Assembly: GCA_002746305.1 (NCBI GenBank)
Contig: NVWV01000004.1
Span: forward strand, 5,614-69,613
Direction: 5' to 3'
From: Bacteroidota bacterium
Lineage (GTDB): Bacteria > Bacteroidota > Bacteroidia > NS11-12g > UBA9320
Length of the DNA stretch: 64,000 nucleotides
Part shown: positions 1 through 64,000 of the stretch, piece after piece
Layout of the letters: every line of letters begins with the position of its first letter
Position numbering within the stretch: position 1 is the first letter of the stretch
Made by a program: the position numbers and the translations under genes
The notes under the pieces: model-generated
The model's input: the letters and a program-made list of their open reading frames with translations, nothing else
What the model was told of the DNA's origin: nothing
The model's database searches: none

Positions 1-1
1 A

Positions 2-1057
2 ATTGTGTTTCCTACTCAACTTATATAGTTTTCCAAAGTTCCCAGCCTTATTTCCTACATATCGATTCGAGTGTTTCCCAAGTTTATGAACTCCAATTAG
101 ACTGTCTTCTATTAAACTAGCCCTCAAATTTACTCGGGGCCTATATGGTCCTAAATCCTGTATGCTTTCTGATTGAGTTAGAACGAATGTGTCAGATTTT
201 ACGGATAGCTTTACAAGTTTCCCTTCCCATTTCCGAAGTAAGGAGTCTGAGAACGCTAGTTTCTTTGCACAAATGGGTATTTTTCTGTTCTGACCCAGAA
301 TAGTTAAATGACTTAATGGAGTTTGGAATTCAGATACAATAACTCCTGCAACACGAGGTAATTCTAAAGGAGTATTCTTTAAGATGACGATGTCTGTAGA
401 CTTTAACTCAGCCTTTTCTTTTTTAAGATCTTCCACAAATCGGATATGTCCATAGGCCTCATATTTACTAATTGGTTGGTAGGTTAAATTAGCATATATG
501 TCTGTTGGAGTAAGAACAGGAAAGAGCTTTTCTAAATTTTCATGGTCTGCATTAAGTCTTGCATTATTCATTAAGAAGACCAGTTTATCTCCAAAATAGC
601 AGGTCTTTGCAATCATTTTATAGAGGAGTTCAATTTGGTCATTGTGCATCAGATCTACTGCGGAAAGCTCCATTGCATAGAGGTCCAAAGATTTGATGTA
701 GTTCACATTTGCCAATAGGTAGTCTCGTTTGTCTCTAGAAGCCGAATAGTTAATGGCGTTGAAATATTCCAGATCTACAGGATAACCTTTTAAGCTACTC
801 ACAAACTCATGATGAAATTTATATCGATGGTAGTTAATGTAATGCAGTTTTTTAGTATGGTAGTCAAAAACCACCTTAACTGCAGTAATTTCACCATACT
901 TATCAGTGAGAGGTGGCCCGCTGAAATGATCGAAGTCTTGTTTGGATGTTAACGTATTTTTGGACTCTTGAGCCGTGCATTGAGCAAATAGGAAAAGCAG
1001 CACAAGTGGTAATAGATGTACTAAGTTTCGATCATTGGAATTAAATAGAAGTCTCAA
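2..1057 (-). CDS. Exported PEP/pyruvate-binding (PPDK_N-type) dikinase-like protein, N-terminal part, truncated by the window edge
   Basis: Manual translation from TTG at 1057 is open to base 2: MRLLFNSNDRNLVHLLPLVLLFLFAQCTAQES... It contains the phospho-His-like motif VAGVIVSEFQTPLSHLTILGQNR and then VGNKAGNFGKL, the start of the ATP-grasp PPDK_N domain. Not in the ORF track because no stop lies in the window. Confidence 0.75.
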   Translation of the reverse strand, partial: MRLLFNSNDRNLVHLLPLVLLFLFAQCTAQESKNTLTSKQDFDHFSGPPLTDKYGEITAVKVVFDYHTKKLHYINYHRYKFHHEFVSSLKGYPVDLEYFNAINYSASRDKRDYLLANVNYIKSLDLYAMELSAVDLMHNDQIELLYKMIAKTCYFGDKLVFLMNNARLNADHENLEKLFPVLTPTDIYANLTYQPISKYEAYGHIRFVEDLKKEKAELKSTDIVILKNTPLELPRVAGVIVSEFQTPLSHLTILGQNRKIPICAKKLAFSDSLLRKWEGKLVKLSVKSDTFVLTQSESIQDLGPYRPRVNLRASLIEDSLIGVHKLGKHSNRYVGNKAGNFGKLYKLSRKHN

Positions 1058-1062
1058 CGGTT

Positions 1063-1126
1063 CAAAGATAACTATAATGAAGTGTCACTTATTGTCTCCA
1101 TTAAAGTGAAATTAGTTCTAATTTTG
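1063..1126. promoter_or_regulatory. Divergent Bacteroidota sigma-A -7 boxes
   Basis: TATCTTTG on the minus strand (1070-1063) and TAATTTTG on the plus strand (1119-1126) both match TAnnTTTG, 5 and 4 nt from TTG starts. Confidence 0.65.
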
Positions 1127-1130
1127 TTGC

Positions 1131-1769
1131 TTGAAAAAATCGGATGTATTCTTGGTGGGTTTAGCAGGAGGTAGTGCAAGTGGCAAAACTACATTCATCC
1201 GTAAATTAAGCGAAGAGTTTGGCTCAGATAAGGTTTGTGTAATCTCGCAAGATCATTACTATAAAGGTTTATCGGAACAATTGATTGATGAGAACGGGAT
1301 AGTTAATTTTGATCATCCCACAGGAATAGATTTCAACCGTATTCGCAAAGATTTAAGAAAATTATTGAAGGGACAGACGGTAAGGATAGTTGAATACACA
1401 TTTAATAATCCAGATATTTTCCCAAAAGAACTGGTTTATAATCCCGCTCCAATCGTATTGTTAGAGGGTTTGTTCGTGTTTGCAGATAAGTCACTTAACA
1501 ATATGTACGACTATAGACTATATATTGATGCAGATGATGATGTCACTTTAAAACGTAGAATTGCTAGAGATACGGGTGAGAGAGGAATGACTGAAAAGGA
1601 GGTTATGTACCAATGGGATAATCACGTAAAACCTGCCTATAAGGCTTTCCTAAAGCCATATAAGTCCAATGCGGATTATGTAATTAAAAACAACACTGAC
1701 TTTCAAGAATGTCTAATAAAGGTTATCACAAAGTTTAATGAAGTGATAGCTTCTAGTAATATCAAATAA
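1131..1769 (+). CDS. udk: Uridine kinase
   Basis: P-loop GLAGGSASGKTT, SQDHYY, NFDHP, EGLF, RRIARD..ERG motifs. Confidence 0.9.
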   Translation: MKKSDVFLVGLAGGSASGKTTFIRKLSEEFGSDKVCVISQDHYYKGLSEQLIDENGIVNFDHPTGIDFNRIRKDLRKLLKGQTVRIVEYTFNNPDIFPKELVYNPAPIVLLEGLFVFADKSLNNMYDYRLYIDADDDVTLKRRIARDTGERGMTEKEVMYQWDNHVKPAYKAFLKPYKSNADYVIKNNTDFQECLIKVITKFNEVIASSNIK

Positions 1770-1886
1770 AATCTTGTAAATAGGCCCTACAAATCCGAGT
1801 AAAGAATTATTGTTAAGTTGGCCTAATAAATTTACTTTTGCCACCTTTGAAATTTTCGCAAAACATCTAATTGATTTTAATAGATA

Positions 1887-4862
1887 ATGAACAATAAAGG
1901 ATTTATCCAAATAATAACCGTATTACTTCTTCTAGCAAGTATTTACCAACTGTCTTTCACTTTTGTAACTAACTCTGTTAAGAACAAAGCAGAGGCACAA
2001 GCAGTAAGCTTGTATGGGAATGACATCTCAACAAGTGCTGCTAGAGATTCTTTTCAGAAAGTATATCTTGATTCCATGTCTCGAGTTGAGGTTTATCCTG
2101 GACTTGGATTTACATATCAAGAGTGTAAAGAAAATGAGTTGAATCTTGGCCTTGACCTTCAAGGAGGAATGAATGTTACTTTGGAAGTTGAAACTCCAGT
2201 TGTAATAAAGGCAATGGCTGGTGAAACGGATAATAAAGCTTTCTTAGAAGCCTTTGAAAATGCAGAAGCAAAGTACTTGGGTCAAGAAAATTTTGTTGAT
2301 GCTCTTGAAAGAGAGTACAATGAGACAGCACCTGAAGGTAAGATCGCTGGTGTTTTTTATGGTAAGGGTTTAGAAATTGATTTGCCAAATGGGATACAAT
2401 CTTCCAATGATGAAATATTTGAATACTTAAAAAAGGAAAGTGAAAGTGCAATTAGCAGGGCTTTTGAAATTATAAGTACTCGTATTGATAAATTTGGTGT
2501 TGCACAACCAAACGTTCAGCGTTTGGATAATGGTCGAATCTTGATTGAACTGCCAGGTGTTGATGATCCAGATAGAGTTCGCCGCTTAATTGTAACCTCT
2601 GCTCAATTGGAGTTCTGGAGAATGTATGATAAGAACAAGGCCGCTGAGGTTCTTGATAATGCAAATAAAATAATACTTGGAGAGCAGATTGCAAGTGATT
2701 CTACTGTAGAGAGTTTAGATACTGTTCAGGCAGATAGTGCGATAAAAGAGAGTATTGAAGGTACTTTGGGCGATGATACTGATAGTCTTGCAAATGACTC
2801 TACCCCTGATATTAGTTTTGAGGAGTTTAAAGAAAAGAATCCTTTACTATCTATATTCAATTTCAACCTTACCCAAGACAGAAAAAACTGGGGAGGAGGA
2901 AGTGTAATTGGCTTTATTGATAAGTCTAATATTGATAAATTCAATGAGTATTTAAGTAGAAAAGATGTGAAGGCTATTATGCCTCAAAACTTAAGATTCA
3001 AGATTGGTTTTAAGCCAGTAGAAGGAAATGAAACAATCTATGAAATTCATGCTTTACAGTCAAATAGAGATGGAAAGCCATCTCTTGCTGGGAACGTAAT
3101 TACGGACGCAAGACCTACAAGAGAGCAAAATCTTGAGGTTGGCGTAAGTATGACCATGAATCAAGAAGGTACTGTAAAATGGAAAAGATTAACTGCAGAA
3201 GCAGCAAAGAATAAGGAAAGTGTAGCAATCGTATTGGATGACCGAGTGTACAGTTCTCCAACAGTTCAAAATGAAATTCCAAATGGAAGATCATCGATTA
3301 CAGGTAATTTTGATATGCAGGAAGCTACTGATTTATCCAATATTCTTAAAGCAGGTAAACTTCCAGCTCCTGTTAAGATAGTTGGGGAAAATACCGTTGG
3401 ACCTACTTTGGGTGATAAGGCAATTAAAGCAGGTACATTATCACTTGCCGTTGGTTTCCTTTTGGTAATTATATTTATGATTCTTTACTATGGTAAAGCT
3501 GGTTTATATGCTGATATAGCACTATTAGTAAACTTGGTATTTATCATTGGAGTCTTAGCAGGATTACACGCAGCACTAACCCTTCCGGGTATGGCAGGTT
3601 TAGTCCTGACTATAGGTATGGCAGTAGATGCGAACGTACTTATCTTTGAGAGAATCAGAGAAGAGTTGCAAGGAGGTAAATCCTTCAAGTCTGCTATTAA
3701 AGATGGTTATTCTGGAGCCTATTCATCCATTATAGATGCAAATATTACTACCGTTATTGCAGGGGTGATTCTATGGGTCCTAGGAAAAGGACCAGTGATG
3801 GGATTTGCAGTTATACTTGTTATTGGTATCCTTTCTTCACTATTTACTTCTATCTTCCTTACAAGATTATTTATAGATGGAGACATTAAAAAAGGAAAAG
3901 AGACTTCATTCTATACTAGTATATCTGAGAAGTTTGGCCGTAAACTGAATACTATTGATTGGGATTTTATTGGTAAAAGAAAGATGTTTTACATGATTTC
4001 TGGAGTGTTAATCTTGATAGGTATTGTTTCATTATCTACAAGAGGTCTCTCAACAGGTGTAGATTTTAAAGGAGGTTGGAGTTATGTTGTTAATATAGAA
4101 AATGCCAATTCAACAGATATTAAGGCAGCTCTTGGAGATGTAATTACAGATGCTAATAATGAGGTGAAGACTTATGGAGCCGTTAATAGATATAAAATTA
4201 CAACATCTTACTTAATTGAGAGTGAGGATAGTCTTGTAAATATTAAGGTCGAAGATGCATTAGTGAAATCATTGGTAAAGTATAATTTTAGCAAAGAAGA
4301 TATCTTATCCATCAATAAGGTTGGACCTACTATTGCAAGGGATACTACCGTTAGATCTATTTGGGCTATTGCTCTCGCTATTATTGGTATGTTCTTGTAC
4401 ATCTTAGTACGATTTAGAAATATAGGATTTAGTTTGGGTGCTACGGCTGCCATCTTCCATGATGTGTTAATTGTATTCTCAATTTACTCCATATTCTATG
4501 GTATTCTACCATTTGAACTGTCGATAGACCAGGCATTCATTGCCGCAATACTTACAGTGGTAGGTTACTCTATAAATGATACTGTGGTAGTGTTTGACCG
4601 TGTAAGAGAGTTTATTGGGTTGAATAAAAGAGAAACTGATTTGGCTCCTATAATTAATCGAGCTATCAATACAACATTAAGTAGAACATTGATTACTTCA
4701 TTGACGACCTTAATGGTAATCTTAATTCTATTTATATTCGGAGGTGAAGGCCTTAAAGGATTTACGTTTGCACTTCTTATTGGTGTTGCGGTAGGTACTT
4801 ATTCTTCTGTTTGTATTGCGACTCCTATAGTTGTAGACTTCCTAAAGAAGTTTGGTAAATAG
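1887..4862 (+). CDS. secDF: Fused protein translocase subunit SecDF
   Basis: LNLGLDLQGG, IELPG, GMAVDANVLIFERIREE, GVDFKGG, GYSINDTVVVFDRVRE motifs; 991 aa. Confidence 0.97.
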   Translation: MNNKGFIQIITVLLLLASIYQLSFTFVTNSVKNKAEAQAVSLYGNDISTSAARDSFQKVYLDSMSRVEVYPGLGFTYQECKENELNLGLDLQGGMNVTLEVETPVVIKAMAGETDNKAFLEAFENAEAKYLGQENFVDALEREYNETAPEGKIAGVFYGKGLEIDLPNGIQSSNDEIFEYLKKESESAISRAFEIISTRIDKFGVAQPNVQRLDNGRILIELPGVDDPDRVRRLIVTSAQLEFWRMYDKNKAAEVLDNANKIILGEQIASDSTVESLDTVQADSAIKESIEGTLGDDTDSLANDSTPDISFEEFKEKNPLLSIFNFNLTQDRKNWGGGSVIGFIDKSNIDKFNEYLSRKDVKAIMPQNLRFKIGFKPVEGNETIYEIHALQSNRDGKPSLAGNVITDARPTREQNLEVGVSMTMNQEGTVKWKRLTAEAAKNKESVAIVLDDRVYSSPTVQNEIPNGRSSITGNFDMQEATDLSNILKAGKLPAPVKIVGENTVGPTLGDKAIKAGTLSLAVGFLLVIIFMILYYGKAGLYADIALLVNLVFIIGVLAGLHAALTLPGMAGLVLTIGMAVDANVLIFERIREELQGGKSFKSAIKDGYSGAYSSIIDANITTVIAGVILWVLGKGPVMGFAVILVIGILSSLFTSIFLTRLFIDGDIKKGKETSFYTSISEKFGRKLNTIDWDFIGKRKMFYMISGVLILIGIVSLSTRGLSTGVDFKGGWSYVVNIENANSTDIKAALGDVITDANNEVKTYGAVNRYKITTSYLIESEDSLVNIKVEDALVKSLVKYNFSKEDILSINKVGPTIARDTTVRSIWAIALAIIGMFLYILVRFRNIGFSLGATAAIFHDVLIVFSIYSIFYGILPFELSIDQAFIAAILTVVGYSINDTVVVFDRVREFIGLNKRETDLAPIINRAINTTLSRTLITSLTTLMVILILFIFGGEGLKGFTFALLIGVAVGTYSSVCIATPIVVDFLKKFGK

Positions 4863-4886
4863 GTAAGAACTTAAAAGTTTAATATA

Positions 4887-4918
4887 AAAGACCTCAACTG
4901 ATTTCAGTTGGGGTCTTT
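4887..4918 (+). terminator. Intrinsic terminator after secDF
   Basis: AAAGACCTCAACTGA-tt-TCAGTTGGGGTCTTT hairpin. Confidence 0.75.
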
Positions 4919-5001
4919 GTTGTTATAGATCTCTGTTACTTCTAAATAGTTGATAGGTTAAACCCGGTAACCTTTGAAGTATAACACTTGAAATTTTGGG
5001 C

Positions 5002-5035
5002 AAAAAAATGCCCTTACGTTAATGTAAAGGCGTTT
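5002..5035 (-). terminator. Intrinsic terminator after the PGI/PMI gene
   Basis: Imperfect hairpin ATGCCCTTAC..GTAAAGGCGT with an A7 tract (U-tract on the minus strand). Confidence 0.6.
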
Positions 5036-5056
5036 CAATAGTCTTTGACTTTAGAT

Positions 5057-6058
5057 TTATTCTTCTTCGTCTATAATCTCAAGATTCCCTAAGAATTCTT
5101 TCAGATTCGTAATAATGGGGACATCCATTAAGTCTGATCCTAATTCATTTGCCAGATGAACCGATAACCAGTCCAAACGGTATATCACATCAAAAATAGA
5201 TTGAAGTGTATATTCTGGTATTTGAAGAGGAAGTACTTTGTTGTTTTCTAACTCTAAATGAGATATTAAGAAATCAAATCGTGCTTCAACACGGGGGTTT
5301 TTTGTTGAATACAACATAATGAAATTTGTATTCATTTTGTCGATGTAGCTCTCTATAACATTGTGATTTGCCTCGGGAAGTATATTAACAAAACCTTCTA
5401 GTTTGGAGTTCTCATTCAACTGTTGCGTGAAGCGAGTAGCTATAGGAGCAAACTCCCTATCACTTACAATTACAAATTTATTTCTGGCTGTGTTTTTGAA
5501 AAAATCAAATATACGAGAACCGCTTTCTTGCAGTCTGCCTAGTTGACTATCAAAGTGATTTTTAATACTTTCAAGTACTGGTCTTTGATCATCTTCCATC
5601 AATTCGCCCAAGATCATTGTAATGAAACTTAGACCAAAACCTACTGTCATACGAGGTTGGTAGCCATTTTTTAAATCATAGGTCTTGAGGTTGTTAGCTG
5701 TGGCTAATTCCTTAAGTTTTCCTCCTCCTGTGATTATTATTATCTTACATCCTTCGGCATTAGCCTCCTCAAAAAGACTTAAGGTTTCTTCAGTATTTCC
5801 TGAATAAGAATTGAGAACAACAAGTGTTTTTCTGCTTACATATTTGGGTAAGTGATAGTCAGCAACGGTCTCAATAGGGATTGGACATTTATCAAATAAC
5901 CAGTTTTTAGCTAGCACAGCTCCAATACCACTTCCGCCTAGTCCTCCTAAAATAATGTTATCAAAATCATCGACCCCTAGTCCATGGGATGAATAATTTT
6001 CTAGAACATATTGAAATTGTTCTGTGAAGTTATCTAATGATGTTTCGTGCGTTAACAT
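5057..6058 (-). CDS. Bifunctional phosphoglucose/phosphomannose isomerase (SIS domain, archaeal-type PGI/PMI)
   Basis: GLGGSGIG, SYSGNTEETL, TGGGKL, QPR, QLNENSK, PEANHN motifs. Confidence 0.85.
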   Translation of the reverse strand: MLTHETSLDNFTEQFQYVLENYSSHGLGVDDFDNIILGGLGGSGIGAVLAKNWLFDKCPIPIETVADYHLPKYVSRKTLVVLNSYSGNTEETLSLFEEANAEGCKIIIITGGGKLKELATANNLKTYDLKNGYQPRMTVGFGLSFITMILGELMEDDQRPVLESIKNHFDSQLGRLQESGSRIFDFFKNTARNKFVIVSDREFAPIATRFTQQLNENSKLEGFVNILPEANHNVIESYIDKMNTNFIMLYSTKNPRVEARFDFLISHLELENNKVLPLQIPEYTLQSIFDVIYRLDWLSVHLANELGSDLMDVPIITNLKEFLGNLEIIDEEE

Positions 6059-6143
6059 GTGTTTTTCCTAATACCTTTGTAGCGAACAAAGATATATTTA
6101 AATAGACGTACAGTAAGTACTCCATAATAACAAAATTCAATAA

Positions 6144-7181
6144 ATGTCTGACATAGCAGAAAATAGCGAAAACATGCAAGAGAATGAGCTCTTTCTCATA
6201 TATACTTTCACAGTAGATGATGGACAGGAACCCCTGCGTGTAGATAGGTACTTAGTGAATAAGATCGAACGTGCAACTCGAAATAAGTTGCAGGAGGCCA
6301 TTGAGCGAAAGCAGGTGAAAGTGAATGGTAAAGCTGTTAAGTCCAATTATAAGGTTAAACCAAAGGACTTTATTGAAGTCTCTGTCGATAAAGAACCTAA
6401 TGAACTTGAGGTAATTCCAGAGGATATTCCACTCGAAATCATATATGAGGATAGTAGCCTAATGATTGTAAATAAGAAAGCTGGAATGGTTGTACATCCA
6501 GGTTTTGGAAATCATTCAGGAACTTTATTGAATGCCTTAGCCTTCTTATTAGATGACAAAGCTGTACATCAAGGGAAAAGACCTTGGTTGGTACATAGGA
6601 TTGATAAAAATACCAGCGGTTTATTGGTTGTAGCTAAAACGGATGAAGCAATGGCTCACTTGTCAGAACAGTTCAAAGATCACAGTATTGAGCGAACGTA
6701 TCAGGCTTTAGTTTGGGGAAGTATGGCTGAGAAGGAAGGTACGATACAAAGTATGATTGGTAGAGACCAATACGATAGGAAGAGGTTTGTTGTACTACCT
6801 GATGATACCGAAAGAGGAAAACATGCCGTTACCCACTATCGTGTTCTGGAAGATTTTTTATACACTTCTTTGGTTGAATGCAAATTGGAGACGGGAAGAA
6901 CACATCAAATTAGGGTACACCTAAAACATCTGGGGAACCCACTTTTTAGTGATGATTTTTATGGAGGTAATAGAATATTAAAAGGTGTGGTCTTTAGTAA
7001 ATATAAGCAGTTTGTAGATAATTGTTTTAGCATAATGCCCCGTCAAGGATTACATGCTAAATCTTTAGGCTTTGTGCACCCTGCTACAGGAGATTGGATG
7101 CAATTTGATTCTGAATTGCCTCATGATATGGCTACCGTTGTCGAAAAATGGCGTTCTGCTTCGAATACCTACGGGTTTTAG
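6144..7181 (+). CDS. rluD: RluA-family (RluD-like) 23S rRNA pseudouridine synthase with S4 domain
   Basis: N-terminal S4 (RVDRYL), NKKAGMVVHPG, catalytic HRIDKNTSGLL, LETGRTHQIRVH, LHAKSLGFVHP. Confidence 0.9.
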   Translation: MSDIAENSENMQENELFLIYTFTVDDGQEPLRVDRYLVNKIERATRNKLQEAIERKQVKVNGKAVKSNYKVKPKDFIEVSVDKEPNELEVIPEDIPLEIIYEDSSLMIVNKKAGMVVHPGFGNHSGTLLNALAFLLDDKAVHQGKRPWLVHRIDKNTSGLLVVAKTDEAMAHLSEQFKDHSIERTYQALVWGSMAEKEGTIQSMIGRDQYDRKRFVVLPDDTERGKHAVTHYRVLEDFLYTSLVECKLETGRTHQIRVHLKHLGNPLFSDDFYGGNRILKGVVFSKYKQFVDNCFSIMPRQGLHAKSLGFVHPATGDWMQFDSELPHDMATVVEKWRSASNTYGF

Positions 7182-7182
7182 T

Positions 7183-8175
7183 CTAATTGCCAAAGAAGCT
7201 CCGCTTGGTAATTAATTTACCAAATGTGTATTCTTGAATGGTAACCAGTCTATCAAATCCAGTGTACGTTGCAAAATACCTTTCTGTATCTTCAACAAGG
7301 ATATTTCCTCTTCTATCCACTAAGGTATTTCCCAAATTACTTCCATTTTTTCTGTGAATATTAAGTTTCTGTGTCTTGCCATTTGTAGAGTTTACTTGTA
7401 TAATCATAAATGGAATGGCTTGCTTTATCGAGTCTTTAGACTCTTGTGTTAAATAGTTGGCAAAGCCCTCAAAGTTTTTGTTCTTGAATAATGCAAAGAA
7501 ACTTCTTGCTGCAGCAATTGAAAGATTGTTCACTGAAGGTTGAATGGAATAAGAAGAGTCCTTTCTGTTTAGTATAAATGACTCATTAGGCAGTTCATTA
7601 TTAATAACCTGTATAGAGGCTATTTCTTCTGGTTTAAAGTCAAATATAGTTTGATCAAACCAGTCATTTATATCGCAGCTAAATTTTGGGTCAAGTATGC
7701 CACTAAATCCTAGTATGTGAGCTATGTACGGAGTCTTTGAGCCTTTTATATGAAAGTATGTTCCAGATTGGTCATTGGTTGGAAATCCTACATAGTAGTT
7801 TCTAATTTCCTTCCCATTTGCACTTATGATGACATGTTTGGAGTGCCCAATCATCGTTCGTATTACATTTTCCCTAGCAGGTTTTGGAGCAGGTCCTTTT
7901 ATCCGGATTTTACTAAGCGTTTCGTCCAGAAACATTTGCACTTTGATAGGGAAGGCTTTATATTCTTTATTTAGGAGCCATTCGTTGCCAGATTTTTCTA
8001 GTAAAACAGAATTGCCATTTCGGTCTTTAATGCTAATCCTATCTATTTCATCTGGATTTTCAATTGCAAAATTTGTGGTGTCTCTGAGGTTAGCCTCACC
8101 ATCACCTACGTTTAGCAAAACAAATATTCCGATAATGGCTGTTGCTAAAACAAATATCCAAAGGTACTTCTTCAT
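7183..8175 (-). CDS. DUF4340-like membrane-anchored periplasmic protein
   Basis: N-terminal TM, W...Y..YVG..T..GTY pattern resembling gliding/ABC-associated DUF4340 proteins. Confidence 0.5.
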   Translation of the reverse strand: MKKYLWIFVLATAIIGIFVLLNVGDGEANLRDTTNFAIENPDEIDRISIKDRNGNSVLLEKSGNEWLLNKEYKAFPIKVQMFLDETLSKIRIKGPAPKPARENVIRTMIGHSKHVIISANGKEIRNYYVGFPTNDQSGTYFHIKGSKTPYIAHILGFSGILDPKFSCDINDWFDQTIFDFKPEEIASIQVINNELPNESFILNRKDSSYSIQPSVNNLSIAAARSFFALFKNKNFEGFANYLTQESKDSIKQAIPFMIIQVNSTNGKTQKLNIHRKNGSNLGNTLVDRRGNILVEDTERYFATYTGFDRLVTIQEYTFGKLITKRSFFGN

Positions 8176-8250
8176 TTATAGTTCAAATTAACTGACTCTA
8201 AGGGGATTTGTAACAAGCTTTTTTATCAAAGTGATAAATTATTTCAAGAG

Positions 8251-8265
8251 TGGCATCCCATTTGA
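8251..8265 (+). promoter_or_regulatory. Candidate sigma-54 (-24/-12) promoter
   Basis: TGGCATCCCATTTGA matches TGGCAC-N5-TTGC spacing, about 100 nt upstream of the lipoprotein gene. Confidence 0.4.
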
Positions 8266-8362
8266 AATAATTATATGGAGTGATACTAATATCTCTATAT
8301 ATTCTAATGAAGTGGTTAAGACCCAGAGATGTTAAATTTAAAACTGTATAAAAAAAAGAGCA

Positions 8363-8719
8363 ATGATGAAGAAGAAATGGATCGCACTAATAGGAATGGC
8401 ACTAATTTTTATGACTAGCTGTGTTAAAGAAACTATTTACGTAGAAGACACATTAATAACAGATGCAGATGTTTTTTATGAATATACAGCTGATAATTTT
8501 GGAACCATTATAGAAGGAGATATCTTCAATGACGGTGAAACTTACATTAACGCAGTACAACTTGAAGTTAGATTGTATGACAGACGAGGTATTCTTATAG
8601 ATAATGAATACCTATGGGTAGATACTTACTTTAATCCAGGAGGTCAGGTGAGTTTTTATTTTGACTTGCCCTATTCCAATGTCTACGATGTAGACATTCG
8701 GATTAATAGATATGACTAA
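8363..8719 (+). CDS. Small lipoprotein, FxLYD-domain-like
   Basis: Lipobox FMTSC; G.I.N.G...V.LEVRLYD..G...PG..F pattern. Confidence 0.6.
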   Translation: MMKKKWIALIGMALIFMTSCVKETIYVEDTLITDADVFYEYTADNFGTIIEGDIFNDGETYINAVQLEVRLYDRRGILIDNEYLWVDTYFNPGGQVSFYFDLPYSNVYDVDIRINRYD

Positions 8720-10140
8720 TCTTCATTTGTAGTCGTTTTTTTAGATGATTTTTCGTCAGTTGAATCAGTCGGATCTTTCAACGTTTTACCTTTTAAGTAT
8801 TCAGGTAATTGCATACCCGCCATAGAGAAAATATCTTGAAGTGGCGGTACAGATTTGTACATGCCACTAAGGAAGTTGGATGTTGAAGTTTTGCCATCAC
8901 TATTGTTTCCTCCGTCCCAAACGGTCACCTTGTCAATCTTAATATTTTTAATCGCTTCTGTTTGAAGAGCAACAATATCTTCAAGTTTATCTGCAATCAG
9001 AAGTAGAGCCGCATCTTGTGGGCTATTTCCGGCAGAACTTACAAGTTTGTCAAAACCTTGAGCTTGCTTAGTCAAAATTTCATAAATACCTTTTGCTTCA
9101 GCTTCTTTTTTGGCGTAGATAGCGTCTGCTTCACCTCGAGCCACTCTTCTAATTTGTTCGGCTTCAGCTTCTGCATCTATTTCTATTTTTTCTTTGCCAA
9201 TTTGTGCGGGTATTACAATATCTGCAAATTGAGTTGCTTTTTCTCTATCAGCTCTACTTTCTTCAGCTTCTGTTTCTGCTGCGTATGCTTCTTCAAGTGC
9301 TTTTGCTGACTGAACTTTCTCAGAAGCTATTGCAAGCTTTTCAGCCTCTGCTTCTCTTTGTCTTCTAAGAGCGTCCGAATTAGCGACCTTTATTTTGGCA
9401 AGGTTTTCACCTTCAACTGCCATTGCGTTAGCATCAGATACTTTGATACGTTGATCTTGATGAGCTTGAGCCTCACCAATGCTACCATCTCTGTTCTTTT
9501 CAGCAACACTCTTTTTAGCATCATTAATAGCCTTTGCAGCAGCTTCCTTACCTAGAGCCTCAATATATCCAGACTCATCTCTAATGTCGGTTAGGTTAAC
9601 ATTAATTAGTTTCAAACCAATCTTTTTAAGTTCTAGTTCCACATTTGAACTTACATTGGATAAGAACTTATCACGGTTATTGTTAATTTCTTCAATGTCC
9701 ATGGTAGCAACTACAAGTCTTAACTGACCAAATATGATATCTAAAGCAAGGTTATGAATCATTTCCGTGTCCAGACCTAGAAGTCTTTCCGCTGCATTCT
9801 CCATTATCCCAGGTTCTGTTGAGATACCTATCGTAAATCGAGAAGGGACATCTACCCGAATATTTTGCTTACTCAAAGCGTTGGTTAAATTAACCTCAAT
9901 AGAGAGAGGTGTTAAATCCAAAAATGCGTAATCCTGAATGATTGGCCAAACGAAAGCAGCACCACCATGGATACACTTTGCGGATAAGGTTGTTTGGTCC
10001 GAAGCTTGACCAACCTTACCGTAGACTACCAAAATACGATCGGAAGGACAACGCTTATACCTCTTGGTAAGCGAATAAATAAGTACAAAAATAAAGAGGG
10101 CGACTAGTATTGGTATTATTACAATTAAGTTCATATTCAA
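8716..10140 (-). CDS. Flotillin-family (SPFH) protein
   Basis: N-terminal TM, SPFH domain (GGAAFVWP, NIRVDVPSRFTIGIS), EA-rich coiled coil, IDKVTVWD. Confidence 0.92.
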   Translation of the reverse strand: MNMNLIVIIPILVALFIFVLIYSLTKRYKRCPSDRILVVYGKVGQASDQTTLSAKCIHGGAAFVWPIIQDYAFLDLTPLSIEVNLTNALSKQNIRVDVPSRFTIGISTEPGIMENAAERLLGLDTEMIHNLALDIIFGQLRLVVATMDIEEINNNRDKFLSNVSSNVELELKKIGLKLINVNLTDIRDESGYIEALGKEAAAKAINDAKKSVAEKNRDGSIGEAQAHQDQRIKVSDANAMAVEGENLAKIKVANSDALRRQREAEAEKLAIASEKVQSAKALEEAYAAETEAEESRADREKATQFADIVIPAQIGKEKIEIDAEAEAEQIRRVARGEADAIYAKKEAEAKGIYEILTKQAQGFDKLVSSAGNSPQDAALLLIADKLEDIVALQTEAIKNIKIDKVTVWDGGNNSDGKTSTSNFLSGMYKSVPPLQDIFSMAGMQLPEYLKGKTLKDPTDSTDEKSSKKTTTNED

Positions 10141-10147
10141 TTATGGT

Positions 10148-10720
10148 TTAGTTTCGGGTTACTGTTAAAATGTTATTGCTGCTGACTTCAACTACTTTGA
10201 CGATAGAGCCTGTCGGAATATCCTCATTATCATTAGTAAGTGCATCGAGATCTCTTAATGCACCTTGTATTTTTATTTGTACTTTGCCATACCCGCTTCT
10301 GTTTGCAGGTATAGTAAGATAAGTTTCTCCTTCTGTTCCAACGGCATTCGATAATTTTAGAGTTCCGCTTTGTGTTAGTTTATGTGCAAAATAGAATATA
10401 GATGCCATTACAACCATCATAGCTAATCCCGCTGTTATTGAGATTACTATTGTCATTGATTTTCCTAAATCTGCATCTATGCATGCTAATCCAGTCCAAC
10501 TGAAAATAGCAAAAAAAGCAATGAGGTTTTTTAAAGTAAAAAATTGAAATCCAATGCCTGTGTCAGCGTCAAATTCAGCATCGATATCAATATCTGCGTC
10601 TACATCCCCACCAAAGAAAGTTGCAATCAATTGTATTAGAAAAGCTACTGAGGAAGGAATAGCAATAAGCCAAAATATTTTGTCAAAAGACTCTAGGGTA
10701 GACCACCACTCTGCGTTCAT
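10148..10720 (-). CDS. NfeD-like flotillin partner membrane protein
   Basis: TM helices plus C-terminal OB fold (YLTIPANRSGYGKVQI..ALT..IPTG), upstream of flotillin. Start moved to ATG 10720 (MNAEWW) because the longer ORF overlaps aroB. Confidence 0.85.
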   Translation of the reverse strand: MNAEWWSTLESFDKIFWLIAIPSSVAFLIQLIATFFGGDVDADIDIDAEFDADTGIGFQFFTLKNLIAFFAIFSWTGLACIDADLGKSMTIVISITAGLAMMVVMASIFYFAHKLTQSGTLKLSNAVGTEGETYLTIPANRSGYGKVQIKIQGALRDLDALTNDNEDIPTGSIVKVVEVSSNNILTVTRN

Positions 10721-10843
10721 AGTTGTTCTGATATAAGGTTCTCGGTTTTCAGTCGGTGTCAAATATAAACTAGAAGGGTTTTGTAATGCAATCAATTCGT
10801 ATGAAAGATATAAAAATATCGTTGTTATTCTACCTTTGAGGTT

Positions 10844-11863
10844 GTGGAGCAAGGTTTAAGTAGTTTGAAAGCATTTGTCAAGGAGAATAAGTCTAATCTC
10901 ATTGTATTAGCAGATAAGCATACCCTCAAGGATTGCTACCCGCTTCTTGAGGAGGAATTACCCCACTTTATAGTTCCATATGGTGAAGGGTATAAAAATC
11001 TAAATAGTTGTGAGTTTATTTGGAAAAAACTCACGGACCTCAATGCTTCTAGATCATCCATATTACTTTGTTTAGGAGGAGGAGTCCTTTGTGATATGGG
11101 GGCTTTTGCTGCTGGGTGTTATCAAAGAGGAATAAAAACGGCATTGGTTCCTACTAGCCTGTTAGCAATGGTAGATGCCTCAGCAGGGGGTAAAAATGGT
11201 GTTAACTTCCTTGGTTTTAAAAACTACATTGGAACATTTAAAGAGCCAGACTCTATTTTTATATGCCATGAATTTCTGAATACTCTTCCATACGATGAGA
11301 AAATCAATGGCTATGTGGAAATGCTCAAGCATGGTTTGATTGCTAGTAAAAGTCACTATGATGTAGTCAAGCTTTTGTTTTTAAAGGACCGAGAACAATT
11401 TGATAATCAGCTTATATATGATTCCGTAAAAATAAAACAGCAACATGTAGATCTTGATTTTAAAGACAATGGAGTTCGAAAAAGGCTTAATTTCGGTCAT
11501 ACAGTTGGTCATGCTATTGAGTCATATAGTCTTGCAAGGAATATGGAGAATGAAAGTTTATCTCATGGAATGTCCGTTGCTTTGGGAATAGTGGTGGAAA
11601 GTTATATAAGTAACCAATTAAATGGCTTGAATGAAGATGAACTTAAAGAGATAACTATTGTTTTACAGAGAATAGTGAACAGCATAAATGAAGAGATCCC
11701 AAGTTTGGATGTACTGATCCCATATCTTCAAAGAGATAAAAAGAACAATTCGGATGGAATTAATTTTTCGTTACTAAGTGGTATTGGGAATTGTGATCAT
11801 GATTTCAATGTAAGTCTTGATATTATTGGTGACGGGTTAGACTATTTACGTAAGCTTAAATGA
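10844..11863 (+). CDS. aroB: 3-dehydroquinate synthase
   Basis: LGGGVLCD, PTSLLAMVDAS.GGKNGVN, LNFGHTVGHAIE, HGMSVALG. Confidence 0.93.
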   Translation: MEQGLSSLKAFVKENKSNLIVLADKHTLKDCYPLLEEELPHFIVPYGEGYKNLNSCEFIWKKLTDLNASRSSILLCLGGGVLCDMGAFAAGCYQRGIKTALVPTSLLAMVDASAGGKNGVNFLGFKNYIGTFKEPDSIFICHEFLNTLPYDEKINGYVEMLKHGLIASKSHYDVVKLLFLKDREQFDNQLIYDSVKIKQQHVDLDFKDNGVRKRLNFGHTVGHAIESYSLARNMENESLSHGMSVALGIVVESYISNQLNGLNEDELKEITIVLQRIVNSINEEIPSLDVLIPYLQRDKKNNSDGINFSLLSGIGNCDHDFNVSLDIIGDGLDYLRKLK

Positions 11864-13110
11864 TACGATTGTCTCACCCTACGAGCGTATTAAAAGGAAG
11901 CATTAAACTTCCTAGTTCGAAGAGTATAAGCAACAGGATGCTGATACTGCAAAACCTGTATGAACAAGATATGAAGTTGGATAATCTATCCAATGCAAAT
12001 GACACTCAACTGCTTCAAGAAATTTTTAAAAGTGAGAGTAAAAATCTAAATGTTCAGGATGCTGGTACGGCATTTCGCTTTCTGACGGCATACTGTGCGG
12101 TCACACCAGGAGAATGGGTCATACACGGAACGGATAGGTTGAACGAACGGCCCATAAGTCAATTGGTGGATTCATTGAGATTGTTGGGGGCAGACATCAG
12201 TTATGTCGAAGAAGAAGGTAAGGCCCCTTTACGTATTAAAGGGAAACAACTAACAGCCAGTGATGTCTTACTTGATTTAACCCATGTGAAAACAAGTCAG
12301 TTTATTTCAGCTTTACTAATGATAGCTCCAAAGATTCATGGAGATTTCAAGGTCAAGGTGAATACTAAAATGTCCTCGTATGCCTATGTGCTTCTTACGA
12401 TTGGCTGTCTCAGGAGAATGGGATATACGGTTTGGGTTAATGGACAATATATTAAGGTAAGTCATCAACAAAAATTTGATGGAGAATACTTTGTGGTGGA
12501 ACCTGATTGGACTTCTTTTTACTATTGGCTAAGTATGGCACATTTAGCAAAGGAGGTTAATTTATTCTTTCCCGGACTCAGGTTGGATAATATGTCTAAA
12601 GAGAGAAAGCTATTGTACCATGTTGGGCATAGTGCAATGCATTTTGAGGAGAGGGATAATGGACTTAGACTTACTAAGTCAAAATCAGGAAATTATGATA
12701 TAAAAGAAGAGTTGAACTTTTCTCAATTCCCAGATTCTGCAATGACCTATGCAGTTTTGATTCCAGCGATAGGGGCAAAAAAAGTAAAACTTAAAGGGCT
12801 TGAAAGTTTAAAATACAAAGAGTGCAACAGAGAAGAAGCAATAACAAGTCATTTAAATAAAATGGGTGTCAATCTTAGCCATAGTAAAGAAGGTGTGTGG
12901 CAGATGGATGCCACAGGTTTTAAACTTGAACCTGAAACATTTTTTGAGAGTTATGATGATCATAGAATGGCAATGTGTGTGGCTCCATTGGCATTATTGG
13001 ATGAAATTATTATTGAAAACGAAGCAGTGGTTAAAAAATCCTATCCGCATTTTTGGGATGACTTAGGGTCTGTCGGATTCCAAGTAGAACAGATATCTTT
13101 GAAGGATTGA
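11860..13110 (+). CDS. aroA: 3-phosphoshikimate 1-carboxyvinyltransferase (EPSP synthase)
   Basis: LPSSKSISNR, DAGTAFRF, SQFISAL, YDDHRMAM, KKSYPHFW; ATGA overlap with aroB. Confidence 0.92.
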   Translation: MIRLSHPTSVLKGSIKLPSSKSISNRMLILQNLYEQDMKLDNLSNANDTQLLQEIFKSESKNLNVQDAGTAFRFLTAYCAVTPGEWVIHGTDRLNERPISQLVDSLRLLGADISYVEEEGKAPLRIKGKQLTASDVLLDLTHVKTSQFISALLMIAPKIHGDFKVKVNTKMSSYAYVLLTIGCLRRMGYTVWVNGQYIKVSHQQKFDGEYFVVEPDWTSFYYWLSMAHLAKEVNLFFPGLRLDNMSKERKLLYHVGHSAMHFEERDNGLRLTKSKSGNYDIKEELNFSQFPDSAMTYAVLIPAIGAKKVKLKGLESLKYKECNREEAITSHLNKMGVNLSHSKEGVWQMDATGFKLEPETFFESYDDHRMAMCVAPLALLDEIIIENEAVVKKSYPHFWDDLGSVGFQVEQISLKD

Positions 13111-14162
13111 ACACACTCGGTAAACATATTAGACTGACATCTTATGGAGAATCACATGGAGCTGTAATAGGTGCAGTCCTTGACGGATTCCCTGCGGGAT
13201 TTAAATTGGATAAGAGTTTTATTCAGAATCAACTTGGGAGAAGAAAACCAGGACAATCAGATATAGTAACTCCTCGTAGAGAATCGGATGAGGTAATTGT
13301 GAATAGCGGAGTGTTCGAAGGCTTCACTACCGGAGCACCTATACATTTTCAAATACAAAATAATAATGCACAGCCTAAGGACTACTCTCATCTAAAAGAG
13401 GTGTATAGACCTAGTCATGCAGACTATACCTACGAAGTTCGCTATGGACACAGAGATTATAGAGGAGGAGGTAGAAGTAGTGCTAGAATTACAGCAGGTT
13501 GGGTAGCAGGAGGAGCTTTGGTGCAAGATTATCTTGCTCAAAAAAAGGGGATTGAAATTTCAGCTTATGTTAAGCAAATTCAGAAAGTAAAGTTAGATAC
13601 TCCAGCTCGATTTTATTCAATAGAGGAGGTGGATACCAACATAGTTCGTTGTCCAAATAATGAGATAGCTGAACAAATGATAACTGTTATTAAACAAGCC
13701 CAAGATAATCAAGATAGCTTGGGTGGAATTATAGAATGTGTGATAACAGGCGTTCCTGCAGGACTTGGGAATCCCGTTTTTGATAAACTAAATGCAACTT
13801 TGGGTCATGCAATGCTCAGCATAAATGCAGTGAAAGGTTTTGAGCTTGGAGGAGGATTTGAAATGACACACAAGCGAGGGTCAGAGGTTAACGATGCATT
13901 CGAAATGAAAGATGGTAAACCATATACCAAAACCAACTTCTCTGGAGGAATCCAAGGTGGGATTAGCAATGGAATGGATATTGTTTTTAGGGTAGCATTT
14001 AAACCCACCGCAACAATTGGATCAACACAAGCAACCATTAACCGAGATGGAGAATCCGTAAGTCTTAAAGCTACAGGTCGCCACGATCCTTGTGTAGTTC
14101 CCAGAGCAGTGCCAATAGTAGAAACTTTGGCAGCGTTGGTTCTTGGAGACTTTACTATTTAG
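13107..14162 (+). CDS. aroC: Chorismate synthase
   Basis: GESHG, RPSHADY, GGGRSSAR, GGIQGGISNG, GRHDPCVVPRA. Confidence 0.97.
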   Translation: MNTLGKHIRLTSYGESHGAVIGAVLDGFPAGFKLDKSFIQNQLGRRKPGQSDIVTPRRESDEVIVNSGVFEGFTTGAPIHFQIQNNNAQPKDYSHLKEVYRPSHADYTYEVRYGHRDYRGGGRSSARITAGWVAGGALVQDYLAQKKGIEISAYVKQIQKVKLDTPARFYSIEEVDTNIVRCPNNEIAEQMITVIKQAQDNQDSLGGIIECVITGVPAGLGNPVFDKLNATLGHAMLSINAVKGFELGGGFEMTHKRGSEVNDAFEMKDGKPYTKTNFSGGIQGGISNGMDIVFRVAFKPTATIGSTQATINRDGESVSLKATGRHDPCVVPRAVPIVETLAALVLGDFTI

Positions 14163-14685
14163 TTTTTTTTGTCGCAAAAGTGGAGATTAGCATCAGCACT
14201 GCAGTAGATACCATTCCAATGATTAATAACAGGTCTGCTCTGGGGTAATGTTGTATTTTAAAAAGAGCTCCAATAACTACTGTTCCTACAGATATGATTT
14301 TTAAAAGATTTAATAACCTACCCTCCGATGGGTTTGTACTGAGTCTCATTGGGAAAAAATCTTGATCCATTCCTATATCCCAATACCAAATAACAAAGGC
14401 TCCTCCAGTTATTACTAATAGATAATAGTCCGCAAAATGAAGTGCTTCTATGTCAAGAAGGTAGATTAGATAGCTTAATAACCCAACCAGAGAAGCCCAA
14501 TGACCATAGGTTTTCTCCTTTTTAAACGAAAAAATTGCCAATGTAAATAGGAGAAAGGCAATCTTTGAATAATAGACAGTTTCTCGTCCATAGGGCCAAT
14601 GTTGAATCATGCAGAGAGCACCTAGAATAATGAACACAATGGAAATGCGTTGGGCCGTTTTTAATACAGTCGGTAGTTTTTTCAT
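14155..14685 (-). CDS. Membrane protein with two GldL-N-like segments
   Basis: ILGALCMIQHWPYG and VIGALFKIQHYPRADLLLIIGM resemble the GldL/PorL N-terminal TM hairpin. Confidence 0.55.
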   Translation of the reverse strand: MKKLPTVLKTAQRISIVFIILGALCMIQHWPYGRETVYYSKIAFLLFTLAIFSFKKEKTYGHWASLVGLLSYLIYLLDIEALHFADYYLLVITGGAFVIWYWDIGMDQDFFPMRLSTNPSEGRLLNLLKIISVGTVVIGALFKIQHYPRADLLLIIGMVSTAVLMLISTFATKKTK

Positions 14686-14804
14686 GTCCTGAGAGCTCTC
14701 AAAGGTAATGGAATGAGAATAGGTGTAAATTCATTGGTCAACTTATATGGACGTTTGATATTTTAACAATGTGGTTTTCGAAAAGTACCTTTATTTTCGA
14801 TGTA

Positions 14805-15515
14805 ATGCAAAAACCACCACCATGTTACCAAGACTGGAATGCAATGGAAATTGTGGATGGAGGTCGAATATGTGCTCAATGTGATAAGACCATTGTTGAT
14901 TTCACAAAAGTAACTTGGGAGAATATTTTAGAGCATCAGAAAAAGACACAGTTTACGACTTGCGGTAAATATTCTGAGAAACAAATTACACACTGGGGGT
15001 ATCAGCCACCAAGAGTAGATTTGGCTTGGTTTAGGAAGTCTAGTTTTACGGGTTTGTTCATTCTATTAGGCTTCAAAGTAGCATATGCACAAGAGGTTGA
15101 GAAGCCCAGTATAGAGATAGTAGGTGATACTGTACAGTTTCTCAGTGATACAACAGAGAAGTATCAATTAGCCAATTTTAGAGGAGTCGTCATAGATAGT
15201 TCCACGGGAGAGTCAATACCTTTTGTTATGTTGAAAACACTCGATGGTAAAAAAAATGTGTATACAGACGTTGATGGATGTTTTAAAATAGAGGTAAATT
15301 CGGCTGACTTGAATAATGGAATGTTGTCTGTTAAGCTCATATATGCAGGATCTGAGAGTCGAGAATATCTCCTTAAAAAGAATATGGTAAATGAACTATC
15401 CCTTTCTATTAAAAAGCTCGAAGTTGTAATAATCGATAGAAGCTTTCGAGTTGCAGATCCAAAGCCAACTTTGAAACCAATTCGAACTATCAAAAATTGG
15501 TTTAAGAAAGACTAG
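14805..15515 (+). CDS. Cys-rich N-terminal domain, TM, and carboxypeptidase-regulatory-like (beta-sandwich) domain protein
   Basis: PC.QDWNAM..GR.CAQCDK..VDFT...CG, then a TM, then FRGVVIDSSTGESIPFV..TDVDG.F. Start set at ATG 14805 (alternative 14769). Confidence 0.65.
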   Translation: MQKPPPCYQDWNAMEIVDGGRICAQCDKTIVDFTKVTWENILEHQKKTQFTTCGKYSEKQITHWGYQPPRVDLAWFRKSSFTGLFILLGFKVAYAQEVEKPSIEIVGDTVQFLSDTTEKYQLANFRGVVIDSSTGESIPFVMLKTLDGKKNVYTDVDGCFKIEVNSADLNNGMLSVKLIYAGSESREYLLKKNMVNELSLSIKKLEVVIIDRSFRVADPKPTLKPIRTIKNWFKKD

Positions 15516-15563
15516 AGTTATTTGTTCTGTTAACTTTGACGAGAGTTTTAAGTTAGAAGAGCC

Positions 15564-16388
15564 TTGCAAAAGATTATCATTATTATTTTAGGAACGTATC
15601 TTAACGTTCTCAATAGAATTTCGAAGAAGATAGGAGGGAAGCATGCATTCCTACTCTTTTGTTATCCATTTCCTGTAAAGCTAAAACCTGCACAACAGAA
15701 GTTTTTGGATACATCTAATAAGTCATTTACTCAGTTTGACAACAAAAAAATAGCTACCTATATCTGGGGCAATGGTCCAAAACGTATTTTATGTTTGCAT
15801 GGGTGGCAAAGTCAAACCTTTAGATGGAAGAAGTATATAGAAAGCCTAGATAAAGAGAAGTATACCATAATTGCTATAGATGCACCGGCTCACGGAGAGT
15901 CTGATGGTAAGGTCTTTAATGTGCCAATGTATGCTCGGTTAATTGAACAATTGATTATAGAACATAAGATGGACTATATTCTTGCTCATAGTTTAGGTGT
16001 GTTTTCGGCCATGTGTTTGTTCTCTGAGAAACCTGAATTAGCACCTGAGAAATTTGCGGCTCTAGCTACTCCGAGTAATGCGAATTTTTTTATTGATGAA
16101 TTTGTTAGGGTACTCAGGGTAAATGTAAGGGTTAGGAAAAATCTAGTGGATTACTTTGAAGGGTACGCAGGAACGACTCCCGACTATTATGATTCACTAA
16201 ATTTTGCTCAAAAGCAAACCTCACATGGTTTGCTAATTCACGATAAAGAAGATGGAGAGGCAACGTATGATAACGTGGTAGAAATTAATAAACTGTGGCC
16301 TAATTCCACATTGTATACCACTAATGGCTTTGGCCATAAGCTTCGTGATATTTCAGTTGTGAATAAAGTCGTGGACTTCTTTGAATAA
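15564..16388 (+). CDS. Alpha/beta hydrolase
   Basis: LHGW, DAPAHG, nucleophile AHSLG, IHDKED, GFGH. Confidence 0.88.
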   Translation: MQKIIIIILGTYLNVLNRISKKIGGKHAFLLFCYPFPVKLKPAQQKFLDTSNKSFTQFDNKKIATYIWGNGPKRILCLHGWQSQTFRWKKYIESLDKEKYTIIAIDAPAHGESDGKVFNVPMYARLIEQLIIEHKMDYILAHSLGVFSAMCLFSEKPELAPEKFAALATPSNANFFIDEFVRVLRVNVRVRKNLVDYFEGYAGTTPDYYDSLNFAQKQTSHGLLIHDKEDGEATYDNVVEINKLWPNSTLYTTNGFGHKLRDISVVNKVVDFFE

Positions 16389-16528
16389 GTGATATTAAGA
16401 AGTTCTCAGTTTTGAAGGTTTAGAGTATTCTTCAGTTTTCATTCCAAAGCTAAATCTATCAAAGAAAGGAATCATTTATTTTACTATTCTTATATTAGAT
16501 GACTTAAAACAAAAATTATTAGAAAATT

Positions 16529-16930
16529 ATGCAATTTTTAGAACCAATTATAGGCGGTATTGCTGCCTTTTTAGTAGGATTTTTATGGTACACAACTTTA
16601 TTCGGGAAGCAATGGCAAGCTCTGACAGGTATGAGCGATGAGGATGCTAAAAAAGATATGGCACGTACTCATGGCCTCTCTCTCTTAATGATGATTATTA
16701 TGTCTTTCGCTTTGAATACTTTTGTTATAAACGCACACCCAGCGGAGCTACAAACATTTGGACACGGTATGTTTCATGGAGCAATGATTGGTGTTTTTTA
16801 TGCTGCGACATCAACAGCAATAAACTACCTGTACCAGCGTAAGTCGATAAAACTATGGTTGATTGATGCAGGATATCAAATTGTAATGCTTGCAGTTTCT
16901 GGCGGTGTTATGGCTGCATTAAGCATCTAA
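16529..16930 (+). CDS. DUF1761-like small membrane protein
   Basis: GFLWY..LFGK.W and LWLIDAGY motifs; four TM helices. Confidence 0.75.
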   Translation: MQFLEPIIGGIAAFLVGFLWYTTLFGKQWQALTGMSDEDAKKDMARTHGLSLLMMIIMSFALNTFVINAHPAELQTFGHGMFHGAMIGVFYAATSTAINYLYQRKSIKLWLIDAGYQIVMLAVSGGVMAALSI

Positions 16931-16949
16931 AATATTAATATTCAATAGG

Positions 16950-16982
16950 AATCCCTGATAAGAAATTATCGGGGATTTTTTT
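16950..16982 (+). terminator. Intrinsic terminator between convergent genes
   Basis: AATCCCTGATAA-gaaa-TTATCGGGGATT followed by a T tract. Confidence 0.75.
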
Positions 16983-17015
16983 GTAATAAAACGATAAGTA
17001 CCAAAAGGATTTAGG

Positions 17016-17912
17016 CTATTTGGTCTTCTTTAATTCATTGATTCTTGCTTCAGCAAATCTTTTGTCATTGTCATTACCATATTGGATCATTTTATTGTAA
17101 TACTCCAGTGCTTTTGGTTCGTTCTTCATTAAGATATAAGCTCTAGCAATATTGCTTAGTACTACAATGTCAGTATTGTCTAGTTTTTCAGCTTTTAATA
17201 ATGGTTTTAATCCCTTCTCGTATTCATTCAAAACGAGGTAGGTAATAGATATATTTGATAAACTCTCAATGTGGTCAGGATAGTGCTCTAAAATAGCAAA
17301 GGCTATATCCCTCATATTGTATAAAAGGGAATCATTTTCTGTATTGAATAATTGATTTTGATACGTTTGGATAGAAGAAAGAAAAAAGTCCTGCCCATCA
17401 TCCCTAGCTTGGTTATTTGTCCAAGTCCATTCGTTGTTGTTTTTTGAGGAACGATGTATTGTTTTAATAACTTCTGAGGTGAAATTATCCCAATCCGAAA
17501 TTTCACCTAGAACGTAAATCTTTCCAAATCTCATGTCAAGTCTATTGGGATGAAGCTTAATACCTTGATCAATCTTATTTAGGCCTTGTTGTAAAACACC
17601 TAAATTATATATGATTTGACTGCCTAAAAAACCGACGGGGGTGCCTGTACTATCACTTATTTCAAGAGCTTCGCCGTTTGGCCTATCTGGATTAATGGTA
17701 ACAAACTCCTCTTGACATAGGCTAAAGTAAAAGTTAAAAGCACTAGTGAAAAACTCAGGGTCTGATGGCTTATTGAGCTCCCAAGCTTTCAGTGTTTCTA
17801 ATTGTTTGGTAGTATCCTTTGCTCTACTGTATTCCTTAAATTGATCTTGAAAATTTTGTGCAAATCCTAGATTGCCAAGTACTACTAAGAAACTAAATGT
17901 TATTACTCTCAT
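17016..17912 (-). CDS. Exported tetratricopeptide-repeat protein
   Basis: Signal peptide ending FA|Q; HPNRLDMRFGK motif; C-terminal TPR-like helices. Confidence 0.7.
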   Translation of the reverse strand: MRVITFSFLVVLGNLGFAQNFQDQFKEYSRAKDTTKQLETLKAWELNKPSDPEFFTSAFNFYFSLCQEEFVTINPDRPNGEALEISDSTGTPVGFLGSQIIYNLGVLQQGLNKIDQGIKLHPNRLDMRFGKIYVLGEISDWDNFTSEVIKTIHRSSKNNNEWTWTNNQARDDGQDFFLSSIQTYQNQLFNTENDSLLYNMRDIAFAILEHYPDHIESLSNISITYLVLNEYEKGLKPLLKAEKLDNTDIVVLSNIARAYILMKNEPKALEYYNKMIQYGNDNDKRFAEARINELKKTK

Positions 17913-18013
17913 ATTCGATTCCCAAATGTAGGTGTTTATGCTCGGATTCTTGAAATGTGCGGTTTATTACCATAGTTGAATGGTATTTCAAAAAAATCCC
18001 TAACATTGACACC

Positions 18014-19435
18014 ATGAAAAAAGTAGCTCTGCATTGGCAGGTAATAATTGCTTTGATCCTAGGTGTTATTTATTCTGTGCTGGCGGTAATGAATGGCTGG
18101 GTAGATTTTACCGCCGATTACATCGCTCCTTTTGGTAAGATATTTGTAAATATCTTGAAACTTATTGCCGTACCTATGGTATTGTTTTCGATTATTTCGG
18201 GCATTGGTAGTCTTAAGAACATTCGGCAATTAGGAAGGGTTGGTGTCAAAACACTTTTAATATATGTAGCGACTACTATGAGTGCTATCCTCATAGGTTT
18301 ACTTTTTGTCAACCTTATTCGACCAGGGGACTTTCCATCTGAAGAGTCAAGAATAGAAAAGCGTATTGAATATGAACTTTGGCTTGCTGAAACCCCTAGT
18401 GCACCAAGACTGGACGATGTAAGTTTTCTTACAGACCCAGTGTATGCCGTGAAGGTAGATGAAGTAAAAGCTAGACTCTCTGTAACAACTCTTGATGCTA
18501 CTACACTGAAGAGATTGGCCGACGCGGAAAGTGAAAAGACGAAAGGTCCTTTGGATAAATTAGTTGATATTTTTCCCAGTAACATTTTTCATGCATTTTC
18601 GGATAAAGACGGGAAGTCCAATATGCTTCAGGTCATATTTTTTGCGATTCTATTTGGGGTTATATTGGTAAAACTGCCTAAGAAAGACGGGAAACCCGTT
18701 AAGAAAGTAATTAATGGACTTAATGAAGTGTTTATTGGGATGATAAACGCAGTAATAAAGGTGATGCCCATTTTTGTTTTTGCATTAATGGCTGGAAGTT
18801 TAGTCAAATCGGCAGGAGAAAACATGGATAAGCTAATGGAGCAATTACTTTTCCTCGGTCATTATTCCTGGGTTCTGATTTTAGCTTTGGCTGTGGTAGC
18901 CTTTGTATATTATCCTCTGTTAATTCACCTTTTTGCAAAGAAAATGACCATTAAGCAGTTTTTGAAAGGCATTCGAGAAGCTCAGATTACCGCATTTAGT
19001 ACAAGCAGTAGCATGGCAACACTTCCAGTTACTATGGACTGTGTTAATGATAATCTAAAGGTACCAAAACCAATCTCAAGTTTTGTACTACCCATAGGAG
19101 CAACAGTAAATATGGATGGAACTAGTCTTTATCAAGCCGTAGCAGTAGTGGCCATGGCTCAGTTTCATATGATAGATTTGGATTTTACACAGCAGATGGT
19201 TATTGTATTAACGGCAACTTTAGCGAGCATAGGAGCTGCCGCTGTACCAAGTGCTGGCCTTGTCCTAATGATAGTGGTATTAGAGAGTGTAGGTTTAAAT
19301 CCTGCATGGATTGCTATCATTTTACCAGTAGATCGTATCTTGGATATGTGTAGAACAGTAGTTAATGTAACAGGAGATGCAGCAGTTTCTACTATTGTTG
19401 CAGCTACAGAAGAGGAAGTAAGTAAAACAAAATAA
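18014..19435 (+). CDS. Dicarboxylate/amino acid:cation symporter (GltP/SDF family)
   Basis: AFSTSSSMATLP, LPIGATVNMDGT, DRILDMCRTVVNVTGD. Start set at ATG 18014, just after TAACATTG. Confidence 0.93.
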   Translation: MKKVALHWQVIIALILGVIYSVLAVMNGWVDFTADYIAPFGKIFVNILKLIAVPMVLFSIISGIGSLKNIRQLGRVGVKTLLIYVATTMSAILIGLLFVNLIRPGDFPSEESRIEKRIEYELWLAETPSAPRLDDVSFLTDPVYAVKVDEVKARLSVTTLDATTLKRLADAESEKTKGPLDKLVDIFPSNIFHAFSDKDGKSNMLQVIFFAILFGVILVKLPKKDGKPVKKVINGLNEVFIGMINAVIKVMPIFVFALMAGSLVKSAGENMDKLMEQLLFLGHYSWVLILALAVVAFVYYPLLIHLFAKKMTIKQFLKGIREAQITAFSTSSSMATLPVTMDCVNDNLKVPKPISSFVLPIGATVNMDGTSLYQAVAVVAMAQFHMIDLDFTQQMVIVLTATLASIGAAAVPSAGLVLMIVVLESVGLNPAWIAIILPVDRILDMCRTVVNVTGDAAVSTIVAATEEEVSKTK

Positions 19436-19540
19436 TACGTAAATTATAAGGAATCGATGAAATCAAACATTACTTTAAGATGTCATATATTTTATAATGT
19501 TAGTTCCATGTAAAGGTTCTATTTGCAAAAGCATAAATAA

Positions 19541-21616
19541 ATGAAAAAAATACTACATATACTTTTAGGATTGTCATTCACACTTGCAGCTACTGCTCAG
19601 TGTGGTACGGATGAGTATAACAGACGTTTGGTTCAAGACAAGGTGCAGCCTGGGGAAAACTACGTGGACTACTTAGAAAGAACCAGAGGGTTTGAATTCG
19701 ATGAGAATTATAATGCCAAGACAAAAAAGGCCATAAGAACAATTCCTGTTGTATTTCATATAGTCCATGCCTATGGAGAAGAGAATATTTCAAAAGCTCA
19801 GATTGAAGATCAAATGAGAATCATCAATGAGGATTTTCAACGATTGAATGCAGATACGTCATCTACACGTGCATACTTTAAGAGTAGAGCAGCCAATTTT
19901 GAATTGGAATTTAAACTGGCAAGAATTGCTCCGGATGGTTCCTGTACAGAAGGAATTACAAGGACCTATGATCCTATTAATACTTTTGAGAACTATAGTG
20001 ATTTCGATGAAGAGGTCAAGACAGCTGTTAAACCTTGGGACAGATCTAAATATCTGAATATTTGGATAGTCTCGGAAATACTAAGTACAGGAGAGGGGAC
20101 AATTTTGGGCTATGCTCAGTTTCCTGGTCAAGGGTCTTCTACAGATGGCGTTGTCGAAATTCATGATAGAATTGGTACGATTGGTACCGCGAATGCAGGA
20201 GATAAGGGGCGTACATTGACACATGAGATTGGCCACTGGTTAGGATTGTACCACCCGTTTCAGGGAGGATGTACGTCAAACAATAACTGGACTGATAGAG
20301 TTAGTGATACTCCTCCTGTAAAGGAGTCTTCATTTGGCTGCACGGCAAGTCAAAATCCAAATACATGTTCCAATGATTTCCCCAATGAAATAGATAATGT
20401 TGAGAATTTTATGGATTATGCAAATGGAAGTTGTATGAACATGTTTACTAATGGTCAAAAATCTAGGGTAAATGGATATCTGGGAAGTACAAGTGGTAGA
20501 GGAACAAATGTTTCTGCGGCAACTCTTGCAGCAACAGGAGTGAATACAAATCCAAGCTGTGGTCCTATTGCAGATTTTTGGTACGATTCGGATAAAACAA
20601 CTATTTGTGCTGGAGGTACTATTGATTTTAAAGACCTGAGTTACGATGGAGTAATAACATCTAGAACTTGGACCTTTTCTGGAGGTACTCCTTCTGTTTC
20701 TACATTTGAAGACCCTACGGTAACTTATAACACACCAGGAGTGTATAAGGTAGAGCTGGAAGTGTCGAATAACGAGGGCTCGGACAAAATGGAAAGGGAC
20801 TTCTTCATTACCGTTTTACCAACAACGGCTGTCTTACAATCTCCATATGGTCAAGATTTTGAATCTAACAATTCTATTAATGGATGGGATTTGCAAACAG
20901 ATTACTTTGGAAATGGATGGGATAGAAATACGTCTATTGGATATTCAGGAAATGAATCTTTGGAAATGGTAATAGATGCTCAAACTCCTGGATCTACTAG
21001 ATATTCAGTATTACTTCCTCCTGTTGATTTGACAACTTATGCAGGTTCTGTATCGATACATTATAAATATGCTTATGCAAGAAGAGTCTCTACAGCTTCG
21101 GAAATTTTATTGGTGTTAATCTCGGAAAATTGTGGTGAAACATGGAGAACACTGAAGGCCTATAATGGAGATAAATTAACCACTGGACCTACATCTCCTG
21201 GATGGACTCCATCTTCTGTTAGTGATTGGGCTAGAAATGAAATTGATGTGACACCTTATAACGACAATACTAATCTGTTTATTCGTTTTGACGTGATAAG
21301 TCAAAGCGGTAACTCCGTATTCTTGGATGACATAAATATTGGAGACTTTGCACTATCAGTTCCATCGTATGAAAACGATTTTGAACTATCCATAATTCCT
21401 AACCCTGCCCAGAACTTTGTACAGGTGAAAATGGCAAAAAATGTGAATGATGCAATAGTTTCTATTGTTGATATCACAGGACGATTACTTTTGCAGCAAA
21501 ATTTAGACCCATCAAATCAGTCAATTAATACGACTGACTTGACAAATGGGGTGTATACTGTTGTAGTAACATCACAAGATGGAGAGTGGTCTAAGAAATT
21601 GATAATCAATAAATAA
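19541..21616 (+). CDS. Secreted M43 (pappalysin-family) zinc metalloprotease with PKD domain and T9SS C-terminal domain
   Basis: Signal A|QCG (Cys switch), IPVVFHIV, HEIGHWLGLYH, Met-turn NFMDY, PKD WTFSGG, CTD IIPNPA...GVY...KKLIINK. Confidence 0.9.
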   Translation: MKKILHILLGLSFTLAATAQCGTDEYNRRLVQDKVQPGENYVDYLERTRGFEFDENYNAKTKKAIRTIPVVFHIVHAYGEENISKAQIEDQMRIINEDFQRLNADTSSTRAYFKSRAANFELEFKLARIAPDGSCTEGITRTYDPINTFENYSDFDEEVKTAVKPWDRSKYLNIWIVSEILSTGEGTILGYAQFPGQGSSTDGVVEIHDRIGTIGTANAGDKGRTLTHEIGHWLGLYHPFQGGCTSNNNWTDRVSDTPPVKESSFGCTASQNPNTCSNDFPNEIDNVENFMDYANGSCMNMFTNGQKSRVNGYLGSTSGRGTNVSAATLAATGVNTNPSCGPIADFWYDSDKTTICAGGTIDFKDLSYDGVITSRTWTFSGGTPSVSTFEDPTVTYNTPGVYKVELEVSNNEGSDKMERDFFITVLPTTAVLQSPYGQDFESNNSINGWDLQTDYFGNGWDRNTSIGYSGNESLEMVIDAQTPGSTRYSVLLPPVDLTTYAGSVSIHYKYAYARRVSTASEILLVLISENCGETWRTLKAYNGDKLTTGPTSPGWTPSSVSDWARNEIDVTPYNDNTNLFIRFDVISQSGNSVFLDDINIGDFALSVPSYENDFELSIIPNPAQNFVQVKMAKNVNDAIVSIVDITGRLLLQQNLDPSNQSINTTDLTNGVYTVVVTSQDGEWSKKLIINK

Positions 21617-23928
21617 TGTCGAAAAACCTAGTAATTGTCGAGTCACCTGCTAAAGCTAAAACCATAGAAAAATATCTTGGGAAAGATTTTATAGTAAAGT
21701 CCAGTTTTGGACATATCAGAGACCTTGCAAAAGGGGATGATGCTATAGATTTAGAAAAAGGGTACCTACCCAATTATATTATTTCTCCCGATAAAAAGAA
21801 AATAGTAGCCGAGCTGAAAAAGTTAGCCAAAGAAGCTGAAATGGTATGGTTAGCATCGGACGAGGACCGTGAAGGAGAGGCTATATCGTGGCACCTTTCA
21901 GAGGTGTTAAATCTTAAGCCGAGTAATACCAGAAGAATTGTCTTTCACGAAATTACCAAGTCGGCAATTTTACATGCTATAGAGAATCCAAGAGATATTG
22001 ATGAGAATCTAGTAAATGCACAACAGGCTAGACGGGTGCTTGATAGACTAGTGGGGTTCCAACTTTCTCCTGTACTATGGAAAAAGGTTAAACCAAGCTT
22101 AAGTGCTGGTAGAGTTCAAAGTGTTGCTGTTCGACTAATTGTAGAACGTGAAAAAGAAATTCAAGCATTTACGACATCTTCTTCATTTAAAATTCAAGGT
22201 AATTTTGAAGCTTCAAAAAAGTCTGTAAAGGCTGATTTATTCAAGAGACCAGAGACAGCAAAAGAAGCCAATTCATTTCTAGAAAGTTGTAAGGGTGCTA
22301 TTTTTAAGGTGGGTGATATAAAAGTATCTCCAGCCAAAAGAAATCCAGCCGCTCCATTTACTACTTCTACACTTCAACAAGAGGCTAGTAGAAAGTTAGG
22401 ATATAATGTTTCCAAAACGATGATGCTTGCACAGAGATTGTATGAGAATGGACACATTACTTATATGAGAACGGATTCAGTTAATTTATCCGAGTTTGCT
22501 CGAACGACTGCTCAGGAGGCTATTATAGCAGATTATGGTCAGGCATACAGTAATCCAAGAAAGTATGCTACTAAAAATGATAGTGCACAAGAAGCTCACG
22601 AGGCAATAAGACCAACAGCCTTTACGGTGTCCAATGCTGGAGATGATGATGGTCAAAAGAGATTATATCAACTAATTTGGAAACGAGCAATTTCATCACA
22701 AATGAGTTCTGCTGAACTTGAGCGAACGACTATCAATATAGAGAATGACAAGAATGCTGATGTTTTTAAAGCCAAAGGTGAGGTTATCAAGTTTGATGGT
22801 TTCTTAAAAGTTTACCTAGAAGGTAACGATGATGAGGATGAAGAAGAGGATAGCGGATTATTACCAAAAGTAACTGTGGGTGAAGAACTCGGAGTTATAG
22901 AAATAAGTGCTACAGAAAGATATACAAGACCACCTGCTAGATATACTGAAGCGAGTTTGGTGAAAAGATTGGAAGAGTTGGGTATCGGCAGACCAAGTAC
23001 CTATGCTCCAACCATTTCGACCGTGCAGAAGAGAGGGTACGTTGTAAAGGATGAAATAGAAGGTAAGACTAGAAAATACGAAACTCTGGTTCTTCAAAAT
23101 GATTCAATTACTCAGCAAACAAATACTGAAAATTATGGTGCAGATAAGAATAAAATGCATCCAAGTGATATCGGGAAAGTTGTTACTGATTTCTTAATTG
23201 AGCATTTTGGTCAAATAATGGATTATGGCTTTACCGCTTCTGTAGAAAAGGAATTTGATGAAATTGCTGATGGTATGAAGAATTGGTCGGCAATGATTGA
23301 TTCATTTTACAAACCATTCCATAAAGAAGTAGAAAAGACTTTAGAAACTGCTGATCGTGCTACAGGTGAACGTGCTTTGGGTAATGACCCGAAGTCTGGT
23401 AAGCCCATAATTGCCCGTATTGGAAGATTTGGTCCAATGGTGCAAATAGGTGAGCAAGATGATGAAGACAAACCTCGTTTTGCAAGTCTCGCTAAAGGTC
23501 AAAATATTGATAGTATTACACTAGAAGATGCCTTGGATTTATTTAAAATGCCTCGTATTCTAGGAAAGTTTGAGGATATAGATGTGAAAGCAAATATTGG
23601 TCGTTTTGGTCCTTATGTACAACATCAGAAAATGTTTGTATCTATTCCAAAAGAAGAGGATGTGATGACCGTAGAATTGCCGCGAGCTATCGAATTAATA
23701 GAAGCAAAGCGTATTATAGATGCCAATAAACTGATTAAAAAGTTTGATGAGGATGCAGATACTCAATTGCTAAATGGCCGATGGGGACCGTACATTAAAT
23801 CAGGTAAAAAGAATTTTAAGTTACCAAAGGATTTAGAAGACCCTTCTAAACTTACTTATGAAGAGGTAAAGCACATCATGGAAAATCAGCCTGCGAAGGG
23901 TAAAAAAGCTCCAAAGAAGAAAAAATAA
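21616..23928 (+). CDS. topA: DNA topoisomerase I
   Basis: LVIVESPAKAKTI, DEDREGEAI, SAGRVQS, ITYMRTDS, AQEAHEAIRPT, C-terminal GRFGP repeats. Confidence 0.97.
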   Translation: MSKNLVIVESPAKAKTIEKYLGKDFIVKSSFGHIRDLAKGDDAIDLEKGYLPNYIISPDKKKIVAELKKLAKEAEMVWLASDEDREGEAISWHLSEVLNLKPSNTRRIVFHEITKSAILHAIENPRDIDENLVNAQQARRVLDRLVGFQLSPVLWKKVKPSLSAGRVQSVAVRLIVEREKEIQAFTTSSSFKIQGNFEASKKSVKADLFKRPETAKEANSFLESCKGAIFKVGDIKVSPAKRNPAAPFTTSTLQQEASRKLGYNVSKTMMLAQRLYENGHITYMRTDSVNLSEFARTTAQEAIIADYGQAYSNPRKYATKNDSAQEAHEAIRPTAFTVSNAGDDDGQKRLYQLIWKRAISSQMSSAELERTTINIENDKNADVFKAKGEVIKFDGFLKVYLEGNDDEDEEEDSGLLPKVTVGEELGVIEISATERYTRPPARYTEASLVKRLEELGIGRPSTYAPTISTVQKRGYVVKDEIEGKTRKYETLVLQNDSITQQTNTENYGADKNKMHPSDIGKVVTDFLIEHFGQIMDYGFTASVEKEFDEIADGMKNWSAMIDSFYKPFHKEVEKTLETADRATGERALGNDPKSGKPIIARIGRFGPMVQIGEQDDEDKPRFASLAKGQNIDSITLEDALDLFKMPRILGKFEDIDVKANIGRFGPYVQHQKMFVSIPKEEDVMTVELPRAIELIEAKRIIDANKLIKKFDEDADTQLLNGRWGPYIKSGKKNFKLPKDLEDPSKLTYEEVKHIMENQPAKGKKAPKKKK

Positions 23929-23990
23929 TCTTTTAATTTTCTGAAATTTTAGAGGAAGTCTTTTCCTTTTCTATATTTGGTACGAACTAA

Positions 23991-24896
23991 ATGATTAACG
24001 AAAAAGAACTCCGCTCTATGCTTTATTTACTCGACGATGAAGATTATCGGGTTGTAGAGCAGATAGAGGTTGAAATTACCGCAATGGGTAATGAGGTAAT
24101 TCCTTTTCTAGAAAAAATTTGGCCAGAGGAAGGAAACACTGGACGTCAAGAACGAATAATAGAACTGATTAAGACTATTGGGCAGTTGTCATTGGCCAAT
24201 TCATTTAAAAGTTGGCTTGATACTGAAGAGCAAGACTTATTGGATGGTTTATTGATTATCAATCAGATTATCGAACCTAATATAGATAAACAGCTCATCG
24301 AAAATCAACTGGATAAAATAAAGTTGGATGCATGGTTAGAGCTTAATTATGATCTTACTTCTTTTGAAAAGGTTAAAATTCTAAATCACATTTTTTTTGA
24401 TGTACATAAGTTTAAAGGAGATACTGAGGACTACCACCACAGTAAAAACTCTTTTATTAGCTCCGTATTAGAGCGAAAGAAAGGTAATCCTATATCTCTA
24501 GCTGTTATATACTCTATCGTTGCTCAACGTCTCAATATTCCTATTTATGGAGTTAATCTACCACAGCATTTTGTGTTAGGTTATGTTAAGGAGTTTGATT
24601 GGTTTCCCCTGAAGAATTTTAACGATGAATCTTCGTTAAGTGATGAAGCCGGAAGTGAAATTATGTTCTATATCAATCCATTTAATAATGGTCTGATTTT
24701 TAATCACGATAATATTCATAAATTCTTAAAGAAATTGAAGCTTGAATCTAAAGAGGACTATTTTAAGGCATGCACTAATAAAAGTATTTTACTTCGGATA
24801 TTGAGAAACTTAGAGGTCTCTTTTGGTAAGGAGAATAACGAAATCAAGTTGGAACAAGTTAAAAAATTATTAAACGTACTTATTGCAGAAGATTAG
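23991..24896 (+). CDS. Transglutaminase-like (SirB1/Transglut_core2) family protein
   Basis: LLDDED N-terminus, VLERKKGNPISLAVIY, GVNLPQHF, YINPFN.G, ILLRILRNL. Confidence 0.8.
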   Translation: MINEKELRSMLYLLDDEDYRVVEQIEVEITAMGNEVIPFLEKIWPEEGNTGRQERIIELIKTIGQLSLANSFKSWLDTEEQDLLDGLLIINQIIEPNIDKQLIENQLDKIKLDAWLELNYDLTSFEKVKILNHIFFDVHKFKGDTEDYHHSKNSFISSVLERKKGNPISLAVIYSIVAQRLNIPIYGVNLPQHFVLGYVKEFDWFPLKNFNDESSLSDEAGSEIMFYINPFNNGLIFNHDNIHKFLKKLKLESKEDYFKACTNKSILLRILRNLEVSFGKENNEIKLEQVKKLLNVLIAED

Positions 24897-24900
24897 AAGG

Positions 24901-26358
24901 TCACTTTACTTTGACCTTATAAATATACTTTATACCATCAATCTTTCTTGAAACGATATTCAGAAGACTATCCGATTCGACGTTGTCTGATGTTCCACTT
25001 ATCAAAATAATTTTGCCTCTTAAATTGGTGTGAGAAATACGCTCTTTAAAATTACAGAATGTATGATCAAACCAATAGAAAGTGTCATTGGGATAAATAC
25101 GTGAAAGAGCTTCAGAATGTCTACTAAATTGCGTTTTATTCGCCATAAATAAGGCATATGATGGAGACGAAGAATAGTAGGTTTGAACTCCAGTTGGGGA
25201 CTCTATGCTTTGTGCGACCAAAGCGAATTGTCTCATACTTCTGCTGTATAGAGTTAACCTAACAAGTATGAATAAAAGAACTAGAGGGACCATAAGTTTT
25301 GTGTTCCATACTAAGTTTATTCCTTCAAATGCTAATAAGATAAAGACAGGTAAAATAGCATAGGAAACCACGAAATAATTGCTAGACGGCATTTTAAGAA
25401 TCAGCATAAAGAAAATAAAGAAGGAAACACAAATGGAGATAACTGCGATGCGGTTTACTTTTTTAACAAGACTGTAAGTGAGTCCAAGTACAAGAGTAAT
25501 AATAGGCAGACCATTGATACGAAGCAGTTTTAATAAATTAGAACTAAGGTCAGCTCCATACAAGCCGACTTCTCCTGCTCCATAAGAGCCAGTATGGCTA
25601 CCCACATTTACAATCCACTGTAAAAAAGGATTTAATTCACGAGACCATGCTATCCAAATAATGATTAGAGAAACTATCCCAAAAGGAAGTACAGCTCGAA
25701 ACAATTGTTTGCTTGGAATAAGGAACAACAAAGGGATTAGAAATGGAGCAATGGTGATTTTGGAAAGAATTGCAAATAGTATGCAGCAGACGATTTTCCA
25801 GGAAGCTACGGTTTTGTTTTGAGCTAGTCGTAAAATAATACTGCCAAGCCAAAGTCCCGCAATAACTAGATATGGTTCTGGTTTATTGGACCATATATTG
25901 AGGAAAATAACGGAGCTAAAGAAGAATGATAAAACAGCAAGAGACCACAACGTTTTGTTCTTCGTTACTTCGTATGTGAAAATGAGAAATTGGAAGAGAG
26001 TAAAAATGAATACAAAAAAGATAGTCAATGTAACCACGTGGAGATAAAGTTCGCTGTTGGTCAGAACATCTTGAGTCATAGATAAATCTACAAAGGACAT
26101 TCTAAGCAAGTAGACTACACCAATAATTAGAGCATTCCAAAGCTTCACAATTATTGCAGGTTGATCATTGATGCCAGATGGAAGGAGAGACCAATAGTCC
26201 AATCCTGAAATGAGGTAGGTGTAATTAACATCTCCGTTTTGATGCAACCAATGTGGTCCAGATACGAAGAAATTAATAAGACAAAATAGCCCGAAAAGTA
26301 GTGTGATGGCTATGGATATCCTTCGACCATTAAGTAGATATGATTGGAAGTTTACCAA
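24901..26358 (-). CDS. Polytopic membrane protein, possible GT-C (ArnT/PMT-like) glycosyltransferase
   Basis: About 11 TM helices; first loop D..Y.Y..(D)QP; KPEP and K..AP motifs; overlaps the DHS stop by 7 nt. Confidence 0.45.
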   Translation of the reverse strand: MVNFQSYLLNGRRISIAITLLFGLFCLINFFVSGPHWLHQNGDVNYTYLISGLDYWSLLPSGINDQPAIIVKLWNALIIGVVYLLRMSFVDLSMTQDVLTNSELYLHVVTLTIFFVFIFTLFQFLIFTYEVTKNKTLWSLAVLSFFFSSVIFLNIWSNKPEPYLVIAGLWLGSIILRLAQNKTVASWKIVCCILFAILSKITIAPFLIPLLFLIPSKQLFRAVLPFGIVSLIIIWIAWSRELNPFLQWIVNVGSHTGSYGAGEVGLYGADLSSNLLKLLRINGLPIITLVLGLTYSLVKKVNRIAVISICVSFFIFFMLILKMPSSNYFVVSYAILPVFILLAFEGINLVWNTKLMVPLVLLFILVRLTLYSRSMRQFALVAQSIESPTGVQTYYSSSPSYALFMANKTQFSRHSEALSRIYPNDTFYWFDHTFCNFKERISHTNLRGKIILISGTSDNVESDSLLNIVSRKIDGIKYIYKVKVK

Positions 26359-27317
26359 CCCAATACTTTTGCAAATACAAGCGGTGCAACAATGGTCGCA
26401 TCACTTTCAATAATATATTTTGGAGTGTCTTCTGCTAGTTTACCCCAGGTTATTTTTTCGTTAGGTACGGCACCCGAGTATGAGCCATAGCTTGTTGTGC
26501 TGTCACTGATTTGACAGAAATAGCTCCATAGAGGAGTGGGCCTTTCTAAATCTTGTTCGAGCATTGGTACAACGCATATGGGGAAATCCCCTGCTATACC
26601 TCCTCCGATTTGAAAAAATCCAAGACCTTGATCCTTAGTGTTCTCCGTATACCAATCAGCCAAAAAGGTCATGTATTCAATACCACTTTTCATAGTGGAA
26701 GGCTTTAGATTCCCCAGAATACAATTGCTTGCAAATATATTTCCAAGAGTGCTGTCTTCCCATCCCGGTACTACAATAGGTAGGTTCTTTTCAGCGGCTG
26801 CAAGCACCCAAGAATCTTTAGGGTCAATTTGATAGTGTTTTTCCAGACACCCATCTAAAAGCATTTGGTAAACGTATGCATGTGGAAGATGACGTTCTCC
26901 TTTGTTCTCGGCTGTCTTCCAAAAGTGTTCGATATTTCCTTGTATGCGTCTAAAAGCTTCTTCTTCAGGTATGCAGGTGTCAGTGACTCTATTGAGATGT
27001 CTATCTAGTAACTCCTGTTCTTGTTGAGGAGTGAGGTCTCTATAGTTAGGTATCCGTTCATAGTGCTCATGAGCCACAAGGTTCATAACATCTTCTTCCA
27101 GATTAGCACCCGTACAACTGATAATGTGAATTTTATCTTTGCGAATCATTTCAGCCAAAATTTTCCCCATCTCAGCAGTACTCATGGCACCAGCTAGGGT
27201 AACCATCATCTTATTTCCTTTTGCTAGTTGAGCATTGTACTCGTTTGCGGCATCTACAACTGTAGCAGCGTTGAAATGCAAAAAGTACTTGTCTATAAAA
27301 TCGCTTATTGGTTTCAT
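26352..27317 (-). CDS. Deoxyhypusine-synthase-like protein (probable homospermidine biosynthesis)
   Basis: LAGAMSTAE, TGANLEED, IGGGIAGDF, GSYSGAVPNEKITWGK, ESDATIVAP. Confidence 0.9.
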   Translation of the reverse strand: MKPISDFIDKYFLHFNAATVVDAANEYNAQLAKGNKMMVTLAGAMSTAEMGKILAEMIRKDKIHIISCTGANLEEDVMNLVAHEHYERIPNYRDLTPQQEQELLDRHLNRVTDTCIPEEEAFRRIQGNIEHFWKTAENKGERHLPHAYVYQMLLDGCLEKHYQIDPKDSWVLAAAEKNLPIVVPGWEDSTLGNIFASNCILGNLKPSTMKSGIEYMTFLADWYTENTKDQGLGFFQIGGGIAGDFPICVVPMLEQDLERPTPLWSYFCQISDSTTSYGSYSGAVPNEKITWGKLAEDTPKYIIESDATIVAPLVFAKVLGW

Positions 27318-27330
27318 TTGTAAATAAAGG

Positions 27331-28071
27331 TTAGGTATTGTCTGTTAAATAATTGATGCTTTTTTGATAATATTTTGATGATGTTTGATTTAAAAATTTG
27401 TGCCAAGAATCCTCTTCTCCTCTTTCAATTTTAAGTTTTGCAAGGACGAAGGAAATTATTTGATCAGGCAAATAGCCTTGAGTTTGCATGGACCATCCTT
27501 GGTGGGAACTTCCTGTCCATTGACCAAAACTAAATTTAGAGTTTGCTTGAAAAATTCCAAAACCGTAAACAATGCAAAGAAGATCTGTAAGATACTCATC
27601 GTTTTCTACTATTCTATCTTCTCCTAACAGTTTATAGTGTGCGATCTCATGGGCTATGGTTGCAATGAGTCCTGTAGTGGAATTCAATAATTCAAGTTCC
27701 AAAGAGATGTTAATTTTTTTACCTTGTTCAGAGTAGGTGCCAAGAGTACTATTCCAACTCTTGTCCATTTTATCGGATGGGTCCATTGTATATCCTTCTG
27801 AAAAATTTTGAGGTGTTTCTGAGAAGAATTTCAGTTTGATATTGCTTGGGTTTAGGGAGTAAATCTTGCAGATTTCTAGAATTAAGAATTTTGCATCATT
27901 TTCTGAATGATCAAATTTATAGTCGAAGATTTTATCCGATGGAGATATGGTTCTTAATGAAAAATACTCTTCTTCGCCAATCTCATTTTTAATCCATTGT
28001 AATTCTTCTTTAATCCACAACTCATCCTCCTGCGTTATTGGGGATTTGCTTTTACGATTCCAAAATGCCAT
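27331..28071 (-). CDS. Hypothetical zincin-like (HExxH) protein
   Basis: IATIAHEIAH..L..NDEYLTDL..GFGIF.AN motif. Confidence 0.6.
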   Translation of the reverse strand: MAFWNRKSKSPITQEDELWIKEELQWIKNEIGEEEYFSLRTISPSDKIFDYKFDHSENDAKFLILEICKIYSLNPSNIKLKFFSETPQNFSEGYTMDPSDKMDKSWNSTLGTYSEQGKKINISLELELLNSTTGLIATIAHEIAHYKLLGEDRIVENDEYLTDLLCIVYGFGIFQANSKFSFGQWTGSSHQGWSMQTQGYLPDQIISFVLAKLKIERGEEDSWHKFLNQTSSKYYQKSINYLTDNT

Positions 28072-28094
28072 TATTCAATCTTTTGTTTGTCAAG

Positions 28095-29489
28095 TTAATA
28101 CCCCAAGATTTTCATCATACTTTCAGAAGATTGTTCATCTGACCAAAGCTCATAGGTTAGTTCGCCATTTTCATTTCTATTGATCAATACCTTTTTTGGG
28201 TCAGGTATTAAACAGTGCTTTATACCACCACTGCCACCTAGGCTTTCTTGGTAAGCACCTGTATGAAAGAAGCCCAAGTACAAGGGTTCGCCTTTGGTGT
28301 ACTTTGGCATATATATAGCGTTGACATGCTGTTCGCTGTTGTAGTAATCATCGCTGTCACAGGTTAAACCACCCAAAAGAACTCGTTCATATTCCGAGTT
28401 CCATTTATTAAGAGGTAGCAATATAAATCGCTCATTGATTGCCCATGTATCTGGCAATGTTGTCATAAACGAGCTGTCTATCATATTCCATAACTCTCGG
28501 TCATTCTGTTTCTTTTGGCCAATGACTTTGTAAATAGTTCCACTACTTTCTCCTACGGTGTAACTGCCAAATTCTGTAAAAAGATTTGGAACACTAATGT
28601 CCGCATGTAAGCATGTACTCTTTATTTGTTGTACTATTTCGCTTACCATATAGCCATAGTCATACGTGAAGTTTAAGCTCTGTTTTATAGGAAACCCACC
28701 TCCAATGTTGAGATGCTCCAAGTGCTTTGTGCTTGCAGCCAATGTGGTATATACATTCAGGCACTTATTTAACTCATTCCAGTAGTAGGCTGTATCGCGA
28801 ATTCCTGTATTAATAAAAAAATGAAGCATTTTTAACCTGAGGTTAGGAATTTGCTTTATTCTTTCTTCGTAGAAAGGGACTATGAATTTGTATCCAATGC
28901 CGAGTCTACTGGTCCAGAACTCAAACTTAGGCTCTTCCTCAGAAGCTATCCGTATTCCAATGTTTATTGTCTTTTTCGTTTTATTAGCAAATAAGTCTAG
29001 TTCATCTGTATTGTCTAGAATGACATGCAAGTTCTCAAATCCTTGTCCCACTAAATCCAGAATCTTATTTACATAGGATTCTGTTTTAAACCCATTGCAT
29101 ATTATAAATCGGTTAAGATCTATTTTACCTTCAAGATGGAGTGTTTTTACAATGTCTAAATCAAATGCAGAAGAGGTCTCAATATGTACATCGTTTTTTA
29201 AAGCTTCCTCTAGTACATATTTAAAATGGGAACTCTTGGTGCAATAGCAGTAATTGTACTTGCCAGTATAGTTATGCTTAGCAAAGGCCTCAGCAAACCA
29301 AAATTTAGCCTTTTGGATATTCTCAGAAATTTTGGGTAAGTAACTGAACCGAAGAGGGGAGCCATACTTCTTTACCAAGTCCATCATAGGAATGTCTCGG
29401 TAGATGAGTTCACCGTTATCATTCGTTTCAAATTCCTCAGTGGGAAATTGGAAAGTTTGATCTATTAGGTCTGAATACTTATTCTTCAA
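28095..29489 (-). CDS. speA: Arginine decarboxylase (Bacteroidota short form)
   Basis: PLP Lys in YCYCTKSSH, IGGGFP, TEFG, GGLTCDSDD, TGAYQE...HCL.P. Confidence 0.85.
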   Translation of the reverse strand: MKNKYSDLIDQTFQFPTEEFETNDNGELIYRDIPMMDLVKKYGSPLRFSYLPKISENIQKAKFWFAEAFAKHNYTGKYNYCYCTKSSHFKYVLEEALKNDVHIETSSAFDLDIVKTLHLEGKIDLNRFIICNGFKTESYVNKILDLVGQGFENLHVILDNTDELDLFANKTKKTINIGIRIASEEEPKFEFWTSRLGIGYKFIVPFYEERIKQIPNLRLKMLHFFINTGIRDTAYYWNELNKCLNVYTTLAASTKHLEHLNIGGGFPIKQSLNFTYDYGYMVSEIVQQIKSTCLHADISVPNLFTEFGSYTVGESSGTIYKVIGQKKQNDRELWNMIDSSFMTTLPDTWAINERFILLPLNKWNSEYERVLLGGLTCDSDDYYNSEQHVNAIYMPKYTKGEPLYLGFFHTGAYQESLGGSGGIKHCLIPDPKKVLINRNENGELTYELWSDEQSSESMMKILGY

Positions 29490-29562
29490 TGTTGTTTTAA
29501 AGTGAAGTGCAAATTAAGAGATAAAAAGTAGTTACTTTTTTGAAATATTCCGTCTCAATCGT

Positions 29563-29661
29563 ATGAAAAGACCTTGGCCGTATTCTAGATTAAAAGTATG
29601 TCTTGGAATATGTGCCATTATAACTTTGATATTATTATTTGTAGCAATCAATTGTCTATAG
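29563..29661 (+). CDS. Candidate 32-aa single-TM small protein
   Basis: ATG..TAG reads MKRPWPYSRLKVCLGICAIITLILLFVAINCL and fills an otherwise empty intergenic gap. Confidence 0.3.
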   Translation: MKRPWPYSRLKVCLGICAIITLILLFVAINCL

Positions 29662-29674
29662 TCTTTAACCTTCA

Positions 29675-30331
29675 TTACCACAATACCTTTAGACGATGAC
29701 CAAAACTAATAATCAAACAGCCTATACATACACCAAAGGCAAGTACCGTAAGGAGTTTTTTATGCTTACCAAAATAGGATGTGGTGAGTAAAAGTATGTT
29801 TACTACCACAGGCACATAGGTAAGAGGTGAAAATCCAATTCGTTGGACGTACCAATAGTTGAATTGATTGTTGCATCCGTCATTGGGAATAAGTGCCAAA
29901 AAGCCAATAATTAATAGAAGCGTGATGGCTAGCGATTTCTTGTTTTTTCTAAGATAAAGCCAACTAAGAATGAAAGGAGCAATAAGCAGTGTCAATCTAA
30001 TATAGGTGCCAATAGTGTGATTTGCACAAAATATATTTCCTCTATAACATACTGGGCTAACACAAATAAGAGCAAGAGGGATGGCTAACCAGAGCAAGTG
30101 ATCCCAAATATCTACAGAACGTTTAGAGTTTTCAGTTAGTTCCTTAGTAGACCACCATGCGAAAGGCAATATTGCTAGTCCTGCTCCGATAAACAAAAAG
30201 TTAAACCAGAAAGGAAAGGCGGCATCTGACCATACTTCATAAGCATGTAATATGTCCCAAATACACTTTAACCAAAGTATGGAAATGAGGGTAAAAAGTG
30301 ACTTAAATAGGTTTTGATTTAGATGTTTCAT
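29675..30331 (-). CDS. Hypothetical multi-pass membrane protein
   Basis: About 7 TM segments; motif LIPNDGCNNQFNYWY..IGFSPLTY. Start set at ATG 30331, 6 nt after TAACTTTG. Confidence 0.65.
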   Translation of the reverse strand: MKHLNQNLFKSLFTLISILWLKCIWDILHAYEVWSDAAFPFWFNFLFIGAGLAILPFAWWSTKELTENSKRSVDIWDHLLWLAIPLALICVSPVCYRGNIFCANHTIGTYIRLTLLIAPFILSWLYLRKNKKSLAITLLLIIGFLALIPNDGCNNQFNYWYVQRIGFSPLTYVPVVVNILLLTTSYFGKHKKLLTVLAFGVCIGCLIISFGHRLKVLW

Positions 30332-30452
30332 CGAAATCAAAGTTACTTAGAAATAGTAAGAACCAGGTTTACGATATCATCTTCAAACTGACCATCCAAA
30401 CATAGTCGACTTACCATTGAATTGAGTACCTTCGCAAACTTCAATAATTTCA

Positions 30453-33278
30453 ATTATCAACGAGCAAGATTCAATCAAAATAATAGGGGCTAGAGAGCAC
30501 AATTTAAAGAATGTGGATTTAGAAATTCCGCGTCATAAACTTGTGGTATTTACTGGTCTAAGTGGTAGCGGTAAGTCAAGTTTAGCCTTTGATACGCTGT
30601 TTGCAGAAGGGCAAAGACGGTACATGGATACTTTTTCTGCTTATGCTCGACAGTTTGTCGGGGATATGAAGCGACCAGATGTAGACAAGATAGAAGGTCT
30701 TAGTCCTGTAATAGCCATAGAACAGAAGACGGTAAGCAAGAATCCACGGAGTACCGTGGGGACAATTACGGAGGTCTACGATTTTCTTCGTTTGTTATTT
30801 GCACGAGCAGGAGAAGCATATTCATACCTCAGTGGTAATAAAATGAAGAGCTTTACCGAACAAGAAATTATTGATACTGTAAACAAAAAATTCACACTTC
30901 AAAAGATGATGATTCTTGCACCACTTATTAAGGGGCGTAAAGGACATTATCGAGAAGTATTTGAGCAATATAGAAAACGAGGATTTACCAAAGTTTGGGT
31001 GGATGGTGAACTGCTGGACATAGAGCCAGGAATGCAACTTGATCGCTACAAAATTCATGATATTGATTTGGTAATTGACCGAATATCACCTGAAGATGCT
31101 GGTAGTTTAAGGGTAACGGACTCGGTACGGTCTGCTATTAAAATGGGTAAAGGTGTTGTAAGTATTTTAAATCCAGAAACCAATGAGCTTACACATTTTA
31201 GTAAGTATTTGATGGATGTGGAAACGGGACTGTCCTACAACGAACCTCAGCCTAATCTTTTTTCATTTAACTCACCTTATGGAGCATGCCCAACATGCAA
31301 TGGTTTAGGTACTTCGTCTGATGTGTTGGAGAAAGACCTAATACCCAATCCAAAGTTAAGTATCAATAAAGGAGGTTTGGCACCCATTGGAGATGTAAAG
31401 GATAATTGGACCTTCACTCAACTCAAAGCAATGAGTAAAAAACTGAAATTCAGTTTATCGAAACCAATTGCAGAGCTTGATAAAAAGACATTGGACCTTA
31501 TCTTAAATGGGTCAGAAGAGAAGTTTGAAGTAGAGTATAAAGGAAGCTCTGGGTACCAACAGACATATGAAACCAGATGGAAGGGTATAGTCCCATCTCT
31601 GATGGAAGCATACTTTGAAAAGGACTTTGGTACATTGAGCAAATGGGCCGATGAGTTTATGACTGTGGTCCCTTGCCCCAGTTGTAATGGAGGTAGACTA
31701 AATAGGGAAGCACTTTCATACAAAATTGGCAGTGTAAACATTGCTGATTTAAGCAATAAAAGTATTGGAGAACTTGCTGAATGGCTCAAGGAGGTGAAAG
31801 ACTCCATGAGTGACCGGCAACTGATAATAGGTAGTGAGATTCTTAAAGAAATAAGAGAGCGTGTGAAGTTTCTCATCGATGTAGGACTCTCTTATTTAGC
31901 TCTCAATAATTCAGCTAAAACGCTAAGTGGGGGAGAGGCTCAACGGATTAGACTAGCTACTCAAATAGGTTCTCAGTTAGAAGAAGTACTGTATATCTTG
32001 GATGAACCAAGTATTGGTTTGCACCAGAGAGATAACCAACGATTGATCAATTCACTCAAGGAATTGCGAGATATAGGGAACTCTGTTATTGTAGTAGAGC
32101 ACGATAAAGACATGATTATTGAGAGTGATTATGTAGTAGATATTGGTCCTGGTGCAGGTAAAAATGGAGGAGAGATAGTGGCCCATGGTAAATGGGAAGA
32201 TATAAAGGATAATGGTACTATAACCTCGGATTATCTAGGTGGACATCGTAAAATTGAGGTTCCTAAAAAACGGAGAAAAGGTACAGGCAAAAAACTCGTG
32301 CTGAGTGGCTGTACTGGAAATAATTTAAAGAATGTTACTGTTGAATTTCCATTGGGAAAATTCATAGCTGTAACAGGGGTTTCGGGTAGTGGAAAGAGTA
32401 GTTTGATTAACGAAACATTACATCCCATACTCTCCGAGTATGTCTATAACTCGGTTAAGAAGCCATTGGCTTATGACAAGATAAAAGGTCTTGAACATTT
32501 GGATAAGGTAATTACTATTAATCAATCACCTATAGGACGGACACCTCGAAGTAATCCAGCCACCTATGTTGGTTTTTTCTCAGATATTAGAAATCTGTAT
32601 TCTGAGATAGGTGAAGCTAAAATAAGAGGATATAAACCAGGGAGATTTAGTTTCAATGTAAAAGGGGGTAGATGCGAAACCTGCAAAGGTGGAGGGCAAA
32701 AGGTTATCGAAATGAACTTCTTACCCGATGTACTGGTTGAATGTGAAACATGCCAAGGTAGGCGGTATAATAGAGAAACGTTAGAGATTCGATACAAGAA
32801 TAAGAGTATCAGTGACGTGCTAAACATGACTGTGGAAGAGGCTGTAGAATTCTTTGAAGCAGTTCCAAGCATATACCGAAAGATCAAGGCATTGAATGAT
32901 GTAGGTCTAGGGTATATTACACTTGGACAAAGTAGTACTACAATCTCTGGAGGTGAAGCACAACGTGTGAAACTGGCAAGTGAACTAGGAAAGATTAGTA
33001 CAGGACAAACGTTTTATATTCTGGATGAACCCACAACGGGTCTGCATTTTGAGGATATTAATCAACTGATAGGAGTACTCCAAAGTTTGGTCGAATTGGG
33101 AAACACTGTTTTAGTCATAGAACATAATTTGGACGTTGTTAAAGTAGCGGACTGGGTAATTGATATAGGTCCAGAAGGTGGTTTTGCAGGTGGAGAGATA
33201 ATGGTTGTTGGAACTCCAGAATACGTTGTCAAAAGCAAAAAAGGACATACCGCTCAATACTTAGCTTTAGAAATATGA
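30453..33278 (+). CDS. uvrA: Excinuclease ABC subunit A (start inferred non-canonical)
   Basis: Two Walker A motifs (GLSGSGKSS, GVSGSGKSS), LSGGEAQR, Zn fingers. The conserved IKIIGAREHNLKN lies upstream of the GTG at 30513, so the start is tentatively placed at ATT 30453. Confidence 0.95.
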   Translation: MINEQDSIKIIGAREHNLKNVDLEIPRHKLVVFTGLSGSGKSSLAFDTLFAEGQRRYMDTFSAYARQFVGDMKRPDVDKIEGLSPVIAIEQKTVSKNPRSTVGTITEVYDFLRLLFARAGEAYSYLSGNKMKSFTEQEIIDTVNKKFTLQKMMILAPLIKGRKGHYREVFEQYRKRGFTKVWVDGELLDIEPGMQLDRYKIHDIDLVIDRISPEDAGSLRVTDSVRSAIKMGKGVVSILNPETNELTHFSKYLMDVETGLSYNEPQPNLFSFNSPYGACPTCNGLGTSSDVLEKDLIPNPKLSINKGGLAPIGDVKDNWTFTQLKAMSKKLKFSLSKPIAELDKKTLDLILNGSEEKFEVEYKGSSGYQQTYETRWKGIVPSLMEAYFEKDFGTLSKWADEFMTVVPCPSCNGGRLNREALSYKIGSVNIADLSNKSIGELAEWLKEVKDSMSDRQLIIGSEILKEIRERVKFLIDVGLSYLALNNSAKTLSGGEAQRIRLATQIGSQLEEVLYILDEPSIGLHQRDNQRLINSLKELRDIGNSVIVVEHDKDMIIESDYVVDIGPGAGKNGGEIVAHGKWEDIKDNGTITSDYLGGHRKIEVPKKRRKGTGKKLVLSGCTGNNLKNVTVEFPLGKFIAVTGVSGSGKSSLINETLHPILSEYVYNSVKKPLAYDKIKGLEHLDKVITINQSPIGRTPRSNPATYVGFFSDIRNLYSEIGEAKIRGYKPGRFSFNVKGGRCETCKGGGQKVIEMNFLPDVLVECETCQGRRYNRETLEIRYKNKSISDVLNMTVEEAVEFFEAVPSIYRKIKALNDVGLGYITLGQSSTTISGGEAQRVKLASELGKISTGQTFYILDEPTTGLHFEDINQLIGVLQSLVELGNTVLVIEHNLDVVKVADWVIDIGPEGGFAGGEIMVVGTPEYVVKSKKGHTAQYLALEI

Positions 33279-33943
33279 ATTGGATAGCAGAAGAAACAGA
33301 ACGAATTGGTCGTGAGATAAGCAGATTGAAAGCTGAAGGGAAGAAGATTGTAAGTTCATCATCGTTTCAATCACATAGTATCCCTCTGCTTCATCTTATT
33401 AGTAGGATAGACAATTCGATTCCTATTTATTTTCTGAATACAGGTTTTCATTTTGCCGAGACTATAGCTTATAAAAATGAGATTTCGGAATTATTTCAAT
33501 TGAATACGATTGACTTGCACTCTGCAACGGAGAAACTATTTCAAAAGGATAGTATGGATCGTTTTCTCTATGCAAGTGAGCCTACTTACTGCTGTTTTAT
33601 TAACAAGATTCTTCCAATGGATGAGGTTTTAAAAGTGAATGATGTTTGGATTGCAGGAGTTCGAAAAGATCAAACGGGGACCAGAAGTAAATTCAATGAA
33701 TATGAAGGAGGTCCTCACGACACTACCCGATTTCACCCCATTCTATCGTGGACTTCAAAGATGATTCACGAATATCAAACAATGTTTAACTTGCCTGTAC
33801 ACCCTTTGGAAAGTCAGGGGTATTTAAGCGTTGGGTGTGAGCCTTGTACCAGTAAGTATATCAGCAGTGAGCGTGGTGGCAGATGGCAAGGATTAAAAAA
33901 AGAGGAATGTGGACTTCACACAGATTTAGTTGCAAAAAAATGA
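33275..33943 (+). CDS. cysH: APS/PAPS reductase (CysH family, Fe-S APS-reductase type)
   Basis: FLNTGFHF.ET, CC..NK..P, GVRKDQ..R, SVGCEPCT, RGGRW, ECGLH. Confidence 0.85.
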   Translation: MNWIAEETERIGREISRLKAEGKKIVSSSSFQSHSIPLLHLISRIDNSIPIYFLNTGFHFAETIAYKNEISELFQLNTIDLHSATEKLFQKDSMDRFLYASEPTYCCFINKILPMDEVLKVNDVWIAGVRKDQTGTRSKFNEYEGGPHDTTRFHPILSWTSKMIHEYQTMFNLPVHPLESQGYLSVGCEPCTSKYISSERGGRWQGLKKEECGLHTDLVAKK

Positions 33944-34857
33944 GAATATTAATAACAGGAGGTTGCGGATATCTAGGAGGTTATTTAGTTAGGCATATTG
34001 CCAAGCTATATCATGGAGTCGTTAGTGAAATAGTAATCTATGATAATTTGAGCAGAGGTGATTTAGCTTTTCTTTTTGGTGAACAAATTGAAGGAGTTAA
34101 GCTACGCTTGGTTAGGAATGATATTTTAAGTCGAAGAGACTTATTGAAGGCCCTCGATGGTATAGATACAGTAGTTCATTTGGCTGCTAAGGTCACTCAA
34201 CCTTACACAGATATTAAGCTTCATCCATTTGACCAAATAAACAACTGGGGAAGTGCAAATTTGGCAGATGCCATTCAAGATTCAGATGTAAAGAAAGTCA
34301 TTTATATCAGTAGCGTTACCGTTTATGGAACACAACCAAATCTAATTACTGAGGAGCTAATTCCTGAACCTCAAACCTACTATGGCGTTTCCAAGTTGAA
34401 AGGAGAAAAACACTTTCAGCGAATTCAGAGCAAGGAAGTGTTTATACTTAGATCTGCCAATGTATTTGGCTATTCACCTACGATGCGGATAGACTCTGTC
34501 TTTAACCGATTTATGTTTGAAGCACATCATGGAGGAAGAGTGAATCGAATAGGAGATGGAAGCCAATCCAGAGCGTTCATTAGTTTAGATAGTTTTAGTG
34601 AGCAAGTTTGTCACGTTTTATTTGAAGACGTTAAGCCGGGAGTATATAACCTTGCGGATACCAATTTGTCCATCAATGATATTTTAGAATATTATTTTGA
34701 AATGTTCCCGGATTTAGAGGTGATTACCATAGAACAGAATGCCAAGTTACATAGTGTAAACATCGAAGTGCCAACAAAATTGGGCCAGTTGATGAATCAT
34801 AAACCCAAAGACATTCGTCAAGAATTGGAAGTGTTTAAAAAAGCTTTTAGCTTTTAA
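33940..34857 (+). CDS. NAD-dependent epimerase/dehydratase (extended SDR)
   Basis: ITGGCGYLG, YDNLSRG, VHLAA, SS..VYG, YGVSK. ATG 33940 overlaps the cysH TGA. Confidence 0.85.
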   Translation: MRILITGGCGYLGGYLVRHIAKLYHGVVSEIVIYDNLSRGDLAFLFGEQIEGVKLRLVRNDILSRRDLLKALDGIDTVVHLAAKVTQPYTDIKLHPFDQINNWGSANLADAIQDSDVKKVIYISSVTVYGTQPNLITEELIPEPQTYYGVSKLKGEKHFQRIQSKEVFILRSANVFGYSPTMRIDSVFNRFMFEAHHGGRVNRIGDGSQSRAFISLDSFSEQVCHVLFEDVKPGVYNLADTNLSINDILEYYFEMFPDLEVITIEQNAKLHSVNIEVPTKLGQLMNHKPKDIRQELEVFKKAFSF

Positions 34858-34931
34858 GAGGAAATAATTACTATTTATTCTGCCTTAAAGTCATTCTTTT
34901 TGTTTGGCTCATTTTTAGCAATTATGGCACT

Positions 34932-36668
34932 ATGAGTAAGAAGAAAGTATCCTTTAAATGGGCGTTCAAAGAATTCATATGGCCTAGAAGAGGAATCCTA
35001 GGTCTTGGATTAATACTAATTATCATTCGTAGTCTGTCAGGTCTAGTTTTACCTTATGAGACTAAAAATTTGATAGATATTGTGGTGCCAAGTAAAAATC
35101 AAAGTGACTTATGGCATGTAATTATTTTTGTAAGTAGTGCTATTTTAATTCAAGCTGTAACTTCGTTTATATTGACCAGATTACTAAGTGTTGAAGCACA
35201 GCACCTCATAGCACAATTAAGAGCTAAAGTTCAAAAAAAGCTGTTGACTCTGCCCATTAGTTTTTTCGATAATAATAAGTCTGGAGCTCTAGTAAGTAGG
35301 GTGATGAGTGATGTGGAAGGGGTTCGGAATTTGGTAGGAACAGGAGTTGTACAACTCATTGGAGGTTCTGTAACTGCCATTGTAGCACTTGTTTTCTTGA
35401 TTAAGATAAATGGCTTAATGACTGCACTGGTCTTACTCCCAGTATTGCTTTTTGCATTTATAGCCTTAAAAGCATTTGGTTATATCCGACCTATATTCAG
35501 AGATAGAGGTAAGATTAATGCTGAAGTGACAGGTAGATTGACCGAAACCCTAAACGGAGTTCGGGTTATCAAAGGCTTTAATGCTGAGGCTCAAGAGAAT
35601 AAGACTTTTGAGGATGGAGTAGATCGACTATATCAGAATGTTAAAAAAAGTTTGACTGCAACAGCATTAATGACCAGCTCATCAACGTTTTTATTAGGAC
35701 TTGCATCTGCAGGTATTATGGGAATGGGAGGCTATTTTATGATGGGAGGTTCCATGTCTACAGGTGATTTCATTTCATTTACCCTATTCCTTGGCTTTAT
35801 GATAGCACCCATTGTGCAAATGAGTAATATAGGGAGTCAATTAACAGAGGCTCTTGCTGGACTTGATAGAACTCAGGAGTTGATGAATATGACGGAAGAA
35901 GATGATCCCGAAGTACGAAGTATAATATTAGGTGACATAAAGGGAGACATTGTTTTTAATGACGTAAGTTTTAGCTATGAAGAGAGTAAGGAAGTGTTAC
36001 ACAATATTTCTTTTGAAGCAAATGCAGGAAGTGTTACTGCATTAGTAGGGTCCAGTGGCAGTGGTAAATCTACCATAGCAGGGTTAGCAGCAACATTCCT
36101 AAATCCGGTTAGTGGCCAAGTGACCATAGATGGAAAAGACTTATCCAAAGTTAATCTGAGTAGCTATCGAAAAAACTTAGGTGTAGTACTACAAGATGAC
36201 TTCTTGTACGAAGGAACCATCCGAGAAAATATTCTTTTCCCAAGACCAAATGCTACAGAGGAGCAAATACAAGCTGCCGTTAAAGGAGCGTATGTAGACG
36301 AGTTTACCGATCGATTTGAAGATGGATTAGAGACGGTAATAGGGGAGAGAGGAGTAAAGTTATCAGGAGGTCAACGTCAGCGAATTAGCATTGCAAGAGC
36401 ACTACTAGCCGACCCTAAAGTTATTATCTTAGATGAGGCCACGTCCAACTTGGATACAGAAAGTGAAAGCTTTATACAAAAGAGTTTAAATATTCTGATG
36501 AAAGAAAGAACCACCTTTGTGATAGCCCACAGGTTGAGTACAATTCAGCAAGCAGATCAAATATTGGTAATAGAAGATGGGAGGATTGTAGAGCAAGGAA
36601 AACATGATGAGCTTCTAGCCAAAAAAGGCAGGTACTTTGACTTGTACACCTATCAAAGCAGAATTTAG
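34932..36668 (+). CDS. ABC exporter, fused permease/ATP-binding protein
   Basis: TMD plus GSSGSGKST, LSGGQRQR, ILDEATSNLD, IAHRLSTI. Confidence 0.93.
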   Translation: MSKKKVSFKWAFKEFIWPRRGILGLGLILIIIRSLSGLVLPYETKNLIDIVVPSKNQSDLWHVIIFVSSAILIQAVTSFILTRLLSVEAQHLIAQLRAKVQKKLLTLPISFFDNNKSGALVSRVMSDVEGVRNLVGTGVVQLIGGSVTAIVALVFLIKINGLMTALVLLPVLLFAFIALKAFGYIRPIFRDRGKINAEVTGRLTETLNGVRVIKGFNAEAQENKTFEDGVDRLYQNVKKSLTATALMTSSSTFLLGLASAGIMGMGGYFMMGGSMSTGDFISFTLFLGFMIAPIVQMSNIGSQLTEALAGLDRTQELMNMTEEDDPEVRSIILGDIKGDIVFNDVSFSYEESKEVLHNISFEANAGSVTALVGSSGSGKSTIAGLAATFLNPVSGQVTIDGKDLSKVNLSSYRKNLGVVLQDDFLYEGTIRENILFPRPNATEEQIQAAVKGAYVDEFTDRFEDGLETVIGERGVKLSGGQRQRISIARALLADPKVIILDEATSNLDTESESFIQKSLNILMKERTTFVIAHRLSTIQQADQILVIEDGRIVEQGKHDELLAKKGRYFDLYTYQSRI

Positions 36669-36806
36669 AGATGTGAGCTTAGCTCAAACGAGACATTCTA
36701 TCATTAGATTGAGACATGGCGACTTAGATTCTTAGTGGCTTAGTTTCTTAGATGCTTAGTCTCGAAGTCTCACATCTCAATACTCACATCTAGCAATCTC
36801 AAATCT
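36668..36806. repeat. Periodic low-complexity repeat element, copy 1
   Basis: Five CTTAG units at period 8 (36723, 36731, 36739, 36747, 36755), then CTCACAT/CTCAATA-type heptamers; 10-bp inverted repeat GAGATGTGAG (36668-77) / CTCACATCTC (36769-78). Confidence 0.75.
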
Positions 36807-37089
36807 AATTCCTTTCCCCAAAAAGTTTCTTCCAAAGAGGGCTAGCAATCCAAAAAAGAATAAGCATAGAAAGAGCACCAAGATAAATTCCGTGGTCCAA
36901 GATTCCTGATAGTCCATAGGTATAAATCATGATAGTTAGGGAGGTAACAAGGTTTGCAAGAGCCCAAGCCAAATTGGCTTTATTCCCAAAACCAAATCCG
37001 CTGAGCATTCGAGTACCCCAATGTCCTAAGATAAAGTGCGGCATCGCATTCATGAGAAAAAATCCAATAAGGAAATCTGTGATGTTCAT
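36805..37089 (-). CDS. Small hypothetical membrane protein (94 aa)
   Basis: Three TM helices; FLMNAMPHF..G...LSGFG..AN..W motif. Confidence 0.7.
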   Translation of the reverse strand: MNITDFLIGFFLMNAMPHFILGHWGTRMLSGFGFGNKANLAWALANLVTSLTIMIYTYGLSGILDHGIYLGALSMLILFWIASPLWKKLFGERN

Positions 37090-37163
37090 TGGCTCAAATA
37101 TCGTTTTTTGGATTTAATGGTTAATTAAATCTCAATATTTTTTAACTCATATCCAAGAAAACC

Positions 37164-37193
37164 GTCTACATTTCGACTGTCGCTCAATGTGAC
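37164..37193. repeat. REP-like hairpin (GTCAnnnTGAG..GTCGAA type)
   Basis: GTCtACATT-TCGACTGTCGCTC-AATGTGAC; reverse complement is GTCACATTGAGCGACAGTCGAAATG. Confidence 0.55.
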
Positions 37194-37202
37194 TAAATAC
37201 TC

Positions 37203-37297
37203 GATTCTTAGGTGCTTTGTTTCTTAGAAGCTTAGCCTGAAAATCTCGTGTTATACATCTGACATCTCAATACTCCAATCTCACATCTAGCAATCTT
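37203..37297. repeat. Periodic low-complexity repeat element, copy 2
   Basis: CTTAG/CTTTG at period 8 (37207, 37215, 37223, 37231), then ACATCTCAATACTC..CACATCTAGCAATCT, as in copy 1. Confidence 0.75.
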
Positions 37298-38987
37298 AAG
37301 CCTTTAAAGAAAAAATCTGATCCAAAATCTTTTCGGTAATTAGGTACGTTGGTTTAACACCGCTTGTGCCCAATCCTCCACTAGCAAGAGTACTACCTGT
37401 TTCCAGAGGGTTGTCCGAAGCGTAGTATGCATAGTTTACAACTACATCTGGACTAATGCTCTTACGAATTTTCGACGCCGCTTGTATGGCTTTTTGGTAA
37501 TGAGCTCCTTCCATTTCTAGGCCAATAACACCCCATGTACTACGGTGGAAATAGCGGAGTACATCCCTGTTTTGTAGAGAAGTTCCCAATACAGAAACCA
37601 TAGCACCGTCATAAACTCCAATTCCATGACCTTCTAAATCTTGTTTACTAAGTCCATTCTCAAGAGGGTAGTTGTCCGCCGTTCCTTCAAAAATATGAGC
37701 AGATGGAATCATAATATCACTCTTGCCACCTTCCAGAATTCCTGCCTTTCCCATCACAGAAATGGATACTATATTTAGGTATTTGGTTGTTTCCTCATCT
37801 GGTTTGAAAGGTTTAAGTAATTCGTCCATGGTCTCATACGCTTGCTCCCCAAATGCATAATCCATGACAACAATTACAGGTTTGTCTTCGGTTTTGAGGT
37901 CTTTTATACTTTTAGCGTATTCTCCAGATTTATAATGGGCGGTATCAAAAATTTGGACATTGATATTGGTTCCGCTTTCATCTTTGATATAAATCAAACC
38001 TTCATTCTGAGCAACCTTTTTCACTGCTCCTCGGTGTTGGTCACTAGAACTCAACTCTTCAAAAATGTCAAGATTACTGTGGTCCTTTAGTTTGTTTTTA
38101 AGAGCTGAAGGAGCGTATAACGTGTTAAGGACACTATGCATGTTTGCACTAACTATATGGATAGGACGCTTCAACAGATTGTGTTTGTCCAACTCTTCTT
38201 TTATATTATTGGCCCAAATCTCTCCATGAATATGCTGACCAAGTCGCTCTCGAAGAACAGAACTAAAGGTGATAGTTCGCTTATTGTTTTGTAAGTGACC
38301 ATCTATTGCTTTTTTGCCTAGCCAATATACAATATGCAAAAAGCGTTCAGGATTTTCGCTATTGCTAAACTGTTCATAAACCTCAGATACCTCTTTAAAA
38401 GTTCTTCCTAAAATACTCGCAGTGTGAGATAGAGCTGTTTCACACTCGTCATTGGAAAGCCTCTTTTTTTGCATTACAGCTTCTTCCAGCTTTTGCCAAT
38501 CACGGTTTACATCACCTTTATCATTGATAACGACTTGCTTCATGATTTTGTAGCTTTCTATGAATAAGAAGGTAAGGTGGGTAAGAATATCATAAATCTC
38601 CGACCGACCACGGGTAATCTCAATATTCATTTGATCGGCATCTATCCGGTAGCAGTTACGTCTCCTTTTGGGTGGTATAATGGTTTCGAAATGAGAGTCC
38701 TTGAATCCTTCATCACTAGTTAAATTGATAAATCGACACTCCTCTATCCCAATGGGTAAACGGTCTATCACATAGAGTAGTCCCGCAAGTTCCACCTTGT
38801 CTTTGGCAATGCTGCCGTATATCTCAGGTTGCAAAGTAAGAAGAGCCTCTCGGAGGGTCTCTCCACTTACACCCATAGGTTTATAAAAACCACGATTAAA
38901 GAGGTGACGCATGGTCACAAAAAGTCGTTGTATGGCTCCCGTACTTTCTTGTGCCCGAGTTCGAGAGTGTGCTGTGATATTCTTCAT
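37296..38987 (-). CDS. Conserved Bacteroidota protein (DUF6909-like) with a C-terminal nucleoside-phosphorylase-like domain
   Basis: RRRNCYRID, SANMHS, DYAFGEQA, MGKAGIL.G, GLEMEG, YASDNPL..G.TL motifs. Confidence 0.65.
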   Translation of the reverse strand: MKNITAHSRTRAQESTGAIQRLFVTMRHLFNRGFYKPMGVSGETLREALLTLQPEIYGSIAKDKVELAGLLYVIDRLPIGIEECRFINLTSDEGFKDSHFETIIPPKRRRNCYRIDADQMNIEITRGRSEIYDILTHLTFLFIESYKIMKQVVINDKGDVNRDWQKLEEAVMQKKRLSNDECETALSHTASILGRTFKEVSEVYEQFSNSENPERFLHIVYWLGKKAIDGHLQNNKRTITFSSVLRERLGQHIHGEIWANNIKEELDKHNLLKRPIHIVSANMHSVLNTLYAPSALKNKLKDHSNLDIFEELSSSDQHRGAVKKVAQNEGLIYIKDESGTNINVQIFDTAHYKSGEYAKSIKDLKTEDKPVIVVMDYAFGEQAYETMDELLKPFKPDEETTKYLNIVSISVMGKAGILEGGKSDIMIPSAHIFEGTADNYPLENGLSKQDLEGHGIGVYDGAMVSVLGTSLQNRDVLRYFHRSTWGVIGLEMEGAHYQKAIQAASKIRKSISPDVVVNYAYYASDNPLETGSTLASGGLGTSGVKPTYLITEKILDQIFSLKA

Positions 38988-39093
38988 TAAGTAAGTGTAT
39001 TTAGGTATTGTTGTTGACTATAACGTTTTAGAAACGTCCTCAGTACCACAAAGATACATCATTACAAATGACTATACTTTTAGCTTAATGTTA

Positions 39094-39744
39094 TCAAGGA
39101 AGCACCCAGCAATAAATAGACATAAAATGGCCAAAACTTCCAGCCAGTACAAAAACATGGAATTTGGCGTGGTTGTATTTAACTCGATGTGGTAAGCTGT
39201 ATAGAATAGCACCAATACAATAAGCTATTCCTCCTCCCAAAAGCCACCATAATCCAGATGTAGCGAGATTAGCAAGAAGAGGTTTAATGGCAAAGAGGGC
39301 CATCCATCCCATGAATACATACATCCAGGTGCTTAGTTTATCGTACCGGCCTGTAAAAAAAAGTTTAAGAACAACGCCGATTAAACCAAATGCCCAGATT
39401 GAGATTAACAATGCCATGCCTGTTTTTCCTTCTAAAGTGATCAAGCAAATTGGGGTATATGTTCCCGCAATTAATACATAAATAGAAGCGTGGTCAAAAA
39501 TGTTTAATCGATTCCGAAGTTTTGGTTTTTTAGCACTGTGGTACAAAGTAGACGCAGCATAAAGAATCATTAAGGAAAAGCCATAAATAGCACAGCTTAA
39601 GGTGTAAGTGCTGTTCTGAAATACATTTATTTTGAGCAGTAGCATTGTCGTAGCGACAATACTCAACACAAAACCGAAGCCATGAGAAATAATATTGAAT
39701 TTTTCTTCGATAGGAGGATATACGGTCGCTTGGTAAGGTTTCAT
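39094..39744 (-). CDS. Hemolysin III / PAQR family membrane protein
   Basis: EE..N..SHG, STLYH, DHASIY.LIAGTYTP, HAKFHVFV..G...H. Confidence 0.9.
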   Translation of the reverse strand: MKPYQATVYPPIEEKFNIISHGFGFVLSIVATTMLLLKINVFQNSTYTLSCAIYGFSLMILYAASTLYHSAKKPKLRNRLNIFDHASIYVLIAGTYTPICLITLEGKTGMALLISIWAFGLIGVVLKLFFTGRYDKLSTWMYVFMGWMALFAIKPLLANLATSGLWWLLGGGIAYCIGAILYSLPHRVKYNHAKFHVFVLAGSFGHFMSIYCWVLP

Positions 39745-39815
39745 GAAGTATACAGCAAAGATGAATCAATTAATCTTGAAGTAATAACAACCCCTGAAGA
39801 TTAATTGATATTAAA

Positions 39816-39840
39816 TAACAAAATCCCCTTTCGGGGATTC
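39816..39840 (-). terminator. Intrinsic terminator
   Basis: Minus strand AATCCCC-GAAA-GGGGATT-TTGTT. Confidence 0.7.
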
Positions 39841-39876
39841 TGCATGTTTAACCGCTTAAAATAAACTAATCAAAAA

Positions 39877-40770
39877 TTATCTAGTAACAGTTCCCGTTGG
39901 ATTTGTATTGGTTATGTTGTTATCCAAAGTAAGAGCAGTACGTGTAGCCGCATTATCAAGCTTGGTAACCAGTGGCTTAAGTAAAAATGGAGCAGCACTA
40001 TTATCTGGTACAGGCTCTACAGATATTACTATAGTAGCACTAGTTAAGTCTGTTGGGAAGGTTAATCCATCGGGAGCGTTTATTAGGAAGTCTTCACCTG
40101 GAAATGGTGGAGCCATGAAAGTTCCGCTAAACGCACTAGAAGCATCATTTCCACTTACAGATGTAAATGTACCCGTAGATATAGGAGTTCCATCAATTAC
40201 TGCCCATCCTTCGTATGCCCATCCTTCAGGTAGTACAGGAAGATTTAAACCAGCAGCCGGTCCAGCATCTGGATCTAAAAACCAAACTCCACTTTCTTCA
40301 TTCATGTCATCATTATCATCCGTAGGTGTAGCCAGAATAAATGTACCTGCGGCACTTACAAAATCTGTACCTAATGCAGCACCATCACCAATAGATAACG
40401 TAGCATTTGTACCGCTAAAATCTCCTGCTAGAATGTGTACTTTACTAGGAGTTGGGTCACTATCTGGATTTGGCTCAATAGTTAATACATACTTGGTAGC
40501 TAAATCTAAATCTGCAATAGGAAGTGAGAATGAAGTTTGAGAGGCATTGCCTTCGGAGTCTACTGTAAATAATCCAGCAGAAATAGGTGTGCCGTCTACA
40601 ATAATCCATCCTTCATACCTAAAGTCAGGTCCAAGATCTTCTAGACCAGATAAGTCAATAGTTAAATTTTTAGTAGTTGCTGCAGTTGGTGTTTCGTCGT
40701 CGTCTTTACATCCCGTAAATGTAACAACTCCTAAAAGAGTCATTAAAAGGATAGCGTTAATTTTTTTCAT
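39877..40770 (-). CDS. Lipoprotein with two tandem RskA-C-like domains
   Basis: Lipobox FTGC followed by KDDDE; repeated L..L..(D/G)..YEGW...DGTPIS.G.F and (L/I)(T/S)(I/V)EP.PD...P motifs. Confidence 0.65.
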   Translation of the reverse strand: MKKINAILLMTLLGVVTFTGCKDDDETPTAATTKNLTIDLSGLEDLGPDFRYEGWIIVDGTPISAGLFTVDSEGNASQTSFSLPIADLDLATKYVLTIEPNPDSDPTPSKVHILAGDFSGTNATLSIGDGAALGTDFVSAAGTFILATPTDDNDDMNEESGVWFLDPDAGPAAGLNLPVLPEGWAYEGWAVIDGTPISTGTFTSVSGNDASSAFSGTFMAPPFPGEDFLINAPDGLTFPTDLTSATIVISVEPVPDNSAAPFLLKPLVTKLDNAATRTALTLDNNITNTNPTGTVTR

Positions 40771-41076
40771 TTAATTGCTTAAGTTATATTATTCAGTGAT
40801 GCCTACTTCTGTGGTGAGTCGCTTTTCGGCTAATTCCGACTATGGCAGAACATACGTAAGAATTAAAAACAACTTACATCATCATTTTATGACAAAGAGT
40901 GACTTTAGAAGGTGTTGAATAGGTAATCAATTGATACTTAAAATATAAGTGTGTTTAAAACGTTTTTCATTATTTTTTTAAGGAGTATTTCTATGACATA
41001 AAGAGGTTTTTTGGATGACAATGGGGTGACTACGCAAAAAATATCTTCTGTATTGATTAAATTTGAATTTGTCCAG

Positions 41077-41093
41077 ATTAATGCGACAGAACC
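41077..41093 (-). repeat. 17-bp inverted repeat, left copy (IS6-family-like end)
   Basis: ATTAATGCGACAGAACC is 16/17 identical to the reverse complement of 43610-43626. Confidence 0.7.
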
Positions 41094-41214
41094 ACCATAA
41101 TTAGCTTCCTCCTAACCCTGGTTATTTCAATTCATTTTTATTCGTCAGAGTATTGTCATTTGTCTTGCGAGCTTGCAACCTTTTAGTTCTACAATGTCTA
41201 ATCTAATAACAGCT

Positions 41215-43590
41215 ATGAAAATAATATCCATACAAATTATCTTACTAGTTTTTTGTTTTCAATCTTCCAATTTACTATTTGCCCAGTACAATACTCCATC
41301 TCACTCTAAAGGTGTTTGTTATAAATTGGGAACGACTGAACATCTGGGAAAAGCAACTCTAAGCGAAGTACATATATTTAACGAATACACTACTACATTT
41401 TTTAAGAATGAAATTCAATCAAGTTGCCTAGATACGAATACTTCCGGAGGACACTATCAACTCAATAGTTCAGATACTGATTTCTATTTGACTGCTAACT
41501 TTAATTATACAATAAGAGTTATGGCTACAAACCCTGATGCGACTAATGATTTAGTAGCCTGTGCAGTCTGGCTAGACTTAAATGGTGATAGTGCTTTCTC
41601 TACAAGCGAACTCATATCCCCTGCTGCTTGGAAAGTGAAACCCGATGAATTTGCAGAGTTTTCTTTTGTAGTTCCCAACTCTATTAATACAGAGAATGCT
41701 CGAATGAGGATAAGAACAGAGAAAGGTTCTAACATCTCCACTCCTTCAGATTTTACAGGTACACTAGAATATGGCCAAACATTAGACGTCACTTATCGTC
41801 AATTTAATAAAACTCAATATGAAGCCAACTTTTGGGTATTAGATACTGCTTTTGTTGGATCACCTGTTTTCTTTTCCAATGCAAATGAGATAATTGATAG
41901 CGTAGGGTACATTTGGACTGTTGATGGTGCCCGCTATACTAATATCCATGAAGTCGTCCAAATTTTTGCATCTCCGGGAGCTTATGAAATAAAACTGGTA
42001 AGTTTTGATTCTACTACTAATCAAAAAGATAGTATCGTCAAAAACCTCGTGGTAGTTAGTGCCAATGAAGTGCCTATTCCCCGATTTAATATTCAACCCA
42101 AAACTATATCACTTAATGGTTCGGTTGACATAAATAGCATAAGTCAAAACTATGAATACTATAATAAGTATCGCATATCTCAAGATTCAATAGTTTATTA
42201 TTCGGAATCCAATTTCCCAAATTCATTTCCCTTTTGGCAAAGGACTATAGGTGGAAATCTTACTGGGGGTGCTTGGCAAGTCTGTATGAAGTCAGCTAAT
42301 CTACTTGACACATCGGATTGGTACTGTGAGGATCGTGCTTTGTATGTTGGTATAGACACCTTTGCTCCTGTTATCACCATTATTGGGATGAGTAACACCA
42401 CTATTAATGTATATACTTCTTATACTGACCAAGGAGCCTCAGCTTACGATGATAGTATGGGCGTAATAAATCATAGAATTACTACTTCAGGGACCGTTGA
42501 TACTAGTACCATCGGTGACTACACTATAACTTATACCGTGTCAGACACAGCGGGTAATACAACTACAGAAACAAGAATAGTTAGAGTAAGAGACTTGGAA
42601 ATGCCAGAGTTAACCTACTTAGGAACAGATACCTTATATCTAGAACAAGATTCAGTATTTACAAGTCCAGGTGCTTCTGTTGCAGATAATTATGATATAA
42701 ATTTAGATTCTTTAATTCAGCACATTACCAATATTGACATTACCGTAGCAGGGGTATATTGGGAGAAATTTTGGGTGACAGACTCTTCAGGCAACACTAG
42801 TGACACTCTTCATATAACCTTATATGTACTGTCAGATATGATGCCTCCAGTATTAACACTCATTGGTGCTTCCGATACCACCATAGAAGTTTATTCAATG
42901 TGGACTGACCCTGGAGTTATTGCAATAGACATTAAATACGGGGATATTTCTGACTCTGTTAGTGTCTCTGGTGGTGTAAATGTCAATATTCTCGAGGATT
43001 ATGTAATCACTTATAATGTTCGAGATAGTTATGGGAAGCCCAGCTCAATTACAAGAACCGTTCATGTAGTAGATACAGAAATTCCTGTAATCTCTAGTAA
43101 TAATGATAGTCTGATTAGGATTCTAGTCAACACTTCATATGACCCAAAAGATCATATTAAACTAACAGATAACTATGATCATCCAGATAGTCTTCAAAAG
43201 AATCTAACTATCATATATAACGATGTTGATGTAACTACTCTAGGGTTGTATTCTACCGTATTTCAAGTAGCAGATCGAAGTGGGAACGTATCAAATAACT
43301 TCACATTGTACACTAGTGTACAACAATCTTTAGGTATTAACGAGCTAGTGAATGACGAAGCATTCCTTCTTTATCCCAACCCAAGTTCAGGTAATGTTCA
43401 TATCAAATCTACTAACCAAAAACCCATAACCGAGATTACACTTGTCAATAGTTTGGGCCAAAAAATTTATAATGAGAGTTTTAATAGCCCTGAAGTACAA
43501 CTTGACTTGAATTCTTTGACTAGCGGTATGTATTTGGTGAAGATTAATTCCGATGGCGTTAGAATTAATAAAAAGCTGATTGTTAAGTAG
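41215..43590 (+). CDS. T9SS-secreted protein: GEVED-like domain, PKD, and four DUF5011-like Ig repeats
   Basis: Signal FA|Q; VWLDLNGD..F..SE, RMRIR, YGQTLD; repeated D..(A/P)PV.T..G...Y.D.GA.A.D..ITY.V.D..GN; CTD LYPNPS...GMYLV..KKLIVK. Start set at ATG 41215. Confidence 0.8.
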   Translation: MKIISIQIILLVFCFQSSNLLFAQYNTPSHSKGVCYKLGTTEHLGKATLSEVHIFNEYTTTFFKNEIQSSCLDTNTSGGHYQLNSSDTDFYLTANFNYTIRVMATNPDATNDLVACAVWLDLNGDSAFSTSELISPAAWKVKPDEFAEFSFVVPNSINTENARMRIRTEKGSNISTPSDFTGTLEYGQTLDVTYRQFNKTQYEANFWVLDTAFVGSPVFFSNANEIIDSVGYIWTVDGARYTNIHEVVQIFASPGAYEIKLVSFDSTTNQKDSIVKNLVVVSANEVPIPRFNIQPKTISLNGSVDINSISQNYEYYNKYRISQDSIVYYSESNFPNSFPFWQRTIGGNLTGGAWQVCMKSANLLDTSDWYCEDRALYVGIDTFAPVITIIGMSNTTINVYTSYTDQGASAYDDSMGVINHRITTSGTVDTSTIGDYTITYTVSDTAGNTTTETRIVRVRDLEMPELTYLGTDTLYLEQDSVFTSPGASVADNYDINLDSLIQHITNIDITVAGVYWEKFWVTDSSGNTSDTLHITLYVLSDMMPPVLTLIGASDTTIEVYSMWTDPGVIAIDIKYGDISDSVSVSGGVNVNILEDYVITYNVRDSYGKPSSITRTVHVVDTEIPVISSNNDSLIRILVNTSYDPKDHIKLTDNYDHPDSLQKNLTIIYNDVDVTTLGLYSTVFQVADRSGNVSNNFTLYTSVQQSLGINELVNDEAFLLYPNPSSGNVHIKSTNQKPITEITLVNSLGQKIYNESFNSPEVQLDLNSLTSGMYLVKINSDGVRINKKLIVK

Positions 43591-43609
43591 TGTTAATGCC
43601 ACATTAGAA

Positions 43610-43626
43610 GGTTCTGTTGCATTAAT
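43610..43626 (+). repeat. 17-bp inverted repeat, right copy (IS6-family-like end)
   Basis: GGTTCTGTTGCATTAAT; IS257/IS431 ends begin GGTTCTGTTGCAAA. Confidence 0.7.
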
Positions 43627-43779
43627 ACTCTCCGTTTTCAGAAGTAGCAGATTTATTATTTTTTAGAATAAATAATTCTTTTCATATAAGTTGTTTATCC
43701 ATAAGAATGTGTTTTTCACAAATTGTATCCATTTATAAACTGTGAATACCATACTGTTATTTTAATGCGTTCAGGTAAT

Positions 43780-44523
43780 ATGAAAATCTGTTTTTTGCTA
43801 TTGACATTCATTTTATGCCATAATACTGCTACCGCACAGAGGGATTCCATAGCATTAGAAGTGTTCGTGCTCTCGCCTTTTAATAATCAAACCTTTGATC
43901 TTTCGAGAAAAATTGGAGTTAAAATAGGAAACAAAACAAGTGAACATAAATTTTCTATAGCCTACAGCTGCTTAACAAATACATCCAATTGGAGTCATTT
44001 CTACAACGATAAATCTACTTCATGGACAAATAATGTACTTATCTTATATGACTATAGCGATACAACTCCTGCTCGATCAAGGAATGGTCAAATAGAGACA
44101 ATATCCCATGGAATAACGTTGGGATGGAGCCATGAGTCTGTTTATGGAAACGTATCCATTTATGGAGGAATAGGTCTAAGCGTATTTGTTAACCATATAA
44201 CGGTATTTCAAACCAGTTCAAACGCTTTTATATCTAAAGGAATGATTGACATTCTTCCACAGGGCATCAGCGTTGCGGAAGCAGGACTGAGGTATAAAGA
44301 TATAAAAATCACCTCAGATGTAAAGCTTAGATCCTTGGTTCCTGCGGTTAATTTTGAGAGTGGGATAGTTTTCAAGTGTGGTGCTAATTTTAAGTTGATT
44401 CCTATTTTGAATTGGGGGCTATATCTGCATGACAATCGAATAACATCAGGAGAGCTTTATGCAAGAAGAACTAATCTGAGGCTAGATTTAAGACCTGCTT
44501 TGCAGTTCTCATATGAAATTTAA
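43780..44523 (+). CDS. Hypothetical exported protein, possible outer-membrane beta-barrel
   Basis: Signal MKICFLLLTFILCHNTATA|Q; alternating amphipathic strands; C-terminal LQFSYEI. Confidence 0.55.
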   Translation: MKICFLLLTFILCHNTATAQRDSIALEVFVLSPFNNQTFDLSRKIGVKIGNKTSEHKFSIAYSCLTNTSNWSHFYNDKSTSWTNNVLILYDYSDTTPARSRNGQIETISHGITLGWSHESVYGNVSIYGGIGLSVFVNHITVFQTSSNAFISKGMIDILPQGISVAEAGLRYKDIKITSDVKLRSLVPAVNFESGIVFKCGANFKLIPILNWGLYLHDNRITSGELYARRTNLRLDLRPALQFSYEI

Positions 44524-44561
44524 TCAATCATCATATCTCGAGTGTCTTAAAATCAAGTTTT

Positions 44562-45341
44562 CTAATCTCTCACCCCCAACATCCAACCCAAAACACCTTC
44601 ACATTTAGAAAGACAAGCAGGATAGAAATGCTTGTGGATTCTGGAGATAGTATTAGAACTAGGAGGAGATCCCCACCAAAACTCTGCCATGGAGATCGGT
44701 TTTAAATTATGTTGGTAGGCATATTGAAGTAATTTAGGAGCAGCACATTCTCCGGCACCAGAGGGGGGATTACTACCAAATATCTCATATGGGCTACGTA
44801 TTTCTCCATTGCAGTTCAAGAATTTGTAGGATTCAAATAATTGATGTTGCAAAGACTGGGACAGTGATTTGCGTTTTTCTTTGAGACTAAGAAGTTGAAG
44901 ATTGGCCTTACAACCTGCCAGTTGGAGCTCCTTTACCTCGTCATTAATCACTTTGAGTTGCTTCATGCCAGAGTTTAGAAATCCGTTGTCTACAAGTGAA
45001 TCATATACAGGAGGAACGAAATAGGAGTGGTGATTGCTGTTAGCCAATTTTCCGCTGAAAGCAGACAGAAAAGCGAGTTCCTTTTCGGGAGTTTGCACCA
45101 CCAGTACTCCAAACATCTTGCCAATGGCTTTGAGATTAACTCCTTCATTCCCAAAATCCAATCCAAAGTTATGTTTCCATTCTGTTTGACTTTTTAAATG
45201 TTCATGAAGTTGTTCAGATGCTGTTAAACACAATGGATGTGGCTCGTAATTGAAAGGGTCATTGAGTTGTTCAGGCAATGATATATCGCTTAAGTCTTTT
45301 TGAAAAGCAATGAGTTTATGCACGGTATTTTGTTTCGTCAT
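44562..45341 (-). CDS. Stand-alone TrcP-like N-terminal (cytidine deaminase-like) domain, without a pseudouridine synthase domain
   Basis: PF.YEPHPLC, GKMFGVLVV, AFSG, FVPPVYD, PPSGAGECAAPKLLQYAY, MAEFWWG, YPAC..KC motifs of the N-terminus of long RluA-fusion proteins. Stop follows immediately; no HRLD motif. Confidence 0.7.
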   Translation of the reverse strand: MTKQNTVHKLIAFQKDLSDISLPEQLNDPFNYEPHPLCLTASEQLHEHLKSQTEWKHNFGLDFGNEGVNLKAIGKMFGVLVVQTPEKELAFLSAFSGKLANSNHHSYFVPPVYDSLVDNGFLNSGMKQLKVINDEVKELQLAGCKANLQLLSLKEKRKSLSQSLQHQLFESYKFLNCNGEIRSPYEIFGSNPPSGAGECAAPKLLQYAYQHNLKPISMAEFWWGSPPSSNTISRIHKHFYPACLSKCEGVLGWMLGVRD

Positions 45342-45374
45342 CCTGAGTGGACCTGATAGCAATCGGGTCGAAGG
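45337..45374. repeat. REP-like element overlapping the start codon of the deaminase-like gene
   Basis: GTCATCCTGAGTGGA-CCTGATAGCAATCGGG-TCGAAGG has the same GTCAnnnTGAG..GTCGAA skeleton as 37164-37193, with an internal hairpin. Confidence 0.5.
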
Positions 45375-45439
45375 TAATTAGGAAAAATTAAAACGGGAGC
45401 ATTTCAATCTCTGGTTATCAGATTCAGTATACTATGTAC

Positions 45440-45922
45440 TTATTTTAACTTGACTGGAACCCAAACCTCTTCTTCTGAACTGAGGTCATTATTTTTGTAT
45501 TTAGGCCCCATTACCTGAAACATGACACGTGTGTCCGCTTGGTATTTTGAATTAGGTAGCCATTCAGTGTAAATATGCTGCATCAAGTGTTGTAGCTCTT
45601 TCTGTTGCCCTTTCAATAGAAAAACAACATAGGTGCTAGGCTCTAGAATTATGTCCTCCATACCGTCAGGAATAACCTCTAAATCAGAAACTTCTACAGC
45701 AGCCCATGCAGTAAACAAAGTCTGTGCTTGGATATTTTCGTATGCAACTGAAGAATCATAGTCTTGCATTGCAAAAAGGTCAGAGCTAATTGCATTTGTA
45801 ATCTCTTTTCTTCGTGGCATAAATGAACTCCACAACTTGAAAATTTGATTATTGGCCATCGTCATTGGGAGGTTCATCCCAATAAAATAACGAGTAGGTA
45901 TATTTTCAATACGTAAATACAA
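45440..45922 (-). CDS. GyrI-like small-molecule-binding domain protein
   Basis: LWSSFMPR, WAAVEV, IPDGM, YVVF..KG, IYTEWLPNS.Y, EEEVWVPV. Confidence 0.85.
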   Translation of the reverse strand: MYLRIENIPTRYFIGMNLPMTMANNQIFKLWSSFMPRRKEITNAISSDLFAMQDYDSSVAYENIQAQTLFTAWAAVEVSDLEVIPDGMEDIILEPSTYVVFLLKGQQKELQHLMQHIYTEWLPNSKYQADTRVMFQVMGPKYKNNDLSSEEEVWVPVKLK

Positions 45923-45925
45923 GAT

Positions 45926-46513
45926 TTATTGTTTTTGGATGATCAGAATAGTGTCCTTGGGAACATTTTTTATAAAGTGCTCTTTAAGAGTAACGGCTAA
46001 TTTAATAGTGGAATCGGAGTTTTCAATTGTTACAGATCCTGGAATTATTTCATTCTCCAAACGCAAAATAGGATATTTTTTTTCGAAGATGAGTAGCTTT
46101 CCTTCTACGAGGGTGTAAATGCCTTTAGGAGACATTGGGCGGGAAAGTTCTCTCAATTCAAAAGTTTCATTTTTAGCAATGGGTTTGTTTATCTCAAATG
46201 GGATGTAAAATGTCATACCAATCAATAATCCCCCAAAACCTCCAACGAAAATGGATATGGTAAAAAATATTGGAAGGATAATATAGATTCTAAAGTACTT
46301 AGGGACAGAAGTCTTCTTGGTGAAACTCATTACCATGATTATTATTCCAGATACAAAAGTACCTGTCGCAATAACCAATCTGATAGTTTGTATTAATTCA
46401 ATTGATGTAGTCCAGATTAGAAGCAAGTTGGCAATAAATAAGAACAGTAGAATGAAATGAAGTCGAATGAATATTCTAAGTGAATTCTTCATTGGTTCTA
46501 CTAAATTTCTCAT
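45926..46513 (-). CDS. Hypothetical membrane protein
   Basis: 3-4 N-terminal TM helices plus a soluble C-terminus; tightly packed between rlmF and the GyrI-like gene. Confidence 0.55.
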   Translation of the reverse strand: MRNLVEPMKNSLRIFIRLHFILLFLFIANLLLIWTTSIELIQTIRLVIATGTFVSGIIIMVMSFTKKTSVPKYFRIYIILPIFFTISIFVGGFGGLLIGMTFYIPFEINKPIAKNETFELRELSRPMSPKGIYTLVEGKLLIFEKKYPILRLENEIIPGSVTIENSDSTIKLAVTLKEHFIKNVPKDTILIIQKQ

Positions 46514-46530
46514 GCCTATTGTCTGAAGTT

Positions 46531-47505
46531 TTACTTATCCGTTTCTTGAGACTCTCTTCTCCATTGTTTTCTTCTTCCTCTGGAATGAAAGGACCATGCA
46601 ACGATTCGACTGCTCTTATTGCCTTGTCCCATAGGAATAGTCTCAACATCATAAGCTTCTACCTTCTTTAAAGCTAAATATATGTCTTGTAAGTTCCCAT
46701 GCTTGCTCACCAAAGTACTAAACCAGAGTACTTGCTCTTTAAACTCTACACTCTCTTTCACCATGTCCTTTATAAATCGAAGCTCACCTCCCTTGCACCA
46801 CAGTTCATTGTGCTGCCCACCAAAACTCGTATTTGGTTTCTCAGGCTTTTTGCCTCTTAGATTTTTAAGCTTACGTAGATTACTGGATATGGCTTCGGCC
46901 TCTGAAGCGTGAAAAGGAGGATTACAAACAGTCAAATCAAAATATTCGTCCTTTTGAATAATGCCTCGAAATAGATTTTTAGCATCTTCCTGATGACGGA
47001 TATCCACATCGAGTTGGTTTGCATGTGAAATGGCTTGTGCAGTTTTAATGGAAATAGGGTCTATATCACTAGCTACGAACTTCCAATTGTACTCACAGAC
47101 ACCAATGATAGGGTAAATGCAGTTTGCTCCCGTACCAATGTCTAAACAATGAGTGTTTTGACCTCGAGGTATACGCCTGTTATCATCGTTAGCAAGTAAG
47201 TCTGCTATATAGTGTATGTAATCAGCTCTTCCTGGAATTGGGGGGCATAGATAACCTTCTGGAATATCCCAATGTTCAATGTCATAGTCGAATTTTAGCA
47301 GTGATTGATTGAGCAGTTTTACTGCTGTAGCATCAAAAAAGTTGATCGTTTCAATACCATATTTATTCAGAGCCACGTGATTCCCCAGTTCAGGAGTCTG
47401 TTCTATAAGTTTCTTAAAATTGTAACGGTGTTTGTGCTTGTTACGGCGGTGTAATTTGCTTTTTACAGCGGTAGGGCTAGGCGTTGGCTTCTGTTCTTGT
47501 GGCAT
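46531..47505 (-). CDS. rlmF: 23S rRNA (adenine1618-N6)-methyltransferase
   Basis: LH.RNKH..RY.F, LCPPIPGRADYIH, LDIGTGANCIYP, CNPPFH, GGE..F, MGQGNK.SR..AWSF. Start set at ATG 47505 because the TTG at 47517 lies inside a TATCTTTG promoter box. Confidence 0.93.
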   Translation of the reverse strand: MPQEQKPTPSPTAVKSKLHRRNKHKHRYNFKKLIEQTPELGNHVALNKYGIETINFFDATAVKLLNQSLLKFDYDIEHWDIPEGYLCPPIPGRADYIHYIADLLANDDNRRIPRGQNTHCLDIGTGANCIYPIIGVCEYNWKFVASDIDPISIKTAQAISHANQLDVDIRHQEDAKNLFRGIIQKDEYFDLTVCNPPFHASEAEAISSNLRKLKNLRGKKPEKPNTSFGGQHNELWCKGGELRFIKDMVKESVEFKEQVLWFSTLVSKHGNLQDIYLALKKVEAYDVETIPMGQGNKSSRIVAWSFHSRGRRKQWRRESQETDK

Positions 47506-47571
47506 TTGGTCCAGCAAAGATAGCAGGAAGCTCCAAGTATGTAATGCAGTATTTGTAATAGAAAACCTACT

Positions 47572-50232
47572 CTAAAAATCAAACCAGCTTCTACGTCGGT
47601 TGAGTTTGAGGTCTTGCAGGGTGCTTGACTTCACTTTAATGCCAAATTCAAACATTTGTCTCCCAATGGGGAACCATTTAAGTCTCATTTCCCAGCAGTG
47701 CAGGTTTCTGTGAAAGTCTAAGGAGGTGATGGTTACTTTCTTATTGGTAATATCGTAACCACTATTTACGCCTATTTTCCAGTTTTCACTTAGTTTAATA
47801 TCTCCAGCAAATGAAAAGCCTTGTGAAATAACTTTTTCAAGCAGGGCTGGAGTGTTAGCCTCGAAATTATAGTTAATTCTTAGGCTCCAAGGAAGATTAA
47901 AATCTACATAATCACCCAAGTGGTTGTTAATGTATTCCAATTCCTCATCATTCACATTTTCTGAAGTTTTTTTCTTTAATGCTTGTGGATTTAGGTCGGT
48001 AGAAATGGATATTCGACTTTTGGTAAAATATCCTAATTTATTCATTCTATTCAGTGCGAACTCATTCACCCTTCTGTGAGAATTTGTTCCTGTTAGTTCG
48101 TAAGCATACGGATCAAAAGTGGTATTAAATGTCATTCTAATCTTGTTAAGAATGGTTGTGTTGGCATTTATACTAATCTTACTTAGATGGAATGAATCTG
48201 CTAGGAAATTGTAACCACTTCTGATATTTAGACTTTCAATAATCTTGACTTTCTTTACTCCACCATTGGCGGTGTCTTTTGGTGCAGCCACCTTGATTTC
48301 AAGGTTGTTTCCTAGACCAAAATTTAGTGATCCTTGTGGTCCACTACTGGGTCTTCCCAAGAGTCCATTTTCATAGATAGAGTAGGATCTGGCAACTTTT
48401 CCAGAGTCTATGTAAGTACGGTAGCCATTCTTTTCGCCAGTGCTGAAGTCAGGATTCCATACAGCCGAGATGTTGGGTCTTACAACATGGCGTATAGCTC
48501 TTAATTTATGACCTTTTTTAAAGTTTTTGGTTCCATACAGAATAGTACTTATACCAATAGATGTTCTGTAAGAATATGCACGAGCAAAACCGTTTATATT
48601 GTTGTCTGTAAATACTGAAGTATCTGCCGAGTCCCATGACTTTTCAGTTGTCTTAAAATACCAGTATTCATTGAAACTAAAACCTGGAGATACTGTCACC
48701 CATTTAAGAGCTTTAAATGATGTACTAACCGGAATAGAATGGCTTACTCCATTTCTAAAATCGTCCCAAAGGTTTGGTGTTCCTGCAGGTGGTGATTTCC
48801 CAAATATTTCTCCAACCCCAGAAACTAAAACGGTGTCCACAGTCCTTATTTCATTTCTTAATGTACCTTGATACGAAACACCTAGGTTTCTCATAAAGCT
48901 CTGTAGTGTTTTACTCTTAGGAGATTTAAATTTCTTAAAAAGCATTTGTCTACTTACACTGGCAGTAAGCTGTGGCAAGGTCATCGTTAAACTTCCAGTG
49001 GTCAAGTTTTGATTCATATTCGAGACTAAACTTAGGTTAAGCTTGCGATTGAAAAGACCTTTACTATATGAAATACTAGAATTTGAGTTAGTACTAATGA
49101 TATCCTGATAGTTAGTAGTGTTGTTTTTTAAGAAGCTACTGGTCACAAAGTTGACGTTGGCAGAAAAATTACTGCCTGGTTTTGCTTTAGAATCTCTTCG
49201 GTATGACCACTTGAGTTTATAGTCATTGGATACTTTAAAAGAAGGAGCTTCTGGTTCTCCAAATTGGTTTCGATTAAAACTAAATTGAAGTTGCCCTCTG
49301 TATCTATACTTTCGGTAATACTTGGAACGGATAGTGGCACCCCAACTTCCTCTAAAGTAAATGTCTGTAGACAGTTGTACGTCAAAATAGTCATTCACAG
49401 GGATATAGTATCCCAGTCCTCTTAGATTAAAACCACGCTCTTGAGACTCCCCAAAAGTAGGAAAGAGAATCCCATGTTTTCTTTTGTCTGGAATAGGGAA
49501 AAAACCAAATGGAACAAAAAGTGGTGTATTAATACCAGCAATTACTAAGTTAGCAGGACCTGTTACGATCTGCTTCTTTGGGATTACCTTGATTTTATCT
49601 GCTTTTATATAAAAGTGTGGTTCAGGCAGATTGCACGTGGTAAATTTTGCATCTTTCACATAGATGTTTTCATGGCTGTCTCTCAATACTCGTCTTCCAT
49701 GAATATATCCATCCTTCTCCTTAGTAAGTACTCCATATGAGATTCCTTTTTTGCTCTCAAAATTGTACTTCATGGTGTCAGCTTCGTATATTTTTCCATT
49801 ATCCTCGAAAGCTGGTCTGCCAACATATTTTTTAGTGGTGTCGTTGATTATACCAGTAGCAAAAACATCCTTTTTATCAAAGTCAATGACAATGTATTCC
49901 GCATTTAGTTTTATTTCATCAAAGAAGATTTTAGCATTGCCATATAGGTATGCCTTCTTTTCCTGAAGATTCAAGATAATAGAGTCATCCGCCTCGTACT
50001 CCACGTTGTTATCGAGAGATGATTTATGATTTCTTATAGAAAATCCAATGCTGTCATTTCCTATACTATCTAGGGTGTAAGTGGAGTCGGATAAAATAGC
50101 AAGAGAAGAATCTTGAGATTGTGCTGACGCTAAAAAAGGTGTACAAAATAAGAAACAAATTACAAGGACTCGTTGAAACAAAAGTGACTGATAGTTAGTC
50201 ACTTGAAGATATGTTTGATTAGAATTGTTCAA
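47572..50232 (-). CDS. lptD: Putative LPS assembly protein LptD (Bacteroidota type)
   Basis: Y.A.DSI..LYG.A.I, FTTC..PHF, PFGFFP, RNLHCWEM..W.P, KSS.LQDLK; divergent from amidase-MlaD as is usual in this phylum. Confidence 0.85.
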   Translation of the reverse strand: MNNSNQTYLQVTNYQSLLFQRVLVICFLFCTPFLASAQSQDSSLAILSDSTYTLDSIGNDSIGFSIRNHKSSLDNNVEYEADDSIILNLQEKKAYLYGNAKIFFDEIKLNAEYIVIDFDKKDVFATGIINDTTKKYVGRPAFEDNGKIYEADTMKYNFESKKGISYGVLTKEKDGYIHGRRVLRDSHENIYVKDAKFTTCNLPEPHFYIKADKIKVIPKKQIVTGPANLVIAGINTPLFVPFGFFPIPDKRKHGILFPTFGESQERGFNLRGLGYYIPVNDYFDVQLSTDIYFRGSWGATIRSKYYRKYRYRGQLQFSFNRNQFGEPEAPSFKVSNDYKLKWSYRRDSKAKPGSNFSANVNFVTSSFLKNNTTNYQDIISTNSNSSISYSKGLFNRKLNLSLVSNMNQNLTTGSLTMTLPQLTASVSRQMLFKKFKSPKSKTLQSFMRNLGVSYQGTLRNEIRTVDTVLVSGVGEIFGKSPPAGTPNLWDDFRNGVSHSIPVSTSFKALKWVTVSPGFSFNEYWYFKTTEKSWDSADTSVFTDNNINGFARAYSYRTSIGISTILYGTKNFKKGHKLRAIRHVVRPNISAVWNPDFSTGEKNGYRTYIDSGKVARSYSIYENGLLGRPSSGPQGSLNFGLGNNLEIKVAAPKDTANGGVKKVKIIESLNIRSGYNFLADSFHLSKISINANTTILNKIRMTFNTTFDPYAYELTGTNSHRRVNEFALNRMNKLGYFTKSRISISTDLNPQALKKKTSENVNDEELEYINNHLGDYVDFNLPWSLRINYNFEANTPALLEKVISQGFSFAGDIKLSENWKIGVNSGYDITNKKVTITSLDFHRNLHCWEMRLKWFPIGRQMFEFGIKVKSSTLQDLKLNRRRSWFDF

Positions 50233-50268
50233 GTATTAGTAAACCTATTGGTATAACACAATACGCTG

Positions 50269-51093
50269 TTGCAAATGAACAACATATATCCTACAAAGAA
50301 CGTGTCCAAATTCACATTAATGTTATTTCTATTGGGGATTTCGATATTAGGTACGTCTCAACCTCTGAACCTACTTAAATCTTCGATTAAAGTGGTGGTA
50401 ATAGATGCCGGGCATGGAGGTAAGGACTCAGGATGTCATGGAGAAAAAGGAATTCAAGAGAAAGATATAGCTCTGGATATTGCACTCAGACTGGGTAAGA
50501 AAATAGAAGCAGAATTGCCAGATGTAAAAGTGATTTATACAAGAAAAGATGATCGTTTTGTAGAATTGTGGCAACGAGCAGCTATAGCCAATCGCAATAA
50601 AGCGGATCTTTTTATATCTGTACACTGTAATGCACATACCAATAAAGTATTGCATGGGGCAGAAACCTATGTCATGGGGCTTCATAAGAGCAATGGAAAC
50701 TTAGAGGTAAGTAGACGAGAAAACAAGTCGTTGAAACTAGAGGGTAATTATGAAGAGAGTGGCCATTATAGTGATTTTGATCCCAATTCTGCAGAAGCAC
50801 ACATTATACTTTCGTTGTATCAGAATTCGTTTTTGAATTATAGTATAGACTTAGCGAGTATTTTACAAGACAAAGTTAGAGATAAGGGGGAAGTATTGGA
50901 TCTGGGAGTGAATCAAGCGGGTTTTGTGGTTTTATGGAAGACGACTATGCCAAGTATACTTGTGGAGACAGGATATTTAACAAATATCAGGGATGAGGCA
51001 TATTTGATCTCAGAAAAAGGTAAAAATGAGTCTGCATCGAATATATTTGAAGCGGTAAAGGAATTTAAGCAAAAATTGGAAGCAAATAAATAA
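50269..51093 (+). CDS. N-acetylmuramoyl-L-alanine amidase (Amidase_3)
   Basis: VIDAGHGGKD, EK.IAL, FISVHCNA, GAETY, MPSILVETGY. Confidence 0.93.
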   Translation: MQMNNIYPTKNVSKFTLMLFLLGISILGTSQPLNLLKSSIKVVVIDAGHGGKDSGCHGEKGIQEKDIALDIALRLGKKIEAELPDVKVIYTRKDDRFVELWQRAAIANRNKADLFISVHCNAHTNKVLHGAETYVMGLHKSNGNLEVSRRENKSLKLEGNYEESGHYSDFDPNSAEAHIILSLYQNSFLNYSIDLASILQDKVRDKGEVLDLGVNQAGFVVLWKTTMPSILVETGYLTNIRDEAYLISEKGKNESASNIFEAVKEFKQKLEANK

Positions 51094-51107
51094 CAAAGCC
51101 TTGTATT

Positions 51108-52070
51108 ATGGCAATTTCAAAAGAGACTAAAGTGGGCATATTGGCAACATTTGCCATTACCATATTGATTATTGGTTACAACTTCATGCGAGGGGATAAC
51201 CTCTTTGCATCTACCAATGAGTATTTTGGTAAATACGATAAGATTGAAGGATTATTTTCTTCCAATCCTGTAATTATAAACGGGTATAAAGTAGGTAGTG
51301 TAAGTAGTGTTTCTATGGATAATTCTACCTTGGAATTAACCGTAGGTATTAAAATTCCTGATGATATTAAGATCCCGAAAAATTCAATAATGAAAATCGT
51401 CAATAATGATTTGATAGGTAGTAAGGCTATTGAAATTATTTTTGGTGATGATACCGCAAACTATGCTAGTGATGGAGCTTTTTTTGAAGCTCAACAGGAT
51501 CAAGGTTTTGCACAAGCAATGGGTGAAGTATTAACACCTCTAACAAAAAGTTTGAAACAGACGTTAGAAACCATTGATACTGCGGTGTCCAACGCAGATT
51601 TAGAAACAACTTTAAAAGATGCTTCTCTTGCGTTAAAATCATTCAAAGAAACTGCTGATAAACTGAATAAATTGTTGGATGGTAAGGATGCTCAGATTGA
51701 AAGTATTTTAGCCAATGTAGAATCAACTACAAAGGGCTTGTCGGGACTCACACCCAGAATTGACGGGATTCTTACGGAAATAGAATCAACTACAAAACAA
51801 TTGTCCAGTGTAGAATTTGATGCTCTAGCGATTCAAATTACGAGTTTGGCTACAGAACTGGAAAAGACTACCACTGCTCTTAATAGTAAGGATGGTACTT
51901 TAGGGATGTTGGTGAACGACAAAGAGATGTATAACAAAATTGATGCTACAATTATTAAATTGAAGTCACTGTTAGAGGACATCGAGAAGCATCCAAGAAG
52001 ATACACTGGTTTTACAGAACGTCAGCGTAAAAAAGGAGACAAGGAGAAGGCTGAGGCTGAAGGGAAGTAG
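51108..52070 (+). CDS. MlaD/MCE-family protein
   Basis: N-terminal TM (KETKVG), GL..S.PV.ING..VG.V, coiled coil, GTLG.L.ND..Y, P.RY. Confidence 0.85.
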   Translation: MAISKETKVGILATFAITILIIGYNFMRGDNLFASTNEYFGKYDKIEGLFSSNPVIINGYKVGSVSSVSMDNSTLELTVGIKIPDDIKIPKNSIMKIVNNDLIGSKAIEIIFGDDTANYASDGAFFEAQQDQGFAQAMGEVLTPLTKSLKQTLETIDTAVSNADLETTLKDASLALKSFKETADKLNKLLDGKDAQIESILANVESTTKGLSGLTPRIDGILTEIESTTKQLSSVEFDALAIQITSLATELEKTTTALNSKDGTLGMLVNDKEMYNKIDATIIKLKSLLEDIEKHPRRYTGFTERQRKKGDKEKAEAEGK

Positions 52071-52071
52071 A

Positions 52072-53082
52072 TTATAACTTTCCCAATTCCTTTACCAATC
52101 CAGGCCCAGAATACACAAATCCCGAGTAGATTTCAATGAGATCAGCTCCTGCATCTAGTTTAGATTGCCCACTAGCAGTATCTTCAATTCCTCCCACACC
52201 TATTATTGTCATGTTGGATTTGCTACGGATATATTTTACAAATGAGTTGGATACTTCTAATACCGGAGCTCCACTAATTCCCCCTGCACCAATTTCTTGA
52301 ACAATCTTTTTATTGCTATTTACCAGTAAGGTTCTATCTATACTCGTGTTCGTAGCTACAATTCCTTCAAAATCTATTTCACCTTGCAGTTCAATAATTT
52401 CATCCAGTTGAGTAAAAGCTAAATCTGGAGCTATTTTTAGATACAGTGGTTTCCATTTTTCCATTGTCTTTCGGATTTCTATCAAAGCCGAGATTATCTT
52501 CTTTAGTTCTTTCTTGTTCTGTAATTCTCTAAGATTTGGGGTGTTAGGAGAGCTTACATTCACAATAAAAAAATCGGCAAGGTGATATAATCCTAGATAA
52601 CATTTTGTATAGTCATCTACGGCATTCTCATTCGGGGTGTTTTTGTTTTTGCCGATGTTGATGCCGATTTGCATATCACAATCACGATGTTGTTTTCTAA
52701 ATTTTTCCAATCTTGATTTAAGAGATTTTAATCCTTCATTATTAAATCCCATTCGATTGATTAGAGCTCTATCTTTCTTTAATCTAAAGAGTCTAGGTTG
52801 AGGATTTCCACTTTGAGGTTTAGGTGTTACTGTTCCTACTTCGATGAAACCAAAGTTGAGTGTATGCAGTTCGTTTAAAAATTTTCCATCCTTGTCGAAC
52901 CCTGCTGCAAGACCTACCTTGTTTTTGTAAGTTAAGCCGTCTAGTGTTATAGGCTCGGACGTAAATTGGAACATACGTTTAACAAAACCAAATTTACGCA
53001 CGAATTTGAACAGTCTCATTGTGGTATAATGTGCCTTTTCCGCTGGCATCAAAAAGAAAATACTTCTCAGTAATTTGTACAT
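52072..53082 (-). CDS. pyrD: Quinone-dependent dihydroorotate dehydrogenase
   Basis: GLAAGFDKDG, EVGTVTP.PQ.GN..PRLFRL, NRMGFNN, NVSSPNTPNLR, KIAPD. Confidence 0.96.
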   Translation of the reverse strand: MYKLLRSIFFLMPAEKAHYTTMRLFKFVRKFGFVKRMFQFTSEPITLDGLTYKNKVGLAAGFDKDGKFLNELHTLNFGFIEVGTVTPKPQSGNPQPRLFRLKKDRALINRMGFNNEGLKSLKSRLEKFRKQHRDCDMQIGINIGKNKNTPNENAVDDYTKCYLGLYHLADFFIVNVSSPNTPNLRELQNKKELKKIISALIEIRKTMEKWKPLYLKIAPDLAFTQLDEIIELQGEIDFEGIVATNTSIDRTLLVNSNKKIVQEIGAGGISGAPVLEVSNSFVKYIRSKSNMTIIGVGGIEDTASGQSKLDAGADLIEIYSGFVYSGPGLVKELGKL

Positions 53083-53175
53083 TGGGGCAAATTTTATTTA
53101 GAACTGTTCAATATCAAAATAAAGTTAAGCCCCTTCTAAACACATTGTTAAATTTGCCCCTATTAATAGCAACGT

Positions 53176-53871
53176 ATGTCAAGTAAAAAATCAGGTTTAT
53201 CAAGCATAGGAAGAAAGGTGCTAATGGCACTTACAGGATTCTTCTTGATGTTCTTCTTACTTCAACACCTTACCATCAACTTGATGTCTGTGTTTAGTCC
53301 TGATTTGTTCAATGAGGTCTCTCATTTCTTTGGCACCAATTTTCTCATTCAATATATGCTTCAACCTGTATTGATTTTTTCAGTAGTATTTCATTTTGCT
53401 TGGGGGTTATATCTAGAGTATCAAAATACACAAGCACGTGAGGTTAAGTATGCGAAGTATAAAGGAAGTGCAAATGCTAGCTGGATGAGCCGAAATATGT
53501 TAATTTCAGGACTTGCCGTTCTTGCTTTTTTAGCACTGCATTTTTATGATTTTTGGATTCCAGAAATAAATACCAAATACTTTCATGGGGATATGAGTGG
53601 TATGCTTCACGATGGTGAAGGTATGAGATACCATATTGAGTTAGTAGAGAAATTTGCTCATCAACCCATGCGTGTTGCTTTATACGTAGGGGCATTTATT
53701 ATGCTCTCTCTTCACTTGTTGCATGGTTTTCAGTCGGCATTCCAGTCTGTTGGATTCAATAACACGAAGTATACTCCCATAATAAAGATGTTAGGTAATC
53801 TATTTGCAATCCTAGTGCCACTAGGTTTCTTATTTATAGCAATCTACCATTACAACGTTCATCCTCATTAA
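53176..53871 (+). CDS. sdhC: Succinate dehydrogenase cytochrome b subunit
   Basis: SSIGRK.LMALTG.FL..F..QH; heme His residues; first gene of the sdh operon. Confidence 0.92.
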
Positions 53872-53894
53872 TTCACCAAATTAAAGAAATAGAT

Positions 53895-55910
53895 ATGTCA
53901 ACATTAGACGGAAAAGTACCAGCAGGAGCCATTAAAGACAAATGGACGACCTATAAGGATAAAGTAGATTTGGTAAATCCTGCGAACAAACGTAAAATAG
54001 ACGTTATCATAGTGGGAACTGGACTCGCAGGAGGTTCTGCAGCAGCAACACTTGCTGAGCAGGGCTATAATGTGAAGGCCTTTTGTTATCAGGATTCACC
54101 AAGAAGAGCTCACTCCATTGCAGCTCAAGGAGGTATCAATGCAGCCAAAAATTATCAAGGTGATGGTGATTCTACGTACAGACTGTTTTATGATACTGTA
54201 AAAGGTGGAGACTATAGAAGTAGAGAGGCAAACGTTCATAGACTAGCAGAAGTTTCTGGAAATATAATAGATCAATGTGTGGCACAAGGTGTTCCTTTTG
54301 CTAGAGATTATGGAGGGATGTTAGATAATCGCTCTTTTGGTGGAGTATTAGTCTCTAGAACGTTTTACGCTAAAGGACAAACGGGTCAGCAATTACTATT
54401 GGGTGCATATTCAGCAATGAATCGTCAGATAGCTCGTGGTAAGATTACCATGTACAATCGTCACGAGATGTTAGATGTTGTAATTGTAGATGGGAAAGCA
54501 AGGGGTATAATAACCCGTGATCTTGTTACAGGAGAGATAGAAAGACATTCAGCTCATGCGGTGGTATTAGGTACAGGAGGATATGGTAACGTATTTTTCC
54601 TAAGTACAAATGCGATGGGTAGTAATGCTACAGCAGCTTGGAAAGCACACAAACGTGGAGCATATTTCGCGAATCCATGTTATACACAGATTCACCCTAC
54701 TTGCATTCCTAGAAGTGGAGACTATCAGTCCAAACTTACATTAATGTCTGAGTCGTTGAGAAATGATGGTAGAATATGGGTTCCGGCTCGCACGGAAGAT
54801 GTAGATGCTATTAGAAAGGGAAGTCTTAAACCACTAGATATATCCGAAGAAAATAGAGATTACTATCTAGAAAGAAGGTATCCGGCATTTGGTAATCTTG
54901 TACCTCGTGATGTAGCGAGTAGAGCAGCTAAAGAAAGGTGTGATGCTGGATTTGGTGTGAATGCAACAGGAGAAGCAGTTTACCTTGATTTTGCATCAGC
55001 AATACAACGATATGGTAAAGAACAGGCCTTACTGAAAGGCGAATCCAATCCGAGTGATGCTAGAATTAAAGAATTGGGTAAGGATATTGTAAAAGCTAAG
55101 TACGGAAACTTGTTTGATATGTACAAGCAGATTGCAGATCAGAACCCATACGAAACACCAATGATGATATACCCTGCGGTACATTATACCATGGGCGGTA
55201 TTTGGGTAGATTATAACTTGATGACTACAATACCCGGTTGTTATGCGATAGGAGAGGCTAATTTTTCTGATCACGGGGCGAATAGACTTGGAGCATCTGC
55301 TCTAATGCAAGGTCTTGCTGATGGCTACTTTGTTTTACCATATACCATAGGAGCATATTTATCAAACGACATTAGAACAGGACCTATCTCAACGGATAGT
55401 CCAGAGTTTGAAGCTGCGGAAAAAGAGGTTACTAAGAATATGAACTTTTTCGTAAATAATAAAGGGACTCATTCTGTAGATTACTATCATAAGAAGCTTG
55501 GAAGCATTATGTGGGAGAAATGTGGCATGAGCAGAAACGAAAAAGGACTTAAAGAAGCTATCGAAGAAATAGCCGAATTAAGAGAAGATTTTTGGAAGAA
55601 TGTAAGTGTTCCTGGTGATGCTAATGAGCTTAATCAAGAACTTGAAAAAGCGGGTAGAGTAGCTGATTTCCTTGAACTAGGAGAGTTATTTGCCAAAGAT
55701 GCATTGAATAGAAACGAAAGTTGTGGAGGTCACTTTAGAGAAGAGTCTATAGAGCAAGATGGTCCACAAAAAGGAGAAGCACTTAGAGATGATGTCAACT
55801 TTAAGTATGTTTCGGCATGGGAATATACAGGTAAGCCAAGTGAAGCCGTATTGCACAAAGAAGAATTAGAGTTTAACGATATAGAGCTTAAAACACGTAG
55901 TTACAAATAA
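53895..55910 (+). CDS. sdhA: Succinate dehydrogenase/fumarate reductase flavoprotein
   Basis: [45 protein letters not shown]. Confidence 0.96.
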
Positions 55911-55911
55911 T

Positions 55912-56667
55912 ATGAGCAACATGAATTTAACATTAAAGATTTGGAGACAAAAAAGTGCTAATGTCAAAGGCAAGATGGTTGACTACAAAGTAGCAGACAT
56001 CTCTGAGCATATGTCTTTCTTAGAAATGATGGATGTGCTCAATGAGCAGCTTGTCAATGGTGGGGAAGAACCAGTTTCTTTTGATCACGATTGCAGAGAA
56101 GGGATTTGTGGATCGTGTTCTATGTTTATTAATGGTGAAGCACATGGTCCTGTAAAGAACACCACCACATGTCAGCTTCATATGCGTAGTTTTAATGATG
56201 GAGATACCATATACATTGAACCTTTTAGAGCAAAAGCATTTCCTGTCATAAAAGACTTGGTAGTAGATAGAAGCTCCTTTGATAGAATTCAACATGCTGG
56301 AGGTTTTATATCCGTAAATACTTCGGGAAATACGCAAGATGCAAATGCTACTGCAATTCCGAAACATGATGCGGATTTATCCATGGATGCTGCGGCTTGC
56401 ATCGGTTGTGGTGCTTGTGTGGCAACGTGTAAAAATAGCAGTGCTATGTTGTTTACGGGAGCTAAAATATCTCAGTATGCTCTTTTACCTCAAGGAAAAG
56501 TAGAGGCTAAAGATAGAGCTCAAAATATGGTAGCTCAGATGGATGAGGAAGGTTTTGGAAACTGTACAAATACTGGAGCTTGCGAAGTAGAATGTCCCAA
56601 GGGAATATCATTAAGCAATATCGCTCGAATGAATAGAGAGTTATTGAGTGGAAGTATATTGGGCTAA
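55912..56667 (+). CDS. sdhB: Succinate dehydrogenase/fumarate reductase iron-sulfur subunit
   Basis: [34 protein letters not shown]. Confidence 0.96.
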
Positions 56668-56714
56668 CAAAATCAAATCCTTTTGTGTTTGATTTTGTTT
56701 TTTGAATTTTAAAA

Positions 56715-57320
56715 ATGTTTAGCGGAATAATAGAGACAATTGCTACTCTTAAAAACATCGAAAGAGACGGCACCAACATTCACTTTACTTTTGAAAGTGA
56801 ATTTACACATGAACTTAAAATTGATCAAAGCGTAGCCCACAATGGGGTCTGTCTTACCGTAACAGAGATAAATGGAGATCTATATAAGGTTACTGCTATC
56901 GATGAGACTTTAAGACTAACAAACCTAGGTTCGTTTGAAGTTGGGAGTAAGGTGAATTTCGAGCGATGTATCAGAATGAATGATCGATTGGATGGTCATA
57001 TAGTGCAAGGGCATGTAGATGGTAAAGCCTCTGTACTTTCTGTTGCTGATAAAGACGGAAGTTGGGAATATGAATTTGAACTGGATAAGGACTTTACAGA
57101 TATCAATGGTCATGCCGCTGAGAAACTTATCATACACAAAGGGTCAATTACTGTGAATGGAACAAGCTTAACAGTTACACATATTAGAAACCGTACGTTC
57201 GGAGTTGCAATTATTCCATATACCTATAAACATACCAGCTTTCATACTTTAGCTGTAGGTCATCAAGTTAATATTGAGCTTGATGTTTTGGGAAAGTATG
57301 TGGCAAGGTTAACAAGTTAA
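56715..57320 (+). CDS. ribE: Riboflavin synthase (alpha chain)
   Basis: MFSGIIE, SVAHNGVCLTV, RLDGHIVQGHVD, KGSITVNG.SLTV, VNIE.D..GKY. Confidence 0.95.
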   Translation: MFSGIIETIATLKNIERDGTNIHFTFESEFTHELKIDQSVAHNGVCLTVTEINGDLYKVTAIDETLRLTNLGSFEVGSKVNFERCIRMNDRLDGHIVQGHVDGKASVLSVADKDGSWEYEFELDKDFTDINGHAAEKLIIHKGSITVNGTSLTVTHIRNRTFGVAIIPYTYKHTSFHTLAVGHQVNIELDVLGKYVARLTS

Positions 57321-57345
57321 GTTTTTCAACTGTCCTATTCATAAG

Positions 57346-57978
57346 CTATTTTATTCGGTATTTAATAAGACGTCTTTCAAGATAAGTACATTCTTTATTG
57401 ATGGTCCCAATGTATGCTGTCTGTAGACTAATTTCTCCTATGCCATCTGAAAAATAAGATTTACTATCCCAACATTGATTGCAAACTGTAAACGGTTTAC
57501 CATCTTCATAACAAAAGCGTGTTGTTTTTTCTATGGTATTAAAGGTGCCCGCACCAACAGTAACGGAACTGGATAAGTTTGTCATACTTGAAGTTGATTT
57601 AATCCCATATTGGGTAGTATTATCTGCTATTTGACTGATACTGTTAATATTCCAAATAATTACACCTTGATGGTCTACTATAAAACCCGAAGAATCTCGT
57701 AGTATTTTTATTTGGGGAGAGCCCAATTCTGTTCCTTTATATATGACATAGGTGTTCCCATTTAATAAAGTGTCTCCCGCTATGTAAATGCTATCTTGTA
57801 CTGGATGTGATGTTTCGATACCAAAGCTATCTATCTGATACCAATCATATACCCAATAACTATTTGGAGTTGTTACAAGACCAGCATTGGGGATTTTCAT
57901 AGTTGGTTGGTCGTCATCGTCTTTACAGGATTGAAGAGAAATTAGGACAAGAAGGGTAATTAAAATTGTGTTTTTCAT
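57346..57978 (-). CDS. Hypothetical lipoprotein
   Basis: Lipobox LQSC followed by KDDDD; SYWVY, GDT.LNG..Y, VTVGAGTF, Y..GIG motifs. Start set at ATG 57978. Confidence 0.65.
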   Translation of the reverse strand: MKNTILITLLVLISLQSCKDDDDQPTMKIPNAGLVTTPNSYWVYDWYQIDSFGIETSHPVQDSIYIAGDTLLNGNTYVIYKGTELGSPQIKILRDSSGFIVDHQGVIIWNINSISQIADNTTQYGIKSTSSMTNLSSSVTVGAGTFNTIEKTTRFCYEDGKPFTVCNQCWDSKSYFSDGIGEISLQTAYIGTINKECTYLERRLIKYRIK

Positions 57979-58072
57979 GATTATTAGGTTGGTTTTATGT
58001 TCAACCACTTTTGTAGGGTAAATATATTTCGCAAGTTTACCACCGTGTCTTTTGAGTTAACCAACGGTAAAT

Positions 58073-58110
58073 AAAAAGCCCAAATGAACTAAGTCATTTG
58101 GGCTTTTTTT
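58073..58110. terminator. Intrinsic terminator with symmetric A/T tails after the large T9SS gene
   Basis: AAAAAGCCCAAATGA-actaag-TCATTTGGGCTTTTT. Confidence 0.8.
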
Positions 58111-58129
58111 ATTTCAAGAATTCTATTGT

Positions 58130-61100
58130 TTATTCCTTTATAACTCTATGAGTGGCTTGTGCATTATTTATCTTAAATTGGATGAGATAAACGCCAGCAG
58201 GGTAGTCGGTTAGGTCCAGATTTCCTTCCAAAACAGAAGAGCCTTTGATTATGTTTTTTTGTAGGATGGATTTACCCGTTACATCAACTACCTGAATTTC
58301 CAATCTACCATAAAGTTGATTTTCTAAGGTATATGTAATTACTCCATTGGTAGGTACAGGATAGAGTTGAATTTCTGCTAATGCAGTCTCTTCTAATATC
58401 CCATTTACTACTTTTGGTACTTTTACATTGATGCTTATTGAGCTGTCTACATCTCCACATTCATTAGTAGCTGTTAGAACAATGACGTAGTCACCAGAAT
58501 CTTTATAAATATTGTAAGGATTTTCATTAGTAGATGTTTGTCCATCTCCAAAGTCCCAAGAATAACTTGTAGCAAGACTGGATTCATTTGTAAAAGCTAC
58601 AGAGTCTTTAAAATCTTTATAGCTAAATGCCGCAATTGGAAGAGGGTCAACCATTACCGTAATGTTGTCAAAGTCTTCACAGCCTTCTACACTCCTTATG
58701 ATCACGGTGTAAGTTGTTTCCTCTATGGGGTTTACAGATATTTCTTGAGTAGTCTCGTTATTTCCCCATTCATAGCTTGCTCCACCATAGGCGTTTATTT
58801 TGAGAGTTTCTCCCTCACATATAGTTGTGTCAGCATCAATTGACCCATTTGGGTTTAAGTATCTTGCCACTTCCACTGTATCATAAGATTCACAGCCATT
58901 GTCATTTCTAGCAATAAGACTCAACGTAACTGAGGTAAATATTTGGAAGGTTGAAGACTGCGTAAAATCTCCATTACTCCACAAGAACGAATCTGCCGTT
59001 CCTCCAGCAGTTACGGTAATGTTTTTTGTAAAACAAGCTCCAGTATCATTTAAAGGAATCAATACAGGAGATTGGTACGAAGTAACTAAAACTGAATCTG
59101 AGGCACTGCAACCAAAAGAGTTTAAGCCAGTGACAATAACATATGCTGTTTGGTCTATTGTATAATTGAAGTTAGAAGTTGCGGGGCCACCTATCCATTG
59201 ATAAGTATCCGCTCCACTTGCAGAAAGGGAGACGGTTTGACCACTGCATGCAGCCGTATCATTGGACACGTTAATATTTCCTTCACTAATGGTGACTGTT
59301 GTATTATAACTTCTAACACAGCCGTTACTACTGTCAATCAAGACATTATATAATGTAGTGGAGGCTGGAGTTACAGACCAGTCTGTATCCGTTGGTCCAT
59401 CAATCCATGAGTAGGAAGAGCCTCCGGACGCTTGAAGTGTGATTGATTGTCCCAGACATACAGTAGTATCTGGAGTTATTGTCCCCGTTGGAGATTTTTT
59501 TACAACGATAAGTACACTGTCAGAAGCAGTTAGATTACATCCAAAATCAGCAACAATTTTTATCATCGTATTTTCACTCAAGTCAAACAAAGAGTTTTGT
59601 TCTGTAGGTGTAAAAGCAGAACTAGCTGGCGACCAAGAAAATGACTTGCCTTTATCTGCTTGTAGATATACAAATTCACCTGGACAAACAGTGTCCTTGT
59701 TTGTAGATATATTTACCTCTCGGTATGTATCATAATGACCAAAGTTTAAACGAAGGAGTTCTGAAATAGGGAAACCTACACTTTCTAAAGCAGTCCATCC
59801 TGCAGCTCCACCAAAGAATGAAGTAGAGTCTGTAGCGTACTGGTCTGTATAACCAAGTGACATATTAGAGGAATTGGTTAATTGCTCAATAGCAACAAAA
59901 TATTCGCCAACAGCCAATGGAGTAAAACACTTGAGCGGAACAGTATACCAATTTTGCCCTGCGACATACTGAATACTTTGAGACGTTTCAATTATTGCTC
60001 CCGGTATTTGATTGAAATATCTTAGTACCACTCTTACAGAATCGCCAATAGTAGGGCCGGCGGAATAGAATGTTACAGATGTTACTGTGTCTGCATTTAT
60101 CAATTCAAACATTTGACCAATTTCACCTACGCCTGTATTAAAACCAATGCCATTAGTGGTAGAGGTAAGGTCTTCGCGAGCGAGTGTAGAGTCTGATATG
60201 GTCACTGATAAAGTGTCAAAATTATTGGTAGTAAGACTCTCTGTTTCCGATATGGTTACTTGAAAGTAAAACTCCTTCAAACCTGTCGTATTTGTGCCAA
60301 ATTTATCCGTAGTGGTATCAGTTTCTTCTACAAAAGGTTGTATGGAGTCTAGATCTATGATACTACTGTAGCCAGAGGATGTTATGTTCACTTCCGCATT
60401 TGTAATTTTATTCAAGCCTTCATTTTTTACTGATGCAGAGAATAGCAATGAATCAAATTGAAGTAATGGGGCTATCGGGTATTCTAAATCATTAATAGTG
60501 GCATTTAGTAGAATAGCATCTGCTAGATTAGGAGCAAATGTGTCAATTTGGAAATTGTCAAATGCCATATCACTTTGATAATTTGTTCCCATTACACCGC
60601 GTATTCTAATTTGAATACTGTCACTATTATAGTTTGCTAAGTTTACGGAGTCCAATATCCATGCAGAATCTTTTTCTCCTACCTGAGACCATACACTATT
60701 AGTCCAAACACCTGTTAATCCATTTCTAATATCTATGTTGAGGGATCCCATGCCACTACCTAACATATGATAGTTGAATTTTAATTGGTAATACTTTCCA
60801 GAAGCACTAAAATCAAAAAAAGGACTCAGCATATTTATTTCTGCTCCTCCGCAAGAGGTGGCATTTGTAGCTTCTGTATAGATATAAGTTCCTCCTATAG
60901 TTCCAGGATTAGCATCAGTTCCACTGCCTGATCCAGAGATGAGTCTTCCTGAGCCAGGTCCAGTTCCTAGTGATCCGGTTCCAGCGGAGTCTGCCCGCCA
61001 GTCTCCATTGTCAGAAGCATCTTGTGTCCAACCTGAAAAACCAGCCCCATTTGTCGTTGCATCACAACTTGCAGGAGTTGTTTGCCAAATGGAAGGGCTC

Positions 61101-61201
61101 TCAAAGTCTTCTACAAAAGGATAAGTAGATACTTGAGCTAGAGCCATAGAGGTAATAATAAAACAAATAAGAGAGCCAAAAATGCGTAAAGTTCTTTTCA
61201 T
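58130..61201 (-). CDS. Large T9SS-secreted protein: MAM-like domain, Ig-like repeats, PKD and CTD
   Basis: FESP..W...GTGP..Y.YTEA...LSP..F.YHM.G..MGSL (MAM-like); several DT..C.G....L.A.G...Y.W repeats; YSWDFGDG; LYPVPT...GVYL..RVIKE. Confidence 0.8.
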   Translation of the reverse strand: MKRTLRIFGSLICFIITSMALAQVSTYPFVEDFESPSIWQTTPASCDATTNGAGFSGWTQDASDNGDWRADSAGTGSLGTGPGSGRLISGSGSGTDANPGTIGGTYIYTEATNATSCGGAEINMLSPFFDFSASGKYYQLKFNYHMLGSGMGSLNIDIRNGLTGVWTNSVWSQVGEKDSAWILDSVNLANYNSDSIQIRIRGVMGTNYQSDMAFDNFQIDTFAPNLADAILLNATINDLEYPIAPLLQFDSLLFSASVKNEGLNKITNAEVNITSSGYSSIIDLDSIQPFVEETDTTTDKFGTNTTGLKEFYFQVTISETESLTTNNFDTLSVTISDSTLAREDLTSTTNGIGFNTGVGEIGQMFELINADTVTSVTFYSAGPTIGDSVRVVLRYFNQIPGAIIETSQSIQYVAGQNWYTVPLKCFTPLAVGEYFVAIEQLTNSSNMSLGYTDQYATDSTSFFGGAAGWTALESVGFPISELLRLNFGHYDTYREVNISTNKDTVCPGEFVYLQADKGKSFSWSPASSAFTPTEQNSLFDLSENTMIKIVADFGCNLTASDSVLIVVKKSPTGTITPDTTVCLGQSITLQASGGSSYSWIDGPTDTDWSVTPASTTLYNVLIDSSNGCVRSYNTTVTISEGNINVSNDTAACSGQTVSLSASGADTYQWIGGPATSNFNYTIDQTAYVIVTGLNSFGCSASDSVLVTSYQSPVLIPLNDTGACFTKNITVTAGGTADSFLWSNGDFTQSSTFQIFTSVTLSLIARNDNGCESYDTVEVARYLNPNGSIDADTTICEGETLKINAYGGASYEWGNNETTQEISVNPIEETTYTVIIRSVEGCEDFDNITVMVDPLPIAAFSYKDFKDSVAFTNESSLATSYSWDFGDGQTSTNENPYNIYKDSGDYVIVLTATNECGDVDSSISINVKVPKVVNGILEETALAEIQLYPVPTNGVITYTLENQLYGRLEIQVVDVTGKSILQKNIIKGSSVLEGNLDLTDYPAGVYLIQFKINNAQATHRVIKE

Positions 61202-61286
61202 AATTAAAGTTGACCTGTTAGGTGAGGTCTAAAATATCATTTTTATGGCATAAACGCAAGTTTTGAAAGTCAGTTAAATTTGCACC

Positions 61287-61796
61287 ATGAAGATTATGCG
61301 ATACATAGGGATTTTTATGCTTTTTATAGGTGCTGGCTTTTTTGGAATGTTACTGATGGTTCCAAGCGAGTTAGAGTATGTTGTGAATGAAGATATAAAT
61401 GTACCTGCTTCAGAGGTTTTTAAGGGGATTAATGACCCCGAGGACATGGTTAAGTGGATGACAGGGTTGAAGTCTGTGAAACAGGTTAAGGGAGATGGAC
61501 CAGGCGTGCATAGTGAATATGATTTGTTTTATCCCCAAGACATGATTATGCATCGAACAACGAATGTGTATGATTTGGATTCCAGAATAGTAAATAATGG
61601 AGAGGTCAAAGATTTCTTTAATAGGATTGACGATTATACAATTAAGGCTTTGGATAGTTCAAAAACCAGAATTTCTTGGAAGGTGAAAATGAAATCTTTG
61701 AATATGGGAAGTCGTATGATTCTAAAAGCTGAGGATACGCATAAAAATAATACTGCTGAAAATCTTACTGCTTTAAAAACCTATTTAGAGAAATAG
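61287..61796 (+). CDS. SRPBCC (START-like) family protein with N-terminal TM
   Basis: INVPASEVF..INDP..M.KW..G and T.ISW pattern. Confidence 0.65.
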   Translation: MKIMRYIGIFMLFIGAGFFGMLLMVPSELEYVVNEDINVPASEVFKGINDPEDMVKWMTGLKSVKQVKGDGPGVHSEYDLFYPQDMIMHRTTNVYDLDSRIVNNGEVKDFFNRIDDYTIKALDSSKTRISWKVKMKSLNMGSRMILKAEDTHKNNTAENLTALKTYLEK

Positions 61797-61798
61797 GT

Positions 61799-63886
61799 TT
61801 AGGCGATGTTTTCCCAAGCTTTATGTCCTTGTCTGCTAGACATAAAGTGTTTTAGGCTTTCGTGATTAGTGAGTTCAGGGTCAGTTTGCAATAATTCAAC
61901 AATTGCATTTCTGGCTTCTTCTGCAATGTCGGCATCATCACTCAATGAAGCTAGTTTTAGTTGGTCAAGGCCACTTTGTCGTGTCCCTGCAATATCTCCA
62001 AAACCTCGAAGTTGCATGTCTATTTCACTCAGTTCAAATCCACTTGTTGTACTTACCATGGCTTTCAATCTTGTCCTGCCATTTTCACTAAGCTTCTTGC
62101 TGCTTATTAGTATACAGTAACTCTGTTCTGCTCCCCTACCAACACGTCCCCTGAGTTGGTGGAGTTGAGATAGTCCAAATTTCTCGGAACTCTCTATAAC
62201 CATGATACTTGCATTGGGTACATTAATACCTACCTCAATTACTGTGGTACTCACTAAAATGTCTGTTTTTCCATCTGCGAAATCCTTCATCTTCGCTTCT
62301 TTATCTGCCGGCTTCATTTTTCCATGAAGCATTTCAACTTGATATTCTGGTCTCGGGAAAAACTGGAGAAGTTGATCGTATCCGTTATTTAAGTCTTTGT
62401 AATGTAGTGTCTCAGATTCTTCAATTAGCGGATATACAATGTATGCCTGTCTCCCTCGAGCCAACTCTTCTTTGACAAAGGCCCAAATCTTTTCTCTAGC
62501 AAATCCAAATCTATGAGCAGTTTTAATAGGTTTACGACCTGCGGGCATTTCGTCTATAACACTGTAGTCCAAATCCCCATAGACACTCATAGCTAGTGTT
62601 CTTGGAATTGGTGTTGCAGTCATCACTAGCACGTGTGGATTTATCTTACCCTTCTCTTGAAGTTTTGCCCGCTGAGCCACACCAAAACGATGTTGCTCAT
62701 CTATAATTGTTAAACCAAGATTCTTGAACTTAACAACGTCTTCAATTAAAGCATGTGTTCCGATTAATAGCTTAATCTCTCCATTTCGTAGTTTTTTATG
62801 AAGCTCTCGTCTTTCCTTGGTTTTTGAAGAACCTGTTAGAATCCCAATTTCAATCCCAATCTTATCAGCCATTTCTTTTAGTCCTATATAGTGTTGTATA
62901 GCTAAAATTTCTGTTGGAGCCATTAAACTGGCTTGGCAGTCATTGTCAATAGCCATTAATACACTTAGGAATGCTACTATAGTCTTACCACTGCCTACAT
63001 CTCCTTGCAGTAATCTGTTCATTTGCTTTCCAGTACATAGGTCTGTTTTTATTTCAGTAAGAACACGTTCTTGTGCTCCTGTTAATGCAAAAGGAAGATG
63101 TTTGGTTACAAATTTTTCAAATAAGGGATTCTTTACATTAAACTTGATTCCTTCCTCTGCTTCTCCTCGATTAATTTTTTGTTTGATAAAAGGGAGTTGC
63201 AAGAAGAATAATTCCTCAAACTTGAACCGATATTGTGCAGCGTCTATATGTCTGCTACTTGGCGGATGATGAATAAATCGAAACGCTTTACGACGAGGAA
63301 TTAGTTTGTGCTTCTCACACATCTCATCATCAAATATTTCTGGTATGTCCAGTTGCTCATTGCTAAGAATACTTTTCATCATTTGACGGATTGCCTTACT
63401 CTCAACCCGCCTATTTTTCATTTGTTCGGTGGTATGATATACAGCTTCTAGAGCTGCTGCATTTGTTCTGTTTATAACGGTATCCAATTCAGGATGAGTC
63501 ATGTTTACTTTTCCATTATAGAAACTAGGTTTTCCAAAGATGACTATTTCCTCTCCTATTTTAATGTTGCTCTTTATCCAATTGACGCTTTTAAACCAAA
63601 GTAACTCCAACTCACGTTCACCATCTGTAAATGTTGCTACTAGACGGCTTTTGTATCTTTGTCCGGCCTCACTAACGTGTACTATTTTGCCCTTTAACTG
63701 GATGTAACTAGAATCTTGTTCTATTTCAGAAATTTGGTAAAATTTGGATCGATCAACATAACGAAAAGGATAATAACTCAGTAAATCACCATAGGTGAAT
63801 ATTCCCAATTCCTTATTCAAAATTTCGGCACGAACACTTCCGACTCCTTTTAGAAATTTTATGTCAGACTTTAAAAATGTGTTCAA
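61799..63886 (-). CDS. recG: ATP-dependent DNA helicase RecG
   Basis: LKGVG, RLLQGDVGSGKT, DEQHRFGV.QR, MTATPIPRTL, GLSQLHQLRGRVGRG. Confidence 0.97.
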   Translation of the reverse strand: MNTFLKSDIKFLKGVGSVRAEILNKELGIFTYGDLLSYYPFRYVDRSKFYQISEIEQDSSYIQLKGKIVHVSEAGQRYKSRLVATFTDGERELELLWFKSVNWIKSNIKIGEEIVIFGKPSFYNGKVNMTHPELDTVINRTNAAALEAVYHTTEQMKNRRVESKAIRQMMKSILSNEQLDIPEIFDDEMCEKHKLIPRRKAFRFIHHPPSSRHIDAAQYRFKFEELFFLQLPFIKQKINRGEAEEGIKFNVKNPLFEKFVTKHLPFALTGAQERVLTEIKTDLCTGKQMNRLLQGDVGSGKTIVAFLSVLMAIDNDCQASLMAPTEILAIQHYIGLKEMADKIGIEIGILTGSSKTKERRELHKKLRNGEIKLLIGTHALIEDVVKFKNLGLTIIDEQHRFGVAQRAKLQEKGKINPHVLVMTATPIPRTLAMSVYGDLDYSVIDEMPAGRKPIKTAHRFGFAREKIWAFVKEELARGRQAYIVYPLIEESETLHYKDLNNGYDQLLQFFPRPEYQVEMLHGKMKPADKEAKMKDFADGKTDILVSTTVIEVGINVPNASIMVIESSEKFGLSQLHQLRGRVGRGAEQSYCILISSKKLSENGRTRLKAMVSTTSGFELSEIDMQLRGFGDIAGTRQSGLDQLKLASLSDDADIAEEARNAIVELLQTDPELTNHESLKHFMSSRQGHKAWENIA

Positions 63887-63999
63887 GAGTCGATATATTT
63901 ACTGATAAATGCACCCAATTCCATCATCCAAGCAATGCCAACATGAACAATGATACCACCTACGATTGACCTACTATAATAGGCAATGATCCCGAGGAG
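63883..63999 (-). CDS. C-terminal end of a CPBP/CAAX-protease-like membrane protein, truncated at the window edge
   Basis: Manual translation LLGIIAYYSRSIVGGIIVHVGIAWMMELGAFISKYIDS*; its TGA overlaps the recG TTG. Confidence 0.55.
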   Translation of the reverse strand, partial: LLGIIAYYSRSIVGGIIVHVGIAWMMELGAFISKYIDS

Positions 64000-64000
64000 A

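Follow-up and report, generated by a model that had tools for sequence, protein, structure and literature searches.

What is known of bacterial C-to-U RNA editing comes from a single enzyme, TrcP (VCA0104) of Vibrio cholerae, which edits C32 of tRNA-Tyr to pseudouridine (Kimura et al. 2022, PMC9553926). As described in that paper, TrcP combines a deaminase (CDA) domain, made up of residues 1-114 together with 250-339, with a long helical domain (LHL) and a pseudouridine synthase (PUS) domain of the RluA family. Editing requires C282, C324 and C328, the protein contains zinc, and E303 has been proposed to be catalytic; a basic patch close to the LHL tip (R168, R171, K172, R175, K201 and K208) is needed for both tRNA-Tyr binding and editing (PMC9553926). 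The N-terminal part alone (TrcP-NTD) is reported to convert C32 of tRNA-Tyr fully to U in vitro without making pseudouridine, and no pseudouridine was produced when the NTD and CTD were supplied as separate proteins (PMC9553926). According to the same paper, tRNA-Tyr is ordinarily no target of V. cholerae RluA, and all TrcP homologs are stated there to have both the NTD and the CTD, which is taken as evidence that the two act jointly. The closest structural analogues that it gives for the CDA core are blasticidin-S deaminase and cytidine deaminase (PDB 3oj6 and 4eg2), and these deaminase matches emerged only once the helical domain was cut out (PMC9553926). In a 2025 paper, trcP was still termed Vibrio-specific (PMC12588516).

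Here, we describe a TrcP-type deaminase that stands alone. The window, i.e., the whole stretch of 64,000 nucleotides that was analysed (contig NVWV01000004.1 of the Bacteroidota bacterium assembly GCA_002746305.1), contains a minus-strand coding sequence at 44562..45341 that starts with ATG and, stop included, encodes a protein of 259 aa; an alternative TTG start seven codons 5' of this ATG would give 266 aa (44562..45362, minus strand). Its translation contains GKMFGVLVV, AFSG, FVPPVYD, PPSGAGECAAPKLL, AEFWWG and YPACLSKC, all of which the original prediction had listed for an ORF of about 259 aa. Homology to the N-terminal deaminase domain of TrcP, also proposed there, was confirmed by a two-block BLASTP alignment to a 563-aa Vibrio fusion named 'RluA family' (P0237), in which residues 13-149 of the window protein match P0237 residues 11-146 (46% identity, E 3e-39) and residues 147-255 match P0237 residues 230-340 (58% identity, E 1e-42). 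Residues 147-229 of P0237 have no counterpart in the window protein. An alignment to a Crocinitomicaceae fusion (P0149; 40% identity over 94% of the query) likewise contains a 95-column gap, and together these alignments indicate that about 85-95 LHL residues and the whole PUS domain are missing. The proposed loss of the synthase held up, as a Pfam search detected no PF00849 (PseudoU_synth_2) in the 259-aa protein and the protein ends 12 residues past C247, its last Cys, rather than the 10 residues originally counted. Judged by sequence, the window protein is both TrcP CDA halves minus most of the LHL and the entire C-terminal synthase.

The two CDA halves are encoded on the minus strand at 44976..45284 (N-terminal half; residues 20-122, with HNFG, GKMFGVL, AFSGK and FVPPVYD; 160 bits with the N-half HMM) and 44577..44846 (C-terminal half; residues 166-255, which hold the predicted active site; 147 bits with the C-half HMM). 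Between them lies a short helical hairpin (44847..44975, minus strand; residues 123-165), the remnant of the TrcP LHL on the basis of the gap against P0149, the insert length and the DSSP assignment of the predicted model. The helical insert between the conserved halves measures 44 aa here versus a median of 129 aa in fusions, close to the length of about 45 aa given in the original prediction. C286, E307, C328 and C332 of P0237, which are offset by +4 from the published TrcP numbers, align to C199, E220, C243 and C247 of the window protein. C199 (codon 44745..44747, minus strand) is the counterpart of the TrcP zinc ligand C282, C243-x3-C247 (44601..44615, minus strand) corresponds to the zinc ligands C324 and C328, and E220 (codon 44682..44684, minus strand) corresponds to the putative catalytic glutamate E303; the C-21-E and CxxxC spacing of the window protein reproduces that of C282/E303/C324/C328. 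The C...CxxxC set that the original prediction called intact proved to be invariant as C...E...CxxxC in 40/40 stand-alone homologs, which are 50-65% identical to the window protein and share 49 other invariant positions. Finally, when mapped by offset, the TrcP basic patch (R168 to K208) would fall inside the segment that is deleted here.

The window protein and TrcP are therefore alike in having homologous CDA halves, equal spacing of the three Cys and the Glu, and a helical insertion at the same split point. They differ in that TrcP (~560 aa) has a PUS domain and a helical domain of ~129 aa with a basic tip, whereas the window protein (259 aa) has no PUS domain, an insert of 44 aa and no tip. 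The engineered TrcP-NTD (residues 1-350) resembles the window protein as a deaminase without a synthase, but it retains the full LHL, most of which the window protein has lost. A third comparison is offered by short-LHL fusions of 463-508 aa from Myxococcota, Gemmatimonadota, Rikenellaceae and Sediminitomix flava, which have an equally short hairpin (inserts of 21-48 aa) but retain the PUS domain; LHL shortening and PUS loss are thus separable events. Because it has neither a PUS domain nor a tRNA-tethering LHL tip, the window protein should be classified neither as TrcP nor as a pseudouridine synthase.

An AlphaFold2 model built on the 40-row alignment (pLDDT 91.6, pTM 0.89) predicts an alpha/beta core from which a two-helix hairpin protrudes (residues 121-141 and 147-171 by DSSP). 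In the model, C199 is placed directly before helix 200-210, C243 and C247 at the start of helix 244-254, and E220 in strand 214-224. The retained hairpin has a net charge of +4 in the window protein (median +2), and R157 within it is invariant among the 40 stand-alone homologs. Foldseek comparison of the model with the PDB, with the hairpin left in place, gave a best E of 0.86; none of 500 matches listed reached E<=1e-3 and the first 50 of them included no deaminase, an outcome that speaks neither for nor against a deaminase fold. A profile search against PDB sequences returned only coiled-coil noise (E>=0.33). A structure search of the ESM Atlas returned family members only, namely proteins of 286 aa and 346/356 aa without a PUS domain and a PUS fusion of 565 aa, the last with a TM of 0.92 by query. 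The blasticidin-S/cytidine deaminase fold (3oj6, 4eg2) differs from the window protein in having no sequence similarity to it and no Foldseek match to the model with the hairpin in place; moreover, in the window protein the Glu lies in a strand and not two residues past the first ligand, and the paired ligands form CxxxC and not PCxxC.

Searches of the 259-aa protein against Pfam, NCBIfam and PADLOC matched no family, and Pfam searches of the 40 homologs, even at E<=10, yielded no consistent or common one. TadA/ADAT and the archaeal CDAT8, which edit bases in tRNA, are likewise small or free-standing zinc deaminases, but they fall into the canonical CMP_dCMP deaminase family, whereas the window protein has no Pfam match to families of this type and none is common to the 40 members at E<=10. 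The lack of a PADLOC match sits on the side of an editing role. Many relatives exist in sequence databases: among 3200 candidates, 2961 homologs of near length (142-454 aa) were found at E<=1e-3, and at the same threshold there were at least 7728 longer homologs (455-2000 aa). Together with the BLASTP E values, these numbers put the similarity well outside what chance would give. PF00849 was present in 120/120 long homologs among the matches listed, and no Pfam domain was detected in any of 120 near-length homologs among the matches listed. HMM-based dissection of the top 150 representatives of 50%-identity clusters revealed 95 proteins with a long LHL and PUS, 27 with a long LHL and no PUS (~337-360 aa), 18 with a short LHL and no PUS, 5 with a short LHL and PUS, 2 of intermediate type, 2 with a long LHL and an unexplained tail, and 1 partial protein. 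Deaminase-only proteins therefore exist, in contrast to the statement in the TrcP paper that all homologs have both domains (PMC9553926). Our literature search found no paper on stand-alone TrcP-type deaminases among the matches listed; the supplementary list of 4862 BLAST hits in PMC9553926, which lay outside that search, may include short homologs.

To place the architectures on a phylogeny, we used FastTree on 210 core sequences (190 columns; 96/207 branches open). The tree groups 63/69 short stand-alone rows in one 72-row clade (SH-like support 71) nested among Bacteroidota fusions, with the other 6 short stand-alone rows scattered. The clade further takes in six rows with a long LHL and no PUS, two intermediate rows and one short fusion, its only PUS-bearing row; it has no long fusion. 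Twelve label changes are needed on this tree, at least 4 of them forced by starred branches, and a quick IQ-TREE run on 97 rows (45/94 branches open) needs 9, with at least 3 forced. A single origin of the stand-alone form was considered and rejected, given poorly resolved trees and several forced label changes. What we claim from these sequence trees is one dominant, old PUS-less lineage, not one origin, and PUS loss plausibly came before LHL shortening.

In reference genomes, we found 80 loci, comprising 57 stand-alone genes (3 cut by contig ends), 17 long fusions, 5 short-hairpin fusions and 1 cut locus. The stand-alone loci occur in Pedobacter, Chitinophaga, Dyadobacter, Pontibacter and others, and all except the 3 cut by contig ends have conserved ends and a short C-terminal tail. 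A phylum sample of 400 high-quality genomes included 14 with fusions, 1 with a stand-alone gene and 1 with an odd partial match, so the stand-alone form is a minority in genomes, though abundant in metagenomes. Within the genus, the gene was found in 14/24 other genomes, as 12 uninterrupted, full-length stand-alone frames of 250-321 aa, 1 frame with an in-frame TGA and 1 cut by a contig end. It was not found in four genus genomes that are 97-100% complete or in any of 16 genomes of the neighbouring family; the gene is dispensable, i.e., accessory in the genus. The dN/dS among genus orthologs is 0.07-0.22 over 13 pairs with measurable dS. Two of the loci are duplicates of others, and every pair that involves the window copy, which is 59-64% identical to its genus relatives, has saturated dS. 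A conserved group of synthase-less homologs under purifying selection, for which the original prediction had suggested looking, is thus apparent from the 57/80 loci, the 63/69 rows in one clade and these dN/dS values. The abundance of stand-alone loci and the low dN/dS, together with the lack of a fused trcP in the genome, also settle the related question of a recent truncation: the gene is not one. Taken together, these comparisons indicate that the window protein genuinely belongs to the TrcP deaminase-domain family, as a conserved and free-standing member whose predicted active site is intact.

The genome in which the window lies, assembled in 22 contigs and 100% complete, contains a single copy of the deaminase gene. 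A full-length trcP elsewhere in the genome, another point raised by the original prediction, was sought in this complete assembly, and no fused trcP was present. Five PF00849 genes were found, assigned by NCBIfam as RluD-like, two short members of the RluA subfamily (240 and 260 aa), RluB/F-like and RluE-like. Scored with a profile of TrcP C-terminal domains, three of the five give matches, of 123, 110 and 99 bits, the latter two being those of the short RluA-subfamily synthases, compared with a median of 276 bits for real fusions; by this profile, the genome has no TrcP-type PUS. A split gene was also considered and rejected, as no RluA-type PUS ORF of at least 70 aa lies within 4 kb of the deaminase in any of the 57 stand-alone loci (0/57) and no TrcP-type PUS is present in the window's own genome. 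Furthermore, phylogenetic profiling showed that both short RluA-subfamily genes are near-universal in the genus, with or without the deaminase, and gave no co-occurrence signal between them and the deaminase. Neither synthase looks like a dedicated partner of the deaminase.

The deaminase gene is the last of a same-strand run (minus) that comprises LptD_2 (47572..50232), an rlmF-type RNA methyltransferase gene (46531..47517; PF05971, 383 bits), a gene for a 195-aa protein of no family (45926..46513), a GyrI-like gene (45440..45922) and the deaminase. The original prediction was correct that rlmF belongs to this run and that the deaminase closes it, but the first gene is LptD_2 and not rlmF. 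Similarly, the distance of 38 nt given there to a convergent gene is right, but this gene, an ORF of 266 aa at 43723..44523 on the plus strand, ends rather than starts 38 nt from the deaminase stop. The GyrI-like and 195-aa genes separate rlmF from the deaminase in this genome only and have no counterpart in 12 related loci. In the genus, rlmF directly adjoins the deaminase in 5/11 loci and LptD does so in 4/11, and rlmF adjacency recurs in two distant stand-alone lineages, where rlmF overlaps the start of the deaminase (L083) or the gene order is reversed (L095). Elsewhere, truA, DUF4293, the deaminase and a DeaD/DbpA-type helicase are common to six loci (five Pedobacter, one unclassified Bacteroidota). 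Counting any DeaD-type helicase gene no more than 4 kb away, 8/57 stand-alone loci have one (five Pedobacter, one Sphingobacteriaceae and two unclassified Bacteroidota); one helicase was scanned, that of L091, and its DbpA rRNA-binding domain was confirmed. Overall, rlmF, truA or a DeaD/DbpA-type helicase is found within 4 kb in 14/57 stand-alone loci. The link to rlmF is real but partial, and the gene context is mildly RNA-flavoured. A scan for sigma-70 promoters and terminators, which does not model Bacteroidota promoters, found no more sites than in shuffles.

Potential substrates were compared among tRNA and rRNA genes. The single tRNA-Tyr(GUA) gene of the genome has C32 and the loop CUGUAAA. 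The same loop (CTGTAAA) occurs in 10/10 deaminase-bearing genomes of the genus from which the tRNA-Tyr gene was recovered, and equally in 9/9 genus genomes that lack a detected deaminase or are of unclear status. A Gly(TCC) and two Thr tRNA genes are likewise identical with and without the deaminase; this comparison covers four tRNAs of one cluster and a few Ser genes. C32 in the tRNA-Tyr gene is permissive, and the tRNA genes give no signal with versus without the deaminase. Every RNA run covers little of the tRNA-cluster locus (a share of 0.07-0.09), and does so through contigs assembled from relatives; no G>A was listed in contigs covering the site of C32 (L020:1550), but such contigs drop minority variants, come from organisms that may or may not carry the deaminase and are probably precursor- or DNA-derived, so they do not bear on editing. 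The 23S helix-35 loop (position 746 equivalent), the second target of RluA, is already T in the genome.

Our preferred reading, which we hold tentatively, is that the window protein may be a TrcP-CDA-type enzyme that uses zinc to deaminate C to U in RNA and stops at U, most likely in a tRNA anticodon loop. The free-standing CDA-type enzyme would deaminate an anticodon-loop cytidine to uridine with no coupled pseudouridylation; position 32 would be the default target, with C32 of tRNA-Tyr(GUA) as the sole precedent. By analogy with TrcP, the three Cys would hold Zn, E220 would act as the proton shuttle and water would provide the oxygen. We infer the RNA substrate, the target site and catalysis itself from this analogy. 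Since the basic LHL tip that tethers tRNA-Tyr in TrcP is gone, substrates would have to be recognised through the globular domain and the short basic hairpin, and this recognition may therefore differ from that of TrcP. In favour of this reading stand the homology of both CDA halves with matching Cys and Glu spacing, the invariant residues, the confident model, the conversion of C32 to U by TrcP-NTD, the low dN/dS, the spread of stand-alone loci, C32 in the tRNA-Tyr gene and the frequent RNA-gene neighbours. Counting against it, the deleted segment covers, by alignment, the patch that TrcP needs for tRNA-Tyr binding and editing, neither Foldseek nor the family searches gave a deaminase match, the tRNA genes give no signal, and the gene is dispensable.

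Loss of the LHL tip could also have gone along with a change of substrate, such that the enzyme is an RNA cytidine deaminase whose target lies outside the tRNA anticodon loop, for example in rRNA during ribosome biogenesis or in another structured RNA. The tip deletion fits this possibility in general, and an rRNA target in particular would suit the adjacency to the rlmF-type 23S rRNA methyltransferase gene (5/11 genus loci, L083 and L095) and the nearby DeaD-type helicases (8/57 loci). However, the adjacency is partial (14/57 loci), the 23S helix-35 loop, the site suggested by the dual specificity of RluA, is already T, and we know of no C-to-U editing of bacterial rRNA; we consider a target of this kind unlikely. 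The original prediction had also suggested work in trans with an RluA-type enzyme. This would amount to a two-enzyme TrcP, in which U32 of tRNA-Tyr, generated by the deaminase, is then turned into pseudouridine by an RluA-subfamily synthase encoded separately. The genome does have RluA-subfamily synthases of 240 and 260 aa, and the edited loop UUGUAAA would presumably fit the RluA consensus psi-U-x-x-A-A-A. The evidence nonetheless runs against this proposal, which we regard as very unlikely: these synthases are unlike the TrcP C-terminal domain (110 and 99 bits versus a median of 276), both are core to the genus and also present in genomes without the deaminase, and no RluA-type PUS ORF of at least 70 aa lies within 4 kb in 57/57 stand-alone loci. 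In addition, the separate NTD and CTD of TrcP are reported to give no pseudouridine, and V. cholerae RluA is described as ordinarily not acting on tRNA-Tyr (PMC9553926).

A small molecule could instead be the substrate, for example a nucleoside or nucleotide in free form, or an antibiotic that contains cytosine, as blasticidin S does. This would suit the shortened RNA-tethering arm, the GyrI-like, small-molecule-binding protein encoded upstream here, and the description of blasticidin-S deaminase and cytidine deaminase as analogues of the TrcP CDA core (PMC9553926). Against it, the GyrI-like neighbour is missing from 12/12 related loci and the recurrent neighbours are RNA enzymes, the sole characterised family member edits tRNA, and the hairpin is still net positive (+4; median +2) with R157 invariant, which together make a small-molecule deaminase quite unlikely. 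Even less plausible, to the point of being highly improbable, is a non-catalytic remnant, whether an RNA-binding or regulatory protein that has kept the fold without the chemistry or a truncated fusion gene in decay. Its accessory status (14/24 genus genomes) and the limited identity of the window copy to genus relatives (59-64%) would be expected of such a remnant, but the four catalytic residues are invariant in 40/40 homologs, dN/dS is 0.07-0.22, and the ends and short C-terminal tail are conserved in the 57 stand-alone loci apart from the 3 cut by contig ends. Furthermore, 63/69 stand-alone rows lie in the 72-row clade, from which long-LHL TrcP-type fusions are missing and in which a single row has a PUS domain.

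Building on the preferred reading of an RNA C-to-U deaminase, a bolder version, possible if somewhat doubtful, is that the family constitutes a compact (~250 aa), self-sufficient RNA C-to-U editor that is widespread in Bacteroidota, has no tethering arm and has targets of its own, either several tRNAs or rRNA in step with the rlmF- and DeaD-type genes. If so, RNA editing in bacteria would occur far more often than one would expect from Vibrio alone, the stages of a reduction from fusion through synthase loss to arm shortening would be preserved in the family, and RNA base editing would gain a natural scaffold of very small size. The deaminase alone is kept by thousands of proteins in databases and by the 57 reference loci, which include cultured Pedobacter, Chitinophaga, Dyadobacter and Pontibacter, with the predicted active site intact and under purifying selection; if active, these proteins would represent editing uncoupled from pseudouridylation and a new mode of RNA recognition, testable in tractable soil and water bacteria. 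The label 'pseudouridylate synthase', under which many of the near-length homologs are currently named by NCBI or JGI, is a mis-annotation of proteins without a synthase domain.

The arm was shortened and the synthase lost in independent events, because proteins exist in which the short hairpin, the reduced long helical domain (LHL) of the stand-alone deaminase, is still fused to an RluA-family pseudouridine synthase (PUS) domain. Such fusions are present in Myxococcota, Gemmatimonadota, Rikenellaceae and Sediminitomix (loci L139, L141-L143 and L146 in the reference genomes, and P0304, a 481-aa protein of Sediminitomix flava). The PUS part of one of them (L142, from Cystobacter) is broken across two frames. 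A third architecture, with a complete long LHL and no PUS, was found in 27 of the best 150 representatives of 50%-identity clusters. These proteins are about 337-360 aa long (representatives P0243-P0380, together with the 346-aa and 356-aa Atlas clusters); the contigs covered for this form measure up to 25 kb. This form is dispersed across the tree (22 rows, 19 changes), and part of the set may consist of split or truncated gene calls.

NCBI and JGI label deaminase-only homologs as 'pseudouridylate synthase' or 'tRNA pseudouridine32 synthase'. Among the matches listed, none of the 120 stand-alone homologs of near length carries PF00849, the synthase domain family, and the 'synthase' label of stand-alone homologs appears to be inherited from the fusions.

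Within the window, two minus-strand genes (45440-46513), one GyrI-like/Cass2-type and the other encoding a 195-aa protein of no family, separate rlmF from the deaminase gene, an arrangement seen in the source genome only. Neither gene has a counterpart at any of the 12 related loci, which suggests that the pair was inserted locally into a gene order LptD-rlmF-deaminase. On the other side of the deaminase gene, a convergent plus-strand ORF (43723-44523) encodes 266 aa with a signal-peptide-like start; it matches no Pfam family, and no counterpart adjoins the deaminase gene in relatives. Beyond it, also on the plus strand, lies a gene (41173-43590) for an 805-aa surface protein of ordinary Bacteroidota type, which combines GEVED and three bacterial Ig-like domains with a sorting tail for type-IX secretion. 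One genus relative, G001, has an additional partial deaminase gene copy (C73:6026-6307) 2.2 kb from its full copy; this partial copy covers residues 163-257, contains one in-frame TGA and is probably a decaying duplicate.

Beyond the window, contig C10 of the source genome carries 18 tRNA genes on a single strand within 1.8 kb (258754-260531). They repeat many of the core tRNAs, their stems are divergent, and the cluster resembles a tRNA array of mobile or phage type. ARAGORN also called a 'tRNA-SeC(tca)' at C4:177420-177491, immediately 3' of tRNA-Ala in an rRNA operon spacer; this is probably a false call where the 23S region begins.
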